Positions 1 through 64,000 of a stretch of DNA of 64,000 bases are shown in pieces (position 1 is the stretch's first letter; each line of letters begins with the position of its first letter). The DNA lies in the NCBI RefSeq assembly GCF_963921235.1, contig NC_086107.1, positions 116,500,001-116,564,000 of the forward strand, read 5' to 3'. The translations under genes and the position numbers were made by a program. The stretch comes from Mobula hypostoma (lineage: Eukaryota). Under the pieces are notes generated by a model. The model searched no databases and was not told the DNA's origin. It saw only the letters and a list, made by a program, of their open reading frames with translations.

Positions 1-59
1 AACGATCATCTTCCCAGTTCTTGCCGATCCAGATACATCGCTGTTTGGTCAGGTAACTC

Positions 60-241
60 AACACGAGAAATTCTGCAGATGCTGGAAATCCGAACCATCA
101 GACACAAGATGCTGGAGGAACTCAGCAGGTCAGGCAGCATCTATGGGAGCGAATAAGCAGTTACATTTGGAGCTGGCTCTTCAGGAATGTCATCTGTTTA
201 CTCTTTTTTGTAGATGCTGCCCGACCTGCTGAGCTCCTCCA
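60..241. mobile_element. Degenerate palindromic Penelope-type element (same family as 11441-11667)
   Basis: ggaggaactcagcaggtcaggcagcatcta ... tagatgctgcccgacctgctgagctcctcc inverted arms; the central ribozyme cores have decayed. Confidence 0.7.
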
Positions 242-424
242 AAGCCCACCCTCCCTGTACCTATTCAAAAACGTCTTCAGTGATACAGTTGTAACTGCCT
301 CAACCACTTCCTCTGGCAGCTTGTTGCATAGATTTCCGCTTAAATCCCTTTGAAATCTCTCCTCCCCCACCTTAAACACATCTTGGACCCTCCTACCCTG
401 GGGAAAAGACTGTTAAACACATGC

Positions 425-1622
425 TCAGACTGACAGTTTGACATGTGTCTATTTTAATGCAAGGAGTATTATGAACAAAGCGGATGAGCTTAGAGCCTGG
501 ATCTGTACTTGAAGCTATGATGTTGTGACCATTACAGAAACTCAGGGGTACTTAGAGTGCCAGGCATTAGATGTTTCAGAAAGGACAGGGAGGGAGGCTT
601 GGCACTGCTGATCAGAGATAGTGTCATGGCTGTAAAAAAGCAGTAAGTCATGGAGGGACTTGGTTGGGTGGTCGGCGACTTGGGCCGGCTCCCCCACTGG
701 ACTTAGTCTGGTGAGGAGGGTGTGAGGACACCCAGCAGGACTGAAAAAAACAAGACCTGACAAAGGACGGATGAGCTCCTTGTGAGCCAGCGGCCATCTT
801 CCGTGGAGGAGATTAAAGCCTCACCACGTATCTAGGAATCGTATGCGATTCACTTAGAAGAGACATGATGAACTTGGGCGCTGCACCGTGTGCCTGGACC
901 TGCCCAAGGCCTCTGTCTAAGGAAGGGCCGAGCTCGAAGAAGTGGCCATGGCTGGAGGCTGACACAGCCTCGGGCTCAAGTTCGGCGGGGGCAGCAGCGG
1001 GCGGTGCCAAGGCGGCCAGCGAGAACAAACTGGAGGAGAGGCTGTACTCGGTGCTGTCGCAAGATCGAAGAAGATGGAGGTGCATAGCCACCAATCCCGG
1101 ATTCGGGACGGCACCCACTGACTGACTGACTGACTGACTTGGAGGGGTTGTCCACGGAGTCTCTGTGGGTGGAAGTTAGGAATAGGAAGGAGTCAATAAC
1201 TCTACCGGATGCTTTTTATAGACCACCCAATAGTAACAGGGACATTGAGGAGCAGATAGGGAGACAGATTCTGGAAAGGTGTTGTCGTGGTGGCAGATTT
1301 TAATTTCCCACATATTGATTGGCATCTCCCTAGAGCGAGGGGTTTAGATGGGGTGGAGTTTGTCAGGTGTGTTCAGGAAGGTTTCCTGACACAATATGTA
1401 GATAAGCCTACTTGAGGAGAGGCTGTACTTGATCTGGTATTGGGAAATGAACCTGGTCAGGTGTCAGGTCTCTCAGTGGGAGAGCATTTTGGAGAGAGTG
1501 ATCTCAACCCAACTCCTTTACCATAGCATTGGAGAGGGATAGGAACAGATAAGTTAGGAAAACGTTTAATTGGAGTAAGGGGAAATATGAGGCTATCAGG
1601 CAGGAACTTGGAAGCATAAATT
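425..1622 (+). mobile_element. CR1-type LINE ORF2 endonuclease region, degraded and split by an insertion at 658-1139
   Basis: Translates as CVYFNARSIMNKADELRAWI...YDVVTITET and later FYRPP, DFNFP and AVLDLVLGN, which are APE-domain motifs; stops and frameshifts present. Confidence 0.8.
658..1139 (+). mobile_element. Short RTE-related non-autonomous retroelement with (ACTG)n tail
   Basis: (ctga)n microsatellite tail at 1117-1139; 3' end encodes QDRRRWRCIA, resembling an RTE ORF C-terminus; tggaggg duplicated at 651-657 and 1140-1146. Confidence 0.6.
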
Positions 1623-1851
1623 CCTCCTGTCCCCAGCTTCCTCTTACAGTCTAAGACTTACCGGTTATTTATTGCTCATTATAAATTGTCCCGTGATTAG
1701 GGTGGGGTTAAATCAGTGGGTTGCTGGGTGGCATGTCTCAGGGGGCCTATCCCGCGCTGTATCCCCAAACAAAATGAACTAAAATGAAACATCGTCAGAG
1801 ATGCCGGGGATGTGGAGCAGAGTCTGAGGAGTCAGGGGAACAGTGAAAGAC

Positions 1852-2283
1852 GTCCAGTCAGAGTACGATGTTGATTTTGTCCAGAGTGCAATGTCGATTT
1901 CGTCCGGTCAGAGTGTGATGTCGATTTCGTCCGGTCAGAGTGTGATGTCGATTTCGTCCGGTCAGAGTACGATGTCGATTTTGTCCGGTCAGAGTGTGAT
2001 GTCGATTTCGTCCGGTCAGAGTACGATGTCGATTTTGTCCGGTCAGAGTACGATGTCGATTTTGTCCGGTCAGAGTACGATGTCGATTTTGTCCGGTCAG
2101 AGTGTGATGTCGATTTCGTCCGGTCAGAGTACGATGTCGATTTTGTCTGGTCAGAGTACGATGTCGATTTTGTCCGGTCAGAGTGCGATGTCGATTTCGT
2201 CCGGTCAGAGTGCGATGTGGATTTTGTCCGGTCAGAGTGCGATGTTGATTTTGTCCGGTCAGAGTGCGATGGTGATTTTGTGT
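1852..2283. repeat. 27-bp minisatellite, ~16 copies (gtcagagtacgatgtcgattttgtccg)
   Basis: Direct tandem periodicity; 9-aa repeats in the ORF track (SYSDRTKST). Confidence 0.95.
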
Positions 2284-2899
2284 ATGATATGGTAAGAGGT
2301 GCAGACAGGGTGAACACACACAATCAGGGCACTCAGTGTACAGGCTGGGATGGCTGCTGCACAAGATTATACTCCCACTTGTACAAGACATCAGTGAGGC
2401 TGCATTGGGAATATTTTTTGTGTTTATTGGCACTGATATACACCATGAAATGTGTTGTTCTGTGGTGGAAGTATGGGACAGGATATTCTTTATTTTTATT
2501 TGGAGATATGGCTTGGTAACTCGCTGCTCTGGCCCAACAAAACCAGAATTAGACTCAGGTTTAATGTCACCAGCAAGTGTTGTTCTGTGCAGCAGTACAA
2601 CGCACTGATAAAAAATTACAAATGACAATAAAGTGTATGTGCAGACATAATTATATACATATACAATTAAATTAAATACATAGTGCAAGCATAGAGCAAA
2701 AGATACTGAGATAATGTTCATGGATTCAATGTCCACTCAGAAATCTGACGGTGGAGGGGATGAAACTGTTCCTGAATCGTTGAGTGTGGGTCTTCAGGCT
2801 CCTGTACCTCCTCCTGATGGTAGCAATGAGAAGAGAGTATGTCCTGGTGATGGGGTACTTAATGATGGACACCACGTATGTGAGGCATCGCCAAATTAC

Positions 2900-3060
2900 A
2901 CCAACGTGATCAGTGAGCCTGCTAACCCGTACGTCTTTGGAACATGGGGAAACTGGAGCACCAGAGGAAACCCTCGCAGTCACACGGACAATGTGCAAAC
3001 TCCATGTGGGAATGAACCTGAATCACTGCCACTGTAAAGTATTACACTACCATGCTAACC
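2900..3060 (-). mobile_element. V-SINE (tRNA-derived) remnant
   Basis: Reverse strand reads ggagtttgcacattgtccgtgtgactgcgagggtttcctctggtgctccagtttccc, a V-domain-like core. Confidence 0.6.
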
Positions 3061-3104
3061 CTTAAAAATTAAACACAGAAATTACTATCAGTTAAAATAG
3101 AATA

Positions 3105-3975
3105 TACAGAGTCATGCAAAAGTTTGGGCACCCCAGTTAAAATTTCTGTTACTGTGAATAGCTAAGCGAGTAAAAGATGACCTGATTTACAAAAGGCATA
3201 AAGTTAAAGATGACACATTTCTTTAATATTTTAAGCAAGATTACTTTTTTTATTTCCATCTTTTACAGTTTCAAAACAACAAAAAAGGATAAGGGCCTGA
3301 AGCGAAAGTTTGGGTACCCTGCATGGGCAGTACTTAGTAACACCCCCTTTGGCAAGTATCACAGCTTGTAAACACTCTCTGCAGCCAGCTAAGAGTCTTT
3401 CAATTCTTGTTTGGGCGATTTTTGCCCATTCTTCCTTGCAAAAGGCTTCTAGTTCTGTGAGATTCTTGGGCTGTCTTGCGTGCACTGCTCTTTTGAGGTC
3501 TATCCACCGATGCTCGATGATGTTTCGGTCGGGGGACTGTGAGGGCCACAGCAAAACCTTTAGCTTGTGCCTCTTGAGGTAGTCCATTGTGGATTTTGAG
3601 GTGTGTTTAGGATCATTATCCTGTTGTAGAAGCCATCCTCTTTTCATCTTTGGCTTTTTTACAGACGGTGTGATGTTTGCTTCCAGAATTTGCTGGTATT
3701 TAATTGAATTCATTCTTCCCTCTACCAGTGAAACGTTCCCGGTGCCACTGGCTGCAACACAAGCCCAAAGCATGATTGATCCACCCCCGTGATTAACAGT
3801 TGGAGAGGGGTTCTTTTCATGAAATTCTGCACCCTTTTTTCTCCAAACATATCTTTGCTCATTACGGCCAAAAAGTTCTATTCAAAAGGTTCAAAGGAAC
3901 ATCTAAACAAGCCTGATGCACTTTAGAAACAAGTCCTGTGGACTGATTAAGCTAAAATAGAACTTTTTGGCCGTA
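3105..3975 (-). mobile_element. Truncated Tc1 (DD34E) DNA transposon: right TIR plus C-terminal transposase
   Basis: TA|CAGAGTCATGCAAAAGTTTGGGCACCC terminus at 3105; ORF 3231..3773 contains QQDNDPKH...SPDRNIIE with 34 residues between D and E, and GGVTKY; the 5' half is missing. Confidence 0.92.
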
Positions 3976-4419
3976 CATTAGCTGACTGACAGGAAATGAA
4001 GTGGTGGGGTGTGTGGAGGGGTAGGTTAGTGGACGGAGATTTTATTCAGACTTGCAGCTTGGGGAAAGTAACTGTTTTTGGGTCTGGGGGTCCTGCTGTG
4101 GGTGCTAAGTAGCCTCCTCCCTGACAGGAGTGGGACATGCAGTCCATATGTAGGGTGAGTAGTTCTTTCATGATGTTACTGGCCCTTTTCCAGCACCTTT
4201 CTGTAGATATGTACGTGATAGCAGGTAGGCTGATGCTGGTGATGCGTTGAGTACGTCTAGCTTCCTGTGCTAGAGTCTTCCCGTCCACTGCAGTAAAGTT
4301 TCCGAGCCAAGCAGAGATGCAGCGTGTTTGGGTTCTCGCCAGGGGACATGAGCAGCGAGAAGGCAGGACAGCAACGATGGGTGGTTATGGGGATGTTCGG
4401 AAAGTGCAGGAAAGGTACA

Positions 4420-4950
4420 TCCCAAAAGTATTCTAAAGATGCTGAGGATGTTCTACGAGTTTGTGGTGGCCAGTGCTATCATGTTTGCTGTTGTGTGCTG
4501 GGGCAGCAGGCTGAGGGTGACAGACACCAACAGAATCAACAAACTCATTCGTAAGGCCAGTGATGTTGTGGGGATGGAACTGGACTCTCTGACGGTGGTG
4601 TCTGAAAAGAGGATGCTGTCTAAGTTGCATGCCATCTTGGACAATGTCTCCCATCCACTACATAATGTACTGGGTGGGCACAGGAGTACATTCAGCCAGA
4701 GACTCATTCCACCGAGATGCAACACAGAGCGTCATAGGAAGTCATTCCTGCCTGTGGCCATCAAACTTTACAACTCCTCCCTTGGAGGGTCAGACACCCT
4801 GAGCCAATAGGCTGGTCCTGGACTTATTTCCTGGCATAATTTACATATTACTATTTAACTATTTATGGGTTTATTATTATTTATTTATGGTGCAACTGTA
4901 ACGAAAACCAATTTCCCCCGAGATCAATAAAGTATGACTATGACTGTGAC
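4420..4950 (+). mobile_element. Rex1/Babar-like LINE 3' end
   Basis: ORF 4439..4810 (…SHPLH…RCNTERHRKSFLPVAIKLYN); aataaa followed by a (tatgac)n tail. Confidence 0.8.
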
Positions 4951-5034
4951 TAAAGGGAGGGTGAGGCAACAGTGGCTGACAAGGGAAGACAAGGGCAGCA
5001 TAAAAGCAAAAGTGAGGGTATATGAAAGAGCAAA

Positions 5035-5675
5035 AATTAGATAGAAAGATATTTTATTGATCCCAAAGAAAATGAGTGTCACAATAACATTACAAATATA
5101 CAAATTTTAATATACAAACATCACAGAAATACAAATATTAGATGAGAACTAAGAAAGAATAAATGATAAATTACCACGAACAGTCTGACAGGAGGGGGTC
5201 ATCACCTCCCCGGCAGTACGTTTATTCATTACAGAGCCTAATGGCTGAAGGTAAAAATGACCTCACATCGCACACTTTGGAGCAGCGCAGTTGTCTTAGT
5301 CTATTACTAACAGTTCTCCTCTGTTCAGCCAAGGTGACATGCAGAGGGTGAGAAACATTGTCCAGAGTTGCCAGGATTTTCCGTAGGGTCCTTTGTTCTA
5401 CCACAGCCTCCAGTGTGTCCCATTTGACTCCTAAAACAGAGCCAGCCTTCCTAATCAGTTTATTGAGCCTGTTGGCATCTCCCGTGTTGATCCCATTGCC
5501 CCAGCACACCTCTGCATAGAAGATTGTCCAGGGGACAATGCACTGGTAGGACATATGAAGGAGAGGCCTGCATACTCTAAACGACCACAGTCTCCTCAGG
5601 AAGTAGAGGTGACTCTGGCCCTTCTTGTACACAGCCTCTGTGTTGGTGCTCCACTCCAGTCTCATCCAGGTGCAC
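5035..5675 (-). mobile_element. Rex1-like LINE 3' fragment (same family as 10925-11915)
   Basis: ORF 5222..5665 (LYFLRRL…SHPLH…RSFLPSAIRL), closely similar to the + copy near 11 kb. Confidence 0.85.
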
Positions 5676-5814
5676 CTTAGTTAGAGGATTGAGAAGCTTT
5701 TAAAAAACCAATAGAAGGCAACTAATATCAGACTGTTAGAAAATGACACTGGAGAGGTACAAAAGTCTTAGACATGTATATATAGCTAGGCTGCCTGAGA
5801 CTTTTGCACAGGAC

Positions 5815-7065
5815 TGTAATGGGGGACATGAAATAGTGGATGAACTGAATAAATATTTTGTTTGTCAGTCTTCACTGCTGAAGTCACTAGCAAAATGCCA
5901 GGAATTCAAGTGTCAGGGGACAGAAGTGGGTGCAGCTGGCATTACTAAGGAGCAAGTACTGGGGAAGCTGAAAGGTTTGAAAGCAGATATATCACCTGGA
6001 CCAGGTTGTCTACACCCCAGGGTTCTGAAGAAGGTGGCTGAAGAGATCATTGAGGCACTTTTCATGAAGCTCTGGATTCTGGAACGACTCCTGAGGACTA
6101 GAAAATTGCAAATGTCACTCCGCTCCTCGAGAAGGGAGGGAGGCTGAAGAAAGGAAATTATAGGCCAGTTAGCCTGACCTCAGTGGTTGGGAAAATATGA
6201 GTCAATTGTTAAGGATGAGGTTTTGGGGTACTTGGAGGCACTTGGTAAAATAGGCCAAAATCAGCATGGTTTCCTTAAGGGAAAATCTTGCCTGACAAAT
6301 CTGTTGGAACTCTTTGAGGAAATAACAAGCAGGATAGAAAAAGAAGAGTCAGTGGGTGCTGTTTATTTGGATTTTTAGAAGACTTTTGACTAGGTGCCAC
6401 ACATGAGGCTGCTAAACAAGATAAGAGTCCATGATATTACAGGAAAGACTCTAGCCGGATAAAGCGGTGGCTGATTGGCAGGGGCCAAAGAGTGGGAATA
6501 AAGGGAGCCTTTTCTGGCTGGCTGCAGTGACTAGTGGTGTTCCCCAGGGGTCTGTGTGAGGACTGATTCTTCTCACACTTTATGTCGATGATTTGGATGA
6601 TGGAATTGATGGCTTTGTTGCAAAGTGTGCAGATGATATGAAGATAGGTGGAGGGGCAGTTTTGAGGAAGTAGAGAGGCTACAGAAGGACTTAGACAGAT
6701 TGGGAGAATGGGCATAGAAGTGGCAGATGGAATACTGTGTAGGGAAGTGTGTGGTCGTGTACGTTGGTAAAAGCAATAAAAATGGGCAGAAAATGGAGAA
6801 ATCTGAGGCACAAGGGGATTTGGTGTCCTTGTGCAGGATTCCCTGAAGGTTAACTTGCAGGTTGAGTCAGTGGTGAGGAAGGCAAACGCAGTGATGGCGT
6901 TCATTTCAGGAGCACTGGAATGTACGAGTAAGGATACAGTGCTGGGGCTGCATCCACTGCTTTTTGTAGGACTTTCCGTTCAAGGGCATTGGTCAAACTG
7001 CACCCGGAGTATTAAGCAATTTTGGGCTTCTTAAAAAGAAAATATGTGCTGGCATTGGAGAGGAT
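5815..7065 (+). mobile_element. CR1 LINE reverse-transcriptase region, degraded
   Basis: YRPVSLTSVVGK, QHGFLKGKSCLTNLLE, SG-PQG and AKCADD motifs with stops and frameshifts. Confidence 0.88.
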
Positions 7066-7069
7066 TAAA

Positions 7070-8377
7070 GTTCAGAGTTAATTTATTATCAAAGTCAGCA
7101 TGTAGAACCCTGAGATTCATTTACTTGTGGGCGTACTCGATAAATCCAATAACTGTGCTAGAATCAATTGCACCAACTTGGCCATTCAACCACTGTGCAA
7201 AAGACCACCAACCACAAATATAAAAAGAAAGAAATAATAATTATAGTAAACAATAAATATTGAGAACATGAGATGAAGAGTCCATAGGTCCAGGGAACAG
7301 GGCAGTGATGGGACGAGTGAAGTTATCCCCTCTGGTTCAAGAGCCTGATGGTTGAGGGGTAGTAACTGTTCCTGAACCTGGTGGTGTGGGTCCTGAGGCT
7401 CCTGGACCTCCTTCCTGATGGCAGCAGTGAGAATTGAGCACGGCCTGGATGGTGGGGGTCCCTGATGATGGATGCTGCTTTCCTGTGACAACGCTACATG
7501 TAGCTCCACTCTATGGGGCGGAAGGCTTTCCCCATGATGGACTGGGCCGTATCCACTACTCTTTGTAGCATGTTCTGTTCAAGGGGATTGGTGATTCCAT
7601 ACCACTCAACAACTCTCCACCACACACTTATAGAAGTTTGTCAGAGTTTTAGATGTCATACTGAATCCTTGCAAGTATTCCCAAGGAAACAGAGGTGCTA
7701 CTGTACTCTCTTTGTACTTGCTGTTATGTCCTGGGCCCAGGGCAGATCCTCTGAAATGATAGCACTGAGGAACTTAATGTTGCTGACCCTCCCCACCTCT
7801 GGTTTTCTCCTCCTGAATTCAGTAATCAGCCCTCGGTCTTGCTACATTGAGTGAGAGGTTGTTGTTGTGGTGCTGAGCCGTTTTCGACCTTCCTATATGC
7901 TGAGTCATCAGCACCTTCGAATCAGCTACGACACTTGAATATGGCATGGGAGCTGTGCTTAGCCTCACAATCGTAAGTGTAAAGCGTGTAAGTACACAGT
8001 GCACGTGAGCTGATGGAGATCGTGCGGGAGATGTTGTTGCCAATCTGAACTGGCTGGGGTCTGCAAGTGAGGAAACGGAGAGTTCAGTTGCACAGGGAGA
8101 TATTGACTAGTTTTGAGGAGATGATGGTGTTCAGGAGCATCCTGATGTAGACATCTTTGTTGTCTAGATGTCCCAGGGTTGAGTGAAGACGCATTGAAAT
8201 GGCATCTGCTGTGGACTTGTTGCTTCGGTAGGCAAACAGGAGTTGATATGTTTCATCACCGACCTCTCAAAGCACTCCATCACAGGGAATCTAAGTGCTA
8301 CTGGACAACAGACATTGACGCAGGTCACCACATTCTTCTTGGGCACTGATGTAACTGAAGCCTGCTTGAAGCAGGTA
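7070..8377 (-). mobile_element. Old Rex1/L2-like LINE remnants (probably continuing at ~9213-9410)
   Basis: Reverse strand gives FKQASVTSVPKK…PVAL…MECFER and NNNLSLNV; the 3' end resembles 19540-19990. Confidence 0.6.
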
Positions 8378-9212
8378 ACAACAGACAACAGGTGCAGGAG
8401 TAGGCCATTCAGCCCTTCGAGCCAGCACCGCCATTCACTGTGATCATGGCTGATCATCCACAATCAGTATCCAGTTCCTGCCTTCTCCCCATATCCTTCA
8501 CTCTGCTATCATTAAGAGCTCTATCTAACTCTTTCTTGAAAGAATCAAGAGAATTGGCCTCCACTGCCTTCTGAGGCAGAGCATTCCACAGATCCACAAC
8601 TCTCTGTGTGAAAAAGTTTTTCCTCAACTCTGTTCTAAATGGCCTACCCCTTATTCTCAAACTGTGGCCTCTGGTTCTGGACTCACCCATCAGTGGGAAC
8701 ATGCTTCCTGCCTCCAATGTGTCCAATCCCTTAATAATCTTAGATGTTTCAATCAGATCCCCTCTCAGCCTTCTAAATTCCAGAGTATACAAGCTCAGTC
8801 GCTCCAATCTTTCAACGTATGACAGTCCCGCCATCCCAGGAATTAACCTCATGAACCTACGCTGCACTCCCTCAATAGCAAGAATGTCCTTCCTCAAATT
8901 TGGAGACCAAAACTGTACACAATACTCCAGGCGTGGTCTCACCAGGGCCCTGTACAACTGCAGAAGGACCTCTTTGCTCCTATACTCAACTCCCCTTGTT
9001 ATGAAGGCCAGCATGTCATTAGCTTTCTTCACTGCCTGCTGTACCTGCATGCTTGCTTTCAGTGACTGATGTACAAGGACACCTAGATCTCGTTGTACTT
9101 CCCCTTTTCCTAACTTGACACCATTCAGATAGTAATCTGCCTTCCTGTTCTTGCCACCAAAGGGGATAACCTCACATTTATCCACATTAAACTGCATCTG
9201 CCCACTCACCCA
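8378..9212 (-). mobile_element. Young 5'-truncated CR1 LINE (ORF2 C-terminus plus 3' UTR)
   Basis: ORF 8454..9248 is near-intact (QMQFNVDKCEV…LEYCVQFWSP…RRLRGDLIE…TRGHSL…FFTQRVV) and followed by a CR1 3' UTR. Confidence 0.92.
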
Positions 9213-10009
9213 ACCAGGTGGGTACCTGAGACTGCTGACGCCAGACATCCAGTTGAACAGTACAGGTGTTTAGTACTTGTCCAGGTACCCTGACTGGGCC
9301 GGATTCAGCCCTCCTGAAGGCTGCTGGCATATTAGCCTCAGACACAGCTCATTCAGAGCTGTGGGAGTTCCTGATGCTTCCTCATGTGAAGGCACTGAGC
9401 TCATCTGGAAGTAAGGGCCTGTTGTCGCTTGATTTTACTTTATAAGAAGAGAGAGCATTCAAGCCCTGCTACAACTGAGCATCCTTTGTAGATTGGAGTT
9501 TAGTCCAGAATTGCCGCTTGGCTTGCGAGATGGCTTTCCAGAGACTGTAAGATATACATACGTACCTGTGGGGCTGTATTTTTTACTTATATTCTATATG
9601 TGCTTGAATATGCTAGCACCGGGCCTCAAAGCCGCAGATTTGCTGTTGGGGAAAGGACTAGGCCTTAAGCCGTGGTGTCACCTAGCAGGTGTGAGGGCTG
9701 GTTGTCAGATGACATTGGTGAACTGGACCATATACATCTTGTCTCATTGTATTTTACTGATATTTTGACTGGGTTTGCTGACTTGTATGTGCGAGGCCTC
9801 AGCCTGCAGGGTCGTGGGGGCATCGGGACTCTCATGTGATCTTGCGTGTGACCATTGGTAATGTGTCTTTGCACGCTGACTCTGGAGTCATGCCATCTTG
9901 TTAAGCTGTATTCATGTCTGGTTGAATAACATTGAACTGAGTTGAATCCGACTGAACCAAATTGTACCAAGTCTTTCTTGATCACCACACTTGTCTACAA
10001 CTGCTTTTA

Positions 10010-10425
10010 TAAAGTCCAGAGGAAGTTCATGAGAATGATCCCAGAAATGAGAGGGTTAACATATGAGGAGCGTGCGATGGCTCTGGGCCTGTACTCACTG
10101 CAGTTTGGAAGAATGAGGAGGGATCTCATTGAAACCTATTGGATATTGGAAGATCTGGATAGAGTGGATGTGGAGAAGATGTTTCCTATATTGGAGGACC
10201 AGAAGACATAGCCTCAGAAATAAGGGACGTCCATTCAGAACAGAGATGAGGAGAAATCTCTTTAGCCAGAGGGCGGACCTGTGGAATTTATTACTACAGA
10301 CAGCTGTGGAGGCCAAGTCATTGACCCATCGAGCCATTTCATCATGGCTGATCTGTTTGCCTCTCAGCCCCAGTCTCCTGTGTCCCTTCATGCCCTGGCC
10401 AATCAAGGATCTATCAACCTCCACA
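10010..10425 (+). mobile_element. CR1 3' fragments (the last ~100 bp are in the opposite orientation)
   Basis: VQRKFMRMIP…RRDLIETY…RPFRTEMRRNLFSQR. Confidence 0.7.
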
Positions 10426-10574
10426 GCCTCTGTGGCCCAATTCTGTTCCTGTGTTTACTGAGCCACTGTACGATGACGTGTATGGGTGGCCAAGGTACAG
10501 CATTACGGGTGCGGAAAGGGTGAATCTGCATAGTCTTTTCCCCTGGGTTGGGCTGTTTATTTAGAGACAGTCCT

Positions 10575-10790
10575 TTCCAGCACTTTGAGCTGTGTCACCA
10601 GCAACCCTGATTCAACCCTCACCTAATCATAGGACAATTACAACCACTAATTAACCGACTAACCAGGACGTCTTTGGACTGTGCGAGGGAACTGAAGCGC
10701 CTGGGGTAAAGTCACATGGCCACGGGGAGAACGTGGAAACACCCTACAGGCAGTGGTGAGGATTGAACCTGAGTCATTGGCGCTAGAGGA
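10575..10790 (-). mobile_element. V-SINE remnant
   Basis: Similar to 2900-3060 (acgtctttgga…cacggggagaacgt…attgaacctgagtc) and complementary to the tail fragment at 1660-1775. Confidence 0.55.
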
Positions 10791-11494
10791 TGCCAGAACT
10801 GTCGACCAGAGGGCACAGGTTTAAGGGGAGACGGGAGAGGTTTAATAAAACAGGGGCTTGAAGGACAACTATTTCAGCCAGAGGGTGGTCTGTATGTGGA
10901 AAAAACTGCCAGAGGAGGTGGATGGTGCAAGCTGAATCATCTGCAGCTCAGCATCAGTCAGACAGAGGAGATGGTGATGGAGTTCAGGAAGACTAAGCCT
11001 GCTCTGCTCTGTTACTATTGATGGCGAGGACATGGATGTACTGAAGACCTACGAGTACCTGGAGGAGCACCTGGATGACAGACTGGAGTGCAGCACCAAC
11101 ACAGAGGCTGTGTACAAGAAGGGCCAGAGTTGCCTCTACTTCCTGAGGAGACTGAGGACCTTTGGAGTATGCAGACCTCTCCTTCACATGTTCTACCAGT
11201 CTGTTGTTGCCAGAACCATCTTCTATGTGGTGGTGTGCTGGGGCAATGGCACCAACACCGGTGATGCCAATAGGCTCAATAAACTGGTTAGAAAGACTGG
11301 CTCTGTTATAGGAGTCAAACTGGACACACTGGAGGCTGTGGTAGAACAAAGGACCCTACGGAAAATCCTGGCAATTCTGTACAACGTTTCTCACCCTCTC
11401 CATGCCACCTTGGCTGAACAGAGGAACACTTTTAGTAACACTCACAACACGCTGGAGGAACTCAGCAGGTCAGGCAGCATCCGTGGAAAAGATC

Positions 11495-11530
11495 GGTCGA
11501 CGTTTCGGGCCGGAACTCTTCGTCAGGACT
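11495..11530 (-). ncRNA. Minimal type I hammerhead ribozyme motif (opposite strand)
   Basis: Reverse strand reads aGUC-CUGACGA-a-gaguuccggccc-GAAAC-GUC-GACc; stem I GUC/GAC; one mismatch in stem II. Confidence 0.6.
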
Positions 11531-11538
11531 TCGTCAGT

Positions 11539-11573
11539 ATCCTGATGAAGGGTTCTGGCCCGAAACGTCGACC
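11539..11573 (+). ncRNA. Minimal type I hammerhead ribozyme motif
   Basis: CUGAUGA (11542-11548), stem II gggtt/ggccc, GAAAC-GUC with predicted cleavage after C11569; stem I is only ~2 bp (tc/ga). Confidence 0.6.
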
Positions 11574-11939
11574 GATCGTTTCCATGGATGCTGCCTGACC
11601 TGCTGAGTTCCTCCAGCGTGTTGTGAGTGTTGCTCTGACCCCAGCATCTCCAGAGTATTTTGTGTTTACTTTTAGTAACAGACTCAGACAACTGGGCTGC
11701 TCCAAAGAGCACTTTCTGAGGTCATTCTTACCCTCGGCCATTAGGCTCTATAATGAGTCACACTATAGACGGGAAAGTGATGACTACCCTCCTGTTAGAG
11801 TGTTTGAGGTAACTTATGATGTTATTCTTAGTTCTAATATTTGTAATATTTCTAATACGTGCACTTGTTATGCTACTGTGACTCTGTAATTTCCTTTGGG
11901 ATCAATAAAGTATCCATTAACAACACTTAAAAGACACTC

Positions 11940-12520
11940 AGAGGGAACTGGGCCGAACACGGGCTGATGGGAATCTGGGTCGGCAGCGGCCCGACGGGCC
12001 GAATGGTCCGAGTCGCGGGTTTCGGATGGAACCGGTCGCCCCCCCCCCACATCCGGGGCGGCGAATAGACGCGCCCAGACCGGGGGGGGGGTACTTTCCA
12101 TTTGGCGAGCAGGGGCTGAGCAGAGCGATTCGCCGGAAGGAGTCCAGGGCCTACATCCATCCGCAAAGAGATTCTTATCTTCTGGCGTATCGCACCGATA
12201 TAAACCTCACCCGGCGAGAGGGACCAGCTCCCCACGGGATCGAGCGTCCCCCTGTGAACTGGGAGTTGGTGGTGCAGTCCTCCAGCCCCGGCTTTATAAG
12301 CGGCGGCGGCCATTGCGCGCTCTGCAGAGGCGGCCCGAGCTCCGCCCCGGGGAGGAGGGAGATCCGTGCGGCCGGAGTGCGGTGGCGACCGCCGGCTCTC
12401 ACCGCCGCCATGGCCAACGTTTTCCTGTTCGTGCCCAACCTGATTGGTGAGAATTACTCCGGTGGGCGGGACCGGACACGTCAATCATGGGGTTACGTTC
12501 GTTGGGTAGGCGGGGTCACA
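11940..12520 (+). promoter_or_regulatory. CpG island / CDIPT promoter and 5' UTR
   Basis: Sharp rise in GC and CpG density compared with the flanking repeats, spanning exon 1; TATA-like tttataag at 12293-12300; GC-box-like motifs. Confidence 0.75.
12410..12446 (+). CDS. CDIPT: CDIPT coding exon 1 (MANVFLFVPNLI G-)
   Basis: Consensus Kozak gccgccATGG; donor G|gtgaga; FLFVPNLIG motif. Confidence 0.95.
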
Positions 12521-15500
12521 GAACCCCGATTGTCCTGGGATCTTCCTCTGTAAACCACCCAACACTCACAGATCTCCCTCTGCAGCCTCTGACTGTCCTG
12601 GGATCTTCCTCTGCAAACCCCTCCCCAGCACATGCAGATTCTCCCTCTGACTCCTGGGATCTTGCTCTGTAACCCCCCCCCCCCCCGCCACACACACGGA
12701 TCTCCCTCTGCAGCCTCTGACTGTCCTGGGACCTTGCTCTGTAACCCCAGATCATAGAAGGATCCCCGTTATTCCCCTCTCTTCCAGGGGCACTGGCATC
12801 TTTTGCCCTTGGCTGTGACGCCTCTGTCTCCCCACAGGTTACGCACGGATTGTGCTGTTGCTGCTGTCGCTGTGGCTGATGCCCAGGTCCCCGCTTCCAG
12901 CTGTTTGCTGTTACCTGGGCAGCGCCTTGCTTGACGCTTTTGATGGATACGCAGCCCGCCTACTCAATCAGTGTAAGTTTGGTCCCCTTGACCTCTGACC
13001 TCACCCAGACCTAAGCCCTGACCTCCAAAGGCTCCACCTGAACTGTGAACCCCTGACTTCCCCATGAATCTTATCCTCCTCTGACGGACTCCAATCACCC
13101 TAAACCCTGACCAACGATCTTCAATAACTTCCTCAAAATGTGACCTCCCTCCTCCATCATCCCCAATTTCTGAACATTCTGATCTGCAAGCTCTGCTAAA
13201 TCCTGACTCCCCAACTTCTCCCGACACTGAACCCCAACCTCCCCTAACTTCTGCCCCCCAAAAAATTCCAGAACCATTGATCTCATCCCCAACCTCTTAA
13301 TCACCCCCATCTCAACTGAAACCTGACCTTTGACCTCCTTTTGCTGACCTTTCTGGAGCCCTCTGACCCTGACCCTTTGAATTCCAAACCAGCCTCCCTG
13401 ACCACCAGCTTCCCTCAACCACCCGTCCCCAACTTTCCTGAACCCTCTGAACTCTGACAATGATCTCTGACCTCAGACCCTTAACCTTACTGCACCCCTT
13501 GACCCTGTTGTCTGAACCTCCCCACCCCCACGTCTAACCTAACCTCCCTGAACTTTGTGAACCCAGTCTGACCTTCCACTCCTTTGCCCCCCCATTTCCT
13601 CCCCCCTCTCTCCCCATTCTCCCCCACCCTCATGGTTCTGTCGCTCCCCCCACAGGCAGCCGCCTGGGCTCGATGTTGGACATGCTGACAGACCGTTGCT
13701 CCACCCTGTGCCTGCTGATACAACTGAGTGTCCTGTACCCGTCGTACACACTCTGCCTGCAGCTCAGTGCTGCCATCGACATCGCCAGCCACTGGGTCCA
13801 CATGTACAGGTACGGGCAGGGCTGGGGGGGTTGTGCCAAAGCGTGCAGGGGTCAGGGGAGGGAGGGTGAAGGGTGCTGGGGAGTGTGGGAGAGGGTTTGT
13901 GGTAGGGGGGTCCCGAGGGTGTGGGGTGAGGAAGGGGAAGGAGGGTATAACTGCTTCCCAACTCTTGAAACCCCATTGTAATCCCGAGACTGTCCCTCGC
14001 TGCCCTCCCCCAGCCCCACTTTGTCAGGTGTGCATGGGGTGATGCGTAGGTCTCAGGAGTGGGTCAGAGAACCGACTCACCCCTCCCTTCTGTCTTCTCC
14101 ACACTCTGTCCAACAGTGTCAACCTTCGGGGATCCGCAAGCCACAAACAGATCCACCGCGATGGGAATCGTATCCTGCATTACTACTACTCCAGTAGGGT
14201 AGGTGAAACCTCATCTCTGTCTCCCCCTCCCCTCCCTCCCTGTCTCTGTACCCCCCCATCTCCATCAGAGGTGTCTCCATTTCACAGCAAGAGGGGAGAC
14301 TTAACAAACAACTCGATGGTTTACGACATTAAAAGTCTGTTGTGTCGCTTTTTCTGAGCTCTGTGCCGGAAGATCTCAGCTCTCTGGGCACACAGCCGTC
14401 TCCCACGACACACCGATCTCCTGCCCGGACACTTGACCTTTGATCCGCCCGTCTCCAGAGCCACGGGATCCCAGCCCTCCGAAGGCGAGGGGATCTCTTA
14501 GGCCGAACCCTTGGCATGTTGAATAACGGCCAGTCATGAAACCCCGAGGACGGGTCCCATTCCCGCAAAGGACCGAAGTCGGCGTGTAACTCCAGGTCAG
14601 GGTCTTCAAAGGAACCTGAAAGGGAAAACCAGAGATATTAAACGCGGAAATAGAGCTGTTTCTGAAGATGCAAGGAAAGGAGTCGCCGTTAGGCGCCATT
14701 AACCCTCTTAAGCTCCCCCTCCCCATCTCTGTCACCCCCTCCTGTCTTGTATCTGTTACCACCTCTATCCCTTATATCTCTCCCCATCTCAGTCACTCCC
14801 TCCCCCCAATCTCTGTCACCCTCACCTTCCCGTATGCCCCATTTATCTCCGTCACCCCCTTCCCTCTCCTATCTGTCACCCCCTCCCTCCCGTACACCCC
14901 TCCCTTCCTACTCTACACCCCACCCTGTCTCTTGCCCCTCTGCTCTCCTATTCGTGTGTCCACTGTCTCTCTTCCCTCCCCTCAACCTATTCCCCTGATA
15001 ATCTCACACCCGACGCCCCTCCCTGTCTCCGTTGCTCCCCCCACCTGTTGTCCTGCCTATCTCACACCGTGGTGCCTGGATTTCTTAGGGTGATGCCTGG
15101 TCTCTCTCCCCCCTCACAGACTGTGCTGTTCCTGATGTGCGCAGGGAACGAGCTGTTTTACCTGCTGCTCTACGTGTTGTACTTCACCGAGGGGCCCACA
15201 GGTAAGTCTGTCTCTTCCATATCCACCAGTCTATCTGAAGTCCAGTTACAATGCTACTGCCGTTCTCCCTCGTCCTCTTTCCCAAAGCATCTTGTCCCGA
15301 TGTACCAGTGCTCGGCCCGTGACCGTAGAAACCAGGGAGCCTTGTGCTCATGGCTCAGCGCGTCATGGCAGCCGTCCTCCTATTGACAGGTTTTGTCTGC
15401 AGCCAGCATAATCGAAGACCCAGATACCCCCTCTCCCATCAGCTCTCCCTCCCACATGGTTCTTGGGCCAAGTGTCTGATTGATCTGTCCCCTCAGTAAA

Positions 15501-18306
15501 TCATCTCCCCTTGTCCAATTCCCATCTCACACTCTCCCTCTCTCTGTCACACTCTCCCCATCTCCCTCTCTCACACTCTCCCTCTCTCTCTCACACTCTC
15601 CCCATCTCCCTCTCTCACACTCTCCCTCTCTGTGTCACACTCTCCCCATCTCCCTCTCTCACACTCTCCCCATCTCCCTCTCTCACACTCTCCCTCTCTC
15701 TCACACTCTCCCCATCTCCCTCTCTCACACTCTCCCTCTCTCTGTCACACTCTCCCCATCTCCCTCTCTCACACTCTCCCTCTCTCTGTCACACTCTCCC
15801 CATCTCCCTCTCTCACACTCTCCCTCTCTCTCTCACACTCTCCCCATCTCCCTCTCTCTGTCACACTCTCCCCATCTCCCTCTCTCACACTCTCCCTCTC
15901 TCTCACACTCTCCCCATCTCCCTCTCTCACACTCTCCCTCTCTCTCACACTCTCCCCATCTCCCTCTCTCACACTCTCCCTCTCTCTGTCACACTCTCCC
16001 CATCTCCCTCTCTCACACTCTCCCCCTCTCTGTCACACTCTCCCCATCTCCCTCTCTCACACTCTCCCTCTCTCTCTCACACTCTCCCCATCTCCCTCTC
16101 TCTGTCACACTCTCCCCATCTCCCTCTCTCACACTCTCCCTCTCTCTGTCACACTCTCCCATCTCCCTCTCTCACACTCTCGCTCTCTCTGTCACACTCT
16201 CCCCATCTCCCTCTCTCACACTCTCCCCATCTCCCTCTCTCTGTCACACTCTCCCCATCTCCCTCTCTCACACTCTCCCTCTCTCTGTCACACTCTCCCC
16301 ATCTCCCTCTCTCACACTCTCCCTCTCTCTGTCACACTCTCCCTCTCTCTGTCACACTCTCCCCATCTCCCTCTCTCACACTCTCCCTCTCTCTGTCACA
16401 CTCTCCCCATCTCCCTCTCTCACACTCTCCCTCTCTCTGTCACACTCTCCCCATCTCCCTCTCTCACACTCTCCCTCTCTCTGTCACACTCTCCCCATCT
16501 CCCTCTCTCTGTCACACTCTCCCCATCTCCCTCTCTCACACTCTCCCTCTCTGTGTCAGACACTCTCCCCCCCCCCCCATCTTTCTGTCTCTCACGGTCC
16601 CTCAGACGACTGGAGAATTGCAAACGTCACTCCACTCTTTAAGAAAGGGGGAAGGCAGCAGAAGGTAAATGATAGACCAGTTAGCCTGACCTCAGTGGTT
16701 GGGAAGATGTTGGAGTCAATTGTTAAGGATGAGGTGATGGAGTACTTGGTGACACAGGACAAGATAGTACAAAGTCAGCATGGTTTCCTTAAGGGATAAT
16801 CTGCCTGACAAACCTGTTGGAATTCTTTAAGGAGATTACAAGTAGGATAGATGAAGGGGATTCAGTGGATGTTAAATATTTGGACTTTCAGAATGTCTTT
16901 GACAAGGTGCCACACGTGAGGCTGCTTACCAAGTGAAGAGCCCATGGTATTACAGGAAAGTTACTAACATGGTTAGAGCATTTGCTGATTGCTAGGAGGC
17001 AGTGAGTGGGAATAAAGGGATCCTTGTCTGGTTGGCTGCCAGTGACTAGTGGTGTTCCGCAGGGGTCGGTCTTTTTACGCTGTGTATGAATGATTTAGAT
17101 GATGGAATAGATGAGTTCGTTGTCAAGTTTGCAGATGATATGAAGATTGGTGGAGGAGCAGGTAGTGTTGAGGATACAGGTAGGATGCAGAAGGACTTAG
17201 ACAATTAGGAGAACAGGGAATAAAGTGGCAAATAAAATACATTTTGGTAGTAGAAATAAATGTCCAGTCTATTTTCTAAATGGAGAGAACATCCAGGAAT
17301 CTGAGATGCAGTGGGAGCTGGGAGTCCTTGTGTAGAACACCCTGAAGGTTAACTTGCGGGTTGAGTCAGTGGTGAGGAAGGCAGATGCCATGTTAGCATT
17401 CATTTCAAGAGGTCTAGAATACAAGAGCAGGGATGTGATGCTGAGGCTTTATAAGGCACTGGTGAGGCCTCACCTTGAGTATTGTGAACAGTTTGGGGCC
17501 CCTCATCTTGGAAAAGATGTGCTGGCATTGGAGAGGGTCCAGAGGAGGTTCACAAGGATGATTCCAGGAATGAAAGTGTTATCATATGAGGAACATTTGA
17601 TGGCTCTAGGTCTGTACTCGCTGGAATTCAGAAGGATGAGGGAGGATCTCATTGAAACCTTTCAAATGTTGAAAGGCCTAGACAGAGAAGATGTGGAAAG
17701 GATGTTTCCCATGGTGGGAGAGTCCAGGACAAGAGGGCACAGCCTCAGGATAGAGGGGCGCCCTTTCAAAACAGAGATGTGGAGAAATTTCTTTAACCAG
17801 AGGGTGGTGAGTTTGTGGAGTTTGTTGCCACGTGCAGTTGTGGAGGCCAGGCTGTTGGGTGTATTTACGGCAGAGATTGATAGGTTCCTATTTGGGCATG
17901 GCATCAAAGGTTACGGGGAGAAGGCCGGGAACTGGGGTTGAAGAGGAGATTTTTTAAAAATGACAATGGCAGAGCAGGCTCGATGGGCCAGATGGCCTAA
18001 TTCTGCTCCTATGTCTTATGGTCTTGTGTTTCACGTGCTCTATGCTGCCTCCCCGTCTCACACACTCCCTCCCTCTGTGTCACACTCCTTCCTGTCTCCC
18101 TGCCTGACACTCCGTCTCTCTCCCCTGCAGTTGTAGGACTGGCTGTTGGATGGATCCGTTTCCTGGTCTGGCTCACCGCCCCGGTCTCAGTGACCAAGAC
18201 CCTGATCAGCCTGGTCCAGATGGTGTCCGCAGCCCAGGACTTGGCCCAGATGGACCAGAGGGATCACCATGGGCAGCTGGATTCGTGCAGGGACAAGGCG
18301 GAATGA
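12410..18306 (+). CDS. CDIPT: CDP-diacylglycerol--inositol 3-phosphatidyltransferase (PI synthase), spliced CDS join(12410..12446,12838..12972,13656..13809,14117..14198,15120..15201,18131..18306), 666 nt, 221 aa
   Basis: Manual splicing gives an open frame MANVFLFVPNLIGYARIVLLLLSLWLMPRSPLPAVCCYLGSALLDAFDGYAARLLNQCSRLGSMLDMLTDRCSTLCLL...SHWVHMYSVNLRGSASHKQIHRDGNRILHYYYSSRTVLFLMCAGNELFYLLLYVLYFTEGPTVVGLAVGWIRFLVWLTAP...DSCRDKAE*. The CDP-alcohol phosphotransferase motif DxxDGxxAR...GxxLDxxxD is intact, all introns are GT-AG, and the motifs match vertebrate CDIPT as recalled. Confidence 0.96.
12525..12752. repeat. ~60-bp tandem repeat, ~4 degenerate copies, in CDIPT intron 1
   Basis: Recurring gatctccctctgcagcctctgactgtcctgggatctt..tctgtaa. 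Confidence 0.8.
12838..12972 (+). CDS. CDIPT: CDIPT coding exon 2 (135 nt)
   Basis: Acceptor ctccccacag|; encodes YARIV...LLDAFDGYAARLLNQ; donor T|gtaagt. Confidence 0.95.
13656..13809 (+). CDS. CDIPT: CDIPT coding exon 3 (154 nt)
   Basis: Acceptor cccccacag|; encodes SRLGSMLDMLTDRCST...IASHWVHMY; donor AG|gtacgg. Confidence 0.95.
14117..14198 (+). CDS. CDIPT: CDIPT coding exon 4 (82 nt)
   Basis: Acceptor ctgtccaacag|; encodes VNLRGSASHKQIHRDGNRILHYYYSSR; donor AGG|gtaggt. Confidence 0.92.
14282..14712 (-). mobile_element. CpG-rich interspersed repeat in intron 4 (LINE 5' UTR-like, unclassified)
   Basis: A mixed-composition, CpG-rich block abruptly interrupts a pyrimidine-rich intron; the reverse strand starts aatggcgcctaacggcgactcc. 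Confidence 0.4.
15120..15201 (+). CDS. CDIPT: CDIPT coding exon 5 (82 nt)
   Basis: Acceptor ccctcacag|; encodes TVLFLMCAGNELFYLLLYVLYFTEGPT; donor G|gtaagt. Confidence 0.95.
15525..16560. repeat. C/T-rich minisatellite in intron 5 (cacactctccccatctccctctct alternating with cacactctccctctctctgt)
   Basis: About 1 kb of tandem 18-26-nt units; almost no G on the + strand. Confidence 0.95.
16604..18026 (+). mobile_element. 5'-truncated CR1 LINE in CDIPT intron 5, sense orientation
   Basis: DDWRIANVTPLFKKG…RPVSLTSVVGK…KFADD…ORF 17354..17941; CR1 3' UTR ending ttctgctcctatgtcttatggtctt. Confidence 0.92.
18131..18306 (+). CDS. CDIPT: CDIPT coding exon 6 (terminal, TGA at 18304-18306)
   Basis: Acceptor tcccctgcag|; encodes VVGLAVGWIRFLVWLTAPVSVTKTLISLVQMVSAAQDLAQMDQRDHHGQLDSCRDKAE*. 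Confidence 0.92.
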
Positions 18307-19017
18307 TGGGTTGTGGGAGAGAGAGACCCACAGCCCCCTCCCCAGCACTGTCTGAGGGAGGATCTAGTCCCTAAGGATTCATACCACCCTAACAATCATG
18401 GTGAGAGTGGGTGAGGGGGAGGACAGGTAAAACCTCCAAACCTCCTCCTCCGTGAGGATGAGAGAGGGGGGGATGGTGAGGGTTGAGGGGAGGGGTCAGA
18501 AAGGGAAGGAGTGTATCAGGGAGGGAGAGAAAGCGAAGGAGGGATAGTGTGACGGAGTGGGAGAGGGTCAGGGAGGGAGAGTGAAAGAGGGCGAGGGCAT
18601 GTGACAGAGAGAGAGGATTAAGGAGGGTGTGTTGGAGAGAGGGAGGAGATGGAGAGGAGTGTGACGGAGGGAGAGGGAAGGAGTGTGTTGGGTGGGGGAG
18701 AGGTGGAGAGCGTGAGAGGGAGGATGAGGATGGAGAGAGTGGGTCGGAGGGGAGAGAGGGAAGGAGTACATCGGGGGGGTCGGGGTGGAAGATTGGGAGC
18801 TAAAGAGAGATGGAGTGAGTGTGTCAGGGAGGGGAGGAGAGAGGGAGATAGAGGGATGGAAAGCGTATGAAGGAGGGAAGGAACCTTGGCTATTGGGGGG
18901 AGGGTACTGGCCCCACCCTTGGCAACCCCATAGAGGGAGGGGCAAAACCAAGGGTTCTGGGGGAGGTGGGGTGCCACCTTCGGGGACCAGAGGATACGGC
19001 ATGTGGAGCATCTGATG

Positions 19018-19023
19018 AATAAA
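19018..19023 (+). terminator. Probable CDIPT poly(A) signal AATAAA (3' UTR ~0.73 kb)
   Basis: First AATAAA seen after the stop codon, followed ~20 nt later by the GU-rich ggtgttgttatt. Confidence 0.6.
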
Positions 19024-19395
19024 TGCCTTTGTCACCCAGAGACTGGTGTTGTTATTAAGTTCGGGGGGTGGGGAGGGATTGAGGTGGATGGGAGGGGAGT
19101 CGGCTGTGCTGGCGTTCCACTTATGACTGTGTGGCTGAGCACGGACAGCTGCAATACCATATTCGAGCTGGCGGACGACACCAGCATTGAGGAGGGAGAT
19201 TGTAACAACCTCTCGCTCAACACCAAGACCACGGGGATCATCACTGACTTCGGGAGAAGGAAACTGGAGGTCCATGAGCCGGTCCTCGTTGGAGGATCAG
19301 GGAGAGAGGGAGGGGTTATTATTCCAGATGACCTGTCAGTGTTGTTACGGAGGAGGCATGGCAACGCCTCTATTTCCTCAGCAGTTCGTGGAGAT

Positions 19396-19441
19396 GAGAC
19401 AGACTTACCTGTGGGACCCTCAGTGAAGTACAACACGTAGA
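19396..19441 (-). other. Inverted 46-bp copy of CDIPT exon 5 3' end plus splice donor
   Basis: Reverse complement tctacgtgttgtacttcactgagggtcccacaggtaagtctgtctc matches 15169-15214 at 44/46. Confidence 0.93.
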
Positions 19442-19971
19442 TGTGTGGTGGCTGCTCGGAGCCCAGTGTGGACACATCAAAGCTATTGAATAGAAAAGCC
19501 GACAAAGAGACAGCGGCTGCAGCCCACCCACCCTCGAGCACATCTGCACGGAGCGCTGTCGCAGGAAAGCAGCATCTATCATCGGGGACCCCCACCACCA
19601 GGACGTGCTCTCTCCTCGCTGCTGCCATCGGGAAGGAGGTCCAGGAGCCTCAGGACTCACCCCACCAGGTTCAGGAACAACCTCAACCATCAGCTTCCTG
19701 AACCAGAGGGGATAACTTCACTGACCCCAACCACGAACAGATCGCACAACCTATGGACTCATGTTCAAGGGTTGCCTCGACAACTCATGGTCTTAATATT
19801 TATTACTTATTTATTTTTCTCGTGTTTGTGCAGTTTGTCTTCATTGCACGTTGGTCGGCAGTCTCTGTGTGTAGTTCTTCATTGATTCTATTGCATTTCT
19901 TTGTTCTACTGTGAATACCCACAAGAAGATGAATTTCAGAGCAGAATACGGTAACATATAGGTACTTTGAA

Positions 19972-19977
19972 AATAAA
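19972..19977 (+). terminator. Possible distal poly(A) signal supplied by a LINE 3' end
   Basis: AATAAA in the tail of the sense-oriented LINE remnant at 19120-19995. Confidence 0.35.
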
Positions 19978-20129
19978 TTTACTTTCAACTTTGAGAGGGG
20001 AGGGGGAGGTGGATGAGGGAGGGGACATTATTTAGCCACTAATTACTAATTTAATTGATTGTGCATGACACTGTGAGCCACTGGGCCTGTTCCTGTGTCA
20101 TACTGTCCTAGTTCGGCCAGTCTGCACTG

Positions 20130-20378
20130 CCATCGTGATTTATTCTCCATCTCAACCTCAGCCTCCTTCCTTCTCGGTGTAACCCTTGATACCCTGACTA
20201 ATCAAGAACATATCACCCTCCCCTTTAAATATACCCAACGACCAGGCCTCCAAAGCTGACTGGCAAAGAATTCCACAGATTCACCATCATCGGATAAAGA
20301 AATTCCTAATTTCTGTTCTAAAGGGCCGTCCCTCTATTCTGAAGCTGTGCCCTCTGGTGTGAGGCTTCCCCATCATAG
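20130..20378 (-). mobile_element. CR1 3' fragment abutting the satellite
   Basis: aattccacagattcacc…tctgttctaaagggccgtccctctattctgaagctgtgccctctggt is the reverse of the TRGHS/FFSQR region. Confidence 0.7.
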
Positions 20379-23300
20379 TGGGTGTTGGAGATGGGGAGAG
20401 GGGTTGATGGAGATGGGGAGAGGGGGTGTCGGAGATGGGGAGAGGGGTTGATGGAGATGGGGAGAGGGGGTGTCGGAGATGAGGGGTTGTCAGAGATGGG
20501 GAGAGAGGGGTGTCGGAGATGGGGAGAGGGGGTGTCGGAGATGGGGAGAGGGGGTTGATGGAGATGGGGGGTGTCGGAGATGGGGAAAGAGGGGTTGTCG
20601 GAGGGAGAGAGGGGTTGATGGAGATGTGGAGAGAGGGGGTGTCAGAGATGGGGAGAGGGGTTGATGGAGATTAGGGGGTGTCGGAGATGGGGAGAGGGGG
20701 GTGTCGGAGATGGGGAGAGGGGGGTGTCGGAGATGGGGAGAGGGGTTGATGGAGATGGGGAGGGGGTGTCGGAGGTGGGGAGAGAGGGAGTGTCGGAGAT
20801 GGGGAGAGGGGTTGATGGAGATGTGGAGAGGGGTTGATGGAGGGGAGAGAGGTTTTGATGGAGAGGGGGTGAGAGGGGTGTCAGAGATGGGGAGAGGGGG
20901 TGTCGGAGATGGGGAGAGGGGGTTGATGGAGATTGGGGGTGTCGGAGATGGGGAGAGGGGGTTGATGGAGATTGAGGGGTGTCGGAGATGGGGAGGGGGC
21001 TTGATGGAGATTGAGGGGTGTCGGAGATGGGGAGAGGGGTTGATGGAGATTGCGGGGGTGTCGGAGATGGGGAGAGGGGTTGATGGAGATGAGGGGTTGT
21101 CAGAGATGGGGAGAGAGGGGTGTCGGAGATGGGGAGAGAGGGGTTGTCGGAGATGGGGAGAGGGGTTGATGGAGATGGGGAGAGAGGGGTTGATGGAGAT
21201 GGGGAGAGAGGGGTTGATGAAGATTGGGGGTGTCGGAGATGGGGAGAGAGGGGTGATGGAGATGGGGAGAGGGGTTGATGGAGATGGGGAGAGGGGGTGT
21301 CGGAGGGGGAGAGAGGGGTTGTTGGAGATGGGGAGAGAGGGGTTGATGCAGATGGGGAGAGGGGTTGATGGAGAATGGGAGGTGTCGGAGATGGGGAGAG
21401 GGGTTGATGGAGATGGGGAGAGGGGGTGTCGGAGGGGGAGAGAGGGGTGATGGAGATGGGGAGAGGGGTTGATGGAGATGGGGAGAGAGGGTGTTGGAGG
21501 GGGAGAGAGGGGTTGTTGGAGATGGGGAGAGAGGGGTTGATGCAGATGGGGAGAGGGGTTGATGGAGAATGGGAGGTGTCGGAGATGGGGAGAGGGGGTT
21601 GATGGAGATTGGGGGGGTGTCGGAGATGGGGAGAGGGGTTGATGGAGATGGGGAGAGAGGGGTTGATGAAGATTGGGGGTGTCGGAGATGGGGAGAGAGG
21701 GGTTGGTGGAGATTGGGGGGTGTCGGAGATGGGGAGAGGGGTTGTTGGAGATGGGGAGAGAGGGGTTGATGGAGATGGGGAGAGGGGTTAATGGAGATGG
21801 GGAGAGGGGGTGTCGGAGGGGGAGAGAGGGGTTGTTGGAGATGGGGAGAGAGGGGTTGATGGAGATGGAGAGAGGGGTTGATGGAGATGGGGAGAGGGGG
21901 TTGATGGAGAATGGGGGGTGTCGGAGATGGGGAGAGGGGGTTGATGGAGATTGAGGGGTGTCGGAGATGGGGAGAGAGGGCTGTCGGAGATGGGGAGAGA
22001 GGGGTTGATGGAGATGGGGAAAGAGGGGTTGTCGGAGATGGAGAGAGAGGAGTTGATGGAGATGGGGAAAGGGGTTGTCGGAGATGGAGAGGGGGTTGAT
22101 GGAGATGGGGAGGGGGGTGTCAGAGATGTGGAGAGGGGTTGATGGAGATGGGGAGAGAAGGTGTGATGGAGATGTGGAGAGAGGGGGTGTCAGAGATTGG
22201 GGAGAGGGAGTGTCAGAGATTGGGAGAGGGGCCGTCGGAGATGGGGAGAGAGGGGTTGTCGGAGATGGGGAGAGGGGGGTTTTGGAGATGAGGAAGAGAG
22301 GGTGTGTCGGAGATGGGGGAGAGAGGGTGTGTCGGAGATGGGGAGAGGGGTTGATGGAGATGGGGAGAGGGGGTTGATGGAGATGGGGGGTGTCGGAGAT
22401 GGGGAAAGAGGGGTTGTCGGAGATGGAGAGAGGGGTTGATGGAGATGGGGAGAGCGGGTTGATGGAGGTTGGGGGTGTTGGAGATGGGGAGAGAGGGGTG
22501 TCGGAGATGGGGAGAGGGGTTGATGTAGATGGGGAGGGGGGTGTGTCGGAGATGGGGGAGAGAGGGGGTGTCAGAGATTGGGGAGAGGGAGTGTCAGAGA
22601 TTGGGAGAGTGGGGCTGTCAGAGATGGGGAGAGGGGGGTGTCGGAGATGAGGGAGAAAGGGTGTGTCGGAGATGGGGAGAGAGGGTTTGATGGAGATGTG
22701 GAGAGAGGGGTTGATGGAGATGGGGAGAGAGGAGTTGATGGAGATGGGGAAAGGGGTTGTCAGAGATGGGGAGAGGGGGGTTGATGGAGATGGGGAGAGA
22801 AGGTTTGATGGAGATGGGGAGAGAGGGGTTGATGGAGATGGGGAGAGAGGGGTTGATGGAGATGGGGAGAGAGGGGTTGTCGGAGATGGGGAGGGGGGTG
22901 TCGGAGATGGGGAGAGAGGGTGTGTCGGAGATGAAGAGAGCGGGGTTGATGGAGATGGGGGGGTGTCGGAGATGGGGAAAGAGGGGTTGTCAGAGATGGA
23001 GAGAGGGGTTGATGGAGATGGGGAGAAGGGGTTGATGGAGATTGGGGGGTGTCGGAGATGGGGTGAGGGGGTTGTCGGAGATGGAGAGAGGGGTTGATGG
23101 AGATGGGGAGGGGGGTGTCAGAGATGTGGAGAGGGGTTGATGGAGATGGGGAGAGAAGGTTTGATGGAGATGTGGAGAGAGGGGGTGTCAGAGATTGGGG
23201 AGAGGGAGTGTCAGAGATTGGGAGAGGGGCCGTCGGAGATGGGGAGAGAGGGGTTGTCGGAGATGGGGAGAGGGGGGTTTTGGAGATGAGGAAGAGAGGG

Positions 23301-26300
23301 TGTGTCGGAGATGGGGGAGAGAGGGTGTGTCGGAGATGGGGAGAGGGGTTGATGGAGATGGGGAGAGGGGGTTGATGGAGATGGGGGGTGTCGGAGATGG
23401 GGAAAGAGGGGTTGTCAGAGATGGAGAGAGGGTTTGATGGAGATGGGGAGAGCGGGTTGATGGAGGTTGGGGGTGTTGGAGATGGGGAGAGAGGGGTGTC
23501 GGAGATGGGGAGAGGGGTTGATGTAGATGGGGAGGGGGGTGTCGGAGATGAGGGAGAGAGGGTGTGTCGGAGATGGGGAGAGAGGGTTTGATGGAGATGT
23601 GGAGAGAGGGGTTGATGGAGATGGGGAGAGGGGGTTGATGGAGATGGGGAGAGAGGAGTTGATGGAGATGGGGAAAGGGGTTGTCAGAGATGGGGAGAGG
23701 GGGGTTGATGGAGATGGGGAGAGAAGGTTTGATGGAGATGGGGAGAGAGGGGTTGATGGAGATGGGGAGAGAGGGGTTGATGGAGATGGGGAGAGAGGGG
23801 TTGTCGGAGATGGGGAGGGGGGTGTCGGAGATGGGGAGAGAGGGTGTGTCGGAGATGAAGAGAGCGGGGTTGATGGAGATGGGGGGTGTCGGAGATGGGG
23901 AAAGAGGGGTTGTCGGAGATGGAGAGAGGGGTTGATGGAGATGGGGAGAAGGGGTTGATGGAGATTGGGGGGTGTCGGAGATGGGGTGAGGGGGTTGTCG
24001 GAGATGGGGAGAGAGGGGTGTTGGAGATGGGGAGAGGGGTTGATGGAGATGGGGAGAGGGGTTGATGGAGATGGGGAGAGGGGTTGATGGAGATGGGGAG
24101 AGAGGGGGTGTCGGAGATGGGGGAGAGGGAGTGTCAGAGATTGGGAGAGAGGGGCCGTCGGAGATGGGGAGAGAGGGGTTGATGGAGATGGGGAGAGGGG
24201 GTTGATGGAGATGGGTGTCTGAGATGGGGAAAGAGGGGTTGATGGAGATGGGTGTCGGAAATGGGGAAAGAGGGGTTGTCGGAGATGGAGGGAGGGGTTG
24301 ATGGAGATGTGGAGAGAGGGGTTGATGGAGATGTGGAGAGAGGGGTTGTTGGAGATGGGGAGAGGGGTTGATGGAGATGGGGAGAGGGGTTGATGGAGAT
24401 GGGGAGGGGGTTGATGGAGATGGGGAGGGGGGGTGTCGGAGATGGGGAGAGAGGGGTTGTCGGAGATGGGGAGAGAGGAGTTGATGGAGATGGGGAAAGG
24501 GGTTGTCGGAGATGGGGAGAGAAGATTTGATGGAGATGGGGAGAGAGGGGTTGATGGAGATGGGGAGAGAGGGGTTGTCGGAGATGAGGAGGGGGGGTGT
24601 CGGAGATGGGGAGAGAGGGTGTGTCGGAGATGAAGAGAGAGGGGTTGATGGAGATGGGGAAAGAGGGGTTGTCGGAGATAGAGAGAGGGGTTGATGGAGA
24701 TGGGGAGAGGGGGTTGATGGAGATTGGGGGGGTCGGAGATGGGGAGAGGGGGTTGTCGGAGATGGGGAGAGAGGGGTGTTGGAGATGGGGAGAGGGGTTG
24801 ATGGAGATGGGGAGAGGGGTTGATGGAGATGGGCAGAGAGGGGGTGTCGGAGATGGGGGAGAGGGAGTGTCAGAGATTGGGAGAGAGGGGCCGTCGGAGA
24901 TTGGGAGAGAGGGGTTGATGGAGATGGGGAGAGGGGGTTGATGGAGATGGGTGTCCGAGATGGGGAAAGAGGGGTTGATGGAGATGGGGAGAGAGGGGTT
25001 GAGGAAGATTGGGGGTGTCGGAGATGGGGAGAGAGGGTTGGTGGAGATTGGGGGGTGTCGGAGATGGGGAGAGGGGTTGATGGAGATGGGGAGAGGGGTT
25101 GATGGAGATGGGGAGAGGGGGTGTCGGAGGGGGAGAGAGGGGTTGTTGGAGATGGGGAGAGAGGGGTTGATGGAGATGGGGAGAGGGGTTGATGGAGATG
25201 GGGAGAGAGGGGTTGATGGAGATGGGGAGAGGGGTTGATGGAGATGGGGAGAGGGGGTGTCGGAGGGGGAGAGAGGGGTTGTTGGAGATGGGGAGAGAGG
25301 GGTTGATGGAGATGGGGAGAGGGGTTGATGGAGATTGGTGTCCGAGATGGGGAAAGAGGGGTTGATGGAGATGGGGAGAGAGGGGTTGATGAAGATTGGG
25401 GGTGTCGGAGATGGGGAGAGAGGGGTTGGTGGAGATTGGGGGGTGTCGGAGATGGGGAGAGGGGTTGATGGAGATGGGGAGAGGGGTTGATGGAGATGGG
25501 GAGAGGGGGTGTCGGAGGGGGAGAGAGGCGTTGTTGGAGATGGGGAGAGAGGGGTTGATGGAGATGGGGAGAGGGGTTGATGGAGATGGGGAGAGGGGTT
25601 GATGGAGATGGGGAGAGGTGGTGTCGGAGGGGGAGAGAGGGGTTGTTGGAGATGGGGAGAGAGGGGTTGATGGAGATGGGGAGAGGGGTTGATGGAGAAT
25701 GGGAGGTGTCGGAGATGGGGAGAGGGGGTTGATGGAGATTGGGGGGTGTCGGAGATGGGGAGAGGGGGTTTATGGAGATTGAGGGGTGTTGGAGATGGAG
25801 AGGGGGGTTGATGGAGATTGGGGGGTGTTGGAGAGGGGGTTGATGGAGATTGAGGGGTGTCGGATGCGGAGAGGGGTTGATGGAGATGGGGAGAGAGGGG
25901 TTGATGGAGATGGGGAGAGGGGGTGTCGGAGGGGGAGAGAGGGGTTGTTGGAGATGGGGAGAGAGGGGTTGATGGAGATGGGGAGAGAGGGGTGTTGGAG
26001 ATGGGGAGAGGGGTTGATGGAGATGGGGAGAAGGGGTTGATGGAGAATGGGGGGTGACGGAGATGGGGAAAGGGGGTTGATGGAGATTGGGGGGTGTCGG
26101 AGATGGGGAGAGGGGTTGATGGAGATGAGGAGTTGTCAGAGATGGGGAGAGAGGGGTGTCGGAGATGGGGAGAGGGGTTGATGGAGATGGGGAGAGAGGG
26201 GTTGATGAAGATTGGGGGTGTCGGAGATGGGGAGAGAGGGGTTGGTGGAGATTGGGGGTGTCGGAGATGGGGAGAGGGGTTGATGGAGATGGGGAGAGAG

Positions 26301-29300
26301 GGGTTGATGGAGATGGGGAGAGGGGTTGATGGAGATGGGGAGAGGGGGTGTCGGAGGGGGAGAGAGGGGTTGTTGGAGATGGGGAGAGAGGGGTTGATGG
26401 AGATGGGGAGAGGGGGTTGATGGAGAATGGGAGGTGTCGGAGATGGGGAGAGGGGGTTGATGGAGATTGGGGGGTGTCGGAGATGGGGAGAGGGGGTTTA
26501 TGGAGATTGAGGGGTGTTGGAGATGGAGAGGGGTGTTGATGGAGATTGGGGGTGTGTCAGAGATGGGGAGAGGGGTTGATGGAGATGGGGAGAGAGGGGT
26601 TGATGAATATTGGGGGTGTCGGAGATGGGGAGAGAGGGGTTGGTGGAGATTGGGGGGTGTCGGAGATGGGGAGAGGGGTTGATGGAGATGGGGAGAGAGG
26701 GGTTGATGGAGATGGGGAGAGGGGGTGATGGAGATTGGGGGGTGTTGGAGAGGGGGTTGATGGAGATTGAGGGGTGTCGGATGGGGAGAGGGGTTGATGG
26801 AGATGGGGAGAGAGGGGTTGATGGAGATGGGGAGAGGGGGTGTCGGAGATGGGGAGAGAGGGGTGTTGGAGATGGGGAGAGGGGTTGATGGAGATGGGGA
26901 GAGGGGGTTGATGGAGAATGGGGAGTGACGGAGATGGGGAGAAGGGGTTGATGGAGATTGGGGGGTGTCGGAGATGGGGAGAGGGGATTGTCGGAGATGG
27001 GGAGAGGGGGTTGTTGGAGATGGGGAGAGGGGGTTGATGGAGATTGAGGGGTGTCGGAGATGGGGAGAGGGGGTTGATGGAGATTGGGGGGTGTCAGAGA
27101 TGGGGAGAGGGGGGTGTCGGAGATGGGGAAAGGGGGTTGATGGAGATTGAGGGGTGTCGGAGATGGGGAGGGGTGTGTCGGAGATGGGGAGAAGGGGTTG
27201 ATGGAGATTGAGGGGTGTCGGAGATGGGGAGAGAGGGGTGTTGGAGATGGGGAGAAGGGGTTGATGGAGATTGAGGGGTGTCGGAGCTGGGGAGAGAGGG
27301 GTGTTGGAGATGGGGAGAGGGGGTTGATGGAGATTGGGGGGTGTCGGAGATGGGGAGAGGGGGTTGATGGAGATTGAGGGGTGTCGGAGATGGGGAGAGA
27401 GGGGTGTTGGAGATGCGGAGAGGGGGTTGATGGAGATTGGGGGGTGTCGGAGATGGGGAGAGGGGGTTGATGGAGATTGAGGGGTGTCGGAGATGGGGAG
27501 AGAGGGGTATTGGAGATGCCGAGAGGGGGTTGATGGAGATTGGGGGGTGTCAGAGATGAAGAGAGGGGGTTGATGGAGATTGAGGGGTGTCGGAGATGGG
27601 GAGAGGGGGATGATGGAGATTGGGGGGTGTCGGAGATGGGGAGAGGGGGGTGTCGGAGATGGGGAGAGGGGGTTGATGGAGATTGAGGGGTGTTGGAGAT
27701 GGGGAGAGAGGGCTGTCGGAGATGGGGAGAGAGGGGTTGATGGAGATGGGGAAAGAGGGGTTGTCGGAGATGGAGAGAGAGGAGTTGATGGAGATGGGGA
27801 AAGGGGTTGTCGGAGATGGAGAGAGGGGTTGATGGAGATGGGGAGGGGGGTGTCAGAGATGTGGAGAGGGGTTGATGGAGATGGGGAGAGGGGGTTGATG
27901 GAGTTGGGGAGAGACGAGTTGATGGAGATGGGGAAAGGGGTTGTCAGAGATGGGGAGAGGGGGGTTGATGGAGATGGGGAGAGAAGGTTTGATGGAGATG
28001 GGGAGAGAGGGGTTGATGGAGATGGGGAGAGAGGGGTTGATGGAGATGGGGAGAGAGGGGTTGTCGGAGATGGGGAGGGGGGTGTCGGAGATGGGGAGAG
28101 AGGGTGTCGGAGATGAAGAGAGCGGGGTTGATGGAGATGGGGGGGTGTCGGAGATGGGGAAAGAGGGGTTGTCGGAGATGGAGAGAGGGGTTGATGGAGA
28201 TGGGGAGAAGGGGTTGATGGAGATTGGGGGGTGTCGGAGATGGGGTGAGGGGGTTGTCGGAGATGGAGAGAGGGGTTGATGGAGATGGGGAGGGGGGTGT
28301 CAGAGATGTGGAGAGGGGTTGATGGAGATGGGGAGAGAAGGTTTGATGGAGATGTGGAGAGAGGGGGTGTCAGAGATTGGGGAGAGGGAGTGTCAGAGAT
28401 TGGGAGAGGGGCCGTCGGAGATGGGGAGAGAGGGGTTGTCGGAGATGGGGAGAGGGGGGTTTTGGAGATGAGGAAGAGAGGGTGTGTCGGAGATGGGGGA
28501 GAGAGGGTGTGTCGGAGATGGGGAGAGGGGTTGATGGAGATTGGGGGGTGTCGGAGATGGGGTGAGGGGGTTGTCGGAGATGGGGAGGGAGGGGTGTTGG
28601 AGATGGGGAGAAGGGTTAATGGAGATGGGGAGAGGGGTTGATGGAGATGGGGAGAGGGGTTGATGGAGATGGGGAGAGAGGGGGTGTCGGAGATGGGGGA
28701 GAGGGAGTGTCAGAGATTGGGAGAGAGGGGCCGTCGGAGATGGGGAGAGAGGGGTTGATGGAGATGGGGAGAGGGGGTTGATGGAGATGGGTGTCTGAGA
28801 TGGGGAAAGAGGGGTTGATGGAGATGGGTGTCGGAAATGGGGAAAGAGGGGTTGTCGGAGATGGAGGGAGGGGTTGATGGAGATGAGGAGAGAGGGGTTG
28901 ATGGAGATGTGGAGAGAGGGGTTGTTGGAGATGGGGAGAGGGGTTGATGGAGATGGGGAGAGGGGTTGATGGAGATGGGGAGGGGGTTGATGGAGATGGG
29001 GAGGGGGGTGTCGGAGATGGGGAGAGAGGGGTTGTCGGAGATGGGGAGAGAGGAGTTGATGGAGATGGGGAAAGGGGTTGTCGGAGATGGGGAGAGAAGA
29101 TTTGATGGAGATGGGGAGAGAGGGGTTTATGGAGATGGGGAGAGAGGGGTTGTCGGAGATGGGGAGGGGGGATGTCGGAGATGGGGAGAGAGGGTGTGTC
29201 GGAGATGAAGAGAGAGGGGTTGATGGAGATGGGGAAAGAGGGGTTGTCGGAGATAGAGAGAGGGGTTGATGGAGATGGGGAGAGGGGGTTGATGGAGATT

Positions 29301-32300
29301 GGGGGGTGTCGGAGATGGGGAGAGGGTGTTGTTGGAGATGGGGAGAGAGGGGTGTTGGAGAAGGGGAGAGGGGTTGATGGAGATGGGGAGAGGGGTTGAT
29401 GGAGATGGGCAGAGAGGGGGTGTCGGAGATGGGGGAGAGGGAGTGTCAGAGATTGGGAGAGAGGGGCCGTCAGAGATTGGGAGAGAGGGGTTGATGGAGA
29501 TGGGGAGAGGGGGTTGATGGAGATGGGTGTCCGAGATGGGGAAAGAGGGGATGATGGAGATGGGGAGAGAGGGGTTGAGGAAGATTGGGGGTGTCGGAGA
29601 TGGGGAGAGAGGGGTTGGTGGAGATTGGGGGGTGTCGGAGATGGGGAGAGGGGTTGATGGAGATGGGGAGAGGGGTTGATGGAGATGGGGAGAGGGGGTG
29701 TCGGAGGGGGAGAGAGGGGTTGTTGGAGATGGGGAGAGAGGGGTTGATGGAGATGGGGAGAGGGGTTGATGGAGATGGGGAGAGGGGTTGATGGAGATGG
29801 GGAGAGGTGGTGTCGGAGGGGGAGAGAGGGGTTGTTGGAGATGGGGAGAGAGGGGTTGATGGAGATGGGGAGAGGGGTTGATGGAGAATGGGAGGTGTCG
29901 GAGATGGGGAGAGGGGGTTGATGGAGATTGGGGGGTGTCGGAGATGGGGAGAGGGGGTTTATGGAGATTGAGGTGTGTCGGAGATGGAGAGGGGGGTTGA
30001 TGGAGATTGGGGGGTGTTGGAGAGGGGGTTGATGGAGATTGAGGGGTGTCGGATGCGGAGAGGGGTTGATGGAGATGGGGAGAGAGGGGTTGATGGAGAT
30101 GGGGAGAGGGGGTGTCGGAGGGGGAGAGAGGGGTTGTTGGAGATGGGGAGAGAGGGGTTGATGGAGATGGGGAGAGAGGGGTGTTGGAGATGGTGAGAGG
30201 GGTTGATGGAGATGGGGAGAAGGGGTTGATGGAGAATGGGGGTTGACGGAGATGGGGAAAGGGGGTTGATGGAGATTGGGGGGTGTCGGAGATGGGGAAA
30301 GGGGTTGATGGAGATGAGGAGTTGTCAGAGATGGGGAGAGAGGGGTGTCGGAGATGGGGAGAGGTGTTGATGGAGATGGGGAGAGAGGGGTTGATGAAGA
30401 TTGGGGGTGTCGGAGATGGGGAGAGAGGGGTTGGTGGAGATTGGGGGGTGTCGGAGATGGGGAGAGGGGTTGATGGAGATGGGGAGAGAGGGGTTGATGG
30501 AGATGGGGAGAGGGGTTGATGGAGATGGGGAGAGGGGGTGTCGGAGGGGGAGAGAGGGGTTGTTGGAGATGGGGAGAGAGGGGTTGATGGAGATGGGGAG
30601 AGGGGGTTGATGGAGAATGGGAGGTGTCGGAGATGGGGAGAGGGGGTTGATGGAGATTGGGGGGTGTCGGAGATGGGGAGAGGGGGTTTATGGAGATTGA
30701 GGGGTGTTGGAGATGGAGAGGGGGGTTGATGGAGATTGGGGGTGTGTCGGAGATGGGGAGAGGGGTTGATGGAGATGGGGAGAGAGGGGTTGATGAATAT
30801 TGGGGGTGTCGGAGATGGGGAGAGAGGGGTTGGTGGAGATTGGGGGGTGTCGGAGATGGGGAGAGGGGTTGATGGAGATGGGGAGAGAGGGGTTGATGGA
30901 GATGGGGAGAGGGGGTGATGGAGATTGGGGGGTGTTGGAGAGGGGGTTGATGGAGATTGAGGGGTGTCGGATGGGGAGAGGGGTTGATGGAGATGGGGAG
31001 AGAGGGGTTGATGGAGATGGGGAGAGGGGGTGTCGGAGGGGGAGAGAGGGGTTGTTGGAGAGGGGTTGATGAAGATGGGGAGAGGGGGTGTCGGAGATGG
31101 GGAGAGAGGGGTGTTGGAGATGGGGAGAGGGGTTGATGGAGATGGGGAGAGGGGGTTGATGGAGAATGGGGGGTGACGGAGATGGGGAGAAGGGGTTGAT
31201 GGAGATTGGGGGGTGTCGGAGATGGGGAGAGGGGATTGTCGGAGATGGGGAGAGGGGGTTGTTGGAGATGGGGAGAGGGGGTTGATGGAGATTGAGGGGT
31301 GTCGGAGATGGGGAGAGGGGGTTGATGGAGATTGGGGGTTGTCAGAGATGGGGGGAGGGGGGTGTCGGAGATGGGGAAAGGGGGTTGATGGAGATTGAGG
31401 GGTGTCGGAGATGGGGAGAGGGGGTTGATGGAGATTGGAGGGTGTCGGAGATGGGGAGGGGTGTGTCGGAGATGGGGAGAAGGGGTTGATGGAGATTGAG
31501 GGGTGTCGGAGATGGGGAGAGAGGGGTGTTGGAGATGGGGAGAAGGGGTTGATGGAGATTGAGGGGTGTTGGAGCTGGGGAGAGAGGGGTGTTGGAGATG
31601 GGGAGAGGGGGTTGATGGAGATTGGGGGGTGTCGGAGATGGGGAGAGGGGGTTGATGGAGATTGAGGGGTGTCGGAGATGGGGAGAGAGGGGTGTTGGAG
31701 ATGGGGAGAGGGGGTGTCGGAGATGGGGAGAGAGGGGTGTTGGAGATGGGGAGAGGGGTTGATGGAGATGGGGAGAGGGGGTTGATGGAGAATGGGGGGT
31801 GACGGAGATGGGGAGAGGGGGTTGATGGAGATTGAGGGGTGTCGGAGATGGGGAGAGGGGATTGTCGGAGATGGGGAGAGGTGGTTGTTGGAGATGGGGA
31901 GAGGGGGTTGATGGAGATTGAGGGGTGTCGGAGATGGGGAGAGGGGGTTGATGGAGATTGGGGGGTGTCAGAGATGGGGGGAGGGGTGTGTCGGAGATGG
32001 GGAAAGGGGGTTGATGGAGATTGAGGGGTGTCGGAGATGGGGAGAGGGGGTTGATGGAGATTGGAGGGTGTCGGAGATGGGGAGGGGTGTGTCGGAGATG
32101 GGGAGAAGGGGTTGATGGAGATTGAAGGGTGTCGGAGATGGGGAGAGAGGGGTGTTGGAGATGGGGAGAAGGGGTTGATGGAGATTGAGGGGTGTCGGAG
32201 CTGGGGAGAGAGGGGTGTTGGAGATGGGGAGAGGCGGTTGATGGAGATTGGGGGTTGTCGGAGATGGGGAGAGGGGGTTGATGGAGATTGAGGGGTGTTG

Positions 32301-35300
32301 GAGATGGAGAGGGGGGTTGATGGAGATTGGGGGTGTGTCGGAGATGGGGAGAGGGGTTGATGGAGATGGGGAGAGAGGGGTTGATGAATATTGGGGGTGT
32401 CGGAGATGGGGAGAGAGGGGTTGGTGGAGATTGGGGGGTGTCGGAGATGGGGAGAGGGGTTGATGGAGATGGGGAGAGAGGGGTTGATGGAGATGGGGAG
32501 AGGGGGTGATGGAGATTGGGGGGTGTTGGAGAGGGGGTTGATGGAGATTGAGGGGTGTCGGATGGGGAGAGGGGTTGATGGAGATGGGGAGAGAGAGGTT
32601 GATGGAGATGGGGAGAGGGGGTGTCGGAGGGGGAGAGAGGGGTTGTTGGAGAGGGGTTGATGAAGATGGGGAGAGGGGGTGTCGGAGATGGGGAGAGAGG
32701 GGTGTTGGAGATGGGGAGAGGGGTTGATGGAGATGGGGAGAGGGGGTTGATGGAGAATGGGGGGTGACGGAGATGGGGAGAAGGGGTTGATGGAGATTGG
32801 GGGGTGTCGGAGATGGGGAGAGGGGATTGTCGGAGATGGGGAGAGGGGGTTGTTGGAGATGGGGAGAGGGGGTTGATGGAGATTGAGGGGTGTCGGAGAT
32901 GGGGAGAGGGGGTTGATGGAGATTGGGGGTTGTCAGAGATGGGGGGAGGGGGGTGTCGGAGATGGGGAAAGGGGGTTGATGGAGATTGAGGGGTGTCGGA
33001 GATGGGGAGAGGGGGTTGATGGAGATTGGAGGGTGTCGGAGATGGGGAGGGGTGTGTCGGAGATGGGGAGAAGGGGTTGATGGAGATTGAGGGGTGTCGG
33101 AGATGGGGAGAGAGGGGTGTTGGAGATGGGGAGAAGGGGTTGATGGAGATTGAGGGGTGTCGGAGCTGGGGAGAGAGGGGTGTTGGAGATGGGGAGAGGG
33201 GGTTGATGGAGATTGGGGGGTGTCGGAGATGGGCAGAGGGGGTTGATGGAGATTGAGGGGTGTCGGAGATGGGGAGAGAGGGGTGTTGGAGATGGGGAGA
33301 GGGGGTGTCGGAGATGGGGAGAGAGGGGTGTTGGAGATGGGGAGAGGGGTTGATGGAGATGGGGAGAGGGGGTTGATGGAGAATGGGGGGTGACGGAGAT
33401 GGGGAGAGGGGGTTGATGGAGATTGAGGGGTGTCGGAGATGGGGAGAGGGGGTTGATGGAGATTGGAGGGTGTCGGAGATGGGGAGGGGTGTGTCGGAGA
33501 TGGGGAGAAGGGGTTGATGGAGATTGAGGGGTGTCGGAGATGGGGAGAGAGGGGTGTTGGAGATGGGGAGAAGGGGTTGATGGAGATTGAGGGGTGTCGG
33601 AGCTGGGGAGAGAGGGGTGTTGGAGATGGGGAGAGGGGGTTGATGGAGATTGAAGGGTGTCGGAGATGGGGAGAGAGGGGTGTTGGAGATGCGGAGAGGG
33701 GGTTGATGGAGATTGGGGGGTGTCGGAGATGGAGAGCGGGGTTGATGGAGATTGGGGGGTGTTGGAGAGGGGGTTGATGGAGATTGAGGGGTGTCGGATG
33801 GGGAGAGGGGTTGATGGAGATGGGGAGAGAGGGGTTGATGGAGATGGGGAGAGGGGGTGTCGGAGGGGGAGAGAGGGGTTGTTGGAGATGGGGAGAGAGG
33901 GGTTGATGGAGATGGGGAGAGGGGGTGTCGGAGATGGGGAGAGAGGGGTGTTGGAGATGGGGAGAGGGGTTGATGGAGATGGGGAGAGGGGGTTGATGGA
34001 GAATGGGGGGTGACGGAGATGGGGAGAGGGGGTTGATGGAGATTGGGGGGGTGTCGGGGATGGGGAGAGGGGGTTGTCGGAGATGGGGAGAGGGGGTTGT
34101 TGGAGATGGGGAGAGGGGGTTGATGGAGATTGAGGGGTGTCGGAGATGGGGAGAGAGGGTTGATGGAGATTGGGGGGTGTCAGAGATGGGGGGAGGGGGG
34201 TGTCGGAGATGGGGAAAGGGGGTTGATGGAGATTGAGGGGTGTCGGAGATGGGGAGAGGGGGTTGATGGAGATTGGAGGGTGTCGGAGATAGGGAGGGGT
34301 GTGTCGGAGATGGGGAGAAGGGGTTGATGGAGATTGAGGGGTGTCGGAGATGGGGAGAGAGGGGTGTTGGAGATGGGGAGAGGGGGTGTCGGAGATGGGG
34401 AGAGAGGGGTGTTGGAGATGGGGAGAGGGGTTGATGGAGATGGGGAGAGGGGGTTGATGGAGAATGGGGGGTGACGGAGATGGGGAGAGGGGGTTGATGG
34501 AGATTGAGGGGTGTCGGAGATGGGGAGAGGGGATTGTCGGAGATGGGGAGAGGTGGTTGTTGGAGATGGGGAGAGGGGGTTGATGGAGATTGAGGGGTGT
34601 CGGAGATGGGGAGAGGGGGTTGATGGAGATTGGGGGGTGTCAGAGATGGGGGGAGGGGGGTGTCGGAGATGGGGAAAGGGGGTTGATGGAGATTGAGGGG
34701 TGTCGGAGATGGGGAGAGGGGGTTGATGGAGATTGGAGGGTGTCGGAGATGGGGAGGGGTGTGTCGGAGATGGGGAGAAGGGGTTGATGGAGATTGAGGG
34801 GTGTCGGAGATGGGGAGAGAGGGGTGTTGGAGATGGGGAGAAGGGGTTGATGGAGATTGAGGGGTGTCGGAGCTGGGGAGAGAGGGGTGTTGGAGATGGG
34901 GAGAGGGGGTTGATGGAGATTGGGGGGTGTCGGAGATGGGGAGAGGGGGTTGATGGAGATTGAGGGGTGTCGGAGATGGGGAGAGAGGGGTGTTGGAGAT
35001 GGGGAGAGGGGGTGTCGGAGATGGGGAGAGAGGGGTGTTGGAGATGGGGAGAGGGGTTGATGGAGATGGGGAGAGGGGGTTGATGGAGAATGGGGGGTGA
35101 CGGAGATGGGGAGAGGGGGTTGATGGAGATTGAGGGGTGTCGGAGATGGGGAGAGGGGATTGTCGGAGATGGGGAGAGGTGGTTGTTGGAGATGGGGAGA
35201 GGGGGTTGATGGAGATTGAGGGGTGTCGGAGATGGGGAGAGGGGGTTGATGTAGATTGGGGGGTGTCAGAGATGGGGGGAGGGGTGTGTCGGAGATGGGG

Positions 35301-38300
35301 AAAGGGGGTTGATGGAGATTGCGGGGTGTCGGAGATGGGGAGAGGGGGTTGATGGAGATTGGAGGGTGTCGGAGATGGGGAGGGGTGTGTCGGAGATGGG
35401 GAGAAGGGGTTGATGGAGATTGAGGGGTGTCGGAGCTGGGGAGAGAGGGGTGTTGGAGATGGGGAGAGGCGGTTGATGGAGATTGGGGGTTGTCGGAGAT
35501 GGGGAGAGGGGGTTGATGGAGATTGAAGGGTGTCGGAGATGGGGAGAGAGGGGTGTTGGAGATGCGGAGAGGGGGTTGATGGAGATTGGGGGGTGTCGGA
35601 GATGGGGAGAGGGGGTTGATGGAGATTGAGGGGTGTCGGAGATGGGGAGAGAGGGGTGTTGGAGATGCGGAGAGGGGGTTGATGGAGATTGGGGGGTGTC
35701 GGAGATGGGGAGAGGGGGTTGATGGAGATTGAGGGGTGTCGGAGATGGGGAGAGAGGGGTGTTGGAGATGCGGAGAGGGGGTTGATGGAGATTGGGGGGT
35801 GTCGGAGATGAAGAGAGGGGGTTGATGGAGATTGAGGGGTGTCGGAGATGGGGAGAGGGGGATGATGGAGATTGGGGGGTGTCGGAAATGGGGAGAGGGG
35901 GGTGTTGGAGATGGGGAGAGGGGGCTGATGGAGATTGAGGGGTGTCGGAGATGGGGAGAGAGGGCTGTCGGAGATGGGGAGAGAGGGATTGATGGAGATG
36001 GGGAAAGAGGGGTTGTCGGAGATGGAGTAGAGAGGAGTTGATGGAGATGGGGAAAGGGGTTGTCGGAGATGGGGAGAGGGGTTGATGGAGATGGGGAGGG
36101 GGGTGTCAGAGATGTGGAGAGGGGTTGATGGAGATGGGGAGAGAAGGTTTGATGGAGATGTGGAGAGAGGGGGTGTCAGAGATTGGGGAGAGGGAGTGTC
36201 AGAGATTGGGAGAGAGGGGCCGTCGGAGATGGTGAGAGAGAGGTTGTCGGAGATGGGGAGAGGGGGGTTTTGGAGATGAGGAAGAGAGGGTGTGTCGGAG
36301 ATGGGGAGAGGGGTTGATGGAGATGGGGAGAGGGGGTTGATGGAGATGGGGGTGTCGGAGATGGGGAAAGAGGGGTTGTCGGAGATGGAGAGAGGGGTTG
36401 ATGGAGATGGGGAGAGCGGGTTGATGGAGATTGGGGGTGTTGTAGATGGGGAGAGGGGTTGATGGAGATGGGGAGGGGGGTGTCGGAGAGGGGGGAGAGA
36501 GGGTGTGTCAGAGATGGGGGAGAGAGAGGGTGTCAGAGATTGGGGAGAGGGAGTGTCAGAGATTGGGAGAGTGGGGTTGTCGGAGATGGGGAGAGAGGGG
36601 TTGTCGGAGATGGGGAGAGAGGAGTTGATGGAGATGGGGAAAGGGGTTGTCAGAGATGGGGAGAGGGGTTGATGGAGATGGGGAGAGGGGGTGTCGGAGG
36701 GGGAGAGAGGGGTTGTTGGAGATGGGGAGAGAGGGGTTGATGGAGATGGGGAGAGGGGTTGATGGAGATGGGGAGAGGGGGTTGATGGAGAATGGGAGGT
36801 GTCGGAGATGGGGAGAGGGGGTTGATGGAGATTGGGGGGTGTCGGAGATGGGGAGAGGGGGTTTATGGAGATTGAGGGGTGTCGGAGATGGAGAGCGGGG
36901 TTGATGGAGATTGGGGGGTGTTGGAGAGGGGGTTGATGGAGTTTGAGGGGTGTCGGATGGGGAGAGGGGTTGATGGAGATGGGGAGAGAGGGGTTGATGG
37001 AGATGGGGAGAGAGGGGTTGATGGAGATGGGGAGAGGGGTTGTTGGAGATGGGGAGAGAGGGGTTGATGGAGATGGGGAGAGAGGGGTGTTGGAAATGGG
37101 GAGAGGGGTTGATGGAGATGGGGAGAGGGGGTTGATGGAGAATGGGGGGTGACGGAGATGGGGAAAGGGGGTTGATGGAGATTGGGGGGGTGTCGGAGAT
37201 GGGGAGTGGGGTTGATGGAGATGAGGAGTTGTCAGAGATGGGGAGAGAGGGGTGTCGGAGATGGGGAGAGAGGGGTTGTCGGAGATGGGGAGAGGGGTTG
37301 ATGGAGATGGGGAGAGAGGGGTTGATGGAGATGGGGAGAGAGGGGTTGATGAAGATTGGGGAGGGGGGTGTCGGAGATGGGGAGAGAGGGTGTGTCGGAG
37401 ATGAAGAGAGAGGGGTTGATGGAGATGGGGGGTGTCGGAGATGGGGAAAGAGAGGTTGTCGGAGATGGAGAGAGGGGTTGATGGAGATTGGAGGGTGTTG
37501 GAGAGGGGGTTGATGGAGATTGAGGGGTGTCGGATGGGGAGAGGGGTTGATGGAGATGGGGAGAGAGGGGTTGATGGAGATGGGGAGAGGGGGTTTATGG
37601 AGATTGAGGGGTGTCGGAGATGGAGAGGGGGGTTGATGGAGATTGGAGGGTGTTGGAGAGGGGGTTGATGGAGATTGAGGGGTGTCGGATGGGGAGAGGG
37701 GTTGATGGAGATGGGGAGAGAGGGGTTGATGGAGATGGGGAGAGGGGGTGTCGGAGGGGGAGAGAGGGGTTGTTGGAGATGGGGAGAGAGGGGTTGATGG
37801 AGATGGGGAGAGGGGGTGTCTGAGATGGGGAGAGAGGGGTGTTGGAGATGGGGTGTGGGGTTGATGGAGATGGGGAGATGGGGTTGATGGAGAATGGGGG
37901 GTGACGGAGATGGGCAGAGGGGTTTGATGGAGATTGGGGGGTGTCCGAGATGGGGAGAGGGGATTGTCGGAGATGGGGAGAGGGTTTGATGGAGATTGAG
38001 GTGTGTCGGAGATGGGGAGAAGGGGTTGACGGAGATTGGGGGGTGTCAGAGATGGGGGAGGGGGGTGTCGGAGATGGGGAAAGGGGGTTGATGGAGATTG
38101 TGGGGTGTCGGAGATGGGGAGAGGGGGTTGATGGAGATTGGAGGGTGTCGGAGATGGGGAGGGGTGTGTCGGAGATGGGGAGAAGGGGTTGATGGAGATT
38201 GAGTGGTGTCGGAGATGGGGAGAGAGGGGTGTTGGAGATGGGGAGAAGGGGTTGATGGAGATTGAGGGGTGTCGGAGCTGGGGAGAGAGGGGTGTCGGAG

Positions 38301-41300
38301 ATGGGGAGAGGGGGTTGATGGAGATTGAGGGGTGTCGGAGATGGGGAGAGAGGGGTGTTGGAGATGCGGAGAGGGGGTTGATGGAGATTGGGGGGTGTCA
38401 GAGATGGGGAGAGGGGGTTGATGGAGATTGAGGGGTGTCGGAGATGGGGAGAGAGGGGTGTTGGAGATGCGGAGAGGGGGTTGATGGAGATTGGGGGGTG
38501 TCGGAGATGAAGAGAGGGGGTTGATGGAGATTGACGGGTGTCGGAGATGGGGAGAGGGGGATGATGGAGATTGGGGTGTGTCGGAGATGGGGAGAGGGGG
38601 GTGTCGGAGATGGGGAGAGGGGGTTGATGGAGATTGAGGGGTGTCGGAGATGGGGAGAGAGGGCTGTCGGAGATGGGGAGAGAGGGGTTGATGGAGATGG
38701 GGAAAGAGGGGTTGTCGGAGATGGAGAGAGAGGAGTTGATGGAGATGTGGAAAGGGGTTGTCGTAGATCGGGAGAGGGGTTGATGGAGATGGAGAGGGGG
38801 GTGTCAGAGATGTGGAGAGGGGTTGATGGAGATGGGGAGAGAAGGTTTGATGGAGATGTGGAGAGAGGGGGTGTCAGAGATTGGGGAGAGGGAGTGTCAG
38901 AGATTGGGAGAGAGGGGCCGTCGGAGATGGGGAGAGAGGGGTTGTCGGAGATGGGGAGAGGGGGGTTTTGGAGATGAGGAAGAGAGGGTGTGTCGGAGAT
39001 GGGGGAGGGAGGGTGTGTCGGAGATGGGGAGAGGGGTTGATGGAGATGGGGAGAGGGGGTTGATGGAGATGGGGGGTGTCGGAGATGGGGAAAGAGGGGT
39101 TGTCGGAGATGGAGAGAGGGGTTGATGGAGATGGGGAGAGCGGGTTGATGGAGATTGGGGGTGTTGGAGATGGGGAGAGGGGGTTGTCGGAGATGGAGAG
39201 AGGGGTTGATGGAGATGGGGAGAGCGGGTTGATGGAGATTGGGGGTGTTGTAGATGGGGAGAGGGGTTGATGGAGATGGGGAGGGGGGTGTCGGAGAGGG
39301 GGGAGAGAAGGTGTGTCAGAGATGGGGGAGAGAGGGGGTGTCAGAGATTGGGGAGAGGGAGTGTCAGAGATTGGGAGAGTGGGGCTGTCGGAGATGGGGA
39401 GAGAGGGGTTGTCGGAGATGGGGAGAGGGGGGTGTCGGAGATGAGGGAGAGAGGGTGTGTCGGAGATGGGGAGAGAGGGTTTGATGGAGATGTGGAGAGA
39501 GGGGTTGATGGAGATGGGGGGTGTCGGAGATGGAGAGAGGGGTTGATGGAGATGGGGAGGGGCTTGATGGAGATGGGGAGGGGGGGTGTCGGAGATGGGG
39601 AGAGAGGAGTTGATGGAGATGGGGAAAGGGGTTGTCGGAGATGGGAAGAGGGGGGTTGATGGAGATGGGGAGAGAAGGTTTGATGGAGATGGGGAGAGAG
39701 GGGTTGATGGAGATGGGGAGAGAGGGGTTGTCGGAGATGGGGAGGGGGGTGTCGGAGATGGGGAGAGAGGGTGTGTCGGAGATGAAGAGAGAGGGGTTGA
39801 TGGAGATGGGGGGTGTCGGAGATGGGGAAAGAGAGGTTGTCGGAGATGGAGAGAGGGGTTGATGGAGATGGGGAGAGGGGCTTGTCGGAGATGGGGAGAG
39901 AGGGGTGTTGGAGATGGGGAGAGGGGTTGATGGAGATGGGGAGAGGGGTTGATGGAGATGGGGAGAGAGGGGGTGTCGGAGATGGGGGAGAGGGAGTGTC
40001 AGAGATTGGGAGAGAGGGGCCGTCGGAGATGGGGAGAGAGGGGTTGATGGTGATGGGGAGAGGGGGTTGATGGAGATGGGTGTCCGAGATGGGGAAAGAG
40101 GGGTTGATGGAGATGGGTGTCGGAGATGGGGAAAGAGGGGTTGTCGGAGATGGAGGGAGGGGTTGATGGAGATGTGGAGAGAGAGGTTGATGGAGATGTG
40201 GAGAGAGGGGTTGTTGGAGATGGGGAGAGGGGTTGATGGAGATGGGGAGAGGGGTTGATGGAGATGGGGAGAGGGGGTTGATGGAGATGGGGGGTGTCGG
40301 AGATGGGCAGAGGGGGTTGATGGAGATTGGGGGGTGTCGGAGATGAGGAGAGGGGGTTTATGGAGATTGAGGGGTGTCGGAGATGGAGAGGGGGGTTGAT
40401 GGAGATTGGGGGGTGTTGGAGAGGGGGTTGATGGAGATTGAGGGGTGTCGGATGGGGAGAGGGGTTGATGGAGATGGGGAGAGAGGGTTTGATGGAGATG
40501 GGGAGAGGGGGTGTCGGAGGGGGAGAGAGGGGTTGTCGGAGATGGGGAGAGAGGGGTTGATGGAGATGGGGAGAGGGGGTGTCGGAGATGGGGAGAGAGG
40601 GGTGTTGGAGATGGGGAGAGGGGTTGATGGAGATGGGGAGAGGGGGTTGATGGAGAATGGGGGGTGACGGAGATGGGCAGAGGGGGTTGATGGAGATTGG
40701 GGGGTGTCGGAGATGGGGGGAGGGGATTGTCGGAGATGGGGAGAGGGGGTTGATGGAGATTGAGGGGTGTCGGAGATGGGGAGAGGGTGTTGATGGAGAT
40801 TGGGGGGTGTCAGAGATGGGGGGAGGGGGGTGTCGGAGATGGGGAAAGGGGGTTGATGGAGATTGAGGGGTGTCGGAGATGGGGAGAGGGGGTTGATGGA
40901 GATTGGAGGGTGTCGGAGATGGGGAGGGGTGTGTCGGAGATGGGGAGAAGGGGTTGATGGAGATTGAGTGGTGTCGGAGATGGGGAGAGAGGGGTGTTGG
41001 AGATGGGGAGAAGGGGTTGATGGAGATTGAGGGGTGTCGGAGCTGGGGAGAGAGGGGTGTCAGAGATGGGGAGAGGGGGTTGATGGAGATTGAGGGGTGT
41101 CGGAGATGGGGAGAGAGGGGTGTTGGAGATGTGGAGAGGGGGTTGATGGAGATTGAGGGGTGTCGGAGATAGGGAGAGAGGGGTGTTGGAGATGCGGAGA
41201 GGGGGTTGATGGAGATTGGGGGGTGTCGGAGATGAAGAGAGGGGGTTGATGGAGATTGACGGGTGTCGGAGATGGGGAGAGGGGGATGATGGAGATTGGG

Positions 41301-44300
41301 GGGTGTCGGAGATCGGGAGAGGGGGGTGTCGGAGATGGGGAGAGGGGGTTGATGGAGATTGAGGGGTGTCGGAGATGGGGAGAGAGGGCTGTCGGAGATG
41401 GGGAGAGAGGGGTTGATGGAGATGGGGAAAGAGGGGTTGTCGGAGATGGAGAGAGAGGAGTTGATGGAGATGGGGAAAGGGGTTGTCGGAGATGGGGAGA
41501 GGGGTTGATGGAGATGGGGAGGGGGGTGTCAGAGATGTGGAGAGGGGTTGATGGAGATGGGGAGAGAAGGTTTGATGGAGATGTGGAGAGAGGGGGTGTC
41601 AGAGATTGGGGAGAGGGAGTGTCAGAGATTGGGAGAGAGGGGCCGTCGGAGATGGGGAGAGAGGGGTTGTCGGAGATGGGGAGAGGGGGGTTTTGGAGAT
41701 GAGGAAGAGAGGGTGTGTCGGAGATGGGGGAGAGAGGGTGTGTCGGAGATGGGGAGAGGGGTTGATGGAGATGGGGAGAGGGGGTTGATGGAGATGGGGG
41801 GTGTCGGAGATGGGGAAAGAGGGGTTGTCGGAGATGGAGAGAGGGGTTGATGGAGATGGGGAGAGCGGGTTGATGGAGATTGGGGGTGTTGTAGATGGGG
41901 AGAGGGGTTAATGGAGATGGGGAGGGGGGTGTCGGAGAGGGGGGAGAGAGGGTGTGTCAGAGATGGGGGAGAGAGGGGGTGTCAGAGATTGGGGAGAGGG
42001 AGTGTCAGAGATTGGGAGAGTGGGGCTGTCGTTGATGGGGAGAGAGGGGTTGTCGGAGATGGGGAGAGGGGGGTGTCGGAGATGAGGGAGAGAGGGTGTG
42101 TCGGAGATGGGGAGAGAGGGTTTGATGGAGATGTGGAGAGAGGGGTTGATGGAGATGGGGGGTGTCGGAGATGGAGAGAGGGGTTGATGGAGATGGGGAG
42201 GGGCTTGATGGAGATGGGGAGGGGAGGTGTCGGAGATGGGGAGAGAGGAGTTGATGGAGATGGGGAAAGGGGTTGTCGGAGATGGGAAGAGGGGGGTTGA
42301 TGGAGATGGGGAGAGAAGGTTTGATGGAGATGGGGAGAGAGGGGTTGATGGAGATGGGGAGAGAGGGGTTGATGGAGATGGGGAGAGAGGGGTTGTCGGA
42401 GATGGGGAGGGGGGGTGTCGGAGATGGGGAGAGAGGGTGTGTCGGAGATGAAGAGAGAGGGGTTGATGGAGATGGGGGGTGTCGGAGATGGGGAAAGAGG
42501 GGTTGTCGGAGATGGAGAGAGGGGTTGATGGAGATGGGGAGAGGGGGTTGATGGAGATTGGGGGGTGACGGAGATGGGGAGAGGGGGTTGTCGGAGATGG
42601 GGAGAGAGGGGTGTTGGAGATGGGGAGAGGGGTTGATGGAGATTGAGGGGTGTCGGAGATGGGGAGAGAGGGGTGTTGGAGATGGGGAGAAGGGGTTGAT
42701 GGAGATTGAGGGGTGTCGGAGCTGGGGAGAGAGGGGTGTCAGAGATGGGGAGAGGGGGTTGATGGAGATTGAGGGGTGTCGGAGATGGGGAGAGAGGGGT
42801 GTTGGAGATGTGGAGAGGGGGTTGATGGAGATTGGGGGGTGTCGGAGATGGGGAGAGGGGGTTGATGGAGATTGAGGGGTGTCGGAGATAGGGAGAGAGG
42901 GGTGTTGGAGATGCGGAGAGGGGGTTGATGGAGATTGGGGGGTGTCGGAGATGAAGAGAGGGGGTTGATGGAGATTGACGGGTGTCGGAGATGGGGAGAG
43001 GGGGATGATGGAGATTGGGGGGTGTCGGAGATCGGGAGAGGGGGGTGTCGGAGATGGGGAGAGGGGGTTGATGGAGATTGAGGGGTGTCGGAGATGGGGA
43101 GAGAGGGCTGTCGGAGATGGGGAGAGAGGGGTTGATGGAGATGGGGAAAGAGGGGTTGTCGGAGATGGAGAGAGAGGAGTTGATGGAGATGGGGAAAGGG
43201 GTTGTCGGAGATGGGGAGAGGGGTTGATGGAGATGGGGAGGGGGGTGTCAGAGATGTGGAGAGGGGTTGATGGAGATGGGGAGAGAAGGTTTGATGGAGA
43301 TGTGGAGAGAGGGGGTGTCAGAGATTGGGGAGAGGGAGTGTCAGAGATTGGGAGAGAGGGGCCGTCGGAGATGGGGAGAGAGGGGTTGTCGGAGATGGGG
43401 AGAGGGGGGTTTTGGAGATGAGGAAGAGAGGGTGTGTCGGAGATGGGGGAGAGAGGGTGTGTCGGAGATGGGGAGAGGGGTTGATGGAGATGGGGAGAGG
43501 GGGTTGATGGAGATGGGGGGTGTCGGAGATGGGGAAAGAGGGGTTGTCGGAGATGGAGAGAGGGGTTGATGGAGATGGGGAGAGCGGGTTGATGGAGATT
43601 GGGGGTGTTGTAGATGGGGAGAGGGGTTAATGGAGATGGGGAGGGGGGTGTCGGAGAGGGGGGAGAGAGGGTGTGTCAGAGATGGGGGAGAGAGGGGGTG
43701 TCAGAGATTGGGGAGAGGGAGTGTCAGAGATTGGGAGAGTGGGGCTGTCGGAGATGGGGAGAGAGGGGTTGTCGGAGATGGGGAGAGGGGGGTGTCGGAG
43801 ATGAGGGAGAGAGGGTGTGTCGGAGATGGGGAGAGAGGGTTTGATGGAGATGTGGAGAGAGGGGTTGATGGAGATGGGGGGTGTCGGAGATGGAGAGAGG
43901 GGTTGATGGAGATGGGGAGGGGCTTGATGGAGATGGGGAGGGGAGGTGTCGGAGATGGGGAGAGAGGAGTTGATGGAGATGGGGAAAGGGGTTGTCGGAG
44001 ATGGGAAGAGGGGGGTTGATGGAGATGGGGAGAGAAGGTTTGATGGAGATGGGGAGAGAGGGGTTGATGGAGATGGGGAGAGAGGGGTTGATGGAGATGG
44101 GGAGAGAGGGGTTGTCGGAGATGGGGAGGGGGGGTGTCGGAGATGGGGAGAGAGGGTGTGTCGGAGATGAAGAGAGAGGGGTTGATGGAGATGGGGGGTG
44201 TCGGAGATGGGGAAAGAGGGGTTGTCGGAGATGGAGAGAGGGGTTGATGGAGATGGGGAGAGGGGGTTGATGGAGATTGGGGGGTGTCGGAGATGGGGAG

Positions 44301-47300
44301 AGGGGGTTGTCGGAGATGGGGAGAGAGGGGTGTTGGAGATGGGGAGAGGGGTTGATGGAGATGGGGAGAGGGGTTGATGGAGATGGGGAGAGAGGGGGTG
44401 TCGGAGATGGGGGAGAGGGAGTGTCAGAGATTGGGAGAGAGGGGCCGTCGGAGATGGGGAGAGAGGGGTTGATGGAGATGGGGAGAGGGGGTTGATGGAG
44501 ATGGGTGTCNNNNNNNNNNNNNNNNNNNNNNNNNNNNNNNNNNNNNNNNNNNNNNNNNNNNNNNNNNNNNNNNNNNNNNNNNNNNNNNNNNNNNNNNNNN
44601 NNNNNNNNNNNNNNNNNNNNNNNNNNNNNNNNNNNNNNNNNNNNNNNNNNNNNNNNNNNNNNNNNNNNNNNNNNNNNNNNNNNNNNNNNNNNNNNNNNNN
44701 NNNNNNNNNTCGGATGGGGAGAGGGGTTGATGGAGATGGGGAGAGAGGGGTTGATGGAGATGGGGAGAGGGGGTTTATGGAGATTGAGGGGTGTCGGAGA
44801 TGGAGAGGGGGGTTGATGGAGATTGGAGGGTGTTGGAGAGGGGGTTGATGGAGATTGAGGGGTGTCGGATGGGGAGAGGGGTTGATGGAGATGGGGAGAG
44901 AGGGGTTGATGGAGATGGGGAGAGGGGGTGTCGGAGGGGGAGAGAGGGGTTGTTGGAGATGGGGAGAGAGGGGTTGATGGAGATGGGGAGAGGGGGTGTC
45001 TGAGATGGGGAGAGAGGGGTGTTGGAGATGGGGAGAGGGGTTGATGGAGATGGGGAGATGGGGTTGATGGAGAATGGGGGGTGACGGAGATGGGCAGAGG
45101 GGTTTGATGGAGATTGGGGGGTGTCCGAGATGGGGAGAGGGGATTGTCGGAGATGGGGAGAGGGTTTGATGGAGATTGAGGTGTGTCGGAGATGGGGAGA
45201 AGGGGTTGACGGAGATTGGGGGGTGTCAGAGATGGGGGAGGGGGGTGTCGGAGATGGGGAAAGGGGGTTGATGGAGATTGTGGGGTGTCGGAGATGGGGA
45301 GAGGGGGTTGATGGAGATTGGAGGGTGTCGGAGATGGGGAGGGGTGTGTCGGAGATGGGGAGAAGGGGTTGATGGAGATTGAGTGGTGTCGGAGATGGGG
45401 AGAGAGGGGTGTTGGAGATGGGGAGAAGGGGTTGATGGAGATTGAGGGGTGTCGGAGCTGGGGAGAGAGGGGTGTCGGAGATGGGGAGAGGGGGTTGATG
45501 GAGATTGAGGGGTGTCGGAGATGGGGAGAGAGGGGTGTTGGAGATGCGGAGAGGGGGTTGATGGAGATTGGGGGGTGTCAGAGATGGGGAGAGGGGGTTG
45601 ATGGAGATTGAGGGGTGTCGGAGATGGGGAGAGAGGGGTGTTGGAGATGCGGAGAGGGGGTTGATGGAGATTGGGGGGTGTCGGAGATGAAGAGAGGGGG
45701 TTGATGGAGATTGACGGGTGTCGGAGATGGGGAGAGGGGGATGATGGAGATTGGGGTGTGTCGGAGATGGGGAGAGGGGGGTGTCGGAGATGGGGAGAGG
45801 GGGTTGATGGAGATTGAGGGGTGTCGGAGATGGGGAGAGAGGGCTGTCGGAGATGGGGAGAGAGGGGTTGATGGAGATGGGGAAAGAGGGGTTGTCGGAG
45901 ATGGAGAGAGAGGAGTTGATGGAGATGTGGAAAGGGGTTGTCGTAGATCGGGAGAGGGGTTGATGGAGATGGAGAGGGGGGTGTCAGAGATGTGGAGAGG
46001 GGTTGATGGAGATGGGGAGAGAAGGTTTGATGGAGATGTGGAGAGAGGGGGTGTCAGAGATTGGGGAGAGGGAGTGTCAGAGATTGGGAGAGAGGGGCCG
46101 TCGGAGATGGGGAGAGAGGGGTTGTCGGAGATGGGGAGAGGGGGGTTTTGGAGATGAGGAAGAGAGGGTGTGTCGGAGATGGGGGAGGGAGGGTGTGTCG
46201 GAGATGGGGAGAGGGGTTGATGGAGATGGGGAGAGGGGGTTGATGGAGATGGGGGGTGTCGGAGATGGGGAAAGAGGGGTTGTCGGAGATGGAGAGAGGG
46301 GTTGATGGAGATGGGGAGAGCGGGTTGATGGAGATTGGGGGTGTTGGAGATGGGGAGAGGGGGTTGTCGGAGATGGAGAGAGGGGTTGATGGAGATGGGG
46401 AGAGCGGGTTGATGGAGATTGGGGGTGTTGTAGATGGGGAGAGGGGTTGATGGAGATGGGGAGGGGGGTGTCGGAGAGGGGGGAGAGAAGGTGTGTCAGA
46501 GATGGGGGAGAGAGGGGGTGTCAGAGATTGGGGAGAGGGAGTGTCAGAGATTGGGAGAGTGGGGCTGTCGGAGATGGGGAGAGAGGGGTTGTCGGAGATG
46601 GGGAGAGGGGGGTGTCGGAGATGAGGGAGAGAGGGTGTGTCGGAGATGGGGAGAGAGGGTTTGATGGAGATGTGGAGAGAGGGGTTGATGGAGATGGGGG
46701 GTGTCGGAGATGGAGAGAGGGGTTGATGGAGATGGGGAGGGGCTTGATGGAGATGGGGAGGGGGGGTGTCGGAGATGGGGAGAGAGGAGTTGATGGAGAT
46801 GGGGAAAGGGGTTGTCGGAGATGGGAAGAGGGGGGTTGATGGAGATGGGGAGAGAAGGTTTGATGGAGATGGGGAGAGAGGGGTTGATGGAGATGGGGAG
46901 AGAGGGGTTGTCGGAGATGGGGAGGGGGGTGTCGGAGATGGGGAGAGAGGGTGTGTCGGAGATGAAGAGAGAGGGGTTGATGGAGATGGGGGGTGTCGGA
47001 GATGGGGAAAGAGAGGTTGTCGGAGATGGAGAGAGGGGTTGATGGAGATGGGGAGAGGGGCTTGTCGGAGATGGGGAGAGAGGGGTGTTGGAGATGGGGA
47101 GAGGGGTTGATGGAGATGGGGAGAGGGGTTGATGGAGATGGGGAGAGAGGGGGTGTCGGAGATGGGGGAGAGGGAGTGTCAGAGATTGGGAGAGAGGGGC
47201 CGTCGGAGATGGGGAGAGAGGGGTTGATGGTGATGGGGAGAGGGGGTTGATGGAGATGGGTGTCCGAGATGGGGAAAGAGGGGTTGATGGAGATGGGTGT

Positions 47301-50300
47301 CGGAGATGGGGAAAGAGGGGTTGTCGGAGATGGAGGGAGGGGTTGATGGAGATGTGGAGAGAGAGGTTGATGGAGATGTGGAGAGAGGGGTTGTTGGAGA
47401 TGGGGAGAGGGGTTGATGGAGATGGGGAGAGGGGTTGATGGAGATGGGGAGAGGGGGTTGATGGAGATGGGGGGTGTCGGAGATGGGCAGAGGGGGTTGA
47501 TGGAGATTGGGGGGTGTCGGAGATGAGGAGAGGGGGTTTATGGAGATTGAGGGGTGTCGGAGATGGAGAGGGGGGTTGATGGAGATTGGGGGGTGTTGGA
47601 GAGGGGGTTGATGGAGATTGAGGGGTGTCGGATGGGGAGAGGGGTTGATGGAGATGGGGAGAGAGGGTTTGATGGAGATGGGGAGAGGGGGTGTCGGAGG
47701 GGGAGAGAGGGGTTGTCGGAGATGGGGAGAGAGGGGTTGATGGAGATGGGGAGAGGGGGTGTCGGAGATGGGGAGAGAGGGGTGTTGGAGATGGGGAGAG
47801 GGGTTGATGGAGATGGGGAGAGGGGGTTGATGGAGAATGGGGGGTGACGGAGATGGGCAGAGGGGGTTGATGGAGATTGGGGGGTGTCGGAGATGGGGGG
47901 AGGGGATTGTCGGAGATGGGGAGAGGGGGTTGATGGAGATTGAGGGGTGTCGGAGATGGGGAGAGGGTGTTGATGGAGATTGGGGGGTGTCAGAGATGGG
48001 GGGAGGGGGGTGTCGGAGATGGGGAAAGGGGGTTGATGGAGATTGAGGGGTGTCGGAGATGGGGAGAGGGGGTTGATGGAGATTGGAGGGTGTCGGAGAT
48101 GGGGAGGGGTGTGTCGGAGATGGGGAGAAGGGGTTGATGGAGATTGAGTGGTGTCGGAGATGGGGAGAGAGGGGTGTTGGAGATGGGGAGAAGGGGTTGA
48201 TGGAGATTGAGGGGTGTCGGAGCTGGGGAGAGAGGGGTGTCAGAGATGGGGAGAGGGGGTTGATGGAGATTGAGGGGTGTCGGAGATGGGGAGAGAGGGG
48301 TGTTGGAGATGTGGAGAGGGGGTTGATGGAGATTGAGGGGTGTCGGAGATAGGGAGAGAGGGGTGTTGGAGATGCGGAGAGGGGGTTGATGGAGATTGGG
48401 GGGTGTCGGAGATGAAGAGAGGGGGTTGATGGAGATTGACGGGTGTCGGAGATGGGGAGAGGGGGATGATGGAGATTGGGGGGTGTCGGAGATCGGGAGA
48501 GGGGGGTGTCGGAGATGGGGAGAGGGGGTTGATGGAGATTGAGGGGTGTCGGAGATGGGGAGAGAGGGCTGTCGGAGATGGGGAGAGAGGGGTTGATGGA
48601 GATGGGGAAAGAGGGGTTGTCGGAGATGGAGAGAGAGGAGTTGATGGAGATGGGGAAAGGGGTTGTCGGAGATGGGGAGAGGGGTTGATGGAGATGGGGA
48701 GGGGGGTGTCAGAGATGTGGAGAGGGGTTGATGGAGATGGGGAGAGAAGGTTTGATGGAGATGTGGAGAGAGGGGGTGTCAGAGATTGGGGAGAGGGAGT
48801 GTCAGAGATTGGGAGAGAGGGGCCGTCGGAGATGGGGAGAGAGGGGTTGTCGGAGATGGGGAGAGGGGGGTTTTGGAGATGAGGAAGAGAGGGTGTGTCG
48901 GAGATGGGGGAGAGAGGGTGTGTCGGAGATGGGGAGAGGGGTTGATGGAGATGGGGAGAGGGGGTTGATGGAGATGGGGGGTGTCGGAGATGGGGAAAGA
49001 GGGGTTGTCGGAGATGGAGAGAGGGGTTGATGGAGATGGGGAGAGCGGGTTGATGGAGATTGGGGGTGTTGTAGATGGGGAGAGGGGTTAATGGAGATGG
49101 GGAGGGGGGTGTCGGAGAGGGGGGAGAGAGGGTGTGTCAGAGATGGGGGAGAGAGGGGGTGTCAGAGATTGGGGAGAGGGAGTGTCAGAGATTGGGAGAG
49201 TGGGGCTGTCGTTGATGGGGAGAGAGGGGTTGTCGGAGATGGGGAGAGGGGGGTGTCGGAGATGAGGGAGAGAGGGTGTGTCGGAGATGGGGAGAGAGGG
49301 TTTGATGGAGATGTGGAGAGAGGGGTTGATGGAGATGGGGGGTGTCGGAGATGGAGAGAGGGGTTGATGGAGATGGGGAGGGGCTTGATGGAGATGGGGA
49401 GGGGAGGTGTCGGAGATGGGGAGAGAGGAGTTGATGGAGATGGGGAAAGGGGTTGTCGGAGATGGGAAGAGGGGGGTTGATGGAGATGGGGAGAGAAGGT
49501 TTGATGGAGATGGGGAGAGAGGGGTTGATGGAGATGGGGAGAGAGGGGTTGATGGAGATGGGGAGAGAGGGGTTGTCGGAGATGGGGAGGGGGGGTGTCG
49601 GAGATGGGGAGAGAGGGTGTGTCGGAGATGAAGAGAGAGGGGTTGATGGAGATGGGGGGTGTCGGAGATGGGGAAAGAGGGGTTGTCGGAGATGGAGAGA
49701 GGGGTTGATGGAGATGGGGAGAGGGGGTTGATGGAGATTGGGGGGTGACGGAGATGGGGAGAGGGGGTTGTCGGAGATGGGGAGAGAGGGGTGTTGGAGA
49801 TGGGGAGAGGGGTTGATGGAGATTGAGGGGTGTCGGAGATGGGGAGAGAGGGGTGTTGGAGATGGGGAGAAGGGGTTGATGGAGATTGAGGGGTGTCGGA
49901 GCTGGGGAGAGAGGGGTGTCAGAGATGGGGAGAGGGGGTTGATGGAGATTGAGGGGTGTCGGAGATGGGGAGAGAGGGGTGTTGGAGATGTGGAGAGGGG
50001 GTTGATGGAGATTGGGGGGTGTCGGAGATGGGGAGAGGGGGTTGATGGAGATTGAGGGGTGTCGGAGATAGGGAGAGAGGGGTGTTGGAGATGCGGAGAG
50101 GGGGTTGATGGAGATTGGGGGGTGTCGGAGATGAAGAGAGGGGGTTGATGGAGATTGACGGGTGTCGGAGATGGGGAGAGGGGGATGATGGAGATTGGGG
50201 GGTGTCGGAGATCGGGAGAGGGGGGTGTCGGAGATGGGGAGAGGGGGTTGATGGAGATTGAGGGGTGTCGGAGATGGGGAGAGAGGGCTGTCGGAGATGG

Positions 50301-53300
50301 GGAGAGAGGGGTTGATGGAGATGGGGAAAGAGGGGTTGTCGGAGATGGAGAGAGAGGAGTTGATGGAGATGGGGAAAGGGGTTGTCGGAGATGGGGAGAG
50401 GGGTTGATGGAGATGGGGAGGGGGGTGTCAGAGATGTGGAGAGGGGTTGATGGAGATGGGGAGAGAAGGTTTGATGGAGATGTGGAGAGAGGGGGTGTCA
50501 GAGATTGGGGAGAGGGAGTGTCAGAGATTGGGAGAGAGGGGCCGTCGGAGATGGGGAGAGAGGGGTTGTCGGAGATGGGGAGAGGGGGGTTTTGGAGATG
50601 AGGAAGAGAGGGTGTGTCGGAGATGGGGGAGAGAGGGTGTGTCGGAGATGGGGAGAGGGGTTGATGGAGATGGGGAGAGGGGGTTGATGGAGATGGGGGG
50701 TGTCGGAGATGGGGAAAGAGGGGTTGTCGGAGATGGAGAGAGGGGTTGATGGAGATGGGGAGAGCGGGTTGATGGAGATTGGGGGTGTTGTAGATGGGGA
50801 GAGGGGTTAATGGAGATGGGGAGGGGGGTGTCGGAGAGGGGGGAGAGAGGGTGTGTCAGAGATGGGGGAGAGAGGGGGTGTCAGAGATTGGGGAGAGGGA
50901 GTGTCAGAGATTGGGAGAGTGGGGCTGTCGGAGATGGGGAGAGAGGGGTTGTCGGAGATGGGGAGAGGGGGGTGTCGGAGATGAGGGAGAGAGGGTGTGT
51001 CGGAGATGGGGAGAGAGGGTTTGATGGAGATGTGGAGAGAGGGGTTGATGGAGATGGGGGGTGTCGGAGATGGAGAGAGGGGTTGATGGAGATGGGGAGG
51101 GGCTTGATGGAGATGGGGAGGGGAGGTGTCGGAGATGGGGAGAGAGGAGTTGATGGAGATGGGGAAAGGGGTTGTCGGAGATGGGAAGAGGGGGGTTGAT
51201 GGAGATGGGGAGAGAAGGTTTGATGGAGATGGGGAGAGAGGGGTTGATGGAGATGGGGAGAGAGGGGTTGATGGAGATGGGGAGAGAGGGGTTGTCGGAG
51301 ATGGGGAGGGGGGGTGTCGGAGATGGGGAGAGAGGGTGTGTCGGAGATGAAGAGAGAGGGGTTGATGGAGATGGGGGGTGTCGGAGATGGGGAAAGAGGG
51401 GTTGTCGGAGATGGAGAGAGGGGTTGATGGAGATGGGGAGAGGGGGTTGATGGAGATTGGGGGGTGTCGGAGATGGGGAGAGGGGGTTGTCGGAGATGGG
51501 GAGAGAGGGGTGTTGGAGATGGGGAGAGGGGTTGATGGAGATGGGGAGAGGGGTTGATGGAGATGGGGAGAGAGGGGGTGTCGGAGATGGGGGAGAGGGA
51601 GTGTCAGAGATTGGGAGAGAGGGGCCGTCGGAGATGGGGAGAGAGGGGTTGATGGAGATGGGGAGAGGGGGTTGATGGAGATGGGTGTCCGAGATGGGGA
51701 AAGAGGGGTTGATGGAGATGGGTGTCGGAGATGGGGAAAGAGGGGTTGTCGGAGATGGAGGGAGGGGTTGATGGAGATGTGGAGAGAGAGGTTGATGGAG
51801 ATGTGGAGAGAGGGGTTGTTGGAGATGGGGAGAGGGGTTGATGGAGATGGGGAGAGGGGTTGATGGAGATGGGGAGAGGGTGTTGATGGAGATGGGGGGT
51901 GTCGGAGATGGAGAGAGCGGTTGATGGAGATGGGGAGGGGGTTGATGGAGATGGGGTGGGGGTGTCGGAGATGGGGAGAGAGGGGTTGTCGGAGATGGGG
52001 AGAGAGGAGTTGATGGAGATGGGGAAAGGGGTTGTCGGAGATGGGGAGAGGGGGGTTGATGGAGATGGGGAGAGAAGGTTTGATGGAGATGGGGAGAGAG
52101 GGGTTGATGGAGATGGGGAGAGAGAGTGTGTCGGAGATGAAGAGAGAGGGGTTGATGGAGATGGGGGGGTGTCGGAGATGGGGAAAGAGGGGTTGTCGGA
52201 GATGGAGAGAGGGGTTGATGGAGATGGGGAGAGGGGGTTGATGGAGATTGGGGGGTGTCGGAGATGGGGAGAGGGGGTTGTCGGAGATGGGGAGAGAAGG
52301 GTGTGTTGGAGATGGGGAGAGGGGTTGATGGAGATGGGGAGAGGGGTTGATGGAGTTGGGGAGAGAGGGGGTGCCCGAGATGGGGGGAGGGAGTGTCAGA
52401 GATTGGGAGAGAGGGGCCGTCAGAGATGAGGAGAGAGGGGTTGATGGAGATGGGGAGAGGGGGTTGATGGAGATGGGTGTCCGAGATGGGGAAAGAGGGT
52501 TTGATGGAGATGGGTGTCTGAGATGGGGAAAGAGGGGTTGTCGGAGATGGAGGGAGGGGTTGATGGAGATGTAGAGAGAGGGGTTGATGGAGATGTGGAG
52601 AGAGGGGTTGTTGGAGATGGGGAGAGGGTTTGATGGAGATGGGGGGTGTCGGAGATGGGGAAAGAGGGGTTGTCGGAGGGAGAGAGGCGTTGTCAGAGAT
52701 GGGGAGAGGGATTGATGGAGATTAGGGGGTGTCGGAGATGGGGAGAGGGGGTTGTCGGAGATGGGGAGAGAGGGGTTGTTGGCGATGGGGAGAGGGTGTT
52801 GATGGAGATGGGGGGTGTCGGAGATGGGGAAAGAGGGTTTGTCGGAGGGAGAGAGGGGTTGATGGAGATGTGGAGAGAGGAGGTGTCAGAGATGGGGAGA
52901 GGGGGTTGATGGACATTGAGGGGTGTCGGAGATGGGGAGAGAGGGGTGTTGGAGATGCGGAGAGAGGGTTTGATGGAGATGTGGAGAGAGGGGTTGATGG
53001 AGATGGGGGTGTCGGAGATGGAGAGAGGGGTTGATGGAGATGGGGAGGGGCTTGATGGAGATGGGGAGGGGGGGTGTCGGAGATGGGGAGAGAGGAGTTG
53101 ATGGAGATGGGGAAAGGGGTTGTCGGAGATGGGAAGAGGGGGGTTGATGGAGATGGGGAGAGAAGGTTTGATGGAGATGGGGAGAGAGGGGTTGATGGAG
53201 ATGGGGAGAGAGGGGTTGTCGGAGATGGGGAGGGGGTGTCGGAGATGGGGAGAGAGGGTGTGTCGGAGATGAAGAGAGAGGGGTTGATGGAGATGGGGGG

Positions 53301-56300
53301 TGTCGGAGATGGGGAAAGAGGGGTTGTCGGAGATGGAGAGAGGGGTTGATGGAGATGGGGAGAGGGGGTTGATGGAGATTGGCGGGTGTCGGAGATGGGG
53401 AGAGGGGGTTGTCGGAGATGGGGAGAGAGGGGTGTTGGAGATGGGGAGAGGGGTTGATGGAGATGGGGAGAGGGGTTGATGGAGATGGGGAGAGAGGGGG
53501 TGTCGGAGATGGGGGAGAGGGAGTGTCAGAGATTGGGAGAGAGGGGCCGTCGGAGATGGGGAGAGAGGGGTTGATGGAGATGGGGAGAGGGGTTGATGGA
53601 GATGGGTGTCCGAGATGGGGAAAGAGGGGTTGATGGAGATGGGGAGAGGGGTTGATGGAGATGGGGAGAGGGGTTGATGGAGATGGGGAGAGGGTGTTGA
53701 TGGAGATGGGGGGTGTCGGAGATGGAGAGAGGGGTTGATGGAGATGGGGAGGGGGTTGATGGAGATGGGGTGGGGGGGTGTCGGAGATGGGGAGAGAGGG
53801 GTTGTCGGAGATGGGGAGAGAGGAGTTGATGGAGATGGGGAAAGGGGTTGTCGGAGATGGGGAGAGGGGGGTTGATGGAGATGGGGAGAGAAGGTTTGAT
53901 GGAGATGGGGAGAGAGGGGTTGATGGAGATGGGGAGAGAGAGTGTGTCGGAGATGAAGAGAGAGGGGTTGATGGAGATGGGGGGTGTCGGAGATGGGGAA
54001 AGAGGGGTTGTCGGAGATGGAGAGAGGGGTTGATGGAGATGGGGAGAGGGGGTTGATGGAGATTGGGGGGTGTCGGAGATGGGGAGAGGGGGTTGTCGGA
54101 GATGGGGAGAGAGGGGTGTTGGAGATGGGGAGAGAGGGGGTGTCGGAGATGGGGGAGAGGGAGTGTCAGAGATTGGGAGAGAGGGGCCGTCGGAGATGAG
54201 GAGAGAGGGGTTGATGGAGATGGGGAGAGGGGGTTGATGGAGATGGGTGTCCGAGATGGGGAAAGAGGGGTTGATGGAGATGGGTGTCTGAGATGGGGAA
54301 AGAGGGGTTGTCGGAGATGGAGGGAGGGGTTGATGGAGATGTAGAGAGAGGGGTTGATGGAGATGTGGAGAGAGGGGTTGTTGGAGATGGGGAGAGGGTT
54401 TGATGGAGATGGGGGGTGTCGGAGATGGGGAGAGGGGGTTGATGGAGATTGAGGGGTGACGGAGATGGGGAGAGAGGGCTGTCGGAGATGGGGAGAGAGG
54501 GGTTGATGGAGATGGGGAAAAAGGGGTTGTCAGAGATGGAGAGAGAGGAGTTGATGGAGATGGGGAAAGGGGTTGCCGGAGATGGGGAGAGGGGTTGATG
54601 GAGATGGGGATGGGGGTGTCAGAGATGTGGAGAGGGGTTGATGGAGATGGGGAGAGAAAGTTTGATGGAGATGTGGAGAGAGGGGGTGTCAGAGATTGGG
54701 GAGAGGGAGTGTCAGAGATTGGGAGAGAGGGGCCGTCGGAGATGGGGAGAGAGGGGTTGTTGGAGATGGGGAGAGGGGGGTTTTGGAGATGAGGAAGAGA
54801 GGGTGTGTCGGAGATGGGGGAGAGAGGGTGTGTCGGAGATGGGGAGAGGGTTTGATGGAGATGGGGAGAGAGGGGTTGATGGAGATGGGGGGTGTCGGAG
54901 ATGGGGAAAGAGGGGTTGTCGGAGGGAGAGAGGCGTTGTCAGAGATGGGGAGAGGGATTGATGGAGATTAGGGGGTGTCGGAGATGGGGAGAGGGGGTTG
55001 TCGGAGATGGGGAGAGTGGGGTTGTTGGAGATGGGGAGAGGGTGTTGATGGAGATGGGGGTGTCGGAGATGGGGAAAGAGGGTTTGTCGGAGGGAGAGAG
55101 GGGTTGATGGAGATGTGGAGAGAGGAGGTGTCAGAGATGGGGAGAGGGGTTGATGGAGATTAGGGGGTGTCGGAGATGGGGAGAGGGGGTTGTTGGAGAT
55201 GGGGAGAGGGGGTTGATGGAGATTGAGGGGTGTCGGAGATGGGGAGAGAGCGGTGTTGGAGATGCGGAGAGGGGGTTGATGGAGATTGGGGGGTGTCGGA
55301 GATGGGGAGAGGGGCTTGATGGAGATTGAGGGGTGTCGGAGATGGGGAGAGAGGGGTGTTGGAGATGCGGAGAGGGGGTTGATGGAGATTGAGGGGTGTC
55401 GGAGATGGGGAGAGGGTGTTGATGGAGATTGGGGGGTGTCAGAGATGGGGGGAGGGGGGTGTCGGAGATGGGGAAAGGGGGTTGATGGAGATTGAGGGGT
55501 GTCGGAGATGGGGAGAGGGGGTTGATGGAGATTGGTGGGTGTCGGAGATGGGGAGGGGTGTGTCGGAGATGGGGAGAAGGGGTTGATGGAGATTGAGTGG
55601 TGTTGGAGATGGGGAGAGAGGGGTGTTGGAGATGTGGAGAGGGGGTTGATGGAGATTGGGGGGTGTCGGAGATGGGGAGAGGGGGTTGATGGAGATTGAG
55701 GGGTGTCGTAGATAGGGAGAGAGGGGTGTTGGAGATGCGGAGAGGGGGTTGATGGAGATTGGGGGTGTCGGAGATGAAGAGAGGGGGTTGATGGAGATTG
55801 ACGGGTGTCGGAGATGGGGAGAGGGGGATGATGGAGATTGGGGGGTGTCGGAGATCGGGAGAGGGGGGTGTCGGAGATGGGGAGAGGGGGTTGTTGGAGA
55901 TTGAGGGGTGTCGGAGATGGGGAGAGAGGGCTGTCGGAGATGGGGAGAGAGGGGTTGATGGAGATGGGGAAAGAGGGGTTGTCGGAGATGGAGAGAGAGG
56001 AGTTGATGGAGATGGGGAAAGGGGTTGTCGGAGATGGGGAGAGGGGTTGATGGAGATGGGGAGGGGGGTGTCAGAGATGTGGAGAGGGGTTGATGGAGAT
56101 GGGGAGAGAAGGTTTGATGGAGATGTGGAGAGAGGGGGTGTCAGAGATTGGGGAGAGGGAGTGTCAGAGATTGGGAGAGAGGGGCCGTCGGAGATGGGGA
56201 GAGAGGGGTTGTCGGAGATGGGGAGAGGGGGGTTTTGGAGATGAGGAAGAGAGGGTGTGTCGGAGATGGGGGAGAGAGGGTGTGTCGGAGATGGGGAGAG

Positions 56301-59300
56301 GGGTTGATGGAGATGGGGAGAGGGGGTTGATGGAGATGGGGGGGTGTCGGAGATGGGGAAAGAGGGGTTGTCGGAGATGGAGAGAGGGGTTGATGGAGAT
56401 GGGGAGAGCGGGTTGATGGAGGTTGGGGGTGTTGGAGATGGGGAGAGAGGGGTGTCGGAGATGGGGAGAGGGGTTGATGTAGATGGGGAGGGGGGTGTGT
56501 CGGAGATGGGGGAGAGAGGGGGTGTCAGAGATTGGGGAGAGGGAGTGTCAGAGATTGGGAGAGTGGGGTTGTCGGAGATGGGGAGAGAGGGGTTGTCGGA
56601 GATGGGGAGAGGGGGGGTGTCGGAGATGAGGGAGAGAGGGTGTGTCGGAGATGGGGAGAGAGGGTTTGATGGAGATGTGGAGAGAGGGGTTGATGGAGAT
56701 GGGGGTGTCGGAGATGGAGAGAGGGGTTGATGGAGATGGGGAGGGGCTTGATGGAGATGGGGAGGGGGGTGTCGGAGATGGGGAGAGAGGAGTTGATGGA
56801 GATGGGGAAAGGGGTTGTCGGAGATGGGAAGAGGGGGGTTGATGGAGATGGGGAGAGAAGGTTTGATGGAGATGGGGAGAGAGGGGTTGATGGAGATGGG
56901 GAGAGAGGGGTTGATGGAGATGGGGAGAGAGGGGTTGTCGGAGATGGGGAGGGGGGTGTCGGAGATGGGGAGAGAGGGTGTGTCGGAGATGAAGAGAGAG
57001 GGGTTGATGGAGATGGGGGGTGTCGGAGATGGGGAAAGAGGGGTTGTCGGAGATGGAGAGAGGGGTTGATGGAGATGGGGAGAGGGGGTTGATGGAGATT
57101 GGCGGGTGTCGGAGATGGGGAGAGGGGGTTGTCGGAGATGGGGAGAGAGGGGTGTTGGAGATGGGGAGAGGGGTTGATGGAGATGGGGAGAGGGGTTGAT
57201 GGAGATGGGGAGAGAGGGGGTGTCGGAGATGGGGGAGAGGGCGTGTCAGAGATTGGGAGAGAGGGGCCGTCGGAGATGGGGAGAGAGGGGTTGATGGAGA
57301 TGGGGAGAGGGGGTTGATGGAGATGGGTGTCCGAGATGGGGAAAGAGGGGTTGATGGAGATGGGGAGAGGGGTTGATGGAGATGGGGAGAGGGGTTGATG
57401 GAGATGGGGAGAGGGTGTTGATGGAGATGGGGGGTGTCGGAGATGGAGAGAGGGGTTGATGGAGATGGGGAGGGGGTTGATGGAGATGGGGTGGGGGGGT
57501 GTCGGAGATGGGGAGAGAGGGGTTGTCGGAGATGGGGAGAGAGGAGTTGATGGAGATGGGGAAAGGGGTTCTCGGAGATGGGGAGAGGGGGGTTGATGGA
57601 GATGGGGAGAGAAGGTTTGATGGAGATGGGGAGAGAGGGGTTGATGGAGATGGGGAGAGAGAGTATGTCGGAGATGAAGAGAGAGGGGTTGATGGAGATG
57701 GGGGGTGTCGGAGATGGGGAAAGAGGGGTTGTCGGAGATGGAGAGAGGGGTTGTTGGAGATGGGGAGAGGGGGTTGATGGAGATTGGGGGGTGTCGGAGA
57801 TGGGGAGAGGGGGTTGTCGGAGATGGGGAGAGAGGGGTGTTGGAGATGGGGAGAGGGGTTGATGGAGATGGGGAGAGGGGTTGATGGAGATGGGGAGAGA
57901 GGGGGTGTCGGAGATGGGGGAGAGGGAGTGTCAGAGATTGGGAGAGAGGGGCCGTCGGAGATGAGGAGAGAGGGGTTGATGGAGATGGGGAGAGGGGGTT
58001 GATGGAGATGGGTGTCCGAGATGGGGAAAGAGGGGTTGATGGAGATGGGTGTCTGAGATGGGGAAAGAGGGGTTGTCGGAGATGGAGGGAGGGGTTGATG
58101 GAGATGTAGAGAGAGGGGTTGATGGAGATGTGGAGAGAGGGGTTGTTGGAGATGGGGAGAGGGTTTGATGGAGATGGGGGGTGTCGGAGATGGGGAGAGG
58201 GGGTTGATGGAGATTGAGGGGTGTCGGAGATGGGGAGAGAGGGCTGTCGGAGATGGGGACAGAGGGGTTGATGGAGATGGGGAAAAAGGGGTTGTCAGAG
58301 ATGGAGAGAGAGGAGTTGATGGAGATGGGGAAAGGGGTTGCCGGAGATGGGGAGAGGGGTTGATGGAGATGGGGAGGGGGGTGTCAGAGATGTGGAGAGG
58401 GGTTGATGGAGATGGGGAGAGAAAGTTTGATGGAGATGTGGAGAGAGGGGGTGTCAGAGATTGGGGAGAGGGAGTGTCAGAGATTGGGAGAGAGGGGTTG
58501 TTGGAGATGGGGAGAGGGGGGTTTTGGAGATGAGCAAGAGAGGGTGTGTCGGAGATGGGGGAGAGAGGGTGTGTCGGAGATGGGGAGAGGGTTTGATGGA
58601 GATGGGGAGAGAGGGGTTGATGGAGATGGGGAGAGGGGGTTGATGGAGATGGGGGGTGTCGGAGATGGGGAAAGAGGGGTTGTCGGAGATGGAGAGAGGG
58701 GTTGATGGAGATGGGGAGAGCGGGTTGATGGAGATTGGGGGTGTTGGAGATGGGGAGAGGGGGTTGTCGGAGATGGGGAGAGAGGGGTGTCGGAGATGGG
58801 GAGAGGGGTTGATGGAGATGGGGAGGGGGGTGTCGGAGAGGGGGGAGAGAGGGTGTGTCAGAGATGGGGGAGAGAGGGGGTGTCAGAGATTGGGGAGAGG
58901 GAGTGTCAGAGATTGGGAGAGTGGGGCTGTCGGAGATGGGGAGAGAGGGTGTGTCGGAGATGGGGAGAGAGGGTTTGATGGAGATCTGGAGAGAGGGGTT
59001 GATGGAGATGGGGAGGGGGGTTGATGGAGATGGGGGGTGTCGGAGATGGAGAGAGGGGTTGATGGAGATGGGGAGGGCGTTGATGGAGATGGGGAGGGGG
59101 GGTGTCGGAGATGGGGAGAGAGGAGTTGATGGAGATGGGGAAAGGGGTTGTCGGAGATGGGGAGAGGAGGGTTGATGGAGATGGGGAGAGAAGGTTTGAT
59201 GGAGATGGGGAGAGAGGGGTTGATGGAGATGGGGAGAGAGGGGTTGTCGGAGATGGGGAGGGGGGTTGTTGGAGATGGGGAGAGAGGGTGTGTCGGAGTT

Positions 59301-62300
59301 GAAGAGAGAGGGGTTGATGGAGATGGGGGGTGTCGGAGATGGGGAAAGAGTGGTTGTCGGAGATGGAGAGAGGGGTTGATGGAGATGGGGAGAGGGGGTT
59401 GATGGAGATTGGGGGGTGTCGGAGATGGGGAGAGGGGGTTGTCGGAGATGGGGAGAGAGGGGTGTTGGAGATGAGGAGAGGGGTTGATGGAGATGGGCAG
59501 AGGGGTTGATGGAGATGGGGAGAGGGGTGGATGGAGATGGGGAGAGAGGGGGTGTCGGAGATGGGGGAGAGGGAGTGTCAGAGATTGGGAGAGAGGGGCC
59601 GTCGGAGATGGGGAGAGAGGGGTTGATGGAGATGGGGAGAGGGGGTTGATGGAGATGGGTGTCCGAGATGGGGAAAGAGGGGTTGATGGAGATGGGTGTC
59701 GGAGATGGGGAAAGAGGGGTTGTCGGAGATGGAGGGAGGGGTTGATGGAGATGTGGAGAGAGGGGTTGTTGGAGATGGGGAGAGGGGTTGATGGAGATGG
59801 GGAGAGGGGGTTGATGGAGATGGGGGGTGTCGGAGATGGAGAGAGGGGTTGATGGAGATGGGGAGAGAGGGTGTGTCGGAGATGAAGAGAGAGGGGTTGA
59901 TGGAGATGGGGGGGTGTCGGAGATGGGGAAAGAGGGTGTGTCGGAGATGAAGAGAGAGGGGTTGATGGAGATGGGGGGGTGTCGGAGATGGGGAAAGAGG
60001 GGTTGTCGGAGATGGAGAGAGGGGTTGATGGAGATGGGGAGAGGGGGTTGATGGAGATTGGGGGGTGTCGGAGATGGGGAGAGGGGGTTGTCGGAGATGG
60101 GGAGAGAGGGGTGTTGGAGATGGGGAGAGGGGTTGATGGAGATGGGGAGAGGGGGTTGATGGAGATGGGTGTCCGAGATGGGGAAAGAGGGGTTGATGGA
60201 GATGGGGAGAGAGGGGTTGATGAAGATTGGGGGTGTCGGAGATGGGGAGAGAGGGGTTGGTGGAGATTGGGGGGTGTCGGAGATGGGGAGAGGGGTTGAT
60301 GGAGATGGGGAGAGAGGGGTTGATGGAGATGGGGTGAGGGGTTGATGGAGATGGGGAGAGGGGGTGTCAGAGGGGGAGAGAGGGGTTGTTGGAGATGGGG
60401 AGAGAGGGGTTGATGGAGATGGGGAGAGGGGTTGATGGAGATGGGGAGAGGGGTTGATGGAGATGGGGAAGAGGGTGTGTCGGAGATGAAGAGAGAGGGG
60501 TTGATGGAGATGGGGGGTGTCGGAGATGGGGAAAGAGGGGTTGTCGGAGATGGAGAGAGGGGTTGATGGAGATGGGGAGAGGGGGTTGATGGAGATTGGG
60601 GGGTGTCGGAGATGGGGAGAGGGAGTTGTCGGAGATGGGGAGAGAGGGGTGTTGGAGATGGGGAGAGGGGTTGATGGAGATGGGGAGAGGGGTTGATGGA
60701 GATGGGGAGAGAGGGGGTGTCGGAGATGGGGGAGAGGGAGTGTCAGAGATTGGGAGAGAGGGGCTGTCGGAGATGGGGAGAGAGGGGTTGATGGAGATGG
60801 GGAGAGGGGGTTGATGGAGATGGGTGTCCGAGATGGGGAAAGAGGGGTTGATGGAGATGGGTGTCGGAGATGGGGAAAGAGGGGTTGTCGGAGATGGAGG
60901 GAGGGGTTGATGGAGATGTGGAGAGAGGGGTTGATGGAGATGTGGAGAGAGGGGTTGTTGGAGATGGGGAGAGGGGTTGATGGAGATGGGGAGAGGGGTT
61001 GATGGAGATGGGGAGAGGGGTTGATGGAGATGGGGAGAGAGGGGGTGTCGGAGATGGGGGAGAGGGAGTGTCAGAGATTGGGAGAGAGGGGCTGTCAGAG
61101 ATGGGGAGAGACGGGTTGATGGAGATGGGGAGAGGGGGTTGATGGAGATGGGTGTCCGAGATGGGGAAAGAGGGGTTGATGGAGATGGGTGTCGGAGATG
61201 GGGAAAGAGGGGTTGTCGGAGATGTGGAGAGAGGGGTTGATGGAGATGTGGAGAGAGGGGTTGTTGGAGATGGGGAGAGGGGTTGATGGAGATGGGGAGA
61301 GGGGTTGATGGAGATGGGGAGAGAAGGTTTGATGGAGATGGGGAGGGGTGGTGTCGGAGATGGGGAGAGAGGGTGTGTCGGAGATGAAGAGAGAGGGGTT
61401 GATGGAGATGGGGGGTGTCGGAGATGGGGAAAGAGGGGTTGTCGGAGATGGAGAGAGGGGTTGATGGAGATGGGGAGAGGGGGTTGATGGAGATTGGGGG
61501 GTGTCAGAGATGCGGAGAGGGGGTTGTCGGAGATGGGGAGAGAGGGGTGTTGGAGATGGGGAGAGGGGTTGATGGAGATGGGGAGAGGGGTTGATGGAGA
61601 TGGGGAGAGAGGGGGTGTCGGAGATGGGGGAGAGGGAGTGTCAGAGATTGGGAGAGAGGGGCCGTCGGAGATGGGGAGAGAGGGGTTGATGGAGATGGGG
61701 AGAGGGGGTTGATGGAGATGGGTGTCCGAGATGGGGAAAGAGGTGTTGATGGAGATGGGTGTCGGAGATGGGGAAAGAGGGGTCGTCGGAGATGGAGGGA
61801 GGGGTTGATGGAGATGTGGAGAGAGGGGTTGTTGGAGATGGGGAGAGGGGTTGATGGAGATGGGGGGTGTCGGAGATGGGGAAAGAGGGGTTGTCGGAGG
61901 GAGAGAGGGGTTGTCAGAGATGGGGAGAGGGATTGATGGAGATTAGGGGGTGTCGGAGATGGGGAGAGGGGGTTGTCGGAGATGGGGAGAGAGGGGTTGA
62001 TGGAGAATGGGAGGGGGGTGTCGGAGGTGGGGAGAGAGGGGGTGTCGGAGATGGGGAGAGGGGTTGATGGAGATGTGGAGAGAGGGGTTGATGGAGATGT
62101 GGAGAGAGGGGTTGTTGGAGATGGGGAGAGGGGGTTGATGGAGATGGGGGGTGTCGGAGATGGGGAAAGAGGGGTTGTCGGAGGGAGAGAGGGGTTGATG
62201 GAGATGTGGAGAGAGGGGTTGATGGAGATGGGGAAAGAGGGGTTGTCGGAGATGGAGAGAGAGGAGTTGATGGAGATGGGGAAAGGGGTTGTCGGAGATG

Positions 62301-64000
62301 GGGAGAGGGGTTGATGGAGATGGGGAGGGGGGTGTCAGAGATGTGGAGAGGGGTTGATGGAGATGGGGAGAGAAGGTTTGATGGAGATGTGGAGAGAGGG
62401 GGTGTCAGAGATTGGGGAGAGGGAGTGTCAGAGATTGGGAGAGAGGGGCCGTCGGAGATGGGGAGAGAGGGGTTGTCGGAGATGGGGAGAGGGGGGTTTT
62501 GGAGATGAGGAAGAGAGGGTGTGTCGGAGATGGGGGAGAGAGGGTGTGTCGGAGATGGGGAGAGGGGTTGATGGAGATGGGGAGAGGGGGTTGATGGAGA
62601 TGGGGGGGTGTCGGAGATGGGGAAAGAGGGGTTGTCGGAGATGGAGAGAGGGGTTGATGTAGATGGGGAGGGGGGTGTGTCGGAGATGGGGGAGAGAGGA
62701 GGTGTCAGAGATTGGGGAGAGGGAGTGTCAGAGATTGGGAGAGTGGGGCTGTCGGAGATGGGGAGAGAGGGGTTGTCGGAGATGGGGAGAGGGGGGTGTC
62801 GGAGATGAGGGAGAGAGGGGGTGTCGGAGATGGGGAGAGAGGGTTTGATGGAGATGTGGAGAGAGGGGTTGATGGAGATGGGGGTGTCGGAGATGGAGAG
62901 AGGGGTTGATGGAGATGGGGAGGGGCTTGATGGAGATGGGGAGGGGGGTGTCGGAGATGGGGAGAGAGGAGTTGATGGAGATGGGGAAAGGGGTTGTCGG
63001 AGATGGGGGAGAGGGAGTGTCAGAGATTGGGAGAGAGGGGCCGTCGGAGATGGGGAGAGAGGGGTTGATGGAGATGGGGAGAGGGGGTTGATGGAGATGG
63101 GTGTCCGAGATGGGGAAAGAGGGGTTGATGGAGATGGGGAGAGGGGTTGATGGAGATGGGGAGAGGGGTTGATGGAGATGGGGAGAGGGTGTTGATGGAG
63201 ATGGGGGGTGTCGGAGATGGAGAGAGGGGTTGATGGAGATGGGGAGGGGGTTGATGGAGATGGGGTGGGGGGGTGTCGGAGATGGGGAGAGAGGGGTTGT
63301 CGGAGATGGGGAGAGAGGAGTTGATGGAGATGGGGAAAGGGGTTCTCGGAGATGGGGAGAGGGGGGTTGATGGAGATGGGGAGAGAAGGTTTGATGGAGA
63401 TGGGGAGAGAGGGGTTGATGGAGATGGGGAGAGAGAGTATGTCGGAGATGAAGACAGAGGGGTTGATGGAGATGGGGGGTGTCGGAGATGGGGAAAGAGG
63501 GGTTGTCGGAGATGGAGAGAGGGGTTGTTGGAGATGGGGAGAGGGGGTTGATGGAGATTGGGGGGTGTCGGAGATGGGGAGAGGGGGTTCTCGGAGATGG
63601 GGAGAGAGGGGTGTTGGAGATGGGGAGAGGGGTTGATGGAGATGGGGAGAGGGGTTGATGGAGATGGGGAGAGAGGGGGTGTCGGAGATGGGGGAGAGGG
63701 AGTGTCAGAGATTGGGAGAGAGGGGCCGTCGGAGATGAGGAGAGAGGGGTTGATGGAGATGGGGAGAGGGGGTTGATGGAGATGGGTGTCCGAGATGGGG
63801 AAAGAGGGGTTGATGGAGATGGGTGTCTGAGATGGGGAAAGAGGGGTTGTCGGAGATGGAGGGAGGGGTTGATGGAGATGTAGAGAGAGGGGTTGATGGA
63901 GATGTGGAGAGAGGGGTTGTTGGAGATGGGGAGACGGTTTGATGGAGATGGGGGGTGTCGGAGATGGGGAGAGGGGGTTGATGGAGATTGAGGGGTGTCG
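20379..64000. repeat. Large G-rich satellite array (core GGAGATGGGGAGAG with GGGGTTGAT or GGGGTGTC linkers, ~17-24-bp monomers), running off the window end
   Basis: Continuous tandem variants over >43 kb; the + strand is very G-rich with C almost confined to tgtc. Confidence 0.98.
44510..44709. other. Assembly gap (200 N)
   Basis: Run of exactly 200 N. Confidence 0.99.

Follow-up and report, generated by a model that had tools for sequence, protein, structure and literature searches.

Insertions of Penelope-like retroelements (PLEs) are described, in the available sections of PMC8557442, as carrying an inverted 5'-truncated copy, a tail of 30-40 bp at one end and a target-site duplication (TSD). 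The examples in the accessible part of PMC3846280 include an inverted pseudo-LTR (pLTR) that is 37 bp shorter, a 31-bp tail, TSDs of 8-10 bp and head-to-head junctions. For the PLE of Anolis, the portion of PMC11167929 at hand reports that the purified protein nicks and extends both strands in vitro and prefers AT-rich DNA, that reverse transcription starts from two internal RNA sites whose spacing corresponds to the tail, and that RNA left unprocessed serves as the main substrate, the hammerhead cutting only with the protein. The minimal hammerhead ribozymes are characterized, in the excerpted text of PMC4209133, by CUGANGA, an additional nucleotide that separates position 9 from 10.1, a G10.1-C11.1 pair, GAAA, a palindromic CG at 15.2/16.2 and a UC cut site, and single ribozymes of this type showed no cleavage in vitro. 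Non-LTR retrozymes have been reported in one chondrichthyan too, as given in the available part of 10.64898/2026.07.22.740005.

The window analysed here is the whole stretch of 64,000 nucleotides from Mobula hypostoma. Upstream of a CDIPT-like gene, it contains a 227-bp palindromic insert with one hammerhead motif on each strand. We consider this insert to be, probably, a 5'-truncated, dead insertion that stems from a very abundant endonuclease-positive (EN+) PLE, in which two hammerhead-bearing 3' ends lie head to head within an older LINE. The features of the locus, together with a second copy of the family in the window, are as follows.

60 to about 185, minus strand: long arm with tail of the second copy, aligned to the insert family.
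About 186 to 241, plus strand: short arm of the second copy, aligned to the insert family.
10978..11440, plus strand: left part of the 3' coding remnant of the host non-LTR retrotransposon (LINE), with a PF09004 match.
11428..11440, no strand: left 13-bp TSD copy, whose last 7 nt match the element end; junction 11427-11668.
11441..11529, minus strand: short, tail-less inverted arm, probably a 5'-truncated PLE 3' repeat, beginning 3 nt before the CUGA box.
11499..11526, minus strand: minimal hammerhead core, with the predicted cut between 11499 and 11498.
11529..11539, no strand: centre, a putative junction scar consisting of a 9-nt re-copy and 2 nt without an evident template.
11540..11634, plus strand: long arm, probably a 5'-truncated PLE 3' repeat, beginning 2 nt before the CUGA box.
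11542..11569, plus strand: minimal hammerhead core, with the predicted cut at 11569/11570.
11635..11667, plus strand: one-sided 33-nt tail, family sequence and not flank.
11668..11680, no strand: right 13-bp TSD copy, a direct repeat.
11668..11914, plus strand: right part of the host LINE remnant, in the same reading frame, with AATAAA at 11904.
12410..12446, plus strand: first coding exon of CDIPT (ATG 12410, donor GT 12447), given as context and outside the element.

The preliminary description had reported a 227-bp insert that is flanked by a perfect 13-bp duplication and cleanly splits a LINE, and both statements were borne out. The direct repeats at 11428-11440 and 11668-11680 are perfect, with 227 bp between the copies, and the two halves of the LINE are in frame. 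A LINE paralogue at 5048-5677 on the minus strand spans the site unbroken, aligning to both flanks (88.6% and 73%) and containing the 13-mer region once. In four of four sequencing runs (4, 5, 3 and 4 contigs), contigs joined 11427 to 11668 with 13 shared letters (11 in X17); these contigs are most likely other LINE copies and not an empty allele of the locus. The uninterrupted paralogue and the contigs that skip the 240 bp together indicate that the 13-bp repeat is a true target duplication. No tandem repeat was reported at the insert site. The LINE piece matches PF09004 (ALKBH8_N) in Pfam with an E value of 1.4e-9. This domain is one that we take to be linked to Rex1/Babar LINEs, and the host LINE is presumably of that kind. 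A literature search on the link between Rex1 and DUF1891 found no paper naming DUF1891 among those listed.

The insert had been placed ~750 bp upstream of the CDIPT start; the upstream placement holds, and the ATG at 12410 lies 730 bp from 11680. The gene at 12410 is CDIPT-like, as its exon 2 matches PF01066 (E 1e-5) and the nearest Atlas cluster is PI synthase (0.90). Exon 3 gave no PDB sequence match, and neither exon 3 nor the later pieces gave a Pfam match. A CpG island with a GC content of 0.65 and a CpG o/e of 0.96 occupies 11930-12500. The insert (11441-11667) itself retains 15 CpGs at an o/e of 0.89, compared with 0.16 and 0.33 in the host LINE, which may reflect either a young insertion or shelter by the adjoining CpG island. 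Several other features were noted in the window. The peptide YVLYFTEGPTGKSVSS of a probable CDIPT exon end, at about 15150-15230 on the plus strand, recurs at about 19390-19440 on the minus strand; this recurrence, ~4 kb downstream in LINE-like sequence, is a short copy of an exon/intron boundary in inverted orientation. Beyond the CDIPT exons, more than 43 kb (20400-64000) is a G-rich satellite (G 57% and C 2.7% on the plus strand) with units of about 17-40 bp, in which the commonest spacings between exact 60-mers are 1719 and 7180 bp and which possibly lies inside or just after CDIPT. A 27-bp minisatellite with 16 copies was found at 1852-2281, and a CT-rich 44-bp minisatellite with 23 copies at 15525-16570.

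The inverted arms (11434-11528 and 11540-11634) are 95 nt long, 94% complementary and 11 nt apart. The insert had been said to consist of two arms of ~92 bp; the arms are present, at 95 nt, and the insert also has the 33-nt tail and the 11-nt centre. Seven of the 95 nt of the left arm fall inside the left TSD copy. The last 7 nt of that copy pair with the element sense strand at 11628-11634 through six Watson-Crick pairs and one T-G pair, and this match of the TSD end to the element end is likely to be priming microhomology. The tail was assigned to the family because it aligns both to the copy at 60-102 and to the loose-end consensus rows behind 11634/11637; from the rows behind 11617, many family copies in the run contigs end near 11631. 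At the centre, minus-strand 11537-11529 is an exact 9-nt repeat of minus-strand 11526-11518, the start of the left core. Both arms start 2-3 nt upstream of CUGA and include sequence 5' of the cut site. Since they pass through the cut site into the core, they were likely copied from uncleaved RNA. Five internal positions of about 88 differ between the arms, which is compatible with one template or two. A-to-I editing was considered for these differences, four of the five being G-U pairs on the plus strand, and was set aside, as CpG decay with ordinary drift fits equally well.

The hammerhead cores are located at 11542-11569 (plus) and 11526-11499 (minus), as had been claimed, and their assignment as minimal type I hammerheads of the PLE type agrees with the features in the available text of PMC4209133. 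Both cores have the conserved C3-A9, G12-A15.1 and U16.1-H17 without helix III and with palindromic 15.2/16.2, an extra nucleotide between 9 and 10.1, and a G10.1-C11.1 pair. The suspicion that stem I is weak in this copy was also correct. The plus core has a stem II of 4 bp (GC, GC, GC, UG) and a stem I of only 2 bp; in the minus core, stem II reads GC, an AC mismatch at the second pair, GC and UG, and stem I has 3 bp. The 4-5 bp of stem I in minimal hammerheads is not reached on either strand because the arms are truncated, and the 5' strand that stem I has in the family itself was not recovered. Using a relaxed pattern for the minimal hammerhead, two matches were obtained in 1-20400, namely these two cores, whereas 200 first-order Markov simulations gave 0.005 on average. 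Rfam covariance models applied to 11000-12200 gave no hammerhead family among eight matches at E up to 10, which would be expected for a motif without helix III. The matches to miRNA families were below the gathering score and were rejected as reflecting the hairpin only.

The insert shows the marks of an EN+ PLE insertion: an inverted 5'-truncated copy at the 5' end, a one-sided 33-nt tail and a 13-bp TSD. Fifteen of 64 parts of the metagenome contigs were scanned with nothing but the core pattern, and 121 loci were obtained, which are at least partly animal, as a GPCR ORF is present in L080. No locus of the insert family was among the 121, the 28-nt core being all that is in common (no blastn match at E 1e-3). 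Stem I around these cores was analysed from 127 matches, 125 of them with full flanks and giving 60 distinct flank pairs. The mean stem I of the distinct pairs was 3.23 bp, as compared with 1.38 ± 0.14 bp after shuffling, and none of 5000 shuffles reached 3.23, a result that is not a probability, the loci being related among themselves and the pattern having been taken from the insert, with stem I outside it. Slid controls gave 0.07 and 0.67. Stem I thus covaries in the loci of other animals that have the core.

Forty of the 121 loci match the RT and GIY-YIG protein of L004 (L004 itself and the neighbouring L003 counted). Of these matches, 38 share the strand of the core and lie no more than 1 kb upstream of it, and reversed loci gave none; over 32 distances, the median from the ORF end to the core is 95 nt. 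The L004 protein has RVT_1 and GIY-YIG matches in Pfam, each weak alone. It also carries a CX4CxxC linker and a CC inside GIY-YIG, which place it in the Neptune/Nematis type as far as the accessible sections of PMC8557442 define it. An inverted partner was found in 19 of the 109 loci with enough flank. In eight of the 19 (seven distinct), a duplication of 10-15 bp was located at the end of the short arm and again 43-53 nt past the long arm, a placement seen in 1 of 340 control pairs; the other 11 (L074 and 10 others) had no convincing TSD of 10 bp or more. The gap between the cores in the inverted loci was 10-738 nt, and in 11 of the 19 it was 10-36 nt. Four distinct loci (L021/L066, L024, L045 and L105) are mini-palindromes like the insert, and L009 and L121 contain PLE coding sequence between the arms. 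This spread, from mini-palindromes to arms that enclose PLE coding sequence, puts the insert at the short end of a continuum. The PLE derivation proposed earlier is supported by the insertion anatomy and by the finding that, in other animals, this core follows RT/GIY-YIG sequence, and from this anatomy and the shared 28-nt core we infer a PLE parent for the insert family.

The depth of the family was determined from Logan contigs of sequencing runs from three organisms (A, B and C). In run X1, the summed contig depth on the arms was 1.5-2.0 million and the depth of the unique CDIPT-promoter contig was 7.66; in X5, the corresponding values were 8.4-11.4 million and 78.4. The ratio of arms to promoter in these two runs is ~1-2.6 x 10^5, a rough value that is not a copy number. 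Solo arms with two 3' end points predominate in the loose ends of the run contigs, and the cross-centre joints vary among those listed. Of the listed contigs from organism B, none spans a junction of the insert uniquely. In the 3' strand of stem I, 4 nt after the cut site, the two arms have a minority letter in common (C at 11573 and G at 11495). This letter has a large share of the depth in organisms A and B and is nearly absent in C, which suggests a younger, likely lineage-specific subfamily. The second fold-back copy, at 60-241, is older; its core is heavily decayed, and its centre is unlike that of the copy at 11428. No RT/GIY-YIG ORF of the insert family was found in the 64-kb window (best tblastn E 0.62). 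The arm-body patterns of the insert gave no match in viral contigs or prokaryote genome contigs, and the hammerhead core pattern gave none in viral contigs. A limited search of the open-access literature found no paper on the insert family in cartilaginous fishes.

From this anatomy, the following mechanism can be proposed. The GIY-YIG nuclease would nick both strands 13 bp apart at an AT-rich site, and reverse transcription would be primed by each 3' end on uncleaved RNA of the element, beginning at one of two internal sites that are separated by about 33-40 nt. In the order of priming that we infer, the top strand would prime with its 7 nt of complementarity at the inner site; the outer start site would give the arm with the tail, and the inner one the arm without it. 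Both cDNAs would stop 2-3 nt beyond the hammerhead core. One of them would slip back and re-copy 9 nt, and the two cDNAs would then be joined head to head, with the hammerhead as a passenger of the parent's pLTR.

An insertion of PLE origin could also have acquired its inverted arm when a single cDNA primed itself or switched templates, or when an antisense template did so, instead of through two primings. Palindromes at inverted junctions are interpreted in this way by Arkhipova et al. in the available part of PMC3846280, and a hairpin of 9 bp closed by a 4-nt loop is possible at the centre of the insert (11528-11549). The origin of the arm from a single priming is doubtful, with a real chance of being correct, as the re-copied 9-mer has the C of the left arm at N7 and not the T of the right arm, the short arm ends in the 7-nt complementarity to the target, and the purified PLE protein extends both strands according to the accessible portion of PMC11167929.

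A further suggestion can be made about the hammerhead, which we offer only tentatively and regard as rather unlikely: the uncleaved minimal motif may act in PLE retrotransposition as a signal for reverse transcriptase to stop and for the cDNAs to be joined, and not as a cutter. It is suggested by the positions of the two cDNA ends, 2-3 nt past the core, by the stutter of one of them, and by the 11 of 19 inverted loci, from unrelated families, that fold back within 10-36 nt of the core. It is subject to ascertainment bias, as the loci were chosen for an intact core and truncations skew short. The fold-back junctions at 10-36 nt upstream of the core were observed in L007, L021/L066, L024, L033, L045, L076, L105 and others, all from other animals. 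If the suggestion is true, self-antisense hairpins would be mass-produced, and those beside promoters like that of CDIPT would give dsRNA that silences the family.

The preliminary description had regarded the palindrome as a non-autonomous, Penelope-derived family. Such a family could propagate as a unit if a palindromic master were transcribed and the PLE enzyme put the entire transcript back into the genome. The minority variant common to both arms, which implies a young subfamily, fits such self-propagation, and according to the available sections of PMC3846280 and 10.64898/2026.07.22.740005, respectively, pLTR sequences can be mobilised in trans and tandem non-autonomous PLE derivatives have been published. 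However, the shared variant is equally expected when both arms stem from the RNA of one subfamily. The centre carries a local re-copy scar, the centre of the second copy in the window differs from it, and centres vary among the contigs and among unrelated PLE families, in which the same layout occurs with 10-738 nt between the cores; the inverted arm is therefore more simply a by-product of insertion. In addition, the left arm and the target share 7 nt at their boundary, an overlap that priming at this site would produce, and a hairpin as stable as that predicted below would be a poor template for reverse transcriptase. Movement of the palindrome as a unit is improbable on these grounds, and that part of the earlier interpretation is not supported.

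When the full insert was folded as RNA, the plus strand formed one long hairpin of -198 kcal/mol (z -24; none of 200 shuffles was as stable), and the minus strand one of -183 kcal/mol (z about -25). Forcing the hammerhead fold costs +56 kcal/mol on the plus strand and +50 kcal/mol on the minus strand, and the core bases are predicted to be almost all paired. Competition of a long hairpin with cleavage had been anticipated. The competition is supported, at a predicted ~50 kcal/mol; it is one-sided and not balanced. Only one sense core would be present per transcript, although the motif requires a dimer, and on either strand the head-to-head layout has the antisense arm transcribed ahead of the ribozyme. 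With a stem I of 2-3 bp and one mismatch in stem II in addition, the hammerheads of the insert are unlikely to be active, and the prediction is that a hairpin of about 90 bp sequesters them. Folding energies are model predictions, and a bound protein could refold the insert RNA.

These considerations bear on the idea that the minus-strand hammerhead is functional and cuts upstream antisense RNA from the CDIPT promoter. The insert lies 730 bp upstream of the ATG and adjoins the CpG island, no AATAAA or ATTAAA occurs on the minus strand of 11681-12409, and the CpGs of the insert are kept (o/e 0.89). The minus core is, however, the more damaged of the two (stem II mismatch and 3-bp stem I), it is preceded by the antisense arm and lacks a dimer partner in cis, and single minimal hammerheads were not cleaved in vitro in the available data of PMC4209133. 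Where a genome contains some 10^5 arms, chance alone would place one near a promoter. Such a function is very improbable. Run X17, taken to be an RNA run, has no contig over 11919-12377, which says nothing either way on antisense transcription. If upstream antisense RNA from CDIPT passes through the insert, it would be present as a dsRNA hairpin and not as cleaved RNA. Finally, a DNA-transposon MITE with long terminal inverted repeats and an incidental likeness to a hammerhead would also be short, palindromic, non-coding, TSD-flanked and very abundant, but it is hardly credible here, as the inverted repeats are not terminal (33-nt one-sided tail), the loose ends are dominated by solo arms with two 3' end points, and the core is a PLE pLTR motif whose stem I covaries elsewhere.

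Compared with the EN+ PLEs (Penelope/Poseidon, Neptune and Nematis) covered by the accessible parts of PMC3846280 and PMC8557442, the insert has the same head-to-head copy, with a short arm that lacks the 33-nt tail, a TSD of similar length, an AT-rich target and a nested position in a LINE. It differs in having no ORF between the arms, an extreme truncation, and its TSD is 13 bp as compared with 8-10 bp in the rotifer examples of PMC3846280. Among the minimal hammerheads of metazoan PLEs (Cervera and de la Pena 2014, PMC4209133, as far as its available text goes), pairs on opposite strands are known at distances of 100-700 bp, whereas the cores of the insert are only 15 nt apart and stem I is truncated to 2-3 bp; cartilaginous fishes do not appear by name in that text. 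In the available portion of the work on the Anolis carolinensis Poseidon (Frangieh et al. 2024, PMC11167929), two reverse transcription starts downstream of the hammerhead likewise give the tail, and the same nicking and extension of two strands and insertion of uncleaved RNA probably apply to the insert. On the other hand, the ORF of the Anolis Poseidon starts inside the hammerhead, whereas the metagenome relatives have the core ~95 nt after the stop codon and a linker of the Neptune/Nematis type, and the region in which reverse transcription starts is AC-rich in the Anolis element and GU-rich in the sense strand of the insert. The non-LTR retrozymes, as presented in the accessible part of Li et al. 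2026 (10.64898/2026.07.22.740005), are also non-coding and PLE-derived and have a type I hammerhead. However, they are head-to-tail tandems in which a dimer is possible in cis, whereas the insert is head to head and cannot form one; tandem units in head-to-tail order, each with a type I hammerhead, were not found in it. The motif, the layout and the likely mechanism of the insert are of published kinds. By itself, the insert carries little weight, since stubs of this known class are very numerous. It preserves at one locus a neat record of the mechanism that work in vitro has suggested for PLEs, with two nicks, two reverse transcription starts and an uncleaved template, and its abundant family offers a large natural dataset on the role of PLE hammerheads.
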